This document shows, piece after piece, positions 1 to 64,000 of a DNA stretch of 64,000 nt; position 1 is the stretch's first letter; every line of letters begins with the position of its first letter. Under the pieces are notes generated by a model. It ran no database searches and was not told the origin of the DNA. It saw only the letters and a list, made by a program, of their open reading frames with translations. The DNA is taken from the NCBI GenBank assembly GCA_965204575.1, contig OZ241993.1, positions 1,280,001 to 1,344,000 of the forward strand, given 5' to 3'. Made by a program: the position numbers and the translations under genes. Source of the stretch: an uncultured candidatus Porisulfidus sp. (GTDB lineage: Bacteria; Pseudomonadota; Gammaproteobacteria; Poriferisulfidales; Poriferisulfidaceae).

Positions 1-389
1 AGATTACGCCGGAGTCGAAGCAGGACCTCGCCCGGCCGGTCTTCCTCGGCGGCCCGGTGCAGCCGAACCTGGGTTTCGGGCTGTACTCGGGAACCTACGA
101 AATGTTGGACAGCGCGGAGATCGACGACCGGGTCCGGGTCACGGCGTCCCGTTCCCTGCTGGAGCACTGCGCGGTCGGCAAGGGACCGGAGAACCTGCTG
201 GTGACGATGGGCTATTCCGGTTGGTCCCCCGGGCAGCTGGAGCAGGAAGTGGATACCGGCTCGTGGTGGCTGACCTCGCCGTCGCCGGAGTTGCTGTTCG
301 ACCTGCCCCCGGAGCGCCGCTGGGGCAAGGCGCTCGAGCAGTTGGGCCTGGAGGAGTCGTCCCTGTATTTCGGAAGCGGGCATGCCTGA
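1..389 (+). CDS. yqgE: YqgE/AlgH family protein (5' end lies outside the window)
   Basis: Frame is open from the window start (VFLGGPVQP...GYSGWSPGQLEQE...GHA); classic position upstream of ruvX. Confidence 0.9.
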   Translation, partial: ITPESKQDLARPVFLGGPVQPNLGFGLYSGTYEMLDSAEIDDRVRVTASRSLLEHCAVGKGPENLLVTMGYSGWSPGQLEQEVDTGSWWLTSPSPELLFDLPPERRWGKALEQLGLEESSLYFGSGHA

Positions 390-834
390 CGCGTATAAGG
401 TGGCCTTGGGATTTGATTTTGGATTGGCCCGGATTGGCGTGGCGGTGGGCTCCCTGGAGGTCGCGACCGCCCGCGGGCTGGACGTGGTCGCCAACCGCGA
501 CGGTGCCGTCGACTGGCCGGAGATCGACCGCTTGATCCAGACCTGGCGCCCGAGCGTGCTGGTGGTGGGCGAGCCGGAGGCGCAGACCGGGTCCGGCGAC
601 CGCTTGCCCCGCGCGCTGCGCCGGTTCTGCACCGAATTGGGGTCCCGCTACGAATTGCCGGTGGCCCGGGTCAACGAGGATTACTCTTCCGAGTGCGCCC
701 GCGCCGAGTTGCGCGCACAGCGCCAGGAGGGGGCCCGGAAAAAGCTCGCGCGGGGTGAAACTGATAAGATGGCCGCCGCCTATATCCTGAATGCCTGGCT
801 GTCGGAGCAGCATGTCATCGCACGAGAGGGTTGA
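382..834 (+). CDS. ruvX: Holliday junction resolvase-like RuvX/YqgF
   Basis: LGFDFGLARIGVAVG, VVGEP, NEDYSS and DKMAAAYIL motifs; synteny. Confidence 0.92.
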   Translation: MPDAYKVALGFDFGLARIGVAVGSLEVATARGLDVVANRDGAVDWPEIDRLIQTWRPSVLVVGEPEAQTGSGDRLPRALRRFCTELGSRYELPVARVNEDYSSECARAELRAQRQEGARKKLARGETDKMAAAYILNAWLSEQHVIAREG

Positions 835-1348
835 CGTCGGTGCCGTACTCGCCCATCTCGGCGATTCTGTTAAATCCTTTCTGACCACCCGCGGAATCGG
901 TTTGCCGGTTTTCGTCGGCATCCACACCGGCGGCGTGTGGGTGGCCGAGGCGCTGCACGCGCACTGTGCGGTCGCCGAGCCGCTGGGCATGCTGGACGTC
1001 AGTTACCACCGCGACGATGTCGCCCGCACCGGGGTGCGGCCGCTGAAGCCGGTCCGCATGCCGGCGTCGCTGGACGACCGGCATGTCCTGTTGATCGACG
1101 ACGTGCTGTTCACCGGCCGGACGACCCGCGCGGCACTCAACGAACTGTTCGAATACGGCCGTCCGGCCTCGGTTTCGCTGGCGGTGCTGGTGGAGCGGCC
1201 GGGGCGGGAGATTCCGGTGGCGCCGGACCTGGCTGGAATGCGCTTGGAACTGGGCCCGGAAGACCGGGTCAAGCTTCAGGGCCCGGAGCCCATGGAACTG
1301 GTGATTACGCGGCCCAACGACTCGTTGCTGGAAGAGCCCGGCCGGTGA
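812..1348 (+). CDS. pyrR: Bifunctional pyr regulator/uracil phosphoribosyltransferase
   Basis: [40 protein letters not shown]. Confidence 0.93.
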
Positions 1349-2340
1349 GTTCGACCCAGCCGACACTGTTTCGGTTGCCGCCTGCGGCGCAGTATCAGTT
1401 GGACGGGGAAGGGCGCTTGCGCCACTTCCTGACCATCGAGGGATTGCCGGTGGCGCTCCTGGAAGAGATCCTGAGTACCGCAGAGTCGTTCCATACGGCT
1501 TCGGACCAGACGGCGCGGAAGGTTCCGCTGCTCCGCGGCAAGACCATCGTCAACCTGTTCTTCGAGGCGAGCACCCGCACCCGCACCACGTTCGAACTCG
1601 CGGCCAAACGCCTGTCCGCCGACGTGCTCAACCTGGACATGGCCACCGCCGCCACGACCAAGGGCGAGAGCCTGCTGGACACCCTGCGCAACCTCGAGGC
1701 GATGCACTGCGACATGTTCGTGGTCCGCCATCACCAGAGCGGCGCGGCGCATTTCATCGTCCGCCACGTCGCCGAGCACATCAGCGTCATCAATGCGGGT
1801 GACGGCCGGCATGCGCACCCGACCCAGGCCATGCTCGACATGTTTACCTTGCGCCAGCATTTCCCGGATTTCAGCGCCATCGCGGTCGTGATCGTCGGCG
1901 ACATCCTGCATTCGCGGGTGGCGCGCTCCGAGATTCAGGCCTTGCGCACCTTGGGGGTCGGCGAGATCCGGGTGATCGCGCCGCGGACCCTGCTGCCGCG
2001 CGAGGCGACCAGCTTGGGTGTGATTCCGTTCAAGTCCATGGAGGAAGGCTTGGCCGGGGCGCAGGCGGTGATCATGCTGCGCCTGCAGAAGGAGCGGATG
2101 CACGGCAGTTTCGTGCCGAGCGAGGCTGAATATTACCGGTTTTACGGCTTGACCCGGGCACGGGTGGAGTTGCTGGCGGAGGACGGGATCGTGATGCATC
2201 CGGGTCCCGTCAACCGCGGGGTGGAAATCGAGTCGGCCGTGGTGGATGGGCCTCGCTCGGTAATCCTGAAACAGGTCCGGAACGGGATTGCGGTGCGCAT
2301 GGCGATCCTGTCCATGGCGATGCGGAGGCATGCCTGGTAA
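1345..2340 (+). CDS. pyrB: Aspartate carbamoyltransferase catalytic subunit
   Basis: [44 protein letters not shown]; GTG start overlaps the pyrR stop. Confidence 0.96.
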
Positions 2341-3623
2341 TGCGCCTGGCGGTACGCGGAGGATACGTTCTCGACCCGGCCGGCGGGACGGATGCGGTGC
2401 GCGACGTGTTCTGTGCCCGCGGGAAGATCGTCGGGCTGGGGACGGCGACGGAAGAGTTCGAGGCGGAACAGGTCGTGGATGCCCAAGGCTGCCTGGTGAT
2501 GCCGGGCGCGGTGGATCTTGCGGTCTGCCTCAACCCGATGGGCGAGCAGCGCGCCAGCGTGGAAAGCGAGACCCGGGCCGCGGTGGCGGGCGGCGTGACC
2601 ACGGTCTGCTCGGTGGCCGAGACGCAGCCGATCCCGGACTCGCCGGCAGCAGTGCGGCTGCTGATGGAGCAGGCGCAACAGGCCGGTTTCGCTCGGCTGG
2701 AAACCTTGGGCGCGGCCATGCACGGGCTGGGAGACACCCAGCTGGCCAGTCTGGGTGCGCTGCGCGAAGCGGGCTGTGTCGGGGTCAGCAACGGGACGCG
2801 GCCCTACGCCAACCTGCTGGTGCTGTGCCGGGCCATGGAGTATGCGGCGAGCCAGGACCTGACCCTGTTCTACCACCCTCTGGATCATGCCTTGGCGGGC
2901 CAGGGCTGCGCGCATGAAGGCACTTTTGCGGCCCGGCTGGGTCTGCCGGGGATCCTGCCGGCGGCGGAAACCGCCGCCCTGGCACAGATGACGGCCTTGG
3001 TGCAGGATACCGGCGCGCGGGTCCACTTCTGCCGCCTTTCCTGTGCGCAGGCGGTGGACATGCTGGAAATCGGGCGGCAGGCGGGATTGCCGGTGACGGC
3101 GGATGTGGCGGTGCATCAGTTGTTCCTGACGGAAGAGGCCGTGGAAGGGTTCGAGGTCAATGCGCTGGTCAGCCCGCCCCTGCGCACCGAACATGACCGG
3201 CAGCGTCTGCGCGAAGGCGTACGGGATGGAGTGATCCAGGCGATTTGCTCGGATCACCAGCCGCTGGACCCGGATTCGAAGATGGCGCCGTTTCCCGAGG
3301 CCCGGCCCGGCATCTCGGGGATTGAGACGTTGTTGCCGCTGACCATGGAGTTGGTGACCGAGGAGATCCTCACGCGGGCGACCGCGGTGGAACGGCTGAC
3401 GGCAGGCCCGGCCGAGATCCTGGGGCGCAACACGGGGACGTTGGCTGTCGGAGCACCGGCGGATCTTTGCGTGGTGCGGCTGGACAACCCTTGGACTTTT
3501 GACGTGGAAGCAATGCTGAGTGCGGGACGGAACACGCCGTTCGACGGCTGGCAGTTCCATGACCGGGTGCAGGCGACCATTTGCGGCGGCCGCATCGTCT
3601 ACGAGCGGGAAGGAGAGGCGTAA
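2340..3623 (+). CDS. pyrC: Dihydroorotase-like protein (probably inactive PyrC' ATCase partner)
   Basis: Amidohydrolase fold (AAVAGGVTTV, PPLR, CSDHQP, NTPFDG); the HxH metal motif reads DLAVCL. Confidence 0.85.
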   Translation: MRLAVRGGYVLDPAGGTDAVRDVFCARGKIVGLGTATEEFEAEQVVDAQGCLVMPGAVDLAVCLNPMGEQRASVESETRAAVAGGVTTVCSVAETQPIPDSPAAVRLLMEQAQQAGFARLETLGAAMHGLGDTQLASLGALREAGCVGVSNGTRPYANLLVLCRAMEYAASQDLTLFYHPLDHALAGQGCAHEGTFAARLGLPGILPAAETAALAQMTALVQDTGARVHFCRLSCAQAVDMLEIGRQAGLPVTADVAVHQLFLTEEAVEGFEVNALVSPPLRTEHDRQRLREGVRDGVIQAICSDHQPLDPDSKMAPFPEARPGISGIETLLPLTMELVTEEILTRATAVERLTAGPAEILGRNTGTLAVGAPADLCVVRLDNPWTFDVEAMLSAGRNTPFDGWQFHDRVQATICGGRIVYEREGEA

Positions 3624-4507
3624 TGGAGGAATTCCGCAACGTCATCCACAGCCTTGACGCCCAGGTCGTCCAGGTGCGCCATCTGGAAGCGGATCAGCAC
3701 GCGCTGGTGATTAATGCGCCGGCGATCGCCGAATCCGCCACGCCGGGCAGTTTTGTTCACTTGGGTGTGCATGCCGAGCCACTCATGATGCGCCGCCCGC
3801 TTTCCATCCTGTGGAGCGACCCGGAGCGCGGGACGCTCGAGGTGCTGTACAAGGTGGTCGGAAAAGGGACGGAGGGACTGGCGCGTGTTCAGGAAGGCGA
3901 GACGCTGCCGGCGCTCGGTCCGATCGGGCGGGGGTTCCAGGTCGAACCGGACCGGGATCACCCCCTGTTGATCGGAGGCGGGGTTGGAATCCCGCCGATC
4001 CTGTTCCTGGCTCGCGAAATCAAGGAGCACACCGTGCCGCTGGTGGTGATGGGGTCGGAAATTCCCTTTCCATTTGCAAGCCGCCCCTCGACCATCCGGG
4101 TCCCGGGAATGCCGGACGGTGCCATCGCGGGCATGAGCCTGCTGGAGGACTGGGGAGTCGCTTCCCGCTTGTGTTCCACCCAGGGTTACGCCGGTTGCTA
4201 TGACGGCTATGTCGATGCGGCCGCCCGGATGTGGCTTGAGACCCAGACCCCGGAACAACGTGCGCGGGTCGCTGTCTATACCTGCGGGCCGGTGCCGATG
4301 CTGGAAGCGGTGGCCCGGCTGATGCAGGAGTTCGATGTGCCGTGCCAGGTCTGCATGGAGGAATACATGGCGTGCGCGGTGGGAGGGTGCGCGGGTTGCA
4401 CGGTTCCGGTGTTGGGTGAAAACGGTTGGGCCATGAAGCGGGTGTGCGTGGACGGTCCGGTGTTCGATGCGCAGGCGGTGTTTCCGGAGGAAGGTTGCCG
4501 CCTATAA
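3623..4507 (+). CDS. pyrK: Dihydroorotate dehydrogenase electron transfer subunit
   Basis: RRPLSI, GGGVGIPP, CGPVPM, MACAVGGCAGC...CVDGPVF 2Fe-2S motif. Confidence 0.9.
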   Translation: MEEFRNVIHSLDAQVVQVRHLEADQHALVINAPAIAESATPGSFVHLGVHAEPLMMRRPLSILWSDPERGTLEVLYKVVGKGTEGLARVQEGETLPALGPIGRGFQVEPDRDHPLLIGGGVGIPPILFLAREIKEHTVPLVVMGSEIPFPFASRPSTIRVPGMPDGAIAGMSLLEDWGVASRLCSTQGYAGCYDGYVDAAARMWLETQTPEQRARVAVYTCGPVPMLEAVARLMQEFDVPCQVCMEEYMACAVGGCAGCTVPVLGENGWAMKRVCVDGPVFDAQAVFPEEGCRL

Positions 4508-4550
4508 TGCGAGGTTTAGAGGTTTTGCCGCCATCGCGAGCGGAGAACAC

Positions 4551-5390
4551 ATGCCTGAAAGTGCACGAATCCTTCTGATCGGGGGCGGCAACATGGGCCG
4601 CTCGCTGGTGGGCGGCTTGATCCGTTCCGGCTGGGAAGCCGGCGACATCACGGTCTCCGATCCCGATCCGCAGTCCCACCAGGCGCTGGCCGCCAATTTC
4701 GGCCTGATGCAGCTGTACTACGAGAATTCGCTGGCCTACTCCCGGGCTTCCGCGGATATCGTGCTGTTCGCGACCAAGCCCGACAAGTTGCCGACGACCG
4801 CCACTGAACTGGCGCCCTGGATGGTGACGGATAATCCATTGCTAATCACCATTGCGGCCGGTGTGCGCGCGGACGACCTGGCACGTTGGACAGGGGGGCA
4901 TTGCCCGGTGGTGCGCGTCATGCCGAACACGCCGGCATTGGTCGGTGCCGGGATGAGCGCCTTGTATGCGCGGGAGGATGTTTCCGATGCCCAGCGTGCG
5001 CTTGCGGGCAGAATCATGGAGAGCGTCGGGAAGGTTCTCTGGGTGCAGGACGAGGCCCTGATGGATGCTGCGACTGCGGTTTCGGGTAGCGGGCCCGCCT
5101 ATTTCTTCCTGTTCATGCAGGCGATGATCGAGGGGGCATGCCGTATGGGGCTCGACGAAGTGCAGGCTCGCCTGCTGGTGCTGGAGACGGCTCGTGGAGC
5201 CCAGGAACTGGCGAGTGCCTCGGAGGACTCCCTGCAGGAGCTTTGCCGAAAGGTGACGTCCAAGGGCGGGACAACCGCAGCCGCCCTGAACGTGCTGGAA
5301 GGGGCAGGTTTTGAGGCCTTGATTCTCGATGCGCTTGAGGCCGCGCGCCGACGGGCCGAGGAACTGGGCGACGAAAACGGCCGGGCCTGA
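4551..5390 (+). CDS. proC: Pyrroline-5-carboxylate reductase
   Basis: IGGGNMG, RVMPNTPA, TAVSGSGPAY, VTSKGGTT. Confidence 0.96.
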   Translation: MPESARILLIGGGNMGRSLVGGLIRSGWEAGDITVSDPDPQSHQALAANFGLMQLYYENSLAYSRASADIVLFATKPDKLPTTATELAPWMVTDNPLLITIAAGVRADDLARWTGGHCPVVRVMPNTPALVGAGMSALYAREDVSDAQRALAGRIMESVGKVLWVQDEALMDAATAVSGSGPAYFFLFMQAMIEGACRMGLDEVQARLLVLETARGAQELASASEDSLQELCRKVTSKGGTTAAALNVLEGAGFEALILDALEAARRRAEELGDENGRA

Positions 5391-5932
5391 TGGAAGACCT
5401 GATCCAATTCCTGTTGACTCTGTATCTGTACGGGATCCTAATTCGGTTGCTGCTCACGTTTCACCAAGCGGACTTTTACAACCCGATCTCGCAGGTGCTG
5501 GCGCGGGTGACCGATCCGGTGTACCAGCCGGTTCGACGCGTCGTGCCGTCGGCCCGGGGTTGGGACCTCGCCTTGCTTGCGATCGCATTGGTTCTGAAAT
5601 TAATCAGCCTCTACATCGGTGGGGCCATGGAAATAGGGGTTTCGGTCCTGGGCCTGGTGCTGTTCGCGTTGACCCAGATCGTCGGGATGATGCTGAACAT
5701 CTACCTGATCTCCCTGATCGTGGTGGTCATTGCCAGCTGGGTGCGGCTGTCGGCTGGCGCGGATCAGTTCCTAAGCTTGGTGCGCAGCCTGACGACCCCG
5801 ATGCTCATGCGGATTCGCGGGGTGCTGCCGGATACGGGAATACTGGACTTGTCCCCCATGGTGGCCTTGTTCGGGCTGTATTTCCTGCAGAGCGGGCTGC
5901 ATCAGATTGGCCGATGGGGGCTCGGGATCTGA
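5390..5932 (+). CDS. yggT: YggT family membrane protein
   Basis: ADFYNPISQ...TDP and LDLSP repeats; follows proC. Confidence 0.9.
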   Translation: MEDLIQFLLTLYLYGILIRLLLTFHQADFYNPISQVLARVTDPVYQPVRRVVPSARGWDLALLAIALVLKLISLYIGGAMEIGVSVLGLVLFALTQIVGMMLNIYLISLIVVVIASWVRLSAGADQFLSLVRSLTTPMLMRIRGVLPDTGILDLSPMVALFGLYFLQSGLHQIGRWGLGI

Positions 5933-5957
5933 CCGGAAGGCTTGTGCTCTAAATGCG

Positions 5958-6938
5958 TTACCCGATGGAGCCCAACCAGTTGTAAAACAGTTGCCGGGAG
6001 ACATCCTTCCATGAGTGGCGCATCTCACATGCAAGCGCTTCCTCCGGAAATTCCTCGATCAACCCCGCATCTCCGCTTCTCGGCAGGGCATCCTCACGAA
6101 AGGCTCCCGCAAGGTCGGCTGCAGGATCGCTGAACGTGTTGTCTGGCAGGGGCGGGTAGCCCTCGCGCTCTTTGTTCAAGTAGCGCAGAACCTCGCGCTT
6201 GTACTCCTTCAGTAGGCTGACGGCTTCGTACTCGGGGTGCCCCTGGAAATAGAGCCGGCGACCGTCCGGCTCCACGGCCATCTGTACGCCGGGCACGGGT
6301 CCCGTAACCAGAACCTGCACGCCGCGTTCCCGAAGGTTCTCTTCCGGGACATCATTGAAGCGTGAATGCGGCATCTCGAAATGGCCCGGAAGATTGGCGA
6401 CCAGGGGGTGGTCGGGTTCGCAGACCGAATGATCGAAAATGCCCCAACGCTTGTGCGGCAGGTGGCGGCGGGCGACGCCATGAAAGATCAAGGCGGAAGC
6501 ATGTGCGGCAAGGCAGGAGCAGACCACCGGCAGGCGGCGATCGTCGGCCTGTTTCAGCACGGTGGCCAGACCGTCCCAAAAGGGCTCGCTCGTCAGGTCG
6601 GGCTTGGTGACGTTGGCTCCGGTAATAATCAAAGCGTCTAGGCCCGTGTTGCCGATCTCCGCGCAGTCCCGGTAGTACTGCTGGAGATGCTCGCGGCCTC
6701 CTTCCTCGCGGGGGATACCCTCGATCGTGAAGGGATGCACGGCGCAGAAACGTTCATCGTGGCTGTCCAGAAGTCGCAGAAACTGTCGCTCGGTCGCGGC
6801 CAGCGCGCGGTCCGGCATCATGTTGAGCAGGCCGACATTCAAACGGGTGGCATGTTCCGGGGTCTGCTCGGCAACCCGGGCGCCTTGTTCAGCAATCCGG
6901 TCCAGGCTGGGCAGGTCCTGCAGGCGAAGCAGGGGCAT
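5958..6938 (-). CDS. metA: Homoserine O-succinyl/acetyltransferase (MetA family)
   Basis: GLLNMMPD, LIITGA, SCLAAHA, MPHSRFN, QGHPEY. Confidence 0.9.
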   Translation of the reverse strand: MPLLRLQDLPSLDRIAEQGARVAEQTPEHATRLNVGLLNMMPDRALAATERQFLRLLDSHDERFCAVHPFTIEGIPREEGGREHLQQYYRDCAEIGNTGLDALIITGANVTKPDLTSEPFWDGLATVLKQADDRRLPVVCSCLAAHASALIFHGVARRHLPHKRWGIFDHSVCEPDHPLVANLPGHFEMPHSRFNDVPEENLRERGVQVLVTGPVPGVQMAVEPDGRRLYFQGHPEYEAVSLLKEYKREVLRYLNKEREGYPPLPDNTFSDPAADLAGAFREDALPRSGDAGLIEEFPEEALACEMRHSWKDVSRQLFYNWLGSIG

Positions 6939-6943
6939 GGGGG

Positions 6944-7789
6944 CTAGCCCGCGCGTTCGATGGCTTGGGCGATCAGGTCGACGAAATCATTGGCGTTCCG
7001 CACGCGGCTGACTTCGTCCATGCTGACGGTGTACCCGTATTCGGCGGCAATGCTCTGGTAACGCTCCAGGCGGTCCCGCGACAGCCTCGGGAAGGCCCAG
7101 CGGGTGAAATCGTCGGGGTTGATGTCTTGGAAATCGCCCAGGCTATGCTCGGCCATGAAATCCTCGATCGCCTGATCCAGGAAGGCCTCCGGATAGTAGA
7201 GGGGTTTGGGGCTTTTCGCCTGGCGCTTGCAGAGTTCCTCGATGTGCGGGTCGTCGGCATGGATGTACAGAATCAGGGTGTGTTCGGCCAGCAGGTCGAA
7301 CACGTCCGGCCTTTGCAGTTCGCACAGGCTGCCGCCGGCATCGTTCACGAGGTGCGGATAGCCGTAGATCTCCTGCCCTTTGCGGATGAAATCCGGGACA
7401 TCCTGCATGGCCTTGATTTCGGCTTCGTGATGGAGCCGCAGGCGGTTCTTGAATTCCTCCAGCGACAGCCCGCCGAGCCCGGAATTTCCGGGTTTGCCGA
7501 GAAAGGTCGAGACCGGCTCCAGGTTGCTGACGGTGAGATTGTTGGAGATGTAGATGGAGTCCGAGCGCAGCAGGTCCGCCAGGAACGGCACCTCCATCAT
7601 CTTCGACTTGAGGTTGTCGAGGATGTTCTCGCTGAGGTAGCGGGTGCCGATCCGGTAGTCCCCGGAGTAGTGGAACCACTGCGTCTTGTCCAGCCGCTCG
7701 GAAAGCCGGGTCTTGCCCACGCCGGACATGCCGAGCAAGGTGACGGCCTTGTGCGGGAGGGCGCGGAATTCGGCGGCGGTCAGGCGCAT
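6944..7789 (-). CDS. Uncharacterised P-loop ATPase/kinase-fold protein
   Basis: Walker A GMSGVGKT, DYRIGTRYL, NDAGGSLCE; ends 5 bp before metA. Confidence 0.75.
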   Translation of the reverse strand: MRLTAAEFRALPHKAVTLLGMSGVGKTRLSERLDKTQWFHYSGDYRIGTRYLSENILDNLKSKMMEVPFLADLLRSDSIYISNNLTVSNLEPVSTFLGKPGNSGLGGLSLEEFKNRLRLHHEAEIKAMQDVPDFIRKGQEIYGYPHLVNDAGGSLCELQRPDVFDLLAEHTLILYIHADDPHIEELCKRQAKSPKPLYYPEAFLDQAIEDFMAEHSLGDFQDINPDDFTRWAFPRLSRDRLERYQSIAAEYGYTVSMDEVSRVRNANDFVDLIAQAIERAG

Positions 7790-7817
7790 GGCAATAGGGG
7801 AACTGGCGGTTCCAGGC

Positions 7818-9254
7818 TCAGAGGGACGGCGAGCGGACGACCATCAGTTTGTCGACCTGCATGTCCTCGTAAGTGTAAGGGATACCGCCCACGCCGTGGC
7901 CGGACTGCTTGAGGCCGGCAAAAGGCATCCAGTCGACCCGGAACGCGGTGTGGTTGTTGATCATCACCGCGGCGGCTTCCAACTGGTGGTAGCAGTGCAG
8001 GGCGGTGTCGATGTTCTGGCTGAATACGGCGGCCTGGAACGAATACGGTCCGTCGTTCGCCTGCGCGATGGCGGCGTCGATGTCGTCGAAGCCGTACACG
8101 CAGATCACCGGTCCAAACACCTCGTGGGCGCTGACCTTGGCATCGGCCGGAGGGTTCAGCAGCACGGTCGGCTGGTAGGCGGTGTCCGACAGTCGCTGGC
8201 CTCCGCTGACGAGTTGCGCTCCCGCGTCCACGGCTTCCTGGACCCAGGCTTCGACCCGGTCCACTTCCGCCGGCCGGATCAGGGGGCCGATTTCCGTGTC
8301 GGCTTCGGTCGGATCGCCCACTTTCATGTTGTTGCCCAGTTCGGCCAGCCCTTCGGCAATGCGCTGGGCGATGCTCTGGTCGGCGTAGACTCGCTGGACC
8401 GATACGCAGACCTGTCCGGCATGGTAGAACCCGCCCTTGGCCATCAGGGGCAGGGCGTCGTCGATATCGGCATCCGCCGCCACGATGACCGGGGCGATGC
8501 CGCCGTGCTCCAGCGCGCAGCGCGCGCCGGGCGCCAGCTTCGAGCGCAACATCCAGCCGACGTCGCCGCTTCCGATGAAACTGAAAAACGCCACCCGGGG
8601 ATCTCCGACCATTTGCCCGGCGACCGCGTGATCGCCCAGGTTGATGGCCTGCACGTAGCCTTCGGGAAGCCCGGCCTGATGCAGCATTTCGACGAAGCGC
8701 ATGCACGACAGGGGCGTATCGAGTGCCGGCTTGATGATGGCGGGGCATCCGGAAGCGAGGGCGGGGCCGACCTGGTGCACGATCAAATTGAGCGGGTGGT
8801 TGAATGCGGAGAATGCCAGCACCACGCCGATCGGATACTTGCGGGTCAGTGCCATGTGGTGGGCCGACGCGGCATTCAGGTTCATCGGGATTTCCTGGCC
8901 TGCCTCGGTGCGCATGATTTCCACGCAACTGTGCATGCCGTCGATTGCCCGGGCCACTTCGACCTTGGAATCCGGCAAGGGCTTGCCGCCTTCGCGGGCT
9001 GCTTCCACGGCCAGTTCTTCGCTGCGCGCAGCCATCAACTGCGCGGTTTTCTCCAGCACCTCGATGCGTTTCGCGGGCGGCAGCCAGCGCGACTTGTCCT
9101 GGTAGATCGCAAAGGCAGTCGCTAGAACCTGGTCGGCCTGCTGGCTGTTGACGATGTCGACGGTGCCAATGGGCGAGCGGTCCCAAGGAGCGTAGACGGT
9201 CGCCTGCTCGGCGCAGGCCCCGATGCCGGGAGCAAAAGCGGAGTAGTGTTCCAT
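7818..9254 (-). CDS. Aldehyde dehydrogenase family protein
   Basis: FNHP, FIGS, LEHGG, GQVCVS, EVFGP, PFAGLKQSG. Confidence 0.92.
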   Translation of the reverse strand: MEHYSAFAPGIGACAEQATVYAPWDRSPIGTVDIVNSQQADQVLATAFAIYQDKSRWLPPAKRIEVLEKTAQLMAARSEELAVEAAREGGKPLPDSKVEVARAIDGMHSCVEIMRTEAGQEIPMNLNAASAHHMALTRKYPIGVVLAFSAFNHPLNLIVHQVGPALASGCPAIIKPALDTPLSCMRFVEMLHQAGLPEGYVQAINLGDHAVAGQMVGDPRVAFFSFIGSGDVGWMLRSKLAPGARCALEHGGIAPVIVAADADIDDALPLMAKGGFYHAGQVCVSVQRVYADQSIAQRIAEGLAELGNNMKVGDPTEADTEIGPLIRPAEVDRVEAWVQEAVDAGAQLVSGGQRLSDTAYQPTVLLNPPADAKVSAHEVFGPVICVYGFDDIDAAIAQANDGPYSFQAAVFSQNIDTALHCYHQLEAAAVMINNHTAFRVDWMPFAGLKQSGHGVGGIPYTYEDMQVDKLMVVRSPSL

Positions 9255-9338
9255 GAGGCTAGGAGCAATGGAAAAAGCCCATTTTAAACCAAGTATTCCC
9301 GCGTCTTGCAGTGCGAGGCGGCTTGTAGGGCAGCCCAG

Positions 9339-10127
9339 TCAGCCCGAAAAAGAAAAGAATTCCTGTGCGCACGCCTGCGTATGGCGGGCGAATTCGTCCA
9401 GGCTCAGGCCCCGGGCCTCAGCGATCTGTTCGGCGATATGGGGCAGCCACATGGGCTCATTGCGGCGAGTTCGGGGGCGCGGGCGCAGCGTGCGGGGCAA
9501 TAGATAGGGCGCATCCGTTTCAATCATCAGGCGGTCCAATGGAATCTCTCCGATCAGGTCTCTGAGCGACTGTCCTCGGCGCTCGTCGCAGAACCAGCCG
9601 GTGACGCCGATGTATATGCCGCGCTCAAGACAGGCGTGCAGCAAAGACCGTTCTCCAGTGAAGCAATGCAGGACGGCGCGCGGTGGGCGGCTGGCCACGT
9701 TATCGAAAACCTGCAGGAAATCCTCGTCCGCATCGCGGTTGTGCATGAGCACGGGCAGACCCAATTCGCCTGCCAGTTCCAGTTGTTCCGAGAAAACGGC
9801 AATCTGTGTTTTGCGAGGCGACAGGTCCCGGTAGTAGTCCAGCCCGCACTCGCCGATGGCGATGACTTTGGGGTCTTGCTGGAGGCCACGCAGGATTTCG
9901 GCGCTGTCGGAGCCCCATTCACGCGCCTGATGCGGATGTACGCCGACTGCCGCCCAGCAGTCGGGGTAGCGCTGCGCGGTCGAAACGCACGCCCGGCTCT
10001 CGGCAAGGTCCGCGCCGGCCAGAAGAAACCGGGTGACGCCAGCTTCCCGGGCCCGCTGCAGGACCTCTTCCTGATCGTTTGCGAACGACTCGTGGGTCAG
10101 GTTGCAGCAGATGTCAGTGAGCATCAA
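9339..10127 (-). CDS. tatD: TatD family nuclease
   Basis: GVHPH, AIGECGLDY, HCFTG, ETDAPYL, RNEP. Confidence 0.92.
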   Translation of the reverse strand: MMLTDICCNLTHESFANDQEEVLQRAREAGVTRFLLAGADLAESRACVSTAQRYPDCWAAVGVHPHQAREWGSDSAEILRGLQQDPKVIAIGECGLDYYRDLSPRKTQIAVFSEQLELAGELGLPVLMHNRDADEDFLQVFDNVASRPPRAVLHCFTGERSLLHACLERGIYIGVTGWFCDERRGQSLRDLIGEIPLDRLMIETDAPYLLPRTLRPRPRTRRNEPMWLPHIAEQIAEARGLSLDEFARHTQACAQEFFSFSG

Positions 10128-10920
10128 GCCTGGGATCTCCGCATTCCGCGCAGCGGCCGAGCCTCATTTCCGAAAGGGGCTTCTGGCAGGTGCGGCATAG
10201 CTGGGGGTAGGTGGCGTGCAGCTGGGGATCCACGGCCAGACGGTCGTCAAAGACAAAGCATTCCCCTTGCCAGTGGCGGCCGCCGCATTGCTCGAAATAG
10301 TTCAGGATGCCTCCGGACAACTGCCAGACTTCCGGATGCCCCTGCTCGCGCAGCCAGGCGCTGGCCAGTTCACAGCGGATGCCGCCCGTGCAGTAGGTCA
10401 CGATGGGTCTCGTGTCTGGCTCCAAGCCGCGAGCTGCTTCCTGGAAATCACGGAACTGATGCAAGGGCAGGGTTTCGGCGGCGGCAAACTGCCCCAGGTG
10501 CGTCTCGTAGACGTTGCGCACGTCCAGCAGTCGAAGTGGGCGACCCTCGTCCAGCCATTGGCATAACTGTTGCGGCGGCAGGTGAGCGCCCGGCCGGCGG
10601 CGGGCGACTGGAGTGTCCACCTGGAGAGGCAGGAGGGAAGGGCGGGAACGGACGATCAGCTTGGAGAAAGGTGAGACGGTGATGCGGCTGCGCCGGAACT
10701 GGAGTTGCTTGAACGGGCTTTCGTCCAAGAGAAGCCGTTCGACTTGGCCGATGCCGTCTTCCGGACCCGACAGGCTCAGGTTGATTCCCTCGGGGGCCAG
10801 GGTGATGTTGCCGGCCAGCTGCAGGCGTTCGCAGGTCTTGAGCAGGTGGCGGCGCAGCGTCTCGTCTTCGTCGAAGTCCAGGAACTGGTAGGCCGTGGTA
10901 TGAACCAGAAGAGGCGCCAT
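10114..10920 (-). CDS. trhO: Rhodanese-domain protein, TrhO/YceA-like tRNA hydroxylase
   Basis: LAPEGIN, LDVRNVYE, YCTGGIRCE, GGILNYF, CFVFDDR. Confidence 0.75.
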   Translation of the reverse strand: MAPLLVHTTAYQFLDFDEDETLRRHLLKTCERLQLAGNITLAPEGINLSLSGPEDGIGQVERLLLDESPFKQLQFRRSRITVSPFSKLIVRSRPSLLPLQVDTPVARRRPGAHLPPQQLCQWLDEGRPLRLLDVRNVYETHLGQFAAAETLPLHQFRDFQEAARGLEPDTRPIVTYCTGGIRCELASAWLREQGHPEVWQLSGGILNYFEQCGGRHWQGECFVFDDRLAVDPQLHATYPQLCRTCQKPLSEMRLGRCAECGDPRLDAH

Positions 10921-10922
10921 GG

Positions 10923-11438
10923 TCAGAACTGTTCCAAGGTGGTGAACAGGCCGACCCGGAGATCCTTCGCCGTGTAGATGTCACGGCCATCCACCTGCAC
11001 CAGGCCGTCGGCAATCCCCATCACCAGTGAACGGGTGATCAGGCGTTTGAGATGGATGTGGTAGTGCACGACGCGGTTTTCCGGGGTCACCTGGCCGGAG
11101 AACTTGACCCGGCCGACGCCCAGCGCCCGGCCTCGTCCCGGGTGACCTTGCCATCCCAGGAAGAACCCCACCAACTGCCACAGGGCATCAAGCCCCAGGC
11201 AGCCCGGCATCACCGGATCGCCGGGGAAATGGCATTGAAAGAACCAGAGGTCGGGGCGAATGTCCAATTCCGCCCGTAGTTCTCCCTTCCCGTAGGTTCC
11301 GCCTTGTTCGCTGATATGCGTGATGCGGTCCAGCATCAGCATGTTCGGGCTCGGCAACTGGGCGTTGCCTTCGCCGAACATCTCACCGCGCGCGCAACGC
11401 AGGAGCTCCTCGTAGGAGAAACTTTGAGGTGAACCCAT
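10923..11438 (-). CDS. fabA: 3-hydroxyacyl-ACP dehydratase/isomerase
   Basis: [29 protein letters not shown]. Confidence 0.96.
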
Positions 11439-11497
11439 GGGATGGAAACCGGGTAATAAGCCTGCAGACTATTCTATAGAGTGCGGATGAGGGGAAA

Positions 11498-12454
11498 TCA
11501 GGCCGGTTCGGCGTCGGCCTGGGCATCGAGCCGCATCCGCCCCAGGGCGAGACGCAATTCACCGAACGTCTGTGTCGGGATGATTCGGGTATCGTCGATC
11601 ACCGCCTCGAAAAGATTCAGGTTGGAGCCGTGCAGGAGGATCGGGTGGCCTTCCGGCACGGCACGGCGAAGTTTGCGTAACTCATTCGGAAGCAAAGGAT
11701 CATCGATCGGGTAGGCAGCGATGGCGGTGCACAGGGCCCGGCTGCGTTCCGCTGCGTACGCGATCTCGTCAGCAGACAGCCCCGCTCCAAGGAAGATCGG
11801 CCGCCACCCGTAGGCTCGGGTCGCCACGGCCAAGCGAAGCAGCGGCAGTTCATCGGGTCCGGACAATCCGCCGGCCACGACCACGCGGAAGGCGGAACCG
11901 GTTCCCGGGCGGGTGGCATAGTTCAGCAAGTGGCTGCGGATTACGCCTTCGGCCATGTGCTTCTGCGCCATGCGCAAGGTTCCATTGCGGCATTCGTCTT
12001 GCATGTGCTGGATCAGCGGCGCGATCAGGTCTTCTTGCATGAACAACTCGACCAGGTTCTTCTCGGCGTCACTCAGGGTTTCGGCCAGCTGTTCCGGATT
12101 CATCCTGTCGATTGCCTCGAGGCACCGGTCGAAATATTCCATGACCGCGTCCGTGCGCGGGCGCGAGGAACCGAGGGAAGGCACCAGAACGGCCGCCTGC
12201 TCATCTCCTTCCACCATGGCCTGGAGTTCGGCAGTGGACGCTCGCGCGATGTCGCCGATACGCCGCCCGGCATCGGTGGCACGGGCCAGCAGGCGCAGGC
12301 GCTCGATGTCCTCGTCTCGGTACAATCGGCGCTGATTTCGGGTGCGCGCCGGTTCGACTGCGTGGTAACGGCGCTCCCAGGCGCGGATCAACTCGACGCT
12401 CAGGCCCGAGCGGCGCGCGGCGACCTGGATGGGATGGAGCGGCGATTCGGCCAT
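11498..12454 (-). CDS. MerR family regulator with B12-binding-like domains (CarH/LitR-like)
   Basis: N-terminal MerR HTH (IRAWERRY..V.P.RT...RLY), then a four-helix bundle and a Rossmann-like domain (GWRPIFLGAGL). Confidence 0.82.
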   Translation of the reverse strand: MAESPLHPIQVAARRSGLSVELIRAWERRYHAVEPARTRNQRRLYRDEDIERLRLLARATDAGRRIGDIARASTAELQAMVEGDEQAAVLVPSLGSSRPRTDAVMEYFDRCLEAIDRMNPEQLAETLSDAEKNLVELFMQEDLIAPLIQHMQDECRNGTLRMAQKHMAEGVIRSHLLNYATRPGTGSAFRVVVAGGLSGPDELPLLRLAVATRAYGWRPIFLGAGLSADEIAYAAERSRALCTAIAAYPIDDPLLPNELRKLRRAVPEGHPILLHGSNLNLFEAVIDDTRIIPTQTFGELRLALGRMRLDAQADAEPA

Positions 12455-12622
12455 GTCAAGTTATCCACCTTTTGTACAGGAAAATCCGGGGCAATCCGGT
12501 GTTTCGTACAGCCATTGTACTGGATGCCCTCCTGTCGGCCAACCGGAGGTTGGGATATTTGTGATAGATTAGCCTCAAAAGAATCGTGTCCCCACGATTG
12601 TCAGAATTACTTAGGAGGAGTC

Positions 12623-13765
12623 GTGAAAAAACTGTTTATCAATCTACGCTATTTCCTCGCGCCGCTGCTGATCCTGTCGGCACTGTTCGGGGTTTTGGCA
12701 GGCGGACCGTGGGTCTGGGTCGGAGTCGCCCTGATGGGCGTCGGCATCCTGGTCGATACCACTACGCCACAACGCACCATGGGCGCGGGATTTGACGAAG
12801 AGGGTAACACCTATGGCGTCCCCGCTCTTCAGAACGGTGTCATGTACAGCATGCTGGGCGTTTTTGTCCTGTTGCAGCTGGCCATCTGCTGGCGCATCTA
12901 CCAGTACGTGAATGGCGTCCCGATGGGGACCGGCACTTTCCTGGGCCTGTCCTACCAGGAAGGAATCACCGGGATGGAGTTGGTCGGGGCAGTCGTTTCG
13001 ACCGGCATCTTCGCCGGCATCGGCATCATCTACGGGCACGAGCTGGCGCACACCAAGGGTTTCAGTTTCGTGATCGCCCGCTGGATGATGGGACTGTCTG
13101 GTTCGTCCCATTTCTGCTACGCGCATGTGTACAACCACCATCTGGAATTGGGTTGCGAGGACGATCCCGCAACTTCGCCGCGCGGGCGCAGCCTGTATGC
13201 TCATTTCCCGAAATCCTATTTCGGCCAGAGCAAATTCCTGTATTCGATGGAGAAGCATCGCCTGGAACGTCTGGGCGTGCCGTTCCTGTCTTGGCAGAAC
13301 CGCTGGATTCGTGGCTATGCCATGAGCTTGCCGACGCTCTTCCTGTTCTGGATGGCGGGCGGCTGGCTCGGCATCTGCGCCATGCTGCTGATCTGGATGA
13401 TCTCGAACTTCGAGCTGGAAGCGCTCAACTATCTGGAGCACTATGGGCTGATTCGCGAGAAAGGCCAGCCCATCGACTATCGCCATAGCTGGGACAACAG
13501 CACGGCGTTCACCAGCTGGTTCTTCATTGAGATCGGCCGTCAGGCGGATCACCACGACCGCGGTGAAACCCACTTCTGGGAGCTCGACGAGGTCGGGGCG
13601 CCGAATACGGGAATGGGGTATTTCACCCTGTTCGCATTGGCGTTGGTTCCGCCGGTGTTCCACAAACTCATGGAAATAGAGTTGAAGAAGTGGGACGACA
13701 ACGAAGCCTCCGAAGGCGAGTTGGAAGTCTCCCGCGCGATCAACAAGGTTGCAGGCTACGCATAA
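12623..13765 (+). CDS. Membrane diiron monooxygenase/desaturase, AlkB/XylM family
   Basis: His boxes HELAH, AHVYNHH, NYLEHYG, QADHH; strong RBS AGGAGGAG before GTG 12623. Confidence 0.88.
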   Translation: MKKLFINLRYFLAPLLILSALFGVLAGGPWVWVGVALMGVGILVDTTTPQRTMGAGFDEEGNTYGVPALQNGVMYSMLGVFVLLQLAICWRIYQYVNGVPMGTGTFLGLSYQEGITGMELVGAVVSTGIFAGIGIIYGHELAHTKGFSFVIARWMMGLSGSSHFCYAHVYNHHLELGCEDDPATSPRGRSLYAHFPKSYFGQSKFLYSMEKHRLERLGVPFLSWQNRWIRGYAMSLPTLFLFWMAGGWLGICAMLLIWMISNFELEALNYLEHYGLIREKGQPIDYRHSWDNSTAFTSWFFIEIGRQADHHDRGETHFWELDEVGAPNTGMGYFTLFALALVPPVFHKLMEIELKKWDDNEASEGELEVSRAINKVAGYA

Positions 13766-13790
13766 GAGGTCTGAAAACCCCAACCCTATA

Positions 13791-13827
13791 AAGGAGCGCC
13801 CCCTTTCGAGGGGGCGTTTCTTTTTTT
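13791..13827 (+). terminator. Rho-independent terminator
   Basis: CGCCCCCT-TTCG-AGGGGGCG stem-loop followed by a T run, just after the alkB-like stop. Confidence 0.85.
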
Positions 13828-13853
13828 GGGCAGGCCCTCCGTACAATAGGATC

Positions 13854-14552
13854 ATGAGTGAATTCGGGCAAACCCGCCGGCTGGAAGACCGATTGATCGA
13901 CGATGTCGCGGCCGCAGGGCAGTCGGCACAGCAGCAGCGTCGGTTGACGCTGGAGAAAGAGTTGCGCCGCCCGGACCTCAAGGATTCGGAACGTCTTGAC
14001 GCACAACTGGAACTCTCTGGGATTCTGCTTGATCTCGGCGAGTCCGGGACGGCTTTCGCGATGGCCCGGGAGGTACTGGACGCGGGGATTCGGGCGGAAC
14101 GCTACGAAAGGGCGGCCTCGGCCTGCCGGGTCATGTACCTGAGCGAGCAGCCGGAGTCCACGTCGGCCCTGGGACACGGCCTTTGGCTCGCGCTGGCTTG
14201 CCCGATGGATCTGGATCTGACTTGGCAACTGTTCCGCCATTTGGTAGAGGAGACTCCGGCTCATTCCGATGGCGCGGCCGTGGCTGCGATGCTGGCTTAT
14301 TTCTTGATGGACAAGCGGGCAGCCGGCGCGGAACGCGATCGTCTAATCTTCCTGGCCCAGCAGCAAGTTGCGGAAGTGGCTGAACGCCACCGCGGCATTA
14401 CCAACGATGAGACAATCGGAGTCTGGGTGCAGATGCACGACCTGGACGACGTGGATGTGTTGCTGGAACGGATGGGACGCATCCTCGACGCAATCACGCC
14501 GGACTGGTGGTTCGACCGGGAGGCGGTGCGCGCCCGGTTCGCTTCCGACTGA
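13854..14552 (+). CDS. Hypothetical all-helical protein
   Basis: 232-aa ORF with host-like codon usage; no motif recognised. Confidence 0.7.
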   Translation: MSEFGQTRRLEDRLIDDVAAAGQSAQQQRRLTLEKELRRPDLKDSERLDAQLELSGILLDLGESGTAFAMAREVLDAGIRAERYERAASACRVMYLSEQPESTSALGHGLWLALACPMDLDLTWQLFRHLVEETPAHSDGAAVAAMLAYFLMDKRAAGAERDRLIFLAQQQVAEVAERHRGITNDETIGVWVQMHDLDDVDVLLERMGRILDAITPDWWFDREAVRARFASD

Positions 14553-14571
14553 TTCCAACCGGTACGGGGTC

Positions 14572-15663
14572 ATGGCATCCGCTGACGATCCTTATGCACG
14601 CCGTATCATCCATATCGACATGGATGCGTTCTATGCGGCGGTCGAGATGCGCGAGGACCCTTCGCTACGAGGTCGCCCCCTGGTCGTCGGCGGTGATCCG
14701 GAACGGCGGGGCACGGTGGCGACATGCAATTACGAGGCCCGAGCCTATGGCATTCACTCGGCAATGGCGAGCCGGACCGCCAAGAAACGATGCCCGGAAG
14801 TCATCTTCATCCGCCCGCGGTTCGACCTGTACCGTGCAGTGTCGGCCGAAATACGTGAAATCTTCCTCCATTACACTCCCAAGGTCGAGCCCTTGTCCCT
14901 GGACGAAGCCTACCTTGACGTGACCGGTTGCCGCCTGTTCGGTGGAATTGCTACTGACATTGCACGCGATATCAAGCGTCGCATCCTGGAGAAAACCCGG
15001 TTGACCGGTTCGGCCGGCGTCTCCTACAACAAGTTCCTGGCCAAAATCGCTTCGGACATGAACAAGCCGGACGGTTTGACCGTGGTGCGCCCGGAGGGTG
15101 GCCCAAAGCTGGTGGCCCGCCTGCCGATCCGAAAGTTCTTCGGGATCGGGCCGGTCACGGCAGCGCGAATGAAGGAATTGGGAATCGAAACCGGAACCGA
15201 TCTCAGGCAGTGGCCGCTGGAACGACTCCAGCCTTTGTTCGGGAAGCATGCCGAGTACTACTACCAGGCGGCGAGGGGGTTGGATTTTCGCGAAGTGGAA
15301 CCGGGTCGTCCTCGAAAGTCGGTAGGCTCGGAGACGACGTTCGTGCAGGATATTCAGGATTTGGAGGAAATGCTGAAGGCGCTCAAGTTGCGGGCGCGCG
15401 AGGTGGCGCTGGATCTGCAGGAAAAGCGGTTAACCGGGAAGACAGTTACGGTGAAAGTCAAGTTCAGCAATTTTACGCAGGTCACCCGGAGCCATTCGTT
15501 CGATCGGCCATTGACTTCGTATCGACAGATGGCAGATGTCCTGCCGGATTTGTTGCGCCGGGCCGCACAACCGGGTCACGCAGTGCGCCTGCTCGGGGTG
15601 ACGGTTTCGAACTTGGTTCCGCATTCCGATGAAGAAGGGCCGGTGCAGCGTAGCCTTTTGTAG
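14572..15663 (+). CDS. dinB: DNA polymerase IV
   Basis: IIHIDMDAFYAAVE, NYEARAYGIHSAM, SLDEAYLD, KFLAKIASD. Confidence 0.96.
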   Translation: MASADDPYARRIIHIDMDAFYAAVEMREDPSLRGRPLVVGGDPERRGTVATCNYEARAYGIHSAMASRTAKKRCPEVIFIRPRFDLYRAVSAEIREIFLHYTPKVEPLSLDEAYLDVTGCRLFGGIATDIARDIKRRILEKTRLTGSAGVSYNKFLAKIASDMNKPDGLTVVRPEGGPKLVARLPIRKFFGIGPVTAARMKELGIETGTDLRQWPLERLQPLFGKHAEYYYQAARGLDFREVEPGRPRKSVGSETTFVQDIQDLEEMLKALKLRAREVALDLQEKRLTGKTVTVKVKFSNFTQVTRSHSFDRPLTSYRQMADVLPDLLRRAAQPGHAVRLLGVTVSNLVPHSDEEGPVQRSLL

Positions 15664-15736
15664 GGGCGTATATGGAAGTTGAGAGTTGAGGGTTTTCACG
15701 GCTCTGTTGTGGAAATCCGTGCTAGAGTAAATCACC

Positions 15737-18160
15737 ATGCACCGAGCCTTCCGCTTGAGTCAAGTCAGGCCAGGCTTGGCAGGGTCATGCGCGATCGCAG
15801 AATTTAAAAGCAAGCGGACAAGAAAGGACGCGAGCAACAGAATGCCACCACGCGAAACCCCACGGCCTGGAATACTGAAAAAAGTCACAGCGGCTGATCT
15901 TGGTTTTGTCGAACTCCCGGCACTAACGCCGCATCTTGAATTCCGCCTCATTGAAGAAGGGCAGGTGCTGTTGGTTTCCGAAACCTTCAATACATTGCTC
16001 CGCGAAAAGGTTCACACGGACCTCTTGCCGCTCCTCGACGGACACCATTCGCATCATGACATTGCCGAGACCCTGGCCGGAGCGTATTCGGAATCCGAAA
16101 TTCAAACCGCCATTGCTTCTTTGGTCGCGAGAGGGTATGTCGTTTCCGGCAACCACCTCATGGAACGAGGGCAAGCAGCATTCTGGTCCTCGCTGGGTGT
16201 CTCTCCCCGATGGGCCGAGGGGCGTTTGGCGGCGGCGAAAGTGGAAGTTGCCGGCGATGATGACCAGCTCGCTCGCAGGCTAGATGCTCTGGGCATAGCC
16301 GTGGGCACCGACCATCCGGCTCTTTCGGTCATTGTTTGCGAGGATTATCTCGACGATCAGCATGCCGGGATCAATCAACGCCACCTTGCGTCCGGCGAGC
16401 CGTGGATGTTGGCGCAACCGAAAGGCATTCGGCCTTTATTCGGCCCGGTATTCCGGCCCTCGGAGCAAGGCCCATGCTGGGCCTGCCTGACCTATCGCAT
16501 GCGCGGCCATCAAGAGGTCCATAATTTCCTGCGCAACCTTGCTGGAGAGGATGCGGCTTTTTCGCCTTTTGCCGCTGAATCCTCCGTCCTGGATTCGGTG
16601 TATGGACTGATTGCTGTCGAGATCGCCAAGTGGGTGGTGCTTGAGGAAATGGCTCCCCTCCATGAACAGGCGATTTCGTTCGACACTGCTCGCCTGAGCA
16701 GCGAATACCATCCGGTCATGCGCCGGCCTCAGTGTTTCGCATGCGGGGAGGAGGCGCTCTATCGCGCGGACCGGCCGCCCGTTCCGGTGCAGCTGCGATC
16801 AAGCCCGAAAAACATATGTAACAGTGGAGGGGCGCGTTCGGTTTCTCCAGAAGAGACTCTTGCCCGATATCGCCATCTGGTCAGTCCGGTCAGTGGGGTC
16901 GTTTCATGGGTCACGCGAATCACGGATGAAACAGACCCTTGGTTGCATGTACATTGGGCGGGGAGCAATTTCGCGCTGCAAAGCATGAAATTGAGTTCAT
17001 TGCGGCGCAGTTTGCGGAGCAAGAGCGCGGGCAAGGGCAGCACGCCGAAGCAATCCGAGGCAAGCGCTCTCTGTGAGGCGGTCGAACGCTACTGCGGTGC
17101 CTTTCACGGAGATGAGATTTGCTGTCAAAGGCGGTTCTCGGAGTTTTCTCAGGCTGGGGAATCAGAAGCGGTCCACCCGAACGATGTCCAGTTGTTCAGC
17201 GATTGGCAACTGGATCATGCTGAGGAAATTGATGCCGAGGGTCACCCCTGCAATGTTGTTCCATCGCGTTTCGACCCCGGTGCGAAGCTTGGTTGGTCGC
17301 CGGTATGGTCGCTGACCGAGGGCCGGCACCGATACCTGCCGACATCAATGCTCTACAGCATGCCCAGTGAACATCAAGAGCGTTCGGGGCTTAAAGCGGA
17401 TTCGAACGGGTGCGCCGCCGGGAACACCCTGGAAGAAGCCATCTTGCAGGGATTTTTCGAACTGGTTGAACGCGATGCTTTTGCCATTTGGTGGTACAAC
17501 CGGCTGCATTTGCCTGGAGTAAACCTGGAGAGTTTCAATGATGACTACTTGGCGTGCGCGTGTGACCGCTATCGAGACTTTCATCGCGAGTTGTGGGTGC
17601 TGGACGTGACCAACGATCTTGGCATTCCCGTCTTCGTCGCCGTCTCCCGCAGAATCGACAAGGATGAGGAAGATATCATCTATGCGGCCGGGGCGCATAC
17701 AGACCCGCACATTGCTGCTCTACGCGCGGTGTGTGAGTTGAATCAATTTCTGAACTTGATCCAGGGAAGGAGACAGGCCTCCGCAAGTGTGGCAGTCAAT
17801 GACCCGACATGCCGCTGGTGGTGGAAGAATGCAAGGCTGGCGGACCATTCCTACCTCGCGCCAGCTTCCGCCGTCAAGCCAAAGGGGAAGGCGGATTATT
17901 CCGTTCCCGACACCACGGACATAAAAGAGGATGTGGAGCAATGCCGTGCGGTGGTCGAATCCAAAGGCATGGAGTTCTTGGTGCTCGATCAGACACGACC
18001 CGATATCGGGATGTCCGTGGTGCGGGTCATTGTGCCTGGCCTGCGCCACTTTTGGCCACGTTATGCCCCAGGGCGCTTGTTCGAAGTGCCGGTTGGGATG
18101 AAATGGCGTGAGAACCCGATTACGGAAGCGGAAGTCAACCCCGCCCCGGTCATTGTCTGA
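15737..18160 (+). CDS. Fused TOMM leader-binding/E1-like-YcaO cyclodehydratase (start may be ATG 15842)
   Basis: N-terminal RRE-like region, GPCWACL and RRPQCFACG, YcaO motifs SAGKG, CEAVER, SNGCAAG, ELVERD; Pro-rich C-terminus NPAPVIV. Confidence 0.92.
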   Translation: MHRAFRLSQVRPGLAGSCAIAEFKSKRTRKDASNRMPPRETPRPGILKKVTAADLGFVELPALTPHLEFRLIEEGQVLLVSETFNTLLREKVHTDLLPLLDGHHSHHDIAETLAGAYSESEIQTAIASLVARGYVVSGNHLMERGQAAFWSSLGVSPRWAEGRLAAAKVEVAGDDDQLARRLDALGIAVGTDHPALSVIVCEDYLDDQHAGINQRHLASGEPWMLAQPKGIRPLFGPVFRPSEQGPCWACLTYRMRGHQEVHNFLRNLAGEDAAFSPFAAESSVLDSVYGLIAVEIAKWVVLEEMAPLHEQAISFDTARLSSEYHPVMRRPQCFACGEEALYRADRPPVPVQLRSSPKNICNSGGARSVSPEETLARYRHLVSPVSGVVSWVTRITDETDPWLHVHWAGSNFALQSMKLSSLRRSLRSKSAGKGSTPKQSEASALCEAVERYCGAFHGDEICCQRRFSEFSQAGESEAVHPNDVQLFSDWQLDHAEEIDAEGHPCNVVPSRFDPGAKLGWSPVWSLTEGRHRYLPTSMLYSMPSEHQERSGLKADSNGCAAGNTLEEAILQGFFELVERDAFAIWWYNRLHLPGVNLESFNDDYLACACDRYRDFHRELWVLDVTNDLGIPVFVAVSRRIDKDEEDIIYAAGAHTDPHIAALRAVCELNQFLNLIQGRRQASASVAVNDPTCRWWWKNARLADHSYLAPASAVKPKGKADYSVPDTTDIKEDVEQCRAVVESKGMEFLVLDQTRPDIGMSVVRVIVPGLRHFWPRYAPGRLFEVPVGMKWRENPITEAEVNPAPVIV

Positions 18161-18618
18161 TCTGTCGATATTGACGTCATAAAAACAATACCGGGCTACC
18201 GAAGGGGACCTTCATCAAGAGCAGGCTCCACGGGATGATTTCCTGAGCGGCTTCAGAAGCCGTTCGCTACCCCAGTTGATTGGTGATCCGGGTCGGGAAG
18301 GAATCCTGAGGCGCGTTAGCGGGCTTCCCATCACCATGGCGGCACGGTTTAGCTGGGCGGAATCCCCGGCACCAGCAATGTCCTGCTGGGGTCAAACCAC
18401 TCACAAAGACAGAGGCTCGGGCGCCAGTGGCCGACTTCCAGAACGGGAAGCGCATCTGGATATTGATTTATTTTTCGGGGTGATTTTTTTATGCGAAAGC
18501 CTGAAGTGCCACCACATTAACCATAGATGGCGCAGAGAGATTACTTTCTGCGCCATTAAGTATGTGTTCCACCGAAGAGCTTGAAACTAACTGAACACCC
18601 CTAAGCAGTCGAGTTTAA

Positions 18619-18894
18619 TTACGTGCAGAAAAGAACCCCTGCAGCAATCATCTCCAACTGTTCCTCGCTCAGTTCGGGACCGGCTGGCAATGACAGATGA
18701 AATGTGTTTGCATCGTTTTGATGCACCACGATTGTCAAACTTTCTGGCAATTCCACACCGAACTCGTCAGCAATCACAGTTTTCGGGTCGGAGATGAGTT
18801 GCTGGCGAAAGCCAGCATCCTCTATTGCGCGATCTGTTAAATGCTGACGCATTTGATCAGCCCTTTCGGCTATTGCTTCGTACAACTCTTCCAT
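18619..18894 (-). CDS. NHLP (nitrile hydratase-like leader) RiPP precursor, predicted core VLFCT
   Basis: RAIEDAGFRQQLISDPK...FGVELP...LSLP...ELSEEQLEMIAAG leader; RBS GAGGGA upstream of ATG 18894. Confidence 0.9.
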   Translation of the reverse strand: MEELYEAIAERADQMRQHLTDRAIEDAGFRQQLISDPKTVIADEFGVELPESLTIVVHQNDANTFHLSLPAGPELSEEQLEMIAAGVLFCT

Positions 18895-19071
18895 ATTGAT
18901 TCCCTCGCTAGTTGTAATCCACATGCATGTGGGTTGATTCAAGTATAGCAAGACTTGTAGGGAACTCGTTCGAATGTGCGGGTTCATGTGCACGTGCTAG
19001 ACCCGTCCCGATATGCGTCTCTATGTTAGACTTGCGGCAATCATTTTCCAGAGGTTTTTCCTTTCCTCAAG

Positions 19072-19998
19072 ATGCCTGATCGCCTGACCCTAGCTGCGCT
19101 CATCGCGTTGTTGCTCGTCCTGTTGGCGGGCTCCATTTCCGTCTCCCAAAGACCGGCACCGTTTTCGGAAGGTGTCTTTTGGCAGGTGAGCAAGGACGGC
19201 GAGATCGTCGGGCACATTCTCGGCACCATCCACAGCAATGACGAACGCGTCACGCGGATTCCGGAACGGGTCATGGACGTGTTTACGAAATCATCAGCCT
19301 ATGCCATTGAGGCGTTTCCCGGGAGTGAACTGTGGAACCCCTACCATGGGCTTCAGAATATTCGTGGCCGCATGATGCTGCCGGGCAAGCAGACACTTGC
19401 GGAGGTCGCCGGTGAGGAACTGGCGAAGAAGGTGTATACGATTCTCAAGAGCAATTACGTCGATGAGGAATTTGCACGCCGCGTAAAACCGTGGGCCGCG
19501 ATCCACAGTCTCGCCATTAAGTCAGAGCACCAAGGACCGATCGTGGATCAGAAGCTCCTGGACCTGGCGGTGCTGCAGGACAAGGAGTTGTATCAAATCG
19601 AGAGTCCGGAAGAGTTGCTGGCTGCGTTCTATGCAATGCCGATGGATTCGCAGGTCTCGTTGCTGAAAGACAAGTTGCGGGCCTTTCCAGAGATGCGCAA
19701 TACCATGGAAGACATCGTTCTGGCCTACGGGCGCGAAGACCTGCAGGCCATGATGGACCTGTCGACGGACTTTATTGACAAGGACCCGGACAAACGGAAA
19801 CATTATGAGATGTATGTCAAGCATGCCATCGATATTCGAAGCATTGTGATGACGCACTACATGGGCGCAGCGTTTCGCGAGGGCAATGCGTTCATTGCCG
19901 TCGGGGCCTTGCATTTGTATGGAAAGAACGGAGTGCTGGCGTTGCTTGGCCAAGAATTCTACGGCCAATACGAAGTGGAACGAATCCTGATCAAGTAA
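19072..19998 (+). CDS. TraB/GumN family protein
   Basis: N-terminal signal/TM, HILGTIH, and AFIAVGALHLYGKNGVLALL C-terminal motif. Confidence 0.85.
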   Translation: MPDRLTLAALIALLLVLLAGSISVSQRPAPFSEGVFWQVSKDGEIVGHILGTIHSNDERVTRIPERVMDVFTKSSAYAIEAFPGSELWNPYHGLQNIRGRMMLPGKQTLAEVAGEELAKKVYTILKSNYVDEEFARRVKPWAAIHSLAIKSEHQGPIVDQKLLDLAVLQDKELYQIESPEELLAAFYAMPMDSQVSLLKDKLRAFPEMRNTMEDIVLAYGREDLQAMMDLSTDFIDKDPDKRKHYEMYVKHAIDIRSIVMTHYMGAAFREGNAFIAVGALHLYGKNGVLALLGQEFYGQYEVERILIK

Positions 19999-20065
19999 CC
20001 CGCCTGGCCCCGCTGCCGCGGAACAAGCCGGTCTCCATTACACGTTCGGTGACGGGGTGCTTCCC

Positions 20066-20758
20066 TCAACTGCGTCCGTAAACCGGCACGACGGCGCCGT
20101 TGATGGATTTGCTGGATGGATTGGCGAGATGGATGATGGCTGCGGCGAGGTCCTCGGGTGGCACCCACTTTGAATGATCCGCATTGGGCATGTCGGAGCG
20201 ATTTCGAGGAGTGTCAATGGTGCCGGGCAGGATGCAGTTGGCCGTGATTCCGGTTTCGGCGCATTCCAGGGCAATCACTTCCGTCAGGGTGACCACGGCC
20301 GCTTTCGAGACACAGTAGGGAGCCATTCGCGCCCCCGGCTTGCGCACGGCGCGGGCCCCCACGTTGATGATGCGACCGAAATCCGCCTCCCGCATGATCG
20401 GCAGGGCGTACTTGCAGGCCAGCCAGGCGGTGACGGCATTAATCCGAAACATGTCGGCCCAATCGTCCAGGGTGGTTTCTTCGACTTTCGGTCCCATCGC
20501 GAAGCCGCCCGCAATGTTGGCGAGGATATCGATGCGGCCATGTTGCTGGTGGATTGCACTGAAAGTTTCACGCACGGAGGACTCGTCGGTCAGGTCGCAG
20601 GCATGAGCTGCGGAACTTGGCACGTCTTCCAATCGCTTGGCATCGCGGTCCACGGCAACGGTGGTGGCGCCACATTCTCCGAAACGACGGACTGTAGCTT
20701 GGCCCAACACCCCAGCGGCTCCGGTGACGACAGCGATGTGGTCGGTAAAGAGGTTCAT
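20066..20758 (-). CDS. SDR family oxidoreductase
   Basis: TGAAGVLG, NIAGG, YCVSK, PGTIDT. Confidence 0.92.
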   Translation of the reverse strand: MNLFTDHIAVVTGAAGVLGQATVRRFGECGATTVAVDRDAKRLEDVPSSAAHACDLTDESSVRETFSAIHQQHGRIDILANIAGGFAMGPKVEETTLDDWADMFRINAVTAWLACKYALPIMREADFGRIINVGARAVRKPGARMAPYCVSKAAVVTLTEVIALECAETGITANCILPGTIDTPRNRSDMPNADHSKWVPPEDLAAAIIHLANPSSKSINGAVVPVYGRS

Positions 20759-20783
20759 GGACAGACCGTACGTAGCGGCAGGT

Positions 20784-22472
20784 TCATTGTAGGGCCCAGC
20801 CGGGGATTTCGCCCAACAGGCCGAAGACCCAATGGCCAAGGCTAAAGACCAGTGTAGTCAGTATGACGACCGACAGGATGTCGAGCCAGACTCCGGCGAT
20901 GACCATCTTGATGATCGGAACTCGTCGCGAACCGTAGACGATGGCATTGGGCGGGGTGGAAATCGGCAGCATGAATGCGCAAGAGGCAGCCAAGGCCGTT
21001 GGGATCAGCAACAACAGGGGATGCACCTCGATGCCTTGCGCGAGGCTGGCCATGATCGGGATGGCCGTGGAGGTGGTGGCCGTGTTGGAGGTCAGTTCGG
21101 TCAGGCTGGTGATGAAGCCAATCGTGCTCATCACAACCACAAGAGAACTACTGTCGTGCAGCAGGATCTCAAACTGTTGGGCCGCCCAAGCAGACAGGCC
21201 GGATACGCCGAACCCCTTGGCCAAGGCCAAGCCCCCTCCGAACAGGATCAGCACGCCCCAGGGGACCTTGTTCAGGTCATCTGTGTCCAGCAATCGGCCA
21301 TGGGTCGATTTGGCGGGAAGCGCGAACAGGAGAAGAGCCATGGCGATGGCGACCGTGCTGTCGTCGACCATCGGGCCAACGGCGGCAATGTCGAACCGGG
21401 CCAGAAACAGATCCAGGTAATGGCTCCAGCCGAAGATATCGACATCGCTGCCGAACAGGTATTTCTTGCGGGTGAACCAGAGAGCGATCAGGGTGGCAAA
21501 GACCGCTAAAACTCTTTTCTCCTCGGGGCTCATCGGTCCGAGCTCCCGGTGCTGCCGGGCAATCAGGTCGCCGCCGCTGAACTGGCCGGTGGGGGGCAGG
21601 GGGAAGACCAAGCGGGTCAGCAGGAACCATGCGCACCCCAGAAACAAGAGTGAGAAAGGCATGGCCATCATTGACCAGGAAGCGAACGAAATGGAAGGCG
21701 CCTGGGGGTATAGCTGTTCGAACTGGGCGACCAGAATGGCGTTGGGCGGCGTGCCCGTCAGGGTGGCCATGCCGCCGATGGAGGCGGCATACGCAAGCCC
21801 CAGCAGCAGGGCAAAGGAAAAGTTCCTTTCGCGGGGATGCGGAGAGGTGTCGGCGGCTCCCTGGGTGGCATGGAACTCCTCGCGGAACAGAACGACAGAC
21901 AACGCGATCGGAAGCAACATCATGGTGGTGGCAGTATTGGAAAGCCACATCGAGAGAAGGGCGGCTGCCAGCATGAATCCAAGCACGAGTGCGTCGAGCC
22001 GGTCGCCCATGATGCGCAGGATGTTCAGCGCAATTCGCTTGTGCAGATTCCATTTCTGCACGGAGATCGCAACCAGGAACCCGCCCAGCAGAAGAAAAGT
22101 GACCCAGCTCATGTACTGGGTGACCACGTTATGGAGACTGATACTCAGGTCGCCGGGGACCAGGCCGCCGCCCAGCGCGGCATCTCCGAAATCAACCTTC
22201 CCCGAGACATCGGTGTAGCGGCCCCGCATGATGCCCATGGCCGGGAACAGCACCAGCGGCATCAGGGCGGTCGCGGCGATCGGGATGGCTTCGCTGACCC
22301 ACCAGATGGCCATCCAGGCGGTGATGGCCACCATGCGGGTGACCATCGGATTTCCGGGATCGAGGTCCGTGAAGGCGAGAATCAGGACGAATGCCAGCGG
22401 TCCGAGCCATAGCCCGATCCGGTTGCGCAGGGTGACCGGCCCGTCGTCATGCCATGTGGGGCGAGCGAACAT
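20784..22472 (-). CDS. SLC13/DASS family anion:sodium symporter
   Basis: SMWLSNTAT, GTPPNA, TELTSNTAT, AFMLPISTPPNAIV. Confidence 0.92.
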   Translation of the reverse strand: MFARPTWHDDGPVTLRNRIGLWLGPLAFVLILAFTDLDPGNPMVTRMVAITAWMAIWWVSEAIPIAATALMPLVLFPAMGIMRGRYTDVSGKVDFGDAALGGGLVPGDLSISLHNVVTQYMSWVTFLLLGGFLVAISVQKWNLHKRIALNILRIMGDRLDALVLGFMLAAALLSMWLSNTATTMMLLPIALSVVLFREEFHATQGAADTSPHPRERNFSFALLLGLAYAASIGGMATLTGTPPNAILVAQFEQLYPQAPSISFASWSMMAMPFSLLFLGCAWFLLTRLVFPLPPTGQFSGGDLIARQHRELGPMSPEEKRVLAVFATLIALWFTRKKYLFGSDVDIFGWSHYLDLFLARFDIAAVGPMVDDSTVAIAMALLLFALPAKSTHGRLLDTDDLNKVPWGVLILFGGGLALAKGFGVSGLSAWAAQQFEILLHDSSSLVVVMSTIGFITSLTELTSNTATTSTAIPIMASLAQGIEVHPLLLLIPTALAASCAFMLPISTPPNAIVYGSRRVPIIKMVIAGVWLDILSVVILTTLVFSLGHWVFGLLGEIPGWALQ

Positions 22473-22537
22473 AGGGTAGGTTCCGACAAAAAGCGCACGC
22501 GGGAATGGCGTGCGCTAGGATGAGACTCAACTGTTGG

Positions 22538-23731
22538 TCAGTCCCAACTGAGTGCCCCCCCGGTCTGGTATTCGGTCACCCGGGTTTCGAAAAAGTTCTT
22601 TTCCTTCTTCAGATCCAGGGTTTCCGACATCCACTGAAACGGGTTCTGCGCGCCGGGGAATTGCGCGGGCAGGCCGACTTGGGCGAGCCTGCGATTGGCA
22701 ATGAACTTGACGTAGTCCTCGAATACAGGAGCGTTCATCCCCAGGATGCCGCGCGGCATGGTGTCGTAGGCGTAGGCGATTTCCAATTCCACGCCTTCCA
22801 TGATCAGGTCGATCATCTGTTGCTGGAATTCTCCGGACCACAACTGCGGATTTTCGATCTTGATCTGGTTGATGACGTCGATCCCGAAATTCATATGCAT
22901 GGACTCGTCACGCAGGATGTATTGGAACTGTTCGGCAACGCCGGTCAACTTGTTTCGGCGGCCCATCGACAGGATCTGCGAGAACCCCACGTAGAAGAAA
23001 ATTCCCTCGAAGACCACGTAGAACGCGATCAGGTCGCGCAACAGGCGCTGGTCGTTCTCAAAAGTCCCGGTCTGGAAGTTCGGGTCGCCCAGGCTCTGGG
23101 TGAAGGGAAGCGCCCACTCCGCCTTGCGTGCCACGGACGGCAGTTCGCGGTACATGTTGAAGACTTCGCCTTGGTCCAGGCCCAGCGATTCGACGCAGTA
23201 TTGGTAGGCATGGGTGTGAATGGCCTCTTCGAATGCCTGGCGAAGCAGGTATTGCCGGCATTCCGGGTTGGTGATGTGGCGGTATACGGCCAGCACCAGG
23301 TTGTTGGCGACCAGCGAATCGGCGGTGGAGAAGAATCCGAGGTTGCGCATGACGATCATGCGTTCGTCCTCGGTCAGGCCGTCCGGGTTCTTCCACAACT
23401 CGATGTCCGCGGTCATGTTGATTTCCTGCGGCATCCAGTGATTGTTGCAGGCGGCCAGGTATTTCTCCCAGGCCCAGGTGTACTTGAAGGGAACCAGTTG
23501 ATTCAGGTCGGCACGGCAGTTGATGATCTGTTTGTCATCGACCTGGATACGGGCCGCGCCCATCTCCAGGGTTTCCAGGCCAGTGGCCCCGGCGCCGGTT
23601 TCGGCAGGGGGTGTTTCCGTGACGGCCGGAGCCTCGGGCAGGCGGGGTTCCAGGGCGAGGTCGGCGGCTGGCGGTGGGGAGCTCGACGGGGAGAGCGGAT
23701 CGTCCCAGGCGGTAGGAGTCATGGATGTCAT
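22538..23731 (-). CDS. nrdB: Ribonucleoside-diphosphate reductase beta subunit
   Basis: [30 protein letters not shown]; RBS AGGAGG. Confidence 0.95.
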
Positions 23732-23757
23732 AGTGATCCTCCTTGTCGGTTCGGGGA

Positions 23758-26679
23758 CTACTGGCAAGCCTCGCAGTCTTCGTCCATGGAGCAGAACGGA
23801 GTCGCGTTTTCGCCGGTGTCCGGGGCGGTCGCATTCGCGGCGACCGCGTTGAGTTGACTGCGCTCGTCGCCGGTGCTTTTCTCGACGTGCGTGGCACCGA
23901 GCGAGCGCAGGTAGTAAGTGGTCTTCAGGCCGCGTACCCAAGCCAACTTGTACAGGTTGTCAAGGTCGCGCCCGGAAGGCGTGGCCATGTAGAGGTTCAG
24001 CGATTGCGCTTGGTCAATCCATTTCTGTCGGCGCGAAGCGGCCTCCACCAGCCAGCGCGGATCCAGCTCGAATGCCGTGATGTACAGCTGCTTGATCTCG
24101 TCCGGGATGCGGGCGATGTCCTGGATGCCGCCGTTGTAATGCTTGAGATCGTTGATCATCACGTCGTCCCACAGGTCTTCCTTCTTGAGGTCGCGCACCA
24201 GGTACAGGTTGATGACCGTGAATTCGCCGGACAGGTTGGACTTCACGAACAGGTTCTGGTAAGTGGGTTCGATGCTTTGCGTCACGCCGGTGATATTGGA
24301 GATGGTGGCGGTCGGCGCGATGGCCATCGTGTTGGAGTTGCGGATGCCGAGGCGCACTTTTTCGCGCAGGGCGTCCCAGTCCATCGTAGTATCGGCATTG
24401 ACCTGGTAGAACCGTTCGCCGCCGCGCGTCCGGCGGACCCGCTCAATTGAATCGATGGGCAGGATTCCTTCGGACCATAGCGAGCCTTGGAAGCTCGGAT
24501 AAGCGCCGCGTTCCTGAGCCAAGTCGGCAGACGCGTCAATGGCGAAGTAGCTGACCGCTTCCATGGATCGATCAGCAAAATCGATCGCCTCATCGCTGGC
24601 GTAGGGGATACGCAACTGGTACAGCGCGTCCTGGAACCCCATCAGGCCCAAGCCGACCGGGCGGTGGAGCAGGTTGGAACGGCGCGCCTTGGCGACGCTG
24701 TAGTAGTTGTAGTCGATCACGTTGTCCAGCATGCGCATGGCGGTCCGCACGGTGCGCTCGAGTTTTTCCATCATCAGGCCGTTTTCGTCGACGTGGGCCG
24801 CGAGATTGATGGAACCGAGGTTGCACACGGCGATCTCGTCGTCGGAGGTGTTGAGCGTGATTTCGGTGCACAGGTTGGACGAATGGATGACGCCATGGTG
24901 CTGCTGCGGGGAGCGTAGGTTGCAGACGTCCTTGAAGGTGATCCAGGGATGGCCGGTCTCGTAGAGCATGCCCAGCATCTTGCGCCACAGGTCCCCGGCG
25001 CGGACTGTCTTGAAGTTCGAGATCTGTCCGTTTGCCGCCATCGCTTCGTATTGGGCGTAGCGGGTTTCGAACTCTTCGCCGATCAAGTCATGCAGGTCGG
25101 CTGTGTCACTTGGGCTGAAGAGGGTCCAGTCTCCATCGTCGGCGACGCGTTTCATGAACAGGTCCGGAACCCAGTTGGCCGTGTTCATGTCGTGCGTGCG
25201 CCGCCGGTCGTCGCCGGTGTTCTTGCGCAGTTCTAGGAATTCCTCGATGTCCAGGTGCCAGGTTTCGAGATACGCGCACATGGCGCCCTTGCGCTTGCCG
25301 CCCTGGTTGACGGCGACGGCCGTGTCATTGGCCACCTTGAGGAACGGCACCACGCCTTGGGAGCGGCCGTTGGTGCCCTTGATGTGCGAGCCCATGGCGC
25401 GGATCCGGGTCCAGTCGTTGCCAAGGCCGCCAGCGAATTTGGACAGCATGGCGTCGTCCTTGATGGAACTGAAGATGCCGTCCAGATCGTCTGGCACGGT
25501 GGTCAGGTAGCACGAGGACAGTTGCGGGCGCAGGGTGCCGGAGTTGAACAAGGTCGGAGTCGAACTCATGAAGTCGAAGGTCGACAGCAGGTTGTAGAAC
25601 TCGATGGTCCGGGCCTCCCGGTCCACTTCGGGGCCGGCAAGGCCCATGGCCACGCGCATAAAAAAGGCCTGAGGCATTTCGAAACGGGTGCTGTTCGAGT
25701 GTATGAAGTAGCGGTCATACAATGTCTGCAGGCCAAGGTAGGTGAATTGCATATCCCGCTCCGGCACGATGGCGGCCGCGAGTTTTTCTAGGTCGTATTC
25801 CTGACCCAGATGCGGGCTGAGCAGTTCGAGTGAGGTGCCGCGGCGGATGTAGCGGGGGAAGTAGTCGGCGTAGTCGACCGTCATCTTCACGCCCTGCGTC
25901 TGCACGGGCGCGTCATAGACGAATCCCGTTGCTTCCTGGTGCAGGCTGTGCAGCAGCAGACGCGCCGCGACAAACGTGTAATTCGGTTCCTTCTCGATCA
26001 GGCTGCGGGTGCTGATCGTCAGCTGGCGGTCGACCTCGGCCTCGGGGACGCCGTCATACAGGTTTCGGCAGGCCTCCTCCACGACAGGGCCGGGCTCGAC
26101 GTCATCAATGTCCCGGCAGGCTTCCTCGGCAAGCTTGCGCAGGCGCTCCGTGTCCAGCGGGCGCAGGGAACCATCGGCTGCCTTGACTTGAAGGGGGGTG
26201 GCGGGCCGCTCCTCGGTGCTTTTCTCTCCCGCCTCTTTCTCGGCACGTTCGCGGGCGCGTTCCTCCCGGTACAGCACGTACCTCCGGGCCACCTTGTGGT
26301 GGCCTCCACGCATCAGGGCCAGTTCAACATGATCCTGGATATCCTCGATATGGAACGTGCCGTTTTCCGGATGACTGCGGGTCAACGCATGGACGGTCTG
26401 CCGGGTGAGGTCGTCGACGACGCGATGGATCCGGCTGGAGGCGGCGGCAGTCCCGCCCTCGACCGCGAGGAAAGCCTTGGTAATGGCCACCCGGATCTTC
26501 GACTCGTCGAACGGCGTCAACTGCCGGTTACGTCGGATGACCCGGTACTTTCCAGGGGCGGTGGTTTGCAGGCTGGCCTCGGTGGGGGCGCTCGAACGTG
26601 GCGCGCCAGTGGCAATGCTCGGCTTGCCGGCGGAAGGCTGTTCGGAGGCGGCTTCGTCGGGGGTGGCTTCGGTGGTCAT
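23758..26679 (-). CDS. nrdA: Ribonucleoside-diphosphate reductase alpha subunit (N-terminal ATP cones)
   Basis: [35 protein letters not shown]-terminal CEACQ. Confidence 0.96.
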
Positions 26680-26768
26680 TTTTGTATGTCCCTCTTCTAG
26701 GTTTTAGACCCCATCCGGGAGGCTACTGGATTCCCGGACAGATCCCTTTCTCCTGCGGAAAGAGATTA

Positions 26769-26816
26769 CCACAATATATAGGGTTAATCACCCGTGTCAA
26801 GCACTATAAGCGGTGG
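26769..26816. promoter_or_regulatory. Tandem NrdR boxes upstream of nrdA
   Basis: CCACAATATATAGGGT (26769-26784) and GCACTATAAGCGGTGG (26801-26816), 32 bp apart, matching acaCwAtATaTwGtg. Confidence 0.75.
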
Positions 26817-27051
26817 AATAGACCTCGAATTTAAGTGGAGAAATCTCTGAAATTTTGTGGAAAACGCCGAAACGGGCGGAAAAAAGCGCTTATCTAGTTG
26901 GTTTATCGGAAGGTATGGCTGGAAAAGCATGAACAATTTATGACTATTCTAGTTTTATATAGAAATCCTGTTATCAATAACTTATATTTATGAAAGGGGG
27001 ATTTGGTCCGTCGTACGAGGCAAGTTCGAGGTTTTCTGGTATGGTTTTCGC

Positions 27052-28224
27052 ATGAATACTCCTGCCTCCGTACCCGGAATCCAGGCGGAAACCGACCTCT
27101 GCGTCAAATGCGGCCTTTGCCTGCCGCATTGCCCGACCTGGCGGATTCACCACCGCGAGGGGGATTCTCCGCGCGGTCGCGTCGAGTTGATTGCCGCATT
27201 GGCTGGCGGGCAAGTGGAACCCGGCCCTGCGTCGCAGGCCCGGCTGGATGGCTGCCTGCTGTGCCGGGCCTGCGAAAGTGTTTGCCCTGCCCGGGTTCCA
27301 TTCGGTCACTTGATGGATCAGGCCCGTGAACGCTGGCCTGCCCGCGGGGTCTGGTGGAGCCGCCTGTTCTGTTCTGCGGCGGGCCGAGTCCTGCTGCGTT
27401 TCGGATTCTGGCTGGCGGCTGCTGGCGGACTGGCTCGAATTGGCCAGCCGCTGCTTGCCTTGCTGCCGGAGGCCGTCGCGCTGCGGCGCAAGCGCCTGTC
27501 GAAGATCGGGGACATTGAGGTCGGGCTGTTTACGGGATGCGTGTCGGATGCTGTGGACCGGGTCACGCTCAACGATGCGGCGACTTTGCTGGAACGCTGC
27601 GGCGCGCGAGTCGCATGGGTCGAAGGGTCGGGTTGCTGTGGTGCGCTGGACCGGCACCAAGGCAATGCCAAGAATGCTGATGCGCATGTCCAGGGCAACG
27701 CTGCACGCATCGACCTGCATGCATTCGACCGCCTGGTTTCGGTCGCCACCGGGTGCGCGGCGGAACTGATGGACTACCCGCGGATGCTGGGCGGTGAGGA
27801 AGCAGCAGCCTGGGAGGACAAGCACTGCGAAGTGATGGCCTATCTGGCATCCCGCCAGGAAAAGCTTTCATTCCGACCCTTGCGGAAGGCGGTCATGCTG
27901 CATCATCCCTGCAGCGCCCGAAATGTGTTGCGGGAAACCACCTCGACCGCACGCCTGTTGCAAAAGATCCCGGACTTGAACGTGATCGAATCCAAAAGCG
28001 CCCAGTGTTGTGGCGCGGCCGGCGTGACCATGTTCCGTACGCCGCAAACGGCCCGGGCCTTGGCGGGCGACCTTGTCGAGGAATTTTCACGCAGTGGGGC
28101 GGAAGTCCTGGTGACGTCCAACATTGGCTGCGCGCTGCATTTGCGCGGGGCGTTCCGTGCGGCTGGCGTGAACGCTGCCGTCGGACATCCCGTAAACTTG
28201 TTGCGTGAGCAGTTGCGAGATTGA
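27052..28224 (+). CDS. GlcF-like Fe-S protein with CCG domains
   Basis: CVKCGLCLPHCPT, CLLCRACESVCP, two CCG motifs, SNIGC. Confidence 0.85.
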   Translation: MNTPASVPGIQAETDLCVKCGLCLPHCPTWRIHHREGDSPRGRVELIAALAGGQVEPGPASQARLDGCLLCRACESVCPARVPFGHLMDQARERWPARGVWWSRLFCSAAGRVLLRFGFWLAAAGGLARIGQPLLALLPEAVALRRKRLSKIGDIEVGLFTGCVSDAVDRVTLNDAATLLERCGARVAWVEGSGCCGALDRHQGNAKNADAHVQGNAARIDLHAFDRLVSVATGCAAELMDYPRMLGGEEAAAWEDKHCEVMAYLASRQEKLSFRPLRKAVMLHHPCSARNVLRETTSTARLLQKIPDLNVIESKSAQCCGAAGVTMFRTPQTARALAGDLVEEFSRSGAEVLVTSNIGCALHLRGAFRAAGVNAAVGHPVNLLREQLRD

Positions 28225-28226
28225 CC

Positions 28227-28862
28227 ATGCGCCGAATGAGCCCGCTGGATCACTTGCTGGATGAGGCCGGCCGCTGGCTTTCCGATTTCCACCCTCCGCC
28301 CGGAGCCGCGCGGGCTTATCCGGCGGAGTCGTTGCCCGACGACAAGTTGAGCGAACCCCGGAAGCGGGAATCCGCCGCATTCATGCGGGTCAACCATGCG
28401 GGGGAGATCGCGGCGCAGGGCTTGTACTTGGGGCAAGCCTTGACGGCGCGCAGTGGAGCGGTTCGTGCGCACATGCGGGCGGCGGCCCGGGAGGAAACGG
28501 ATCACCTGCGCTGGTGCGAACAGAGACTGCGCGAACTGGATTCGAGAGTCAGCTGGCTGACGCCGTTTTGGGGCTTGGGCTCCCTAGCCATCGGAGTGGC
28601 CGCCGGCCTGGCCGGGGACCGCCGGAGTTTAGGTTTCGTGGAGGAGACGGAGCGCCAGGTGGGGGCGCATCTGGAGTCCCATCTGGTGCGCCTGCCGGAG
28701 GAGGATGCGCGAAGCCGCGCGGTGGTCGAGCAGATGAGAGAGGACGAGGAACGCCATCGTCGGCAGGCGGCCGAAGTCGGTGCCGAGAGAGTGCCGGAAC
28801 CCGTACGCCTCGGCATGGCCGCCGCTGCCCGGGCGATGACGGGGACAGCGTATTGGCTGTAA
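28227..28862 (+). CDS. coq7: Demethoxyubiquinone hydroxylase Coq7
   Basis: MRVNHAGEIAAQGLYLGQ, EETDHL, ETERQVGAHL, DEERH. Confidence 0.94.
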   Translation: MRRMSPLDHLLDEAGRWLSDFHPPPGAARAYPAESLPDDKLSEPRKRESAAFMRVNHAGEIAAQGLYLGQALTARSGAVRAHMRAAAREETDHLRWCEQRLRELDSRVSWLTPFWGLGSLAIGVAAGLAGDRRSLGFVEETERQVGAHLESHLVRLPEEDARSRAVVEQMREDEERHRRQAAEVGAERVPEPVRLGMAAAARAMTGTAYWL

Positions 28863-28911
28863 CAAAAATGACAATCGAAAAAACATATAAATCCCTGATA
28901 AATCAATAATC

Positions 28912-28939
28912 TTGACAAGTTTCCACCATAGTGTATATT
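28912..28939 (+). promoter_or_regulatory. Putative sigma70 promoter in an AT-rich tract
   Basis: TTGACA-16 bp-TATATT, about 280 bp upstream of the DUF2857-like gene. Confidence 0.45.
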
Positions 28940-29217
28940 TTTTCGGAGACGAGCCTAGCATCGTCAAGACGGACTAAGACCCATGCGTTCTTCTTTACAC
29001 AGGGAAGTGTTTTGGTGGCTTGCGGTATTGGCTGGCACGGAAAGGCGAAAAAGTGGCAGTGCTGGCCGGCCGGGCATGAGGGCAACCCCTCGTCTCTGGT
29101 TGATCCTTTCCCAAACATCCCGGCGTCTGCCGATTCTCGATATCACCCGGTGGGAGTTTCCTAACCATGCTGGGCGGTATGGAGTGGCAGGCGGAGCCTG
29201 GGAACGGAGACGGAATA

Positions 29218-30240
29218 ATGAAAATAAAAAACTCCTCAAGTTTCGCCCTGATCAGTTACATTTCGCGCTGTTATCACGATGGCGACAAGGCGGCTTTGGA
29301 TGTCCTGAATATCGATTCTGGGCAAGCGCGCCGAATCAGCAGGCTCTCTGCATTTGAAAGCAACACGCTCAGCGGCATCGCTGGGCGTTTCACCACCTTC
29401 AGGCTGCAGTTCAGGAGCCTGGAGAAATGCTATCGCCTGGTTGTGGAGGATCCTGTTTCCCTCAGTGGCTCCCGATCCAAGACCAAGGAGGTCGATCTCT
29501 GCCTGCATGTGTTCAATCACATCATTACCCTGTACCGCCGCAGCGAGCAGCAAGCGCTGGCCGAGATCGGACTCGAGCCGGAGCAGGCGGAATTCATCAG
29601 CCTGCGCCCTTGGGTGGAGCTTCAGAAACTGGCCCGGTATCTTTGGTTCTTCACTACCGTAGAGATCGACAACAAGCTCTTGGAGCAGTCGATCGATACG
29701 GCGATCGCTTCTGCCCGCTGGATCGGCCAGTGCGCGGAACTGATCCGCGCAGGCGCGCCGCGGGATCTGATGACGCGCTATTACGGCATGAGTTGCGAGT
29801 TGTACGCGGCAGCGCGCGAGATGCACGGCCGGCAGTGCCGTGGGCGCCCCCGGGTCCTGTCGGAAGACTTGCAATACCTTCTGTACGAGGAGTTCGTGCG
29901 CCGTTACCAGAGCTATGACAAGGGCGTCGACCCGCTGTGTCAGCCGGGCTTTTTCTTGGCGATCTACGAAAGCCTTGAGCGGAAGGTCTCGCTGCGGGAG
30001 ATCTGGATCCTGATCCAGGAGTGGCTGAACGGGAAGCGGGAACTGCGTCGGCTTGCAGGCGTGCCGGAGCAAAGCCTAGTGCCGGTTCAGGACGCGGGCT
30101 CCAGTACGCCGAGGACAGCGCCACGCTTGCGCAACCGTTCTAAAACCTGCAGGCCGCCGTCCACCACGGCTTCAGGGGTGTCCCGTTCGAGCTCGGCGGC
30201 TATCCTTTCGAGGTGCGACCGGGCCGGCATGCCGGGCTGA
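29218..30240 (+). CDS. DUF2857-like regulator with two FlhD-like repeats and an FlhC-like domain
   Basis: LIRAGAPRDLMTRYYGMS...RGRPRVLSE resembles DUF2857; a ~61-aa internal repeat is visible by eye. Confidence 0.7.
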   Translation: MKIKNSSSFALISYISRCYHDGDKAALDVLNIDSGQARRISRLSAFESNTLSGIAGRFTTFRLQFRSLEKCYRLVVEDPVSLSGSRSKTKEVDLCLHVFNHIITLYRRSEQQALAEIGLEPEQAEFISLRPWVELQKLARYLWFFTTVEIDNKLLEQSIDTAIASARWIGQCAELIRAGAPRDLMTRYYGMSCELYAAAREMHGRQCRGRPRVLSEDLQYLLYEEFVRRYQSYDKGVDPLCQPGFFLAIYESLERKVSLREIWILIQEWLNGKRELRRLAGVPEQSLVPVQDAGSSTPRTAPRLRNRSKTCRPPSTTASGVSRSSSAAILSRCDRAGMPG

Positions 30241-30866
30241 TCCTTCAGCAGGGCAATCAGCCGGGCGGCCACCGGATTGAGTTCCATGAACTGGGCCTTT
30301 CCGGCGGGATTGCGGAAAACGAACAGGAAGGTCGGGATCTCGGGTTTCTGCTGCGGCTGGAAGTCCGGGTTGATGCGGTGCACCGGGTACGCGTAGACGC
30401 AGAGTTCCGAGGCGGGGGACAGGACCACGGGATAATCCAGCAGGTCGCCGCCAGGGTCGATCCGTTCCGGATCGTACGGGGCGGTTTCGTCGCTAAACCG
30501 AATCTTGACGTCGATCCATTCGTAGTGGGCGAGTTCCGCCAGAAAGGGGGGAACATCGGGTTCGGAGACATGTTCCCGGGAGAGGTAGTCAACGAATTCC
30601 TGCCCGATCTTGTGGAAATACGGGGTGCGGCAGCCGTGCTGCGAGAAAAAGGCGTAGGACAGCTCATGCAGCGCATCCGGCCCAAGCAGTTTGGCGGTCA
30701 TGGGGAACGAACGCTCGACGAACCCCTGGATGTTCTTGAAGAAAAGGTCGCGGTAGACGGCCATGCGCCGTTCCTCGACGTCCTTCGGGCGGGGGTTCTG
30801 GCGCGGGTCGCGCAGGTGCGCGCAAAATTCTTCCTGGACGCGCTGGAAGTCGGGTCGCGCGGTCAT
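30087..30866 (-). CDS. DUF2063 MNIO partner protein (HvfC/BufC-like)
   Basis: FCAHLRDP, RRMAVYRDLFFKN, TPYF..I.QEF, LAELAHYEW, YPVHRI. Confidence 0.88.
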   Translation of the reverse strand: MTARPDFQRVQEEFCAHLRDPRQNPRPKDVEERRMAVYRDLFFKNIQGFVERSFPMTAKLLGPDALHELSYAFFSQHGCRTPYFHKIGQEFVDYLSREHVSEPDVPPFLAELAHYEWIDVKIRFSDETAPYDPERIDPGGDLLDYPVVLSPASELCVYAYPVHRINPDFQPQQKPEIPTFLFVFRNPAGKAQFMELNPVAARLIALLKDQPGMPARSHLERIAAELERDTPEAVVDGGLQVLERLRKRGAVLGVLEPAS

Positions 30867-30870
30867 CGCG

Positions 30871-31695
30871 TCAGGCGGAATCGGGTGCCTGGGCCTGGTG
30901 GTCGCGGATGCGCCGGACTTCCCCGAGCAGTTGACCGATCGGCGGAAAATTGAAGTCGCGCTCAAGCAGGGTCGGCAGCGGGCCGAAGCGTCCGTACGCG
31001 TGATCCAGGAGATCCCAGACCGGCTCGATCACATCGGCGCCGTGCGTGTCGATGATCAGGTCCTTGGCCTCGTTGTAGTGGCCGGCGATGTGGAAATAGG
31101 CCACCCGTTCGGCAGGCAGCGCGTCCAGGTAGGTGCGCGGGGAATAGCCGTGGTTCACCGAGTTGACGTAGACGTTGTTGACGTCCAGCAGCATCAGGCA
31201 GTCGGCCGCCTCAAGCACGTCCCGGACGAAGTCGATCTCCTCCATCTGCTTGCCGGGCGCGGCATAGTAGGAGACGTTCTCGATCAGCATCTGGCGGTCC
31301 AGCGTCTGCTGCACTTCGCGAATCCGCCCGGCGACGTAATGCACGGCTTCTTCCGTGAACGGGATCGGCGCGAGGTCGTAGAGTTGCGCGTGATCCGAGC
31401 AATAACTCAGGTGTTCGCTGTATAGGCCGATGCCATAGTCGTCCAGGAAGCCGCGGATGCCCTCGAGCAGTTCACGGTCCAGCGGGGCCGGGCCGCCAAG
31501 CGACAGGGACAGGCCGTGCGTCGTGATGGGGTAGCGCTCGGCGAGTTCGTCGAAACGGGATTTCAGGGAACCGCCCAGCCCGATCCAGTTCTCGGGAGCG
31601 ACCTCGAAGAAGTCGATCGCGCCGTCCTCGAAACAGAGGAACTCGTTCAGGATGTCGCGGCGCAGGCCCAGGCCGGAACTGCGCGGGCGCGGCAT
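30871..31695 (-). CDS. DUF692 multinuclear non-heme iron oxidase (MNIO); alternative start 31716
   Basis: [50 protein letters not shown]. Confidence 0.93.
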
Positions 31696-31696
31696 T

Positions 31697-32317
31697 TCAC
31701 TCGGTTGGGCAGGCATTCCGGCAGGATCTCGAGATCCAGTAGTCCAGGCTGACGTAGCGTCCCGCACCGATGAAGAACAGGGTCAGCAGCATGATGAAGT
31801 AGGTGGCCGCGAATTCGATGCCGTTGTTCAGCATGACCAGGCTGCCGTGCTCGGTCAGCCAGGCGTAGTCGCCGTCCTCGCGCAGGATGGACCGGGCGAC
31901 CTGCAGCCGTTCGACGGCTTCGACCGTGCGCTCGGTGGCGAAGAATCCGCTGCCGGTGGCGATGGCGAGCCAGCCGTTCTTCCAGTGCACGGCGAAGGTG
32001 GCGACCAGCATGGTGACCATCAGGGGGATGCTCATCCAGCGCGTGGCGAGGCCGACCAGCAGCAGGATACCGCCGAACAGTTCGGCCCACCCGGCGAGGG
32101 CCGCCATCAGGGCCGGGAACGGCAGTTCCAGGCCGTATTCGAACCACTGCACGGTGCCGGCGTTCGGCAACAGGCTCGGAAGATCCAGTTTTCGGGATCC
32201 CGCCTCGATGAAGATCGGGGCCAGGTACAGGCGCAGCAGCAGCGGCGGCAGGAAGTCAAGTGGCTGCAGCCGTTCGAGAGAGTGGTAGGCGCGGCAGGCG
32301 CATTGGATCAGGCTCAT
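31697..32317 (-). CDS. DoxX family membrane protein
   Basis: [45 protein letters not shown]. Confidence 0.9.
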
Positions 32318-32446
32318 GTCGGGGTCCTCGTTCGCAGGAGGGCGGCATCGGGTCCGGGTGCCGCCTGGCGGGCGGTTCCCGGAGGGCTCGGACGGAGCCC
32401 CCCGGAAGTGGGGTTGCAGGCACGGTGCGTGCCTGGCAGTTTGGCT

Positions 32447-32779
32447 TTATTCGCCTTCGCCTTCGGTCGCTTCGCCCTCGGAAGCTGCTTCGTCGGCATC
32501 TCCGCCGCATTTGCCTTCACCGCACTTGCCTTCTTCAGCGCCTTCGCCTTCAGCCGGAGCCTCCCCTTCAGCTCCATCCTTGGCGTCCTCGCCGCATTTG
32601 CCTTCACCGCACTTGCCTTCGCCGCAATTGCCTTCGCCACCATGCGACCCGGCGACCATGTGGCCCGAGGACAGTTCGGTCAGGCTGAAAGGATTGTCGG
32701 CGGCGACAGCGCTGGAACACGCCAGTGCGCCCGTGATGCCCAAGGCCAGTGCGATGGGGCTTAGATCTTTCTGGTTCAT
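32447..32779 (-). CDS. Secreted EGKCG-repeat RiPP precursor (HvfA/oxazolin-like)
   Basis: Signal peptide, NPF motif, five EG(K/N)CG repeats, acidic spacers; RBS AAGGAG. Confidence 0.9.
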   Translation of the reverse strand: MNQKDLSPIALALGITGALACSSAVAADNPFSLTELSSGHMVAGSHGGEGNCGEGKCGEGKCGEDAKDGAEGEAPAEGEGAEEGKCGEGKCGGDADEAASEGEATEGEGE

Positions 32780-32903
32780 GTGTTTAGTACTCCTTGATGA
32801 ATGGGGACAGAAATTATTGGTTCGATTGTAACAGACCATATGACAGAAAAGTTGCGCCTTGGTTTCCCCCCGGATCGGGGCGTTCTGTGTGGGTCGAATT
32901 TGC

Positions 32904-32985
32904 CTTCAGAGCCGCCGTTCGGGCCACTCGCACAGGTCGGAAATCCCGCATTCCGGACACTTCAGATTGCGTGCGGTGCAGGTAT
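32904..32985 (-). repeat. Displaced duplicate of the nth 3' end (left boundary of island)
   Basis: 82 bp matching 41416-41497 with one mismatch (32964 A vs 41476 G). Confidence 0.95.
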
Positions 32986-33085
32986 GGCAATCACGTACTT
33001 TCAACTCTGCGTGCCCGCCCAAGGATCGACGACGCCCACCCCCGCACCTTTAAAATCTCGTGCATTGTGCAAGATTAGAACGATA

Positions 33086-35899
33086 TTATCGGTGACGTTT
33101 CTTCTTGCGGGACTGCCGTTTCTTCGCTGCAGTTGCAAGAGACGAGGACATTTCCTCATAAAGTGTAAAAAGATGTTCGACGCGTTCGCGTTCGGAGTCA
33201 AATTTTTTTGCACGATATAGCCGGTCCACCGCGCGATCAAGCGTCTGATGTGCCCGGCGCAGGTTCGGCGGCATCAGATCGGGGTCGTAAAGGTTGGCCA
33301 GTGTCGCATCAGGATGTTCGGTCCGGGCATCCAGGACGGCCTGAGCCAAAGGTTCCAGTTTGGAGAGGCTGGCGCTTTTCTTTCTGAAAGCAGGTGGTGT
33401 CGGAAAAGTGTTGTAGACGACGCCAACTGAATACTGGTAGTCGCTTTTGAGACGCCCACCAATATAACGCATCCATGCCATGTGCATGGTGGAGGTGAGA
33501 AGCGCGAAATCAATAAGGGTTGCATCGGCCAACAGACGCAGTTTGTTGCTCGGAATGACGGGTGGCTCCAACCAGCCGGTCGGCACATACTTTCGCCGCT
33601 CAGAACTGACTTCGGGAATGACAAGAAAGGGATTGGCGGGGATGACGTTTACCTGCCAGAGTGTTGGCGTTTGGGACAGTTTCAGAGTGGATTTACGCTT
33701 ACTTTTTTCCCGAAACTTTCTGACGGAAACGATACGTTCTCGAGTGTGAGGCAGTTGCGCCAGAATTTTGGGGGAAGCGTCGTGTAAAGCCAAAATCCAT
33801 CGTTTGTCTCCCGACAAATATTCTTGTGCACCGACGAATGGCCGGAGCCAAGGTTCTGCCTTCGGTTCCATACCAAGAAATGTGGCTCGTTCTGTTGCAT
33901 CGAAAATGTAATGCCCACCGTCAATTGGTTGTGAGCCGGTAAGTAGTTGAGCCATACCGTTGATCGGAGTGCTTTCTTCCTTAACTACCAAGTGCGAATT
34001 GGAAAGCCTGCTGGCATCGAACAGGTAGGGAGACAACGCTGCATGGGCGCTTTCCTCCGGTTCATCGTTGCTGTCGGGATAGTTGAACAGGCGTTTTTCC
34101 GGTCGTGTGGCATCCCGCCGGTCAAGGCCGAGGATAATTACATGTACATGCGCCTTGCCGCGCGCGTCCGAGCCCCACGCGAAAGTTCGATGTGCGAATG
34201 CGATCTCCAGTTTGTGGCGATCGAACAGGATGGGCCACAGTTGTGCAACCTGTTCACCTTGCGTAAGTGAGTTGGTGGCTACGAAGCCGATTCTTGCTTC
34301 ACTGTTTCCCACATACTCGCCCGCCCGGATAAACCATGCAGCCACATAGTCGAGGGAGCCGCCACTCTTGCCAAGCGCTGCGATCCTGTGCACCTGGGCG
34401 CGTTGATCTGTCGTTTGCAACTTCGCCCCCGAGAAGGGGGGATTGCCGAACACGAAAGAACAATTCTCGGGTCGTAGCAGATCCGCCCATTCAATCTCCA
34501 GTGCATCTCCATGGAAGATATGCGGAGATTTCTCCAGCGGAATCCGGGTGTAGGTCTGGCCGAACTCTAGGCTTAGTTGGTTGTTCATGATGTGGTCCAT
34601 CATCCACAGCGCGGTTTCCGCGATGCGGACCGGGAACTCGCCAATCTCAATGCCGTAGAACTGATCGACATTCACTTTCGACAGATCCGCTGCAAACACT
34701 TTCATCTGCCTTTCGCCCTTCGATTTTGGGTATAACTCCCCCAGGACTTCCAGCTCAAGCAAGCGTAACTCCCGGTACGCGATGATCAGAAAATTGCCGC
34801 AGCCGCAGGCCGGATCGAAAAAAGTCAGAGAACCGAGTTTTTCCTGGAACTGTTTCAGTCCTGTGCGCCGGCCTCGGGATCTTCGCTTTTTCAGCCGATC
34901 GAATTCGGCACGCAGGTCGTCCATGAACAGCGGTTCAATGACCTTGAGAATGTTCTTCTCGGTCGTGTAATGCGCACCTTGGGCACGACGCTCAGACGAA
35001 TCCATGACCGATTGAAATAATGCCCCGAAGATAGCCGGTGAAATCTCCGACCAGTCGAACCGGGAGGCATCTAGCAACGCGCCGCGCATGGCCGCATCAA
35101 AAGCAGGGATGCGCAATGCTCCGTCGAACAATTCGCCATTGACGTAGGGGAACCGCGCGAGGTCCTCGTCGAGCGTGTTCTGGCGCCGGTCTTCCGGCGT
35201 GTCCAGCACTTGGAACAGTTGCGACAGCCACAAGCCGAGATCCGCCCCATCTTCGCCGGTGCGTGTCTCGATGAAGTCGAGGAAAATGTCACGCGGCTCG
35301 AAAATCCCGGTGTCGTCGGCAAACAGGCAGAACACGATTCGTACTAGGAACCGTTCCAGGTCGTGGCCGCGGTACCCAGCTTCGTGCAGCGCATCATGCA
35401 GCCGCCCAACCAGTTCGGCGGCCTTGATGTTAGCCGGGTCTTGATCGCGGAAAGTCCGACGCTGGCGGCCGCAGATGAAGCCGAAAGCCTCCACATGGTC
35501 GGGAAGCTCGGCAAGTGCGAAGGAGACGGTCTGGCGTTCGCTGAGGTCGTGAAGTTTGAAAGTCTGGAAATCGCTGACCAAGACATAGCGAGGATGATCG
35601 CGTTCAGGCAGGGCGAGCAGGTAGTCAAGCGCTTGGCTGTAGGCTTTCTCGAGATCGCGCCCGGCACTCTTCTGTTCCACGACCAGCATGCCGGGCCAGA
35701 ACAGGTCGATGAAGCCCGAGCGGTTGTCCAGTTTTGCGACATACGCTTCGTAGGTGGCAACCCGCCGTCTCCGAACGCCGAATATCTCGAAAAATTCGTT
35801 GTAGAAACTCTGCGTCTCGCTTTTCTCGTACCGGGCATCCTTCCACTCTTCGGCGAAGGCGGCGGCGCGGTTGCGCATCTCACTCCACGACAGGTGCAT
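33086..35899 (-). CDS. MmeI-like type IIL restriction-modification enzyme
   Basis: FIDLFWPG..VVEQKS nuclease motif, GAHYT, FDPACGCGNF, GNPPF, C-terminal target recognition domain, LYDPDLMP. Confidence 0.92.
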   Translation of the reverse strand: MHLSWSEMRNRAAAFAEEWKDARYEKSETQSFYNEFFEIFGVRRRRVATYEAYVAKLDNRSGFIDLFWPGMLVVEQKSAGRDLEKAYSQALDYLLALPERDHPRYVLVSDFQTFKLHDLSERQTVSFALAELPDHVEAFGFICGRQRRTFRDQDPANIKAAELVGRLHDALHEAGYRGHDLERFLVRIVFCLFADDTGIFEPRDIFLDFIETRTGEDGADLGLWLSQLFQVLDTPEDRRQNTLDEDLARFPYVNGELFDGALRIPAFDAAMRGALLDASRFDWSEISPAIFGALFQSVMDSSERRAQGAHYTTEKNILKVIEPLFMDDLRAEFDRLKKRRSRGRRTGLKQFQEKLGSLTFFDPACGCGNFLIIAYRELRLLELEVLGELYPKSKGERQMKVFAADLSKVNVDQFYGIEIGEFPVRIAETALWMMDHIMNNQLSLEFGQTYTRIPLEKSPHIFHGDALEIEWADLLRPENCSFVFGNPPFSGAKLQTTDQRAQVHRIAALGKSGGSLDYVAAWFIRAGEYVGNSEARIGFVATNSLTQGEQVAQLWPILFDRHKLEIAFAHRTFAWGSDARGKAHVHVIILGLDRRDATRPEKRLFNYPDSNDEPEESAHAALSPYLFDASRLSNSHLVVKEESTPINGMAQLLTGSQPIDGGHYIFDATERATFLGMEPKAEPWLRPFVGAQEYLSGDKRWILALHDASPKILAQLPHTRERIVSVRKFREKSKRKSTLKLSQTPTLWQVNVIPANPFLVIPEVSSERRKYVPTGWLEPPVIPSNKLRLLADATLIDFALLTSTMHMAWMRYIGGRLKSDYQYSVGVVYNTFPTPPAFRKKSASLSKLEPLAQAVLDARTEHPDATLANLYDPDLMPPNLRRAHQTLDRAVDRLYRAKKFDSERERVEHLFTLYEEMSSSLATAAKKRQSRKKKRHR

Positions 35900-35972
35900 C
35901 AGTTCACGTCTCCTTACTGCTCAGCCTGCACCTGTTTGGGTCTGCCAATGCATGTTTTCTGAATCCACGCGA

Positions 35973-38900
35973 TCATTTTATGGTCCGACTCTCTTTCTCT
36001 CCCTTGAGAGATCCGTGCGAGGTATCGGATTCTATGGCATGCGAGCCTTCCTTGCCGACATCAATGACACAGATGGAAATCTTCCGGGCCTCGCTTTCCG
36101 ATAGTGTGGACCTCAATTGTTGTTTCAGGCTTTCCGGGTCGGCAGGATAGGGGCCGAAGGGTGGCGGTTGCGTTTTATCCTTACCGAACCACAGTACCAA
36201 GTAGATGCCATATCCGCCCGTGTACGGATCAATGACATATTTCTGGATTAATTGGGTTTTTACCGCGCTCCACAGATCAGTATGGCCGTTTTTCTTAATT
36301 TCAATCGGCACATTGAAGCCTTGATAAGAAACTCGTATGTCGGCTCGCTTGTTACGAGTGTAATTTCCTTCGCGCTGGAGGTCGATGTTTTGAGGGAGGC
36401 GCTTGTCAAGGCTGTCAAGTATTGCGTCCCGGCAGGAGTTCTCGTGCTTGGGGCTCGTGGGTTTCCCGTGTCTGTCTTCGTTCCAATGTTGGCGCCAGCC
36501 ATCCGCACTGCCGCGACTGGCCTGTGCGCCAATTTCATTGAGACGATCTGTCAAAAGAGCGCAAAGGTCGCCGGCATTGGTTGGCAGACCGCCGTCTAAT
36601 GTTTGACAGATTTGGTCGATGCTCGGGGGGCAGTATTCCGCGTCACGGAGAGTGATTTGCTGCCCTTCTGACGTCTGCTGTAATATGTCGTGCCAGGCTA
36701 AAAGCGCTGAGTCGTCCAGTAGTTTACTCAGGGTTTCGCTTGCGCTGTGAGTGGGGGAGGCAGCAAGGCTCCGGATGTGCTGGTGGACCAGTTCGGAGGC
36801 TTCCATTTGTGCTGTCACGGGGCCACTCTCCCCTGTGAACATGAGGCCGGGGGCGATGTGTCTCCCGACGAGGGAAACCGCGATCTCCGATACCGGCGTG
36901 GACCATCTTTCGGAATCAATGGGCAAGGGGTCGTCCCGACGAAGGAATTCGGCGAGATGCCGGGTTCTGCCTGGCTGGTCAAGTACAAAATCCTGCAGTG
37001 GCCTGCTGAACTCCTCTGGAGTCTTGACGCTGCCGGCAGCTAACCAGTACACCCGTTGGCCAACGGTGGTGCTGCTCTGGGACATTTTATTCCTGACCAA
37101 GCTTAGGAATGAATCTTTCTCGGTGTGCTGGATGGCGGCCCATAGGAGATGGCCCAAGAGATTCAACTGTTCTTTCTTGCATCGAGTCGGGAAGGCTCGC
37201 AGCAAGGGCAGGCAGACCTGTTCCGCCACTTGCGCGTGGTTTTTCTTGTGTGCCAATTCCCAGAGTTTATAGATGTGTTCTTGGCCTCTCCGGATTTCGG
37301 GGATGGCGAAGCGAATCTGCATGTCGGCCACGGCCTCAGGACAGGTCTCAAGCAGGTTCTCGTACCACCAGGGCTGGTAGACTCCATGGGGGGTGGTGTA
37401 GTAGAACAACAGCGCTTTGTGTCTCCGGTCCTCGTCCCATTGAGCCGGATTTTTCGATTCCGCTTTTTCGATTTCCGCCAGAGCGGCAAGGAAAGGGATG
37501 CTGAACAGGGAAGTCTTGCCTTCTTCCCGCAGGGCAAGAATTTTCTCGATATTCGGAATGTCTTTCCGGTCGATTACTTGGCGAAGTCCTTGGAGCACGG
37601 AGTCGGTCAAGCCAGCATCGCCCTGCAGGCGTTCCTGAATGGCCTGTGGCCTCCCCTCTTTCTCGTTGAAAAAACGGTCGAAATATACGTACGCCATATG
37701 GAAAAGCAGGTTCGGGCTCGCACGATTTTCTCGGAATTCGGTTTCGTTGGCACGGACTTGAATCAGCAGTTCGTCTTTCGCCGGACTGTGCTTTTTCCGT
37801 ACAGGGCGAGGCCGCGTGCGTTTGATTTCCGGTGGCGGAGCCATAATCTTCCGCAGCGTTTCATTGGTTTCGGCATGTACCTCCAGCATCGCGAGCGACA
37901 AGCCTTTGTTGCCCACTTGGGTTTTCTGCGCATGTACAGCCTGCTCCAGCAGATATTGCTCGGCGGGACTCCCGGGAGTTGCCATGGAGACGGCTTCGTT
38001 CAGACACCAGAGTCCAAAGTCGGGAGGCACATCCGAGCCATACCAGCGTTCCCCGAAATCCTGGTAGATTTCGTAGGCGCCGGAGTTTGAATGCCGTTTC
38101 AATCCTTCCCGGATGATGGCTTTCTGGACGTCTGGATGTTGCTCAAGCCAGGAACGTATGAAATCGAATGGTTTCACGTCCCACGAACTAAAAGCTGAAC
38201 CCATGCCAAGCCAGTCATAAAGGAGTTCTGTGTCGAGGTTGTCTCCATGTACTTGAAGGTGGCGGGCCAACAGTTTTGCCGGGAGACATCCCAGATCGTG
38301 GTGTTCCAAGGCTAGACGCAATGCAGTGAATCGCTTGGCCAGGTGATTCAGGAGGGCGAGAATCTGGTCGTCCGAGGATTTGTGGCAGAGGTCGGTTTCC
38401 CAGAACCGGGCGTATCGCCCGAGCAGATTTCCGTTGCCGCCCGTGGTCAGGTGGTCGAACACCTCCGAAGGTGGCAGGCTTTCCGGGTAGAGTTTGGCCA
38501 GCAGGGTTCCGAGTAGCTCGTAATCGGGGTCGGAGAGAGTTCCTTGGCGGATGTCCGCCAACAATGTCCTGAGTTCGTTTACCGAATTGCCAGGGTCGGA
38601 GCAGTAGATGAAGGCATCCAGTGCTCGCACGTTGATGTACGGCCATCGCGTCTCGTCGCGTACGATCTCGTGCAGGTTCTCACATAGGCCCGGAAGGGCT
38701 TGGCCATGGGGCAGAAAGCCCAAGATGAAGCCGGTGAATTCCTGATCTTCTTTATCTCGCGAGGGAGATGTTAATATGCGGTTGATTTCAGATTCTAGGC
38801 GGGGTGTAGCAAGGGCCCCAAAAGCTGATTCACCCCACCGTGTGTTGTTGCTAAGATTGGTTCTGAGACCGAGAGACTTCAGAAGGGTGCGTTTGTTCCC

Positions 38901-40049
38901 AAGCGAATATCTGCTGATATCTCCATATCGTCCCACGCCAACAGGGTCGCGCTCTATAAGATCAATCCGAGCTTCGGCGCTTTGGGCGGCAAGCCATGCG
39001 GACAGGCCCCTCAATTCTGTGACAACATTTCCATCCCATCCGGTCATCAAGGAGAGTATGCGCTGTACTGGCAACCCATCGGAAATAACTTGGGAAAGAT
39101 ATCTGGCTCCGACAAATTCGGCAATATGGCGGTGGATGGGGACGACGTAACCCCCAAGGTTTGTAAACAGTTTGGTTTTGATAGCTTGTTCAGCCTGCTG
39201 AATGTCGCCGCCGCACTGGTCGACCGGAGGCCAACCGGTCGTAGCCTGACTCGCATACTGCGCATATCCGGAGATGCCGGAGATTAATTGAATGGCGCCC
39301 AGGTGCCCGGCGGCTTCCAGGAGTCCGGAGAGGTCTTGCGCAGGAGCGGCATGCACATGCTCTTCGTTGTGCTCTTGAGCCATTCGCAGACAGGCCCGCT
39401 CGAAAATTTCCGTACGGCTTTTCGGCCAGTGTCCCTCGGGCGCAACCGTTTCGGCCAGCATATTAAGTATGAGCGGGTTCCGGAGCAATTCCTCGATGCC
39501 ATGTCGCTTTGCCTCCTTGATGAAATGCTGAAAATCAATGTCGGTATTTTCCGAAGCTTCCAGTATTTGTTCAATATTTGAATCACTCAGTTTGTCGAGT
39601 GACAACACCGTCACCTTGCCCCCCGGCACAACTTTCTCTAGATGCCTTTTATCGTTCACCCCGAGCCAGTCGGCAGCCCGGCACGAAAGACGGAGATACG
39701 GTGGATGAAGTTTATCCAAACGTTGCCGGAGTTGATCAAAAGGAGCAATCGCATTTGGTCCGCTGGCACGAATTTCATCGAGACCATCGATAAACAGGGT
39801 TTTGTGCTGCCATTCAGGGTGTTTGTTTTCGTCGAGGGCAAGGAACTCGCGGGCCGTGACCAGACAGGCGCGATCCCCTAGGGCGTTATGCTCAGATTCA
39901 AATGCGGTCGTTTTCCCGGCTCCCGGGTCTCCCAGCAGCACGTATGCGGGCACTTCTCGAAAGTCTTCCAAGGGTCGGGATGCCTTGGCGTGACCCCGCT
40001 CGGGTTTGCGTGAGATTTCAGTGCAGGTTCGGGAGACAAGAATCTTCAT
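35973..40049 (-). CDS. NACHT/STAND NTPase with long helical region and C-terminal PD-(D/E)xK-like nuclease
   Basis: GDPGAGKT, LFIDGLDE, LSCR, NPLIL, HRHIAEFVGARYL; C-terminal RE...RADIRV...PIEIKK...QLIQKY; ATGA overlap with the upstream gene. Confidence 0.82.
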   Translation of the reverse strand: MKILVSRTCTEISRKPERGHAKASRPLEDFREVPAYVLLGDPGAGKTTAFESEHNALGDRACLVTAREFLALDENKHPEWQHKTLFIDGLDEIRASGPNAIAPFDQLRQRLDKLHPPYLRLSCRAADWLGVNDKRHLEKVVPGGKVTVLSLDKLSDSNIEQILEASENTDIDFQHFIKEAKRHGIEELLRNPLILNMLAETVAPEGHWPKSRTEIFERACLRMAQEHNEEHVHAAPAQDLSGLLEAAGHLGAIQLISGISGYAQYASQATTGWPPVDQCGGDIQQAEQAIKTKLFTNLGGYVVPIHRHIAEFVGARYLSQVISDGLPVQRILSLMTGWDGNVVTELRGLSAWLAAQSAEARIDLIERDPVGVGRYGDISRYSLGNKRTLLKSLGLRTNLSNNTRWGESAFGALATPRLESEINRILTSPSRDKEDQEFTGFILGFLPHGQALPGLCENLHEIVRDETRWPYINVRALDAFIYCSDPGNSVNELRTLLADIRQGTLSDPDYELLGTLLAKLYPESLPPSEVFDHLTTGGNGNLLGRYARFWETDLCHKSSDDQILALLNHLAKRFTALRLALEHHDLGCLPAKLLARHLQVHGDNLDTELLYDWLGMGSAFSSWDVKPFDFIRSWLEQHPDVQKAIIREGLKRHSNSGAYEIYQDFGERWYGSDVPPDFGLWCLNEAVSMATPGSPAEQYLLEQAVHAQKTQVGNKGLSLAMLEVHAETNETLRKIMAPPPEIKRTRPRPVRKKHSPAKDELLIQVRANETEFRENRASPNLLFHMAYVYFDRFFNEKEGRPQAIQERLQGDAGLTDSVLQGLRQVIDRKDIPNIEKILALREEGKTSLFSIPFLAALAEIEKAESKNPAQWDEDRRHKALLFYYTTPHGVYQPWWYENLLETCPEAVADMQIRFAIPEIRRGQEHIYKLWELAHKKNHAQVAEQVCLPLLRAFPTRCKKEQLNLLGHLLWAAIQHTEKDSFLSLVRNKMSQSSTTVGQRVYWLAAGSVKTPEEFSRPLQDFVLDQPGRTRHLAEFLRRDDPLPIDSERWSTPVSEIAVSLVGRHIAPGLMFTGESGPVTAQMEASELVHQHIRSLAASPTHSASETLSKLLDDSALLAWHDILQQTSEGQQITLRDAEYCPPSIDQICQTLDGGLPTNAGDLCALLTDRLNEIGAQASRGSADGWRQHWNEDRHGKPTSPKHENSCRDAILDSLDKRLPQNIDLQREGNYTRNKRADIRVSYQGFNVPIEIKKNGHTDLWSAVKTQLIQKYVIDPYTGGYGIYLVLWFGKDKTQPPPFGPYPADPESLKQQLRSTLSESEARKISICVIDVGKEGSHAIESDTSHGSLKGEKESRTIK

Positions 40050-41308
40050 GCTTCCTCGAACCACTGATGGGCGGGGAGAGTCAGGAATTCATTGGTCGGG
40101 ATATCGTTTTTTCCGACGATCATGGTTCGTGCGGATTTGAATTTCTCCTGAAAAGCCTCCAGGCCTTGCAAGGAGGCTTTCTTCCGGCCGCTTTTCACCT
40201 CAATCGCGACAATCCGGGAGCCGCGCTGCAGGACATAATCGACTTCATGGGGGGGCTCGCGCCAGTAATGGAGGCGCATGTCGGAGGTCATGGTGTTGAA
40301 CAAGTGTGCCCCGATTGCGCTTTCGGTCAGGTGCCCCCAGAAAGTCCGGTCCGCCTGTGCTTCCTCGAAAGAATACCTCGAACCGGCGGTCATCAAGGCC
40401 GTGTTCAGGACGTTGAGTTTGGGGCTTGATGCCCGGGTGCGGTGGAAGGACCCGTAATATTTAGGCAGTCCGGCAAGCAGGCGGGTCTGCGCAAGCAGGT
40501 CCAGGTAGCGCGCCAAAGTGGTCGTGTTACCCGCATCTTGGAGTTGCCCCAGCAGCTTGGTGTACGACATGATTTGCCCGGAATAGCCGGTGCCCAGTTC
40601 AAAGAGCTGCTTCAGCAGTGCGGGTTTGTCCACACGGTTCATCGAGAAAATGTCGCGCTCGATGTTGGTTGCGATGATGGTCCTGAGGATATATTCGCGC
40701 CATCGTTCCTGCTCCCGGCAGAAGCGGGTGGCACCAGGATAGCCGCCGAAATAGAGGTATTGAGGAAGGTCGAAGCCGAATGCCCGGGACATTTCCCCGA
40801 ACGACCAGTGGCGGACATCGAGGGGCTCAAAACGTCCGGCCAGGGTTTCCGTCAGTCCCGATTGCATGAGCAGCGGGGACGAGCCGAGGATGACGACGTG
40901 CAGAGGACAGTTCTCTATCCGGTCGGCATCCCACAAACCCTTGACGGTTTCCGACCACTGAGGGATTTTCTGAATCTCGTCGAGCACGAGCACGAATCCC
41001 TGGTCATGTCTCTTCGCTTCCTGCCGGGTCTGCTCCCAGTTTTGCACTAGCCCGTGGATGTCCAGCGGTCGGGGGTCGTCGAAATCAGACTCGTTGGCGT
41101 CGGGGAAAATCGAAGGCATGGCGGAGCCAGGCCGATCAACTGCGACATAACGGCTTCCCCATCCTGCTTTCTGGAGAATTTCGAGGGCCTGGAGCACAAT
41201 GGTGGTCTTGCCGGACTGGCGGGGTCCAGACAAGGTGATCAGGTGATGGGGGTCTTCGGCAAGCCTGTTGACCAGCACGTCCACCTGGGGGCGTCGGTAT
41301 TCGTCCAT
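40046..41308 (-). CDS. AAA_14 ATPase with DUF4143 and C-terminal nuclease-like motif
   Basis: GPRQSGKTT, LVLDEIQK, LGSS, ETLAGR, GGYP, EVDYV..AIEVKSG. Confidence 0.9.
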   Translation of the reverse strand: MDEYRRPQVDVLVNRLAEDPHHLITLSGPRQSGKTTIVLQALEILQKAGWGSRYVAVDRPGSAMPSIFPDANESDFDDPRPLDIHGLVQNWEQTRQEAKRHDQGFVLVLDEIQKIPQWSETVKGLWDADRIENCPLHVVILGSSPLLMQSGLTETLAGRFEPLDVRHWSFGEMSRAFGFDLPQYLYFGGYPGATRFCREQERWREYILRTIIATNIERDIFSMNRVDKPALLKQLFELGTGYSGQIMSYTKLLGQLQDAGNTTTLARYLDLLAQTRLLAGLPKYYGSFHRTRASSPKLNVLNTALMTAGSRYSFEEAQADRTFWGHLTESAIGAHLFNTMTSDMRLHYWREPPHEVDYVLQRGSRIVAIEVKSGRKKASLQGLEAFQEKFKSARTMIVGKNDIPTNEFLTLPAHQWFEEA

Positions 41309-41323
41309 AGAGAATTATTTTAC

Positions 41324-41349
41324 TATATTGAGTAAATTTACTCAATATA
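41324..41349. promoter_or_regulatory. Perfect 26-bp palindrome, putative operator of the island operon
   Basis: TATATTGAGTAAA-TTTACTCAATATA, 15 bp upstream of the ATG at 41308. Confidence 0.6.
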
Positions 41350-41415
41350 AATAGTTGTACCAGTATTATATTGTTTTTACACTATATTATGTAGAATTCA
41401 TAAAGCAATCTATGG

Positions 41416-41497
41416 CTTCAGAGCCGCCGTTCGGGCCACTCGCACAGGTCGGAAATCCCGCATTCCGGACACTTCGGATTGCGTGCGGTGCAGGTAT
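41416..41497 (-). repeat. nth 3' end copy (right boundary of island)
   Basis: Matches 32904-32985. Confidence 0.95.
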
Positions 41498-42050
41498 AGC
41501 GGCCGTGCAGGATCAGCCAGTGGTGGGCATCCTTGAGGAACGGCCCGGGGACCTGCCGCATCAGGCCGTCTTCCACCTCGCGCACGGTCCGCCCGGGGGC
41601 GATGCCGATCCGGTTGCTGACCCGGAAGATGTGGGTGTCCACCGCGATCACGGGCTCGCCGAACGCGGTGTTGAGAATCACGTTCGCGGTCTTCCGCCCG
41701 ACACCGGGCAGCGCCTGCAGGGCCTCGCGGGTCTGCGGGACCTGGCCACCGTGCTGCTCGACCAATGCGCGGCAGGTGGCGATGATGTTGGCGGCCTTGC
41801 TGTTGTGCAGGCCGATGGAGCGGATGTAGGGCTTGAGGCCGGCGACGCCGAGCGCCAGGATGGATTTCGGGGTGCGTGCGCGGGCAAACAGCTTGCGCGT
41901 CGCCTTGTTGACTGCGACGTCCGTGCATTGGGCGGACAGGATGACGGCGATGAGCAGTTCGAACGCGCTGCGGTAACGCAGTTCGGTGGTCGGCTCCGGG
42001 CGCAGTTTCCGGAAGCGGCGAAAAATCCGCGCGCACTGGCGCGTGTCCAT
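41418..42050 (-). CDS. nth: Endonuclease III
   Basis: LIAVILSAQCTD, LPGVGRKTANV, VDTHIFRV, C-x6-C-x2-C-x5-C Fe-S motif. Confidence 0.96.
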   Translation of the reverse strand: MDTRQCARIFRRFRKLRPEPTTELRYRSAFELLIAVILSAQCTDVAVNKATRKLFARARTPKSILALGVAGLKPYIRSIGLHNSKAANIIATCRALVEQHGGQVPQTREALQALPGVGRKTANVILNTAFGEPVIAVDTHIFRVSNRIGIAPGRTVREVEDGLMRQVPGPFLKDAHHWLILHGRYTCTARNPKCPECGISDLCEWPERRL

Positions 42051-42454
42051 CAGCGGGGCGGTACCGTGCGGCCGAGCGCACGACCGACGGCCTCCCGGAT
42101 CGCGGCCTGTCGCGCCTCGGTGCTGCCGTCCCGGAATCGGGCGTGCGCCGACTGCAACTGCCGCTCTTGGGCATCGCGCAGCACGGTCAGGCGCTGCCGG
42201 CGCCGCCGGGCCCGGTCGCGGGCCCGGAGACGGTAGTCGTGGTTGCGGGGCGGGTGCTCCGGATCCGGTTGCAGGGAGATGCAGTCGACGGGGCAGGCCG
42301 GAAGGCACAAGGCGCATTCCGTGCACAGGTCCGGGAGTATGCGGTGGGCCTTCTGCGCGAGACCGGCGATGGCATCGAACGGGCAGGCGTCGATGCACAG
42401 GGCGCAGCCCACGCACTGCGCTTGGGCGATCCAGGCAACCCGGCTGGCGCTCAC
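42050..42454 (-). CDS. Short RnfB/RsxB-like 2x[4Fe-4S] ferredoxin
   Basis: [16 protein letters not shown] and [16 protein letters not shown]; GTG overlaps the metG stop. Confidence 0.8.
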
Positions 42455-44448
42455 CGGATCTTCATGCCCGGCTGCGCGCCCTCGTCCAGCGTCAGCAGCC
42501 ACATGCCCTCGTCGTCCCCCGCGGCCAGGATCATGCCTTCGGAAGTCCCGAAGCGCATCTGGCGCGGTTCCAGGTTGGCGACCACCGCGACCAGGCGGCC
42601 CTGCAACTGCTCCGGCGTGTAGGCGGCACGGATGCCGGCGAAGACCTCGCGCCGTTCACCGCCGAGGTCCAGGGTGAGCGCCAGCAGCCGGTCGGCGCCT
42701 TCGACCTCGCGGGCCTCCGCGATCCGGGCGACCCGGAGATCGACCTTGGCGAAGTCTTCGTAGGGAATGGTGTCGGATTGCGCGGGCTCGGGCGGCGGCG
42801 CGCTTGAGGATTTGGTTTCTTCGATCATGGCTTGGACGGATTTCGGGTCGATGCGGGTGGACAGGGGGGTGAACGGGCGGACCGGGCAGTCTAGTTGCGG
42901 TGTCTGGTGGGCGGCCCAGTCGAGCGGGCCGCAGTCGAGAAAGGCCTCGCTCTTGGCCGCCAGCGCGGGCAGCACCGGTTTCAGGTAGATGACCAGCACC
43001 CGGAACAGGTTGAGGCCCTGGGTGCAAACCGCCCAGGCCTGCTCGCGGGTGGCGGCGTCGCGCACCGTCTCCCAGGGCTTTTGCTGGCTGAGGTACTGGT
43101 TGGCGCGGTCGGCCAGCGCCATGATGTCGCGCATGGCGTGGGAGAAGCGCCTCGCCTCGTAGTGTTCGGCCAGGCCGTCGGCGGCTGCGGCGAAATCCTC
43201 GAACATCGCGGGTTCCGGGAGCTGCTTTGCGAGCCGCCCGCCGAACTGCTTCTCGATGAAGCCGGCGCAGCGGCTGGCGATGTTGACGACCTTGCCGACC
43301 AGGTCGCTGTTGACCCGGGTGACGAAGTCGTCCAGATTGAGGTTGATGTCGCTGATGTCGGGCGAAAGCTTGGCCGCGAAGTAGTACCGCAGATGCTCCG
43401 GGTCGAGGTGGCGCAGGTAGGTGCGGGCCTCGATGAAGGTGCCGGTGGACTTCGACATCTTCTCGCCGTTGATGGTCAGGAAGCCGTGGCACCACACCGC
43501 GTTCGGGGCCCGGTACCCGGCACCGTGCAGCAGGGCGGGCCAGAACAGGGTGTGGAAGTAGGCGATGTCCTTGCCGATGAAGTGGTACAGCTCGATCTCG
43601 CTGTCGGCGGCCCAGTACTTGTCGAAGTCGAGGCCGCGTTCCCGGCACAGGTTCAGGTGGCTGGCCATGTAGCCGATTGGCGCGTCGAGCCAGACGTAGA
43701 AGTACTGGTCGGGGGAGCCCGGGATCTCGAAGCCGAAGTAAGGCGCGTCGCGGCTGATGTCCCAGTCGCGCAACCCGGCTTCGAACCATTCATCGAGCTT
43801 GTTCTTGATTTCCGGCTGCACGCCGCCGTGCGTGGCCCACTGTTTCAGGAAGTCGGTGAAGTCGCCCAGCCGGAAGAACAGGTGTTCGGTCTCCCGCAGT
43901 TCCGGGGCCGCGTCGCTGAGCGTCGAGCGCGGGTTGCCGAGTTCGGTCGAATCGTAGGTCGCGCCGCACTGCTCGCAGGCATCCCCGTACTGGTCTTCGG
44001 CGCCGCAGCGCGGGCAGGTGCCGCGCAGGTAGCGGTCGGAGAGGAACAGCCCGGCGACCGGGTCGAAGAATTGCGAGATCGTCTTGCGCCGGATGTGGCC
44101 GGCCTCGGACAGGGCCTCGAAGATGCCGCAGGACAGCCGGCGGTTTTCTTCGCTGTGCGTGCTGTGGTAGCGGTCGAAGTCGATCAGGAAATCAGCGAAA
44201 TCCTCGCGGTGCTGCCGGCCGATCTCCTCGATCAACTGCTCCGGGCTGATGCCGCGCTGTTGCGCGAGCAGCATGATCGGCGTGCCGTGCGCGTCGTCCG
44301 CGCAGACGTAGAGGCAGTCCTCGCCGCGCAGGCGCTGGTAGCGCGCCCAGATGTCGGTCTGCAGGTATTCCACCAGGTGGCCGAGATGGATCGGCCCATT
44401 GGCGTAGGGCAGGGCGCTGGTGACCAGGATGCGGCGCGGGGAGGACAT
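42451..44448 (-). CDS. metG: Methionine--tRNA ligase
   Basis: [29 protein letters not shown]-terminal tRNA-binding domain. Confidence 0.97.
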
Positions 44449-44579
44449 CGGACGAGAGGCAATCCAAAGGGTCATTGTAGCGGGGGCGGGCCGCGCAGGA
44501 AGGCAATGGCTGGCGGGGGCCGCCCGTATAATGAAAGGACGCAGGACGCGGAACACACATTAATTAAGGAGATTCGACG

Positions 44580-45668
44580 ATGACGCTCAGCAGGGAGCAG
44601 GTCGAGGACGCGCTCAAGGACGTGCAGGACCCCGGTTCCGGCCAGGACCTGGTGGCGGCCCGGGCGCTCGAGAACGTGACGGTGGACGGCGATGCGGTCC
44701 AGGTCGCAATCCGGCTGGGTTACCCGGCCAAGGGAATCCGGGACGAGTTGGCGCAGGCCGTCGAGGCGCGCCTGGCGCAGCTGGGCGGCGGGACCCGGAT
44801 CGAGATCGAGGTGGACTGGGAGATCCAGGCGCATTCGGTGCAGAAGAACCTCAAGCCGCTGGAAAACATCAAGAACGTGCTGGCGGTCGCCTCCGGCAAG
44901 GGCGGCGTCGGCAAGTCCACCACGGCGATCAACCTGGCGCTGGCGCTGTCCGAGGAAGGGGCCTGCGTCGGTGTGCTGGACGCGGACATCTACGGGCCGA
45001 GCCAGCCGCGCATGCTCGGCATCTCCGGGCAGCCCGAGTCGCAGGACGGCAAGAGCCTGGAGCCGATGATGAGCCACGGCCTGCAGTCCATGTCGATCGG
45101 GTTCCTGATCGACGAGGAAACGCCGATGATCTGGCGCGGGCCGATGGTGACCCAGGCGCTGGAGCAGTTGCTCGGCGACACCCGCTGGCGGGGCCTCGAC
45201 TACCTGGTGGTGGACCTGCCGCCGGGAACCGGCGACGTGCAGCTGACGCTGGCGCAGAAGATCCCGGTCAGCGGCGCGATCATCGTGACCACGCCGCAGG
45301 ACATCGCCCTGCTGGATGCGCGCAAGGGCCTGAAGATGTTTCGCAAGGTCGAAGTGCCGGTGCTCGGCGTGGTGGAGAACATGAGCCTGCACATCTGCAG
45401 CCAGTGCGGGCACGAGGAACCGATCTTCGGCGAGGGCGGCGGCGAGAGCCTGGCCCGCGAGAGCGACGTGGAACTGCTCGGCCAGTTGCCGCTGGACCGG
45501 CGCATCCGGGAGGAAACCGACAGCGGGAAGCCGACCGTGGTGGCCGATCCGGACGGCCGGATCAGCCAGATCTACCGGGACATCGCCCGCCGCGCAGCCG
45601 CCCGGCTGGCGGCTCTGGCGAAAGACTACAGCGCCAGGTTCCCGCGCATCGTCATCCAGAACGACTGA
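44580..45668 (+). CDS. apbC: Iron-sulfur cluster carrier ApbC/Mrp
   Basis: [35 protein letters not shown]..CxxC. Confidence 0.95.
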
Positions 45669-45670
45669 CC

Positions 45671-46237
45671 GTGGGCGTCAAGTCGGACCGCTGGATTCGG
45701 CAGATGGCCGGACAGGCCCGCCTGATCGAGCCGTTCGAGCCGAACCAGATCAGCCAAGCCGATAACGACCGGGTCATTTCCTACGGTACCTCGAGCTACG
45801 GCTACGACGTCCGCTGCTCCACGCACTTCAAGATCTTCACCAACATCAATTCCGCGATGGTGGACCCGAAGCAGTTCGCGGAGGACAGTTTCGTGGACTA
45901 CGAGGGCGACGTGTGCATCATTCCGCCGAACTCGTTCGCCCTGGCCAGCACCGTCGAATACCTGCGGGTGCCGCGCCAGGTGCTGGTGGTCTGCCTCGGC
46001 AAGTCCACCTATGCGCGCTGCGGCATCATCGTCAACGTCACCCCGCTGGAGCCGGAGTGGGAGGGGCACATCACGCTGGAGTTCTCGAACACGACGCCGC
46101 TGCCGGCGAAGATCTACGCCAACGAGGGCGTGGCGCAGCTGGTGTTCTTCGAGACGGACGAGCCGTGCGAGACCTCGTACGCGGACCGCGGCGGCAAGTA
46201 CCAGCAGCAGACCGGCGTCACCCTGCCGCGGGCCTGA
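45671..46237 (+). CDS. dcd: dCTP deaminase
   Basis: [35 protein letters not shown]. Confidence 0.96.
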
Positions 46238-46240
46238 GGC

Positions 46241-46495
46241 GTGAAAGTCCCGACACCACTGCGGCGCATCGTCGTGCTGATCGTCGGGGGGACGGTGCTG
46301 CTGACCGGGCTGGTCATGCTGGTCACGCCGGGGCCGGGACTGGTGGTGATCCTGGTCGGGCTGGCGACGCTGGCCAGCGAATTTCCCTGGGCGCGCCGGT
46401 TGCTGACCCGCGTCCGCGAGGAGGCGGGCAGCCGGGGCCGGCAGGCCGGCGGTTGGTGGCGGCGCCTGCGGGGCCGGGGTTCCTCCGGTTCATGA
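46241..46495 (+). CDS. PGPGW-domain small membrane protein
   Basis: MLVTPGPGLVVILVGLATLASEFPWA. Confidence 0.85.
   Translation: MKVPTPLRRIVVLIVGGTVLLTGLVMLVTPGPGLVVILVGLATLASEFPWARRLLTRVREEAGSRGRQAGGWWRRLRGRGSSGS
46454..46478 (+). repeat. 3' end of the PGPGW gene, duplicated at 48821-48845
   Basis: 22 of 25 nt identical; WWRRLRGR vs WWRRLRDR. Confidence 0.55.
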
Positions 46496-46681
46496 CAGGG
46501 GAGTGAACGGCGCGGTCCACTGACCGCACGCGTCGGGTGTTTAGCTTCAAGATCATCCTCCGGATGATCCCGCAGCCCTTCAGGCTCTCGTCGGAAGAGC
46601 CCCGCCCGAACTGTGCAGGCCGGGGTATGGTATGATTTGGCCGCTCAGTTCGCAAACAAATTTCTGATAAGAGGAGAAGCC

Positions 46682-47944
46682 GTGAATAGGCATTCTATGT
46701 CTGGGCGGTTCCTGCCGTGCATATTGCGGCGTTCAGACTCTCCCTCCCTTCTGAAGATTCGCGCTTGATGCAGGCTGAGGGACAAGAACGGCCCCTATAG
46801 CGACACGGTCGTCTACGGACAAGGGCGTCTCGACCTGGACGCGGCATCGCGACCGGTGGGCGGGACCAACTTCGCGTTGGGTGCCTTGGACAAGGGTCAG
46901 GTCTTGACGACCGCCGGGGCCCGGGTCACCTTGCCGCGCAAAGCCATCAATCGACACCTCCGCGGCCACTCCCTCCTTGTCTTGGACGGCTACCAGCGGG
47001 CCCCCTTCAAAGTCAGCCTGGACGCTTTCGCGGAACCTTGGAGCCACTATCTCTCGATGGACGACTTCGCTTTCGCACCGCGCCGCCATCGTCGCGATGA
47101 ACGGGCCGGGTACGCGACCGTCTCGATGACCGGAAACGGTCTCTGGGCACAGGGCCTTTCGAAAAAAGATCAGTTCCTCGGTTTCGGCCGGGGCGCGGAT
47201 GTGGCGCAAGGCCTGATGCGTTTGGCCGGAACCTCGCTTTCGGTCACGGGCTATCGGATGTCGGAAAATGCCGCCGGGGCCATCTTGGGACTTTCTGGCG
47301 AATCCGGAGACTGGCATGCAGTCGTGGTTTCCGGTGCCGCCGAATCGGGCTGGCCGGGGTTCGGAGTTTCGGGCTGGAATCCAGAGACGGTACTAGCCGT
47401 GCAGTTTGTTCCCGGCGCAAATGTGTTCGGGGCCTCCTTCGCATCGGAACTCGACCGGCCGATGGGATGGAACGGCTCGGGAGCCTTGAAAGTCGAGGCC
47501 GACAGTTTCGAACTTGCTTGGAGGCGCAATCTCGCGGCTGATGGCGCCACCCGTCTCGACTTGACGAATCGTCTGACGCATCTCGCCGTGCGCGGCGACC
47601 CGTTGCTGCACTTCGATGACGCGCTGCTCGCCTCGACGGAGCTTGAGTTCTCGTTCCAGCCCGACCCTCTCGTTACGATCAAGACATGGTTGGGCGCGGA
47701 ACGTCCGGTCTCCACAGCCGCGGGACGCATTCGGGCCGCCACGTCCGTGGGTGAAAGCGGCCGGATTGCCTATCGGGACATCACGATCGACGGCCGGGAC
47801 CTCCTGGCCTTTGACAAGGCCGGCCTGAGCATCGGCTTCACGAATCACTCGGACACTTCCTTGGGCCTGGGCGTCACGGCGGTGCGGGACGGCTTCGGCA
47901 GGATGGAAACCTTGGCGGGGGTTCAGGTAGATCTCGCTTTCTGA
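46682..47944 (+). pseudogene. Remnant of a subtilase (S8) with C-terminal beta-barrel-like domain; catalytic domain missing
   Basis: RBS GAGGAG and GTG 46682 give a short dead frame; a second frame open from 46769 reads YGQGRLDLDAASRPVG (typical S8 domain end) and ends in a terminal Phe. Confidence 0.6.
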
Positions 47945-48107
47945 CGCGGCAGCGGACTACGCGCCGACTCGGCTTCTCTCCGGTGAATTTCAGGAAGGTG
48001 CCCGCCGACGGGCGGCACCAAACAAAAAAAATAGCTTGAATTTACACTGATATTGCTTTCTTTCGCCACAATAGACATATAAAAATATTTATGATATGGT
48101 TATCCAT

Positions 48108-48347
48108 ATGAAAACGACACTCAATATCGACGAGACCGTGATGCGGCAGCTAAAGGAAGAGGCCGCACGGCGCGGGACGACCATGTCCGCCCTTGTGGAA
48201 GCGGGGCTCAGGCGCATCCTCGCCGGGCCTTCCCGATCCAAGGGCAGACAGGCGGCCTCCCGGCGGTTGCCGACCTGGGACAGCGGGGGCTTTCGGGTCG
48301 ATGTCGCAAACCGCGAAGAGCTCTACCGGATGTTGGACGAAGAATAG
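48108..48347 (+). CDS. vapB: VapB-type antitoxin (RHH/CopG-like)
   Basis: MKTTLNIDE...LKEEAARRGTTMSALVEAGLR; abuts the PIN toxin. Confidence 0.85.
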   Translation: MKTTLNIDETVMRQLKEEAARRGTTMSALVEAGLRRILAGPSRSKGRQAASRRLPTWDSGGFRVDVANREELYRMLDEE

Positions 48348-48782
48348 GTGCGGGTTTTCGACACGAACATCCTGGTCTATGCGGCGGACCGGACATCGCC
48401 GTTTCACGCCCCCTGCCATGCCAGTGTCTTGCAGGCCTGCGAGGACCCGGTCCCGGCTTTCCTCACCTGGAACGTTTGCTACGAATTTCTGCGGGTCACC
48501 ACGCACGCACGCGCATCCCGGTCGCCCTGGACATCTGAGAAGGCCTGGGGATTCCTCAGGTCCTTGCTGGAATCGCCTGGGTTTGACCTGCTGCTGGCGA
48601 CGCCTCGGCACGAGGCGGTGCTGGCGCAAACCTTGGAGGAGTTGCCGGACGTGCGCGGGAATCTGTGCCACGACCTGAACACTGCGGTGTTGATGCGGGA
48701 GCATGGAATCAGCCAGATCTGCACGCGCGACACCGACTTTCATCGGTTCCCGTTCCTTGCCGTGATCGACCCCCTGCGATGA
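48348..48782 (+). CDS. vapC: VapC PIN-domain toxin
   Basis: FDTNILVYA, YEFLRVTT, HD..TA.LM, TRDTDFHRF. Confidence 0.92.
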   Translation: MRVFDTNILVYAADRTSPFHAPCHASVLQACEDPVPAFLTWNVCYEFLRVTTHARASRSPWTSEKAWGFLRSLLESPGFDLLLATPRHEAVLAQTLEELPDVRGNLCHDLNTAVLMREHGISQICTRDTDFHRFPFLAVIDPLR

Positions 48783-48820
48783 GGATGCGTGCTCCTGCGA
48801 CAGGGAAGCACATGGGCCGC

Positions 48821-48845
48821 TGGTGGCGCCGCTTGCGGGACCGGG
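48821..48845 (+). repeat. Displaced, diverged copy of the PGPGW gene 3' end
   Basis: Matches 46454-46478 with 3 mismatches, two of them synonymous. Confidence 0.55.
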
Positions 48846-48924
48846 ACCCGGAACAGCCGCGAGCGATGGGTCGCCTTCGGTACAATGCGGCGGGCGGATT
48901 GCCCGGAACGTGACGAACCGCTAA

Positions 48925-50223
<1,299 letters not shown>

Positions 50224-50242
50224 CGGCCGGAGGTCCTCCGCG

Positions 50243-50572
50243 ATGCGCGTGCTGATCTGGTTGATGACGGCGCTGCTCGGAGCGCTGCTGTACTTGCTGG
50301 TGGCCGGCGATGGGGGCCTGCTGAGCCTGTGGGATCAAGCGGGAGAGGTTCAGCGACTGAAGGAAGAGAATGAAAAACTGGCTGAACGCAACCGCATCCT
50401 GTCGGCGGAGCTGGAGGATCTGCGCTCCGGGCTGGAAGGGATCGAGGGCCTGGCGCGGGACCGTCTCGGCATGATCCGGGAAGGCGAAGAGTTCTACCAG
50501 TTGGTCGGGCCCGAGGTCGGAGAGGATCCGGTCGAACCGGTCGTTCCCGCGCCGGTGCCCGAGGTGCCGTGA
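50243..50572 (+). CDS. ftsB: Cell division protein FtsB
   Basis: TM helix plus coiled coil, IEGLARDRLGMIREGE; eno-ftsB-ispD synteny. Confidence 0.9.
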   Translation: MRVLIWLMTALLGALLYLLVAGDGGLLSLWDQAGEVQRLKEENEKLAERNRILSAELEDLRSGLEGIEGLARDRLGMIREGEEFYQLVGPEVGEDPVEPVVPAPVPEVP

Positions 50573-51294
50573 GGGCGAGCGAAGCGGTCATGAAAGAAGT
50601 ACATGCAGTCGTGGCAGGGGGCGGTTCCGGTTCCCGCTTCGGTAGCGCCAAGTGGGATGCACCGCTTGGAGAGCGGCGGATGCTGGACTATGCGGTGCGG
50701 CCGTTCGCGATGTGTCACCCGACGGTCCGGAGCATTACCTTGTTGTTGCCGGAGTCGGCGCTCGGCGGCGAACCGCCGCGGCTTCCGGCGGCGGTGGCAT
50801 TCCGGGAATTGTCCGGCGGGGCGACCCGGGCCGACAGCGTCCTGCGCGGGCTGGAGGCCGTGCGGCAGGATGCAGGGGAAGATGCCTGGGTGCTGGTGCA
50901 CGATGTCGCACGGCCCTGCGTCTGGCAGTCGGATGTCGAAAAGTTGCTGAGCGAGGCCGATGCGGACGGGGGTTTGCTGGCGGTGCCGGTGACCGACAGC
51001 GTCAAGCGCGCCGAGGGCGACCGGGTCGCGAAGAGCGAGGACCGGCAAGTGTTGTGGCGGGCGCAGACGCCGCAGTTGTTCGAACTGGCCGCGCTGCATC
51101 GCTGCCTGCGCCGGGCGCTGGAGGAGGGCGCGGAAGTGACCGACGAATCGCAGGCAATGGAGCGTGACGGCTACCGGCCGCGCCTGGTCACCGGTCGCGA
51201 GGATAATATAAAGGTGACATGGCCCGAAGACCTTGCCCGGGCCGAGTCGATTTTGCAACAGGATCCGGATCATGCGTATTGGACACGGTTATGA
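50569..51294 (+). CDS. ispD: MEP cytidylyltransferase
   Basis: GGGSGSRFG, GGATRADSV, VLVHDVARP, AQTPQ, TDES, NIKVT. Confidence 0.92.
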   Translation: MRASEAVMKEVHAVVAGGGSGSRFGSAKWDAPLGERRMLDYAVRPFAMCHPTVRSITLLLPESALGGEPPRLPAAVAFRELSGGATRADSVLRGLEAVRQDAGEDAWVLVHDVARPCVWQSDVEKLLSEADADGGLLAVPVTDSVKRAEGDRVAKSEDRQVLWRAQTPQLFELAALHRCLRRALEEGAEVTDESQAMERDGYRPRLVTGREDNIKVTWPEDLARAESILQQDPDHAYWTRL

Positions 51295-51748
51295 CATTCA
51301 CGCGTTCACCGCCGGGGATGGTCTCTGGCTCGGTGGTGTGCGCATCGAACACGATCAGGGCGTGGCGGCCCATTCCGACGGCGACGTGGTGCTGCACGCG
51401 TTGATGGATGCCCTGCTCGGGGCGGCGGGATTGGGGGACATCGGGCAGCATTTCCCGGACCATGACGCCCGCTACCGCGATGCCGCGAGCGGCGACTTGC
51501 TGCAGGACGTATTGCAGCAGATCCGGGCGCAGGGCCTGAGCGTGGTCAATGTCGATGTCACGGTCATCGCACAGGCTCCCCGGCTTGGGCCGCACCGCGA
51601 GGCCATGGTCCGATCGATGGCTCAACTGCTGCAGTTGGACGAGAATCGGGTCAACCTCAAGGCGACCACGCATGAAGGCCTCGGCGCGCTGGGCAAGGGC
51701 GAAGGCATTGCCGCGCATGCCGTGGCGCTGCTTGAGGACGTCGACTGA
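51272..51748 (+). CDS. ispF: MECDP synthase
   Basis: RIGHGYDIH, HSDGDV, GDIGQHFP, KATTHE. Confidence 0.96.
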   Translation: MRIGHGYDIHAFTAGDGLWLGGVRIEHDQGVAAHSDGDVVLHALMDALLGAAGLGDIGQHFPDHDARYRDAASGDLLQDVLQQIRAQGLSVVNVDVTVIAQAPRLGPHREAMVRSMAQLLQLDENRVNLKATTHEGLGALGKGEGIAAHAVALLEDVD

Positions 51749-51750
51749 CC

Positions 51751-53679
51751 GTGTCGACACCGGAGTTCGACGCGAAAACCTGTTTCGGTAGCGACGGGCA
51801 GTTGGCCCGGGAGGTCCACGGCTACCGACCACGTGAAGAACAAAGCGCCATGGCGGCGGCGGTGTGGGATACCTTGCACCGGGAGCGCACGCTGGCCGTT
51901 GAGGCGGGGACCGGGGTCGGCAAGACGTTTGCTTACCTGATGCCGGTACTGGCGTCCGGGCGCAAGACCTTGATCGCGACCGGCACCCGCCACCTGCAGG
52001 ATCAACTGTTCCGAAAGGATCTGCCGGTCGCGCTCAGGTCGATCTATGGTGCCACCGGTCGCCGGGTCTGTCTTCTGAAAGGCCGCGCCAACTACCTGTG
52101 CCTCCATCGATACCAGGCCTATGTGGCTGGCGACCTCGGCCGAAGCCCGGATGAACAGGTGGAAAGGCTGCAGGCGTGGGCGGACGACACCGACACCGGC
52201 GATTTGGCGGAACTCGACTGCCCCGAGGATGACCCGATCGTCCCGGCCATCACTTCGACACTGGAGAACTGCCTCGGGAAGAAGTGCCCGGAATACGAGG
52301 ACTGCTTCGTGATCCGGGCCCGCGAACGGGCGAGACGGGCGGACCTGGTGATCGCCAACCATCATTTGTTCGCGGCGGATCTGGCACTGCGCGAGGATTC
52401 GCTCGGCGAGCTGCTGCCGGAGTTCGAGGTGCTGGTGTTTGACGAGGCGCACAAACTGGCGGAAGTGCTGGAGATGTTCTGGAGCAGCCAGTTGAGCACC
52501 GCCAGGATTCAGCAGTTGTGCCGCGATGCGGAGACGGTGGCGCAGCGCGAACCGGACGGGAACCAGGCGTTGATCCTGTGTGCGCGCACGGTGCGTCAGG
52601 CCGTGAAGCAGGTGATGGCGCAGTTGCAGACGGCGCTGGAAGGGGCGGAGCCGGGCGATCGGGTCCCGCCACCGAAGGGATTTGCCGAATGGGTGCAGCC
52701 GCTGGTCTCCGCGCTGGAAGTGCTACGCAAGGAAGTCGAGGACCGTCGGCAGGACAATCCGGACATCGAAAACCTGTCCGAGCGCTGCGGGCGGCTGACG
52801 GAGGAACTGGCAGGTTGGCCGAGCGGAGAGGAGGATTGTTGTGAATACCTGAATCTCTTCCGGCAGGGGTTCACCCTGCATCAGGTGCCGATCGACATCA
52901 GCGGCATCTTCGCGCAGGCACGCACGCGGTACGCCCCCCGCTGGGTGTTCACGTCCGCGACCCTGTCCGTCGGCGGGGACTTCGACTATTTCATCCGAAA
53001 ACTCGGCCTCGGCGCGGAGACGGACACTCTGCAGCTCGACAGCCCTTTCGATTTCCAGGCGCAGACACTGTTGTACCTGCCGCCGGGCCTGCCGGACCCG
53101 CGCACCCCGGAGTACAACGAAACCATGCTCGAGGCCGTGCTCCCGCTGCTGGAGCAGTTGCGTGGCCGGACCTTCCTGCTGTTCACCAGCCTGCGTGCGA
53201 TGGAGGAAGCGGGGCAGTGGCTTGGGGGGCGCCTTGACTGCACGTTGCTCAAGCAGGGAGAGGCGCCGCGGCGGAAACTGCTGGAACGTTTCACCGAGCG
53301 GCCGGACGCCGTGCTGCTCGGCTCGATCGGGTTCTGGGAGGGCGTGGACATCCGCGGCTCCGCGCTCAGTTGCGTGATCATCGACAAGATCCCGTTCGTC
53401 TCGCACACGGACTTGCTCTATCAGGCCCGGATGAACGCGATCCGGGCGGCGGGCGGCGACCCGTTCCGGCAGTTGCAACTTCCTCGGGCCGCACTGATGC
53501 TGAAGCAGGGGGTGGGGCGGCTGATCCGCAGCGTGACGGATCAGGGCGTGGCCGTAATCGCCGACCCGCGGCTTCAGAGCCAATGGTACGGACGCCACCT
53601 CAGGGCCGGCTTGCCGGACATGCCGATCAGCACCGATCTTGGGCAGGCACTGGAATTCCTGCAGGAGCGGGTCGCATGA
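51751..53679 (+). CDS. yoaA: ATP-dependent DNA helicase, DinG/YoaA family
   Basis: EAGTGVGKT, KGRANYLC, DEAH, TSATL, FWEGVD, QGVGRLIR. Confidence 0.88.
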   Translation: MSTPEFDAKTCFGSDGQLAREVHGYRPREEQSAMAAAVWDTLHRERTLAVEAGTGVGKTFAYLMPVLASGRKTLIATGTRHLQDQLFRKDLPVALRSIYGATGRRVCLLKGRANYLCLHRYQAYVAGDLGRSPDEQVERLQAWADDTDTGDLAELDCPEDDPIVPAITSTLENCLGKKCPEYEDCFVIRARERARRADLVIANHHLFAADLALREDSLGELLPEFEVLVFDEAHKLAEVLEMFWSSQLSTARIQQLCRDAETVAQREPDGNQALILCARTVRQAVKQVMAQLQTALEGAEPGDRVPPPKGFAEWVQPLVSALEVLRKEVEDRRQDNPDIENLSERCGRLTEELAGWPSGEEDCCEYLNLFRQGFTLHQVPIDISGIFAQARTRYAPRWVFTSATLSVGGDFDYFIRKLGLGAETDTLQLDSPFDFQAQTLLYLPPGLPDPRTPEYNETMLEAVLPLLEQLRGRTFLLFTSLRAMEEAGQWLGGRLDCTLLKQGEAPRRKLLERFTERPDAVLLGSIGFWEGVDIRGSALSCVIIDKIPFVSHTDLLYQARMNAIRAAGGDPFRQLQLPRAALMLKQGVGRLIRSVTDQGVAVIADPRLQSQWYGRHLRAGLPDMPISTDLGQALEFLQERVA

Positions 53680-54356
53680 AGGATGCCCCCGCAGTGCTGG
53701 CGCTCGAGACCTCCACCGAGATCTGTTCGGCGGCCCTGTCCGCAGGCGGGCGGATCGGGGAATGCACCCTGACGGTGCCGCGGGAACACACTCGCCACAT
53801 CCTGGGGCAGGTGGACGAATTGCTCGGCGAGGCAGGGGCGACGGCCGGGGACCTTGCGGCGGTGGCGTTCGGCCGCGGCCCGGGGACGTTCACCGGCGTG
53901 CGCATCGCCACCGCGCTGGCGCAGGGGTTGGCGGTCGCCCATGGGCTGCCCTTGCTGCCGGTCTCTTCGCTGGCTGCGCTGGCTTGGAGGGCTCGGCGCG
54001 AACATCAGGTCTCGCCGGTGCTCGCGGTGATGGACGCACGGTTGGAAGAAGTCTACTGGGCGATGTTCGAGATCCATGCCGAGGGGGTTTCGGTCTTGCA
54101 TCCGGAGTCGCTGTCGACGCCGGCGGAACTGCTCGCGCAATTGCCCTCGTTGCCCGGTGATTGGCAGGGCGCCGGATCCGGGTGGGCGTTGCCCGAGATG
54201 CAGCCGGGTGTCGGGCCGGGGATCGCCGTGGACTCCGGCCTGCGGCCGGATGCCCGATCGGTACTGGAGCTTGCGCTGCAGGATTTTCGTGCCGGCCGGA
54301 TTGCAGACTTCGAACAGGCCCAGCCGACCTACCTGCGGCATCCGGTGCGGTCGTGA
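53676..54356 (+). CDS. tsaB: tRNA t6A biosynthesis protein TsaB
   Basis: LALETSTE.CSAAL, GPGTFTGVRI, DARLEEVY, PTYLR. Confidence 0.94.
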   Translation: MKDAPAVLALETSTEICSAALSAGGRIGECTLTVPREHTRHILGQVDELLGEAGATAGDLAAVAFGRGPGTFTGVRIATALAQGLAVAHGLPLLPVSSLAALAWRARREHQVSPVLAVMDARLEEVYWAMFEIHAEGVSVLHPESLSTPAELLAQLPSLPGDWQGAGSGWALPEMQPGVGPGIAVDSGLRPDARSVLELALQDFRAGRIADFEQAQPTYLRHPVRS

Positions 54357-54787
54357 GCGAGTCGCGCCCGCGGTTTCATCTGGCGATTGGAGTCGATGAC
54401 CTGTCCGCGGCGGAAGCCTTCTATGCCGGGGTCTTGCAGTGCCGCATCGGGCGCGCGTCCGAGAAATGGATCGACTTCGATCTGATGGGGCACCAGGTCA
54501 CGGTGCACCGTTGCGGCACGCCTCGGGAAGAGGCCCGCAACCCGGTCGACGGGGAGCCTATCGCAGTTCCCCATTTCGGACTGATCCTGGAATGGGAGCA
54601 GTGGGAAATTCTGGTGGAACGCCTCCGGGTCTGCGGAGCGGCGTTCGATCTGGAACCGACCGTCCGCTTCCGGGGAGAAGTCGGAGAACAGGCCACCGTG
54701 TTTGTGCGGGATCCGGCCGGCAACATGCTGGAGTTCAAGGCATTTCGAAATCCGGATCAGGTGTTTGCCCGGCACTTGGACGAGTAG
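54353..54787 (+). CDS. VOC/glyoxalase family protein
   Basis: FHLAI.V.DL, WIDFDLMGHQ, PHFG, DPAGNMLEFK. Confidence 0.9.
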   Translation: MSESRPRFHLAIGVDDLSAAEAFYAGVLQCRIGRASEKWIDFDLMGHQVTVHRCGTPREEARNPVDGEPIAVPHFGLILEWEQWEILVERLRVCGAAFDLEPTVRFRGEVGEQATVFVRDPAGNMLEFKAFRNPDQVFARHLDE

Positions 54788-55632
54788 CACCATTCTCTTC
54801 CCCGGTGACTGGCGGGCTGGGCAAAGTTGCGCGCTGATCCCCCCCCCCCCCCATGCTGCAATCAAGTTGCCCAGTTCATCTCCTATCAGTCACTGAAAGG
54901 ATGGTGTGATGCTGTCTGGGTATGTTGTCGGGGGTTGCCCTTTTTGGCCTTATCCCCGCGACAAATTTTCCCGTCCCGCCTCTTTTCCCGCCGAGCCATT
55001 TCGGTGGGTGGGAAGCCTGCTGGGCCCGAATTCAGACATTCCCGGTCCGGGGCCGTGGCGTTTTGTTCCGGCAAAGCCGCCTCGACTTCCAATGGCTTCT
55101 TTCCTCAAGGACCGCATTCAGGTCCCAACACCAACCTCCTTTCATCCTGCCTTGTACCAAATGGGGCAGACCCGAAGCTTAGCCTGCTCGATTCGCAGCC
55201 TGGCCGCACGGTCTTTCCCGGTTTTTTGGAGAAAAGGTAAATGTCCCACCCGCCGGGCGTTTTGGCACAGAACTGGGCTATAGCCTTAACGATTCCGGCG
55301 GGTGAGACACTCTCCGCAGCGCGTCGTCTTTAGACGACGCAACAAATACGAAGTTCGCGTCGATGCGCGGCGCGAAGTTGGCGAGGCACTGAATTCCCAG
55401 GCCACGCCATGCCGACACAGGTCGGGCGGGCTGGAACGGTCGCGACACTTGTTTATTTCTGGGCAGCCTCATGTTTTGATTCTACTGTGGATGAAGCATT
55501 TGGCGAAATACAACCGAGCCCGACAGCAAGAATCAACACTCCGAATCGACCGGTCGAAAACGGCCGGAGTTCGTGTTCCTTTCATTTGACATAATGCAAG
55601 GATGGAAACGGTGAGGTGCGGCGTTTATTGGG

Positions 55633-57366
55633 ATGGCCATCAAGAAGCTTAATGCGGGCCTGATTAATCAAATCACGGCAGGAGAGGTCATCGAGCGGCC
55701 GGCTTCCGTCGTCAAGGAATTGGTGGAGAACAGCCTGGACGCCGGCGCGCGCCACGTCCGGGTGCAGGTCGAAGAGGGCGGGCGGCGACGCCTGGCCGTG
55801 ACCGACGACGGTTGCGGCATCGACCGAGATGAACTGGCACTGGCGCTTTCGCGGCACGCAACATCCAAGCTGAGCAACGCTGAGGACCTGTGGCGACTGC
55901 GGACTCTGGGGTTCCGCGGCGAGGCGTTGCCGAGCATTGCTTCCGTCTCGCGCCTGACGCTGACTTCCGCGGTAGAAGGCGGCGAGCATGGCTGGCGTCT
56001 TGAGGGCGGGGCTGTCGAGGAGGAGCCGCAGGCGCATCCGCACCCGCGCGGGACCACGGTCGAGGTCTGCGACCTCTTCTACAACACGCCGGCACGGCGC
56101 AAGTTCCTGCGCGCCCCTGCAACCGAATGGAAACACATCGCCACGATCCTGCGTAGCCTGGCGCTCGGCCATCTTGCAGTGACCTTCGAAGCCAGCCACG
56201 ATGGACGCCGCCTGCTGCACTACCCGGGCGTCGGGGAAGGCGTGACGGAGCGGGAGCGACTGGAAGCGATACTCGGCGGCGACTTTGCCGAACAGTCCAC
56301 GTTCTTCGAGGAGGTTTCAGGGGCATTGCGGGTGTTCGGCTGGATCGGGTTGCCGACGTACTCGCGCAGCCAGCCGGACCAGCAGTACTTTCACGTCAAC
56401 GGCCGCACCGTGCGCGACAAGGTTGCGATGCACGCGATTCGCCAAGCGTATGCCGACGTGCTCTACGGACAGCGTCATCCCTGTTATGTGGTCTACCTGG
56501 AAGTCCCGCCCGGGGAAGTCGACATCAATGTGCATCCCACCAAGATGGAAGTGCGTTTCCGAGAGTCCCGCCAGGTGCACCAGATTCTTTCACATGGTGT
56601 GGCCGGAGCGATCGGGACGGTTCGGCCTGGCGATGCCGGGCACGACGTCGCGAGTTTCAGGACCTTGGTCAACGAAAATCCGCAGGCACAGCAATCCCCG
56701 ATGCCGCTGCCTGCCGCGTCCGACGGTGGCGGGACTGCGCTGCGGGCCGCGACGGAATCGCCCGCGGCTTCTTCCGGGGAGGTGCCGCCCCTCGGGTTTG
56801 CCCGCGCACAGCTGCATGGCATCTATATCCTGGCGGAGAACACGGAAGGGATGATCCTGGTCGACATGCATGCGGCGCACGAGCGGATTACGTACGAGCG
56901 CCTGAAGTCCTCGCGCGACGGTCAGGGCGTGCGCATGCAGCCGTTGCTGGTGCCGCAGGGCTTGAGCTTGAGCGAATCCGAGATCGCCTGCGTGGAGGAA
57001 CAGCAGGAACTTTTGCAAAGCCTGGGCATCGAGGTGGATGTGACCGGGCCGACCCGGTTGCGGATTCGCGCGGTCCCCGCATTGCTGTCGCGGGCCGACC
57101 CGTCCGCGCTGATGCGCGACGTCGTGGCGGACTTGGCGGAGCATGGGCAGAGCGAGCGGGTGCGGGAGCAAGAGAATGAATTGCTGTCTTCGATGGCTTG
57201 CCATGCCGCGGTACGTGCGGGCCGGCAGTTGTCCTTGGAGGAGATGAACATGTTGTTGCGCGACATGGAGGAAACCGAGCGGTCCGGGCAGTGCAACCAC
57301 GGGCGCCCGACCTGGGTGCTGCTCAGCATCGATCAACTCGACAAATTGTTCATGCGCGGGCAGTGA
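55633..57366 (+). CDS. mutL: DNA mismatch repair endonuclease MutL
   Basis: AGEVIERPASVVKELVENSLDAG, GFRGEAL, DMHAAHERI, ACH, CNHGRPT. Confidence 0.97.
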   Translation: MAIKKLNAGLINQITAGEVIERPASVVKELVENSLDAGARHVRVQVEEGGRRRLAVTDDGCGIDRDELALALSRHATSKLSNAEDLWRLRTLGFRGEALPSIASVSRLTLTSAVEGGEHGWRLEGGAVEEEPQAHPHPRGTTVEVCDLFYNTPARRKFLRAPATEWKHIATILRSLALGHLAVTFEASHDGRRLLHYPGVGEGVTERERLEAILGGDFAEQSTFFEEVSGALRVFGWIGLPTYSRSQPDQQYFHVNGRTVRDKVAMHAIRQAYADVLYGQRHPCYVVYLEVPPGEVDINVHPTKMEVRFRESRQVHQILSHGVAGAIGTVRPGDAGHDVASFRTLVNENPQAQQSPMPLPAASDGGGTALRAATESPAASSGEVPPLGFARAQLHGIYILAENTEGMILVDMHAAHERITYERLKSSRDGQGVRMQPLLVPQGLSLSESEIACVEEQQELLQSLGIEVDVTGPTRLRIRAVPALLSRADPSALMRDVVADLAEHGQSERVREQENELLSSMACHAAVRAGRQLSLEEMNMLLRDMEETERSGQCNHGRPTWVLLSIDQLDKLFMRGQ

Positions 57367-58322
57367 GCGGATCGCGGATTCAGGCGCTGGCGCTGATGGG
57401 CCCGACCGCGTCGGGCAAGACCGAGTGCGCGGTGGAACTGGTCCGTCGCTGGCCGTTCGAGATCATCAGCGTCGACTCCGCGATGATCTACCGCGGGATG
57501 GATATCGGAAGCGCCAAGCCGGGTCCGGATGTTCTGGCGCTCGCGCCGCACCGCATGATCGACATCCTGGATCCGGCGCAAGGATTCTCGGCGTACGAGT
57601 ATGCCCGGCAGGCGCGCCGACACATCGAGGAAATTCATGCGGCCGGACGCATCCCGCTGCTGGTCGGCGGCGCCCGCCTGTACTTTCTCGCCTTGATGGA
57701 GGGGCTGTCGCATGTTCCGGATGCGGATGCGGAAGTCCGGCGGCGTCTGCGCGACGAACTGGAGGAGCAGGGTGCCCCGGCATTGCACGAACGCCTGTCC
57801 CGGTGCGACCCACTGATGGCGCAGCGACTCAAGCCGGGCGACAGCCAGCGCATCGTGCGTGCACTGGAAGTATTCGAGTCGAGTGGCCGGCCGATGAGCA
57901 CCTGGATCTCCGAACCCCCGCAGGTGCCGGGGAACATTGGCTACCATCAGTTGGCACTTTGGCCGAAAGACCGCGCTCATTTGCAGGAACGGATTGGCGG
58001 GCGTTTCGACCGCATGCTGGAGGCGGGGCTGGTCGAGGAAGTCCAGGGCCTTCATGCACGCAAGGATTTGAATCTGACTAGCCCCGCGATGCGTTGCGTG
58101 GGGTACCGGCAGGTGTGGCGGCACTTGGATGGAGGGTGCACCCGCGAGCAGATGCGAGAGCAGGCGGTGGCGGCCACGCGGCAGTTGGCGAAGCGGCAGT
58201 TGAGCTGGCTGCGGCATGCCCCGGGCGTGATACACTGTGCAACGGACTGTGCGCGGCCGAATGAAGCGGTCGCGGCAGTGGCTCGCTGGCGGTCCTCGGA
58301 CCGGGGCGGCGCCAGACAATAA
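57363..58322 (+). CDS. miaA: tRNA dimethylallyltransferase
   Basis: GPTASGKT, SVDSAMIYRGMDIGSAKP, VGYRQ, TRQLAKRQ. Confidence 0.96.
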   Translation: MSGSRIQALALMGPTASGKTECAVELVRRWPFEIISVDSAMIYRGMDIGSAKPGPDVLALAPHRMIDILDPAQGFSAYEYARQARRHIEEIHAAGRIPLLVGGARLYFLALMEGLSHVPDADAEVRRRLRDELEEQGAPALHERLSRCDPLMAQRLKPGDSQRIVRALEVFESSGRPMSTWISEPPQVPGNIGYHQLALWPKDRAHLQERIGGRFDRMLEAGLVEEVQGLHARKDLNLTSPAMRCVGYRQVWRHLDGGCTREQMREQAVAATRQLAKRQLSWLRHAPGVIHCATDCARPNEAVAAVARWRSSDRGGARQ

Positions 58323-58355
58323 TAAGAAAAACAAGTTGTCGCCGCAGGTGGGTTA

Positions 58356-58598
58356 ATGGCTAAAGGACAAACGATTCAGGAACCGTTTCTCAACCAATTG
58401 CGCAAGCACCATGTTCCCGTCTCCGTCTATCTGGTCAACGGGATTAAGTTGCAGGGACAGGTGCATTCGTTCGACCAGTTCGTCGTCGTGCTGAAGAATT
58501 CTGTCAACCAGGTGATCTACAAGCACGCGATCTCCACCATCGTTCCGTCGCGTCCAGTGGACTTGGATCCGGTGGCGGACGAGGAGTCGGCCGATTAG
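58356..58598 (+). CDS. hfq: RNA chaperone Hfq
   Basis: [17 protein letters not shown]. Confidence 0.97.
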
Positions 58599-58618
58599 TC
58601 GCAAGCGAGGAACCCCGT

Positions 58619-59887
58619 TTGTTTGAACGGGTTTCCGCCGACCCTGCCTGCGTGCTGGTGCACGTGGCGGTCGGTGCAGACACGCGGGCGGAAAATCCCG
58701 AGCGCGAAGAATTCGTCGAGTTGGCGCGAAGCGCCGGCTTGATGCCGCAGGCGCAACTGAACTTCCGGCGTCGCGCCCCTCATCCTCGCTTCTACTTCGG
58801 CCGGGGCCAGGCCGAACAGCTTCGACAGAGTTGCGTGCAGCACGACGTTCAACTGGTGGTCGTCAACACGGACTTGAACCCAAGCCAGGAACGCAACCTG
58901 GAGGCGGAACTGGAATGCCGGGTGCTGGGACGCACCGGATTGATCCTGGATATTTTTGCGCAGCGTGCCCGGTCGCACGAAGGCAAGTTGCAGGTCGAGC
59001 TCGCGCAACTGAATTATCTCTCGACCCGATTGGTGCGCGGCTGGAGTCACCTGGAACGGCAGAAGGGCGGCATCGGGTTGCGCGGACCGGGCGAGACTCA
59101 GCTGGAGTTGGACCGTCGGCTGCTGACGCAGCGGGTCCAGACTTTGCGGCGGCGCCTGATGCTGGTCGAACGCCAGCGCAACCAAAGCCGCGCGCGCCGA
59201 CGACGGGCGCAGCTGTATCATGTCGCGTTGGTCGGCTACACCAATGCCGGCAAGTCGACCTTGTTCAATGGCCTGACCGGTAGCGACGTGCCGGCCGCGG
59301 ACCAGTTGTTCGCGACACTGGATCCGATACATCGCCGCCTTCGCCTGGATAAGGGACGGGACGTTGTCCTGTCCGACACCGTGGGATTCATTCGCGACCT
59401 GCCGGTGGAACTGGTGCGTGCGTTTCATTCGACTTTGGAGGAATTGCAGGAATGCGACCTCTTGCTGCACGTGATCGACTGCAGCGATGAAGGGCGCGCG
59501 GAACATGCGGCGCAGGTGAGGGAAGTGCTGGCGCAAATCGGCGCGGGGCAGGTTCCGGTTATCGAGGTTTACAACAAGGTTGATCGCCTGGAAGCGGTGG
59601 AGCGGATACCGGAAGCGCCGAATCGCGTGTGGGTGTCGGCGCGCACGGGCGCGGGAGTGAGCGCATTGCGCGCCCGGTTGTTGCAACGGATGCAGGCGGA
59701 AGAATCCGAAGTCCACCTTCGATTGCCGCTGGCGGCCTATCCGCTTCGAGCGGAATTGCACCGGGTCGGACAGGTCGAGGAAGAGAAGTTCACGGAAGAG
59801 GGGGAATGCGAGATGCGCCTGAGGCTGCCGCTGCCGTACCTGACACGTTTCGAGAAATTCCGGACGGCGACCGCGAAGGCATCATGA
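58619..59887 (+). CDS. hflX: GTPase HflX
   Basis: LILDIFAQRA, GPGETQLE, GYTNAGKST, DTVGF, NKVD. Confidence 0.96.
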   Translation: MFERVSADPACVLVHVAVGADTRAENPEREEFVELARSAGLMPQAQLNFRRRAPHPRFYFGRGQAEQLRQSCVQHDVQLVVVNTDLNPSQERNLEAELECRVLGRTGLILDIFAQRARSHEGKLQVELAQLNYLSTRLVRGWSHLERQKGGIGLRGPGETQLELDRRLLTQRVQTLRRRLMLVERQRNQSRARRRRAQLYHVALVGYTNAGKSTLFNGLTGSDVPAADQLFATLDPIHRRLRLDKGRDVVLSDTVGFIRDLPVELVRAFHSTLEELQECDLLLHVIDCSDEGRAEHAAQVREVLAQIGAGQVPVIEVYNKVDRLEAVERIPEAPNRVWVSARTGAGVSALRARLLQRMQAEESEVHLRLPLAAYPLRAELHRVGQVEEEKFTEEGECEMRLRLPLPYLTRFEKFRTATAKAS

Positions 59888-60082
59888 GATCCGGCGCCCG
59901 CCGACGGGCTTTTGCCTCCGAATCCCGACCGGGGTCCTGTCCGGGATGAACACGAAGCCCGGCGGGCCGCTTCTTCCGGCAGGAGGTTTTTTCGCCCGGA
60001 AGCGCACCCGCCCTGCTGCCGCATGCCCGCCGGACGCTCGCCCGTAAGTCGCTCCGGGCATTTCGCTGGCGCAGGCTTCGCG

Positions 60083-61684
60083 ATGCTGGCGGGAAGATTC
60101 GGCTCGGTTTCCGGCTGGCAGCGCGCGGCTCTCGCCACCGCCCTTGGCATCCTGACCACGACGGCGTTGCCGCCCGGCAACCTCCTGGCGCTGCTGGTGG
60201 TTGCCCTGACCGGATTCGTCTGGCTGATTCATGCCAGTCCTTCGCCGTGGCGGGCCTTGGGCGTGGGCTGGTGGTTCGGATTCGCCCACTTCCTGACCAG
60301 CCTTTTCTGGATCGGCCCGGCCCTGAGCTTTGGCTCCCCGCATCTCGGCTGGCTGGTCGCGCCGGCGATGGTTGGCCTGTCGGCGGGTCTCGCCCTGTTC
60401 CCGGCGCTTGTCGCTTTTGCCGCGCGGCTCCCGGCGTTGCCCATTGCCGGGCGCGTGCTCGCCGTTGCCATTGCCTGGACCGTCTCGGAGTGGCTGCGCG
60501 GCAATATCCTGAGCGGATTCCCGATCAACCTCCTGGGTTCGGTCTGGACGCCATCGCTCGGGATGATCCAGGGCGCCGCATTTGTCGGGGTCTATGGACT
60601 CAGTTTCGTGACGGTCCTCGCCGCCGCCGCGCCTGCAGCGCTGGCCGTGCCGGAAGCGGAGCGTCTTCCTGGCCGCCGCCTGCGGCTGTTTCCTGCGGTG
60701 GCGTTCGGCTTGTTGGCAGCGGTTTGGGTGGGTGGAGAGATCCGCCTGGCACTGGCACCTGAACTGCCCGGGGCCGGCCCTCGCCTGCGCCTCGTGCAGA
60801 GCAACATCGAACAGAGGCTCAAGTGGGAAGATGAGATGCGCGAGGCGGCGCTGGATCTTTACGTCCGTCTCTCGCGCCGGTCGGGGCATGAAGCGGTGGA
60901 TCTCGTGGTCTGGCCGGAGTCGGCGGTGACTTTCTATCTTGACGAGGACCCGTCGTTGCGCGAGTTTCTCTCGCAGGCTGCGCCGCCGGGCGGGCATCTC
61001 GTGACCGGGACATTGCGGCGTACCCGCGTCGAAGATACGATCAATTTCTGGAACAGCCTCCAGACGCTGACGCCCTCTGGCGCGGTCGTAGCCAACTACG
61101 ACAAGCACCACCTGGTGCCTTTCGGGGAATACAACCCGTTGCGCAGGGTCTTCCCCTTTCCGGCTCTCGCCTACGGGTCACAGGACTACTCTGCCGGGCC
61201 GGGGCCGCGTAGCCTGCACCTGCCCGGCCTGCCGCCTTTCAGCCCGCTGATTTGCTATGAGGTCATCTTCCCGGGCATGGTCATCGATGATTCCGGGCCG
61301 GAGAGGGAGAGGCCGAAGTGGTTGCTGAACATCACCAACGACGCCTGGTTCGACGGCACGGCCGGGCCCCATCAACTGTTCCAGGCGGCCCGCCTGCGGG
61401 CGGTCGAGGAGGGCTTGCCCCTGGTGCGGGTGGCAAATACCGGCATTTCTGCGGTCGTTGATGCCTACGGCCGCGTGGTGGGGCAGATCGCGCAGAGGGA
61501 GGTGGGCGTGCTCGACATCTCGTTGCCGGGGGCGTTGGCCACCCTGCCGCCGCAGGCAAGGTTCGGCGACTGGATCCTTGCGGTTATGCTGCTTCTCGCC
61601 GCCGCCGCCTTGCTTGCGCAACGTCTGCGGGAGCAACCGGGAACCGGGTCGGGCGCCGGGAGAGTTCCGAATCTGCGCAGCTGA
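60083..61684 (+). CDS. lnt: Apolipoprotein N-acyltransferase (start uncertain)
   Basis: VWPES, YDKHHLVPFGEY, LICYEVIF, TNDAWF, RAVEEG, NTGIS. Confidence 0.92.
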   Translation: MLAGRFGSVSGWQRAALATALGILTTTALPPGNLLALLVVALTGFVWLIHASPSPWRALGVGWWFGFAHFLTSLFWIGPALSFGSPHLGWLVAPAMVGLSAGLALFPALVAFAARLPALPIAGRVLAVAIAWTVSEWLRGNILSGFPINLLGSVWTPSLGMIQGAAFVGVYGLSFVTVLAAAAPAALAVPEAERLPGRRLRLFPAVAFGLLAAVWVGGEIRLALAPELPGAGPRLRLVQSNIEQRLKWEDEMREAALDLYVRLSRRSGHEAVDLVVWPESAVTFYLDEDPSLREFLSQAAPPGGHLVTGTLRRTRVEDTINFWNSLQTLTPSGAVVANYDKHHLVPFGEYNPLRRVFPFPALAYGSQDYSAGPGPRSLHLPGLPPFSPLICYEVIFPGMVIDDSGPERERPKWLLNITNDAWFDGTAGPHQLFQAARLRAVEEGLPLVRVANTGISAVVDAYGRVVGQIAQREVGVLDISLPGALATLPPQARFGDWILAVMLLLAAAALLAQRLREQPGTGSGAGRVPNLRS

Positions 61685-61883
61685 CGGTGAGCCAGGAATC
61701 GGCCAGCCTGCAGCAGGCCGGTCGGCTGATGTTCAAGCGCGGTCACCCTGGCACCGATTGCCGGATGCTGCCGAAGCACTTGAGGCTGAAGCACGTGTTC
61801 ATTCGGGCCGGGGGTCCGGTCGGAGACCGGGAATGCAGGCCATCCTTGCGGGCGGGTGCTGCGCGTCGCAGGCAAACAGGTTT

Positions 61884-62119
61884 CGGCCCTGAACCCCGGT
61901 CTGCGAGCTAACGCGATTTTGAGGTTTTTCGGAGGCCGGAGACCCGCCGTCCCGGATTTTTGGGCGGAAAGAGGCCAGTCCCGCCTGATTTCACGATTGT
62001 TCCGGCATGAACGCGCCGGGCTCTGCGGGCCGTCCCAAGGGCCACATGCGGCAGGAGGTCCGGGCGTGCCGCAGGCTAGGCGGTGGCTCATTCGCCCCAG
62101 TGCCCGGTGCAGCTGATGC
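61884..62119 (+). repeat. Degenerate non-coding repeat, copy 1
   Basis: Shares GCGAGCTAA.GCGATTTTGAG, GGCGGAAAGAGGC, TTCCGGCATGA, GCAGGAGGTC and GGCTCATTCGCCCCAG..AGCTGATGC with 63624-63899. Confidence 0.8.
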
Positions 62120-62437
62120 TGGGAAAAACTGGATCGATAATGGGACTTCCGGTCGGTTGCTGTTGATTCACCCAGTGGGTGAAACGCTTGCACCGCCAGG
62201 TTCAACTGCTTTGCGCAGTTATTGCGCGGTCAGCCAGGGTTTCTCTTCCTTGTCTCTCGCTGTGTTGACTCGCGGGTCAGGGCTGCGACTGGCAGGGTGC
62301 GACGAGACTACGAGAGTGTACGGAACTACGGAAGGAGAAGTCTCCCATTTGTGATACAATGGCGGAAGCATTCACGAGGTTGCTTCCCGGTGGCTGCTTT
62401 CCGCGGCACGGAAAGGGGCCGAAGGAGGTTAAATCCC

Positions 62438-62782
62438 ATGCGGAAATTATCCGTTTTATTTGCTGTCGTGATCTGTACGCCTGTTTTCGCGGGCAGCACC
62501 CTAGCCCCGAAACCAGACACGGCGTATCTCTGCAAGGAGAGCTATGAGACTGGATCCAATGCGAGGCATTCCTGCAACGGAGAGTCCTTTCACACGGTTA
62601 ATGACACCGACGCGAGAGTGGCCGCACACTGCGAGACCCACACGGCGAGGGAATGGCATCCCACGGAAATTACCCTCAACGCCGACTATTGCGGCGACCT
62701 GAGCAACTGCAACGGAGTCCTGACCAAGGGGCCGTGCAAGGATTGCGTGGACAAGAGGACGATGCGGAAGGTCGAGTGTTGA
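62438..62782 (+). CDS. Small secreted Cys-rich protein, CVNH-like half-domain
   Basis: RBS AAGGAGGT, signal peptide, SC...AHC...TEITL...SNCNGVL pattern. Confidence 0.65.
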   Translation: MRKLSVLFAVVICTPVFAGSTLAPKPDTAYLCKESYETGSNARHSCNGESFHTVNDTDARVAAHCETHTAREWHPTEITLNADYCGDLSNCNGVLTKGPCKDCVDKRTMRKVEC

Positions 62783-63002
62783 CCGCAACGTTGACGCTGC
62801 GAGCAATGTCTCGCGGTTCCGGTTGCCGCAAGTGCTGCAGTGCCGGAAGTCGGCCAGTAACCGGTTGCTAATTCTGCCGGCCGCCGTCGGCGTGCTGGGC
62901 GGAAACCGTGCACCAAGCCGGGCCTCTTCAAAGGCCCGCCTGTCGGGTATACGCTGAAGGGCAACAGCAGGATCATTCTCCGGGCAAGAACCTGGAGAGG
63001 GT

Positions 63003-63623
63003 CACGGTCCGGTCTGCACCCTGCTGGTGTTCATCGACGATGCCACCAGCGAACTGCTGGCGTTGCGCTTCGTGCCGGTGGAGGACACCCGGGCTATCTG
63101 GGCCTGTTCCGAGAGTATGTGTGCCGCTATGGCCGGTCGGGCATCCTGTACACCGACCGGTACAGCGTGTTCCGGGTCAACCAGATCGGCAAGGAGGACT
63201 GCGAGACGCAGTTCGACCAGTCCTGGTCTGCGAGGGACTGGACGGGCAGGTTCGGGTGTTCCGCCGGGAGGCCGAGTTCGACTGGGCGCACGAGTTGCAG
63301 GTGACGGTGCTGAGGGAGAGCCGGTCGCGGGTTCAGGATGCGGACACCAAGGACCTGAACCGGGTCGTGAATCAAAAACTGGCCCAGGCCGCCGGCCCGA
63401 GCTACGTGCCGCTGCCGGATTATCCGTGGCGGAAGATGGGTCAGGTGGCGGTCGCGCTGGCTGAGGCGCGAAACGCCCAATCCGCTTCTTCGACCGGCGT
63501 GAATCCTTGAAAAATCCAGCCGATGAGCGGCTCGGCGCTTGACCCGGGGGGATTTCCATGAAATCCCGGGCTGCCGCCCGCCAATCCAACCGCAAAAGGG
63601 GAAATTTTAACTTTGTGTTGACA
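63003..63623 (+). mobile_element. ISNCY-type transposase remnant with right end
   Basis: Frameshifted pieces CTLLVFIDDATSELLALRFV, YTDRYSVFRVN..TQF, PDYPWRK; terminal AAAGGGGAAATTTTAACTTTGTGTTGACA. Confidence 0.8.
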
Positions 63624-63899
63624 CGGCCTGCCCCGATCCGCGAGCTAAGGCGATTTTGAGGGTTTTTCGAAGGTTGGAGGCTCGCCGCCACGGATTTTGA
63701 ACTGGAATGTGGCGAACCGGGGTGGATTTCTGGCGGAAAGAGGCAAGCCTCGCCCGATTTCCCGGTTTTCCGGCATGAGCGCGCAGGGCTTCGCAGGCCG
63801 CCCGCGGGCGGCCTCAAGGGACTCCATGCAGCAGGAGGTCAGGAGGTGTCGTAGGCCAGGCTGCGGCTCATTCGCCCCAGCGCCCGGTGTAGCTGATGC
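63624..63899 (+). repeat. Degenerate non-coding repeat, copy 2
   Basis: Collinear with 61884-62119 but carries two extra internal segments; begins immediately after the IS end. Confidence 0.8.
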
Positions 63900-64000
63900 A
63901 CCCGCGACGGCTGGAACCGCAACCGCTGCACGCGGGCATGCCGCACCACTCGGGCCACGAGGGTCACCCAGTGTCGGCGCACCTGCTTCATCCGCGCCCA

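Follow-up and report, generated by a model that had tools for sequence, protein, structure and literature searches.

A reduced srp-type proteusin locus, comprising a YcaO fusion and a precursor with a five-residue core, in a sponge-associated Candidatus Porisulfidus

The window analysed here, i.e., the whole 64,000-nt stretch of DNA taken from a Candidatus Porisulfidus genome (1.82 Mb in one contig, 98.75% complete), carries a fused YcaO cyclodehydratase gene and, convergent with it, the gene of an NHLP precursor whose leader is followed by only five residues, VLFCT. An earlier note on this DNA described the pair as a minimal two-gene RiPP, and the locus raises the question of whether two genes suffice as a pathway or are what is left of a larger one. 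Few RiPP loci of sponge microbiomes are as widespread or as highly transcribed as the srp (sponge-derived RiPP proteusin) clusters, on which the paper is reportedly that of Nguyen et al. in JACS (2021). The locus described here is a reduced form of this published family and reveals no new kind of system.

The gene on the forward strand encodes an SrpC-like fused cyclodehydratase (wHTH/RRE, E1-like and YcaO domains) of 772 aa (15842..18160, +). Read from an upstream ATG at 15737, its open frame (15737-18160, +) gives an 807-aa protein, in which the YcaO domain (PF02624; E 6.5e-97), the wHTH domain (PF21084), the SagD-type profile TIGR03604 (266.5 bits; cut-off 219.25) and the E1-like leader-binding domain TIGR03882 (134.8 bits; cut-off 36.9) were matched. 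The ATG at 15842 is the more likely start and the upstream extension is probably untranslated, since relatives align only from residue ~27-51 of the 807-aa ORF, 772 aa is also the length of every one of the closest database homologues, and strains X5 and X8 have a 1-base insertion at 15823, within the putative N-terminal extension. The protein shares 61-64% identity over its full length with the YcaOs encoded beside LCCCW precursors in six of the seven LCCCW sponge-symbiont loci searched (the sequence of the seventh, L122, ends ~1.2 kb past the precursor); its likeness to SrpC was judged via these adjoining YcaOs. It retains 239 of the 245 family columns of at least 97% conservation. The six departures, which count against retention, stand against a median of 1 in the family, where the highest number is 8, and only 3 of the 117 other family members show six or more.

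The precursor gene (18619..18894, -) is separated from the YcaO gene by 458 bp. Translated from the ATG at 18894, which is preceded by GAGGGA 7 nt upstream, the product has 91 aa and closes in ...ELSEEQLEMIAAG-VLFCT-stop, with the ORF end at 18619; the translation thus bears out the leader of about 86 aa and the short core described earlier. Its assignment as an srp-type NHLP (proteusin) precursor is based on family alignments and on the leader_NHLP profile TIGR03793 (65.3 bits; cut-off 50.9), and PF02979 matches in part. The 86-aa leader contains an L(X)4L motif, LSEEQL, at residues 75-80 and ends in Ala-Gly. With both NHLP and YcaO profiles above cut-off, the type of system, the place of the two genes and their convergent arrangement all agree with the earlier note.

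Short cores are a trait of the whole family. A core of 3-7 residues follows the leader in 19/19 database homologues and in 59 of 62 scanned genome_contigs loci (the other three gave no regex match). The 59 loci come from sponge-associated MAGs of many lineages, with LCCCW among their cores; Cys is present in 58 of these cores, 57 of which contain CC or CCC. VLFCT, with its 5 aa, sits at the family position, but it has a single Cys, and Phe stands where relatives carry Cys. The earlier note had recognized that homologues with long cores would point to truncation of this copy by a nonsense mutation. Such homologues were looked for, and it is instead extremely improbable that VLFCT is the remnant of a once longer core shortened by a nonsense or frameshift mutation: the relatives' cores stop at the same place, and the DNA past the stop codon is homologous to their non-coding 3' flank (18495-18618 aligns with the 3' flank of the precursor gene in congener genome G001). 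Evidence in favor of such a truncation was sought as well, and none was found.

RNA folding of 18480-18625 (-) gave -38.8 kcal/mol (z -2.75) and placed a stable hairpin at 18527..18556 (-), within the conserved 3' flank and 63 nt past the stop codon of the precursor, where it is possibly a terminator or a stabiliser. The hairpin region had no match in Rfam, and a promoter/terminator scan yielded one promoter-like site against 2.0 expected.

Described srp clusters combine the precursor SrpE (core LCCCW), the YcaO cyclodehydratase SrpC and the Trp-6 brominase SrpI (PMC10858898; PMC10286304; bioRxiv 10.1101/2023.06.09.544420), and the leader motif xLxEEQL, or L(X)4L, is given a recognition role in this system (PMC10858898). 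The window resembles them in its NHLP leader with the LSEEQL motif and Ala-Gly end, its Cys-containing C-terminal core within the range of 4-6 residues, its RRE/E1-like/YcaO fusion, its sponge-symbiont host, and the lack of an azoline dehydrogenase, hence thiazolines and not thiazoles. It differs from them in having one core Cys instead of two or three, no core Trp and no SrpI-type brominase, no C39-ABC/HlyD exporter, and none of the prenyltransferase-like, methyltransferase, desaturase, oxidase and MMPL genes, which are deletion losses with one stub left. A brominase is not universal in the family, as only 66 of 343 sponge precursors are reported to be co-located with a halogenase (bioRxiv 10.1101/2023.06.09.544420).

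The Mpr proteusin system of a methanotroph (precursors MprE1-10, the YcaO MprC and the FMN oxidase MprD; PMC12455567) offers a second comparison. As described for it, the YcaO RRE domain recognizes helix alpha-1 and the L(X)4L motif of the NHLP leader, azolines are formed preferentially from Cys, and a single engineered Cys leads to a loss of 18 Da (PMC12455567). For the window pair, thiazoline formation at its only core Cys is the chemistry to be expected. In contrast to the window, the Mpr genes include one for an azoline oxidase, the Mpr cores are longer and carry multiple heterocycles, and MprC is reported not to accept the SrpE leader (PMC12455567). The genome also lacks the SagB-type FMN dehydrogenase with which TOMM/LAP systems convert azolines to azoles (TIGR03605, no matches genome-wide).

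Comparison with congeners (Candidatus Porisulfidus, sponge bins) shows what once stood at this site. The pair lies between the gene of a DinB-type DNA polymerase IV (14368..15663, +; Pfam IMS domains), which is outside the cluster, and a conserved core gene for a TraB/PrgY/GumN-family protein (19072..19998, +; PF01963). At the same dinB-traB site, and in the same relative gene orientation, congeners (e.g., G001, G011, G009 and G008) carry an island of ~18 kb with ~10-11 cluster genes: those for HlyD and C39-ABC with a second ABC protein, for the precursor, for a methyltransferase, an ABBA-prenyltransferase-like protein and the YcaO, and for an MMPL transporter, a desaturase fusion plus an FAD oxidase. 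Their YcaOs and precursors are 73-83% and 62-78% identical to those of the window, respectively. The congener precursors (12 of 15 genomes) have the cores LSCCL/V/I, LCCCL/T/W, LCCC, LSCCC or LTCCGC, those of the islands compared most directly being LSCCL, LSCCV or LCCCL, whereas the window holds VLFCT, with two genes and a stub in 3.3 kb. In the remaining three of the 15 congeners (G004, G007 and G010) the island is missing and DinB directly adjoins TraB. The TraB-family gene keeps its position, with 70-94% identity, in congeners both with the full cluster and without it; its occurrence next to DinB where the island is absent rules out this neighbor as a protease of the cluster.

Relative to G001, three gaps of ~6.9, 2.1 and 6.4 kb (together ~15 kb) separate the window from the congener island. 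Their positions were derived from the blastn collinearity of the window with locus L049 and from the gene content of the latter: (i) 15665..15827 (163 bp vs. ~6.9 kb), lacking the FAD-binding oxidase, the fatty-acid-desaturase fusion and the MMPL transporter, (ii) 18345..18494 (150 bp vs. ~2.1 kb), lacking 310 further codons of the prenyltransferase-like gene as well as the SAM methyltransferase, and (iii) 18951..19068 (118 bp vs. ~6.4 kb), lacking the HlyD-like adaptor, the C39-peptidase ABC exporter and the second ABC protein. About nine neighboring genes were thus evidently removed by deletions around YcaO and the precursor, while these two genes, the precursor upstream region and the 3' hairpin were left intact. 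The one leftover is a prenyltransferase-like pseudogene stub of ~54 codons (18183..18344, +; tblastn), which matches residues ~5-58 of a 369-aa protein encoded after YcaO in relatives. It has no start codon and a stop just upstream, and its similarity, 59% identity to the G001 copy (E 1.3e-17 in a tblastn search of 3.5 kb), ceases after ...ITMAA. In the same 3.5-kb region, tblastn revealed no leftovers of the other lost genes above noise. Only two genes do stand at the locus, as the earlier note had it; with congeners of ~10-11 genes and a stub retained, a pathway of minimal design is not supported. As the remainder of a larger srp cluster, they are probably a stripped-down or decaying copy.

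The full-length 369-aa protein, an unnamed but conserved srp gene product, gave no match in sequence searches of Pfam and the PDB. Its predicted structure (pLDDT 92.4, pTM 0.90) was matched by Foldseek to PagF, DMATS, CloQ, NphB and LimF (E 2e-6 to 1e-4, TM 0.4-0.54), and the protein is therefore predicted to have an ABBA prenyltransferase fold. The likeness to cyanobactin and other ABBA peptide prenyltransferases (PagF, LimF) lies in this predicted barrel; unlike them, the protein has no detectable Pfam or PDB sequence similarity, and the window keeps only 54 of its codons.

The absence of an adjacent oxidase, halogenase and C39 transporter, pointed out earlier, was upheld, and the search of the genome for further precursors, SagB-type oxidases and C39 transporters proposed in the same note extended it for two of these: the whole genome contains one NHLP match and one YcaO match, and none for the SagB-type oxidase (TIGR03605) or for Peptidase_C39 (PF03412). 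In a tblastn search with 12 cluster proteins, only the stub and unrelated paralogues (MMPL at 40% identity, generic ABC ATPases) were found genome-wide; homologues of the cluster HlyD and C39-ABC were limited to generic ABC ATPases of 22-34% identity, and halogenase-like proteins of G009 and G005 used as queries picked up nothing closer than a flavoprotein of 25% identity at another place in the genome. The note had appealed to genes in trans for tailoring; this search lends no support to tailoring, peptidase or exporter functions supplied from elsewhere, as the lost genes have no other copies.

The two-gene layout occurs beyond this genome. Six of the 12 runs listed with all or part of the stretch carry the label sponge metagenome, and no RNA run is among those listed. 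The DinB-YcaO-stub-precursor order was found in metagenomes of two other studies (~97 and ~93% identity), with YcaO in frame. In strain X4, which is 99% identical and comes from another sponge metagenome, an 811-bp deletion (17405->18217) has removed the last third of YcaO, and a 126-bp in-frame deletion (18641->18768) has shortened the precursor to the 59-aa database protein P0019. Deletions in both genes indicate that the locus is dispensable and breaking down in the immediate lineage of the window. The gap 3 junction is common to the window and X4 (record 12 bridges 18768-19244). X5 and X8 do not share it, their contigs parting from the window sequence somewhere in 18975-18987; X8 has an extra 59-bp deletion in the stub region (18307-18367).

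The window belongs to a Porisulfidus sub-lineage, here the FC clade, with the cores VLFCT, VFFCT and AIFCT. All seven of its distinct YcaOs have 772 aa. None of its 11 distinct precursors departs from LSEEQL or from Cys at the penultimate position, nor do they vary at E77, E78, Q79, L80 and E81, which are at least 95% conserved in 68 non-FC precursors. The Ala-Gly leader end, present in all 68 of the latter, is altered (GG, SR) in 3/11 FC-clade precursors. Differences per site amount to 0.40 in the core and 0.13 in the leader, and the pattern x-x-F-C-x is retained across six FC-clade variants. Among the proteins listed for contigs of 115,383, 39,141, 28,132 and 25,610 nt with FC-clade YcaOs there was no C39-ABC of at least 407 aa, and among those listed for contigs with the precursors VLFCCT, IYFCI and VFFCM there was no close full-length YcaO; the linking of proteins to these contigs is indirect, and one cluster had 15 of its 30 members listed. 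Five loci were found on JGI metagenome contigs, none of FC type.

Judging by substitution patterns, YcaO and the precursor evolved under purifying selection through most of their history, and this selection was modestly relaxed on the window branch. Pairwise dN/dS of YcaO is 0.10-0.12. A three-taxon decomposition of pairwise values (window, G011 and G001) assigned ~0.14 to the window branch vs. 0.09-0.10 to G011 and G001, i.e., a ~1.4-1.5-fold higher value, and a precursor dN ~10-fold that of the sister branches. The 242 columns (31%) with at least 97% conservation in the family account for only 2 of the 62 positions at which FC-clade YcaOs vary, or 1 of 48 without the window branch (binomial p 4e-7), like the 8/179 and 8/325 of clades with full clusters. 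The window branch alone has 14 derived YcaO changes, one of them at a conserved column (p 0.08; a sample too small by itself), and 3 of 31 leader changes in the FC clade lie at conserved columns, a depletion that is not significant (p 0.13).

We consider it probable that the locus is a deletion-reduced copy of an srp cluster whose two genes can still form one thiazoline, at Cys90, with no dedicated maturation or export. The ancestral dinB-traB island of ~18 kb would have held the precursor, YcaO, the ABBA-prenyltransferase-like protein, methyltransferase, desaturase fusion, FAD oxidase, MMPL and the HlyD/C39-ABC/ABC proteins, and three deletions, ~15 kb in all, would have left the SrpC-like fusion and the SrpE-like precursor. 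By homology, the folded NHLP leader would be bound through the L(X)4L motif LSEEQL by the N-terminal wHTH/E1-like domain of the fusion, and the YcaO domain would, with ATP, cyclodehydrate Cys90 of VLFCT to a thiazoline; Thr91 is unlikely as a second site. With no oxidase present, no thiazole would be formed, and with neither a C39 peptidase/exporter nor the other tailoring genes, the modified peptide would not be matured or secreted by the normal route of the family. It may remain intracellular as a 91-residue protein with a thiazoline tail, or the pair may be at the last stage before loss. That the latter has already come about, with both genes purposeless since the loss of the exporter/peptidase and tailoring genes and merely not yet disabled here, is rather unlikely, although a good deal speaks for it: the large deletions in both genes of X4, matching P0019, a genome left with no peptidase or exporter, the excess substitutions at conserved YcaO columns (6 vs. 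a median of 1), the raised dN/dS and precursor dN on the window branch, the absence of the island from 3/15 congeners, and a small genome consistent with ongoing reduction. Against it, both ORFs are intact, the window-branch dN/dS lies far below 1, FC-clade substitutions avoid conserved YcaO columns as strongly as those of intact clusters, the x-x-F-C-x pattern was kept in six variants, and three deletions spared both genes along with the precursor upstream region and 3' hairpin.

A different fate of the product, which we consider unlikely, is that the FC clade, having lost all tailoring genes, kept only the pair under purifying selection, in the strain of the window with no leader peptidase or exporter, and that its end product is the whole folded 91-residue proteusin with a C-terminal thiazoline; the loosened Ala-Gly cleavage site of this clade fits a product no longer cleaved. 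If true, a RiPP precursor would have been repurposed as a modified intracellular small protein, e.g., with a metal- or partner-binding tail. The opposite outcome, in which the pair is self-sufficient and a peptidase encoded elsewhere frees a five-residue thiazoline peptide as a signal or metal ligand, was among the earlier suggestions and is now very improbable. The intact Ala-Gly leader end of the window precursor and the conserved hydrophobic core pattern would suit it, and the modified LCCCW core of other srp systems is reported to be excisable in vitro with the peptidase LahT150 (PMC10286304). However, such a free peptide has no visible release route in this 98.75%-complete genome, which holds no Peptidase_C39 match and no HlyD/C39-ABC homologue beyond generic ABC ATPases; the TraB/PrgY/GumN neighbor is a flank gene that is present also where the cluster is not, and the two-gene state is itself derived by deletion.

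As a reduced srp copy probably still able to form a thiazoline, the pair has practical value for the family: with one Cys and one expected loss of 18 Da, its precursor is a simple natural substrate for SrpC-type enzymes, which are hard to handle. The predicted ABBA prenyltransferase fold of a conserved unnamed srp gene product likewise gains independent support here. For the symbiont, one chromosomal site presents a natural deletion series, from the full cluster through YcaO and precursor and then broken genes to the empty site, which shows the parts that are dispensable in a genome-reduced organism, the YcaO-precursor pair being the last to go.

The locus (positions 15737-18894) is the pair of convergent genes that the earlier note had described; they lie 458 bp apart, and both are present as open reading frames with domain models above their cut-offs. 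The YcaO fusion lies in an 807-aa open frame (15737-18160, plus strand) that matches PF02624 (YcaO; E 6.5e-97, Pfam search), PF21084 (winged-helix domain, at the N-terminus), TIGR03604 (SagD-type cyclodehydratase; 266.5 bits, cut-off 219.25) and TIGR03882 (E1-like leader-binding; 134.8 bits, cut-off 36.9). The more likely start is ATG 15842, giving a predicted protein of 772 aa: this is the length of every one of the nearest database homologues, and alignments of relatives begin only at residue ~27-51 of the 807-aa frame. A 1-base insertion at 15823 in two related strains frameshifts the 35-codon extension (15737-15841), which is therefore probably untranslated. This extension also contains a weak sigma-70-like site (15776-15803). 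The product of the precursor gene (minus strand; start ATG 18894, stop 18619) is 91 residues long, scores 65.3 bits against the NHLP leader model TIGR03793 (cut-off 50.9) and ends in ...PELSEEQLEMIAAG-VLFCT.

Judged by sequence, the system belongs to the published srp family of sponge-derived proteusins. The wider family set comprises sponge-associated MAGs of Alpha- and Gammaproteobacteria, Nitrospirales, Binatia, Thermodesulfobacteriota and others. In the prototype, the YcaO protein SrpC is described as turning the three Cys of the SrpE core LCCCW into thiazolines, and SrpI as brominating its terminal Trp (PMC10858898, PMC10286304); the core encoded in the window, in contrast, has a single Cys, preceded by Phe. 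Precursors are reported as the top-transcribed genes of their RiPP clusters in four sponge specimens (bioRxiv 10.1101/2023.06.09.544420). The window YcaO shares 61-64% identity, over its full length, with the YcaO proteins beside LCCCW precursors in six of the seven LCCCW loci searched; the sequence of the seventh, L122, stops ~1.2 kb past the precursor.

Among database homologues of the precursor, all 19 stop 3-6 residues past the leader (cores VLFCT, AIFCT, VLFCCT, IYFCI, VFFCM, LSCCL/V/I, LCCCV, LCCCGI and RCCC), and the family precursor occurs in 12 of 15 congeneric genomes, with cores LSCCL, LSCCV, LCCCL, LCCCT, LCCC, LSCCC, LSCCI, LCCCW and LTCCGC. A survey of one genome per species yielded 113 related stretches, 80 of them retained; cores were read in the first 62 loci and recovered by regular expression in 59 (e.g., LCCCW, LCCCGI, RCCC, LSCCG). 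The short core thus appears as a trait of the family. Nonsense truncation of a longer core, which the earlier note would have read from long-cored homologues, is ruled out by the equally short cores of these 19 homologues and 59 loci. One congener (G011), whose main precursor has the core LSCCL, carries a second with the canonical LCCCW core (L026:630-881) on a 1.9-kb contig, G011:C112, and this copy may come from another organism in the bin.

The locus is flanked by dinB (14368-15663, plus strand) and a TraB/PrgY/GumN gene (traB; 19072-19998, plus strand), and the stretch between them is far larger in congeners. In congener G001, the order in window orientation is: FAD-binding oxidase, 824-aa fatty-acid-desaturase fusion, MMPL transporter, YcaO, a 369-aa protein without Pfam match, SAM methyltransferase, precursor, HlyD-like protein, C39-peptidase ABC exporter, 974-aa ABC protein and traB; some congener clusters also have a flavin halogenase-like gene. 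When the two DNAs were aligned, four blocks proved collinear: the dinB end, YcaO with the following 180 bp, the precursor and its flanks, and traB. In the window the spacers between these blocks measure 163, 150 and 118 bp, and in G001 ~6.9, 2.1 and 6.4 kb. A stub of the 369-aa protein persists at 18183-18344 (plus strand; 54 residues, 59% identity to residues ~5-58), with a stop codon at the expected place of the start codon and no similarity to that protein beyond ...ITMAA. The G+C content (0.58 at 16001-18000 and 0.53 at 18001-20000) is lower than in most of the window (0.55-0.68). The locus is very probably a deletion-reduced srp locus, a member of a known family; it does not represent a minimal pathway of a new kind.

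A 102-codon TTG-start frame (18276-18584, plus strand), which runs the stub frame on into the deletion scar, was probably just created by the deletion, with no meaning of its own. The TraB/PrgY/GumN gene was rejected as a cluster protease: in G004, G007 and G010, the three congeners that lack srp genes altogether, dinB directly adjoins traB, which is therefore a flank gene. Congener G013 has three YcaO paralogues (L057, L058 and L059); its dinB-traB site is occupied by an LCCCL precursor and, next to it, two very long ORFs (1279 and 1142 aa), and its orthologous YcaO lies >1 Mb away. The desaturase fusion of G001 (L049:15724-18198, minus strand) and its homologues in L050-L057 (816-853 aa) combine a PF00487 desaturase/AlkB-like domain with a long C-terminal part, show a weak GlnE-like nucleotidyltransferase match, and are 26-29% identical to the alkB-like gene of the window (11930-13765).

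The 369-aa protein matched ORFs in ~50 of the 62 loci (L066-L127), some clusters having two copies, and is a conserved component of srp clusters (e.g., L049:9464-10639 and L054:9010-10119, minus strand; L053:8709-9818, plus strand). Pfam and PDB sequence searches gave no match. Its AlphaFold2 model (29 aligned sequences; pLDDT 92.4, pTM 0.90) retrieved with Foldseek, among the matches listed, only ABBA prenyltransferases (PagF, LimF, DMATS enzymes, CloQ, NphB and AmbP; E 2e-6 to 1e-4, TM 0.4-0.54), and the modeled fold points to a probable peptide prenyltransferase. Stub and gaps thus indicate that the window lineage lost this probable prenyltransferase, the methyltransferase, the redox enzymes and both export systems.

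None of the missing cluster genes was found elsewhere in the window genome (a single contig of 1.82 Mb, 98.75% complete). Across the whole genome, the NHLP and YcaO models each matched once, and neither a SagB-type dehydrogenase (TIGR03605) nor a C39 peptidase (PF03412) was found; therefore the statement that no such genes are adjacent holds genome-wide. Elsewhere, congener G006 (1.9 Mb) has 63 NHLP leader matches and two genomes of a related genus (G026 and G038) have 28 each, with long, diverse, often Gly/Ser/Cys-rich cores (e.g., L031, L037, L042, L048, L032, L033 and L039); in these very small genomes the precursors have expanded in a prochlorosin-like way.

Judged by homology to SrpC/SrpE and to MprC/MprE (PMC12455567), the most likely mechanism is that the RRE/E1-like part of the YcaO protein would bind the folded leader via LSEEQL, and the YcaO domain would form a thiazoline from Cys90 by cyclodehydration. 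With no oxidase to act on it, the ring would stay a thiazoline, and without peptidase and exporter the product would not be matured by the route of the family. A free secreted pentapeptide is thus very improbable, given the genome without C39 peptidase and the lost export systems.

Whether the pair is still in use was judged mainly within the FC clade (the sub-clade with Phe-Cys cores, window included). Its seven distinct YcaO proteins are all 772 aa long. Among 117-120 family members, 242 columns (31%) reach ≥97% conservation, and only two of the 62 positions that vary between the seven fall in these columns; without the window branch the count is 1/48 (binomial p 4e-7), and comparison clades with full clusters gave 8/179 and 8/325. 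Pairwise dN/dS of the window YcaO against G011, G001 and G009 is 0.10-0.12 (traB, 0.06-0.09), and a three-taxon split gave ~0.14 for the window branch vs. 0.09-0.10 for G011 and G001. LSEEQL and the penultimate Cys are invariant in all 11 distinct FC-clade precursors, in which per-site differences amount to 0.40 in the core and 0.13 in the leader. The dinB-YcaO-stub-precursor layout, with YcaO in frame, recurs in contigs from two other studies (a single 4116-nt contig, ~97% identity; a contig set, ~91-97%), and the first two deletions are therefore older than that divergence. These data argue against a mere relic, with both genes out of use, which we consider rather unlikely despite several signs of decay. 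Strain X4 (~99% identical to the window, sharing the third junction) has 17405 joined to 18217, removing the last third of YcaO, and 18641 joined to 18768, which deletes 126 bp of the precursor gene in frame and with them 42 leader residues; the 59-aa product is in the database as P0019 (1064-nt contig). Of 245 highly conserved columns, the window YcaO deviates at 6 (the family median is 1, and just 3 of the 117 other members have ≥6 deviations), and its branch sample (14 derived changes, one at a conserved column, p 0.08) is too small to separate constraint from neutrality. Depletion of FC-clade leader changes at conserved columns was not significant (3/31, p 0.13). The Ala-Gly leader end, invariant in 68 non-FC precursors, is replaced by GG or SR in three of the 11 from the FC clade, a loosening expected once the double-glycine peptidase is lost. 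On balance, we lean slightly toward a pair that is still catalytically active in the window strain.

In strains X5 and X8, precursor-bearing and traB-bearing contigs both depart from the window sequence between 18975 and 18987 (those of X5 continuing for at least 3.3 kb), and therefore the exporter deletion may be private to the window lineage. No C39-ABC protein of at least 407 aa was recorded on the contigs that, by their length, putatively carry the YcaO and precursor genes of other FC-clade strains, which counts against an intact exporter in these strains.

Taken together, we favor, with some confidence, a deletion-reduced srp locus whose remaining pair probably still makes the Cys90 thiazoline, the maturation and export of the family being gone. 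What is new is the state of the locus: a known family, stripped down, with an unusual single-Cys Phe-Cys core.
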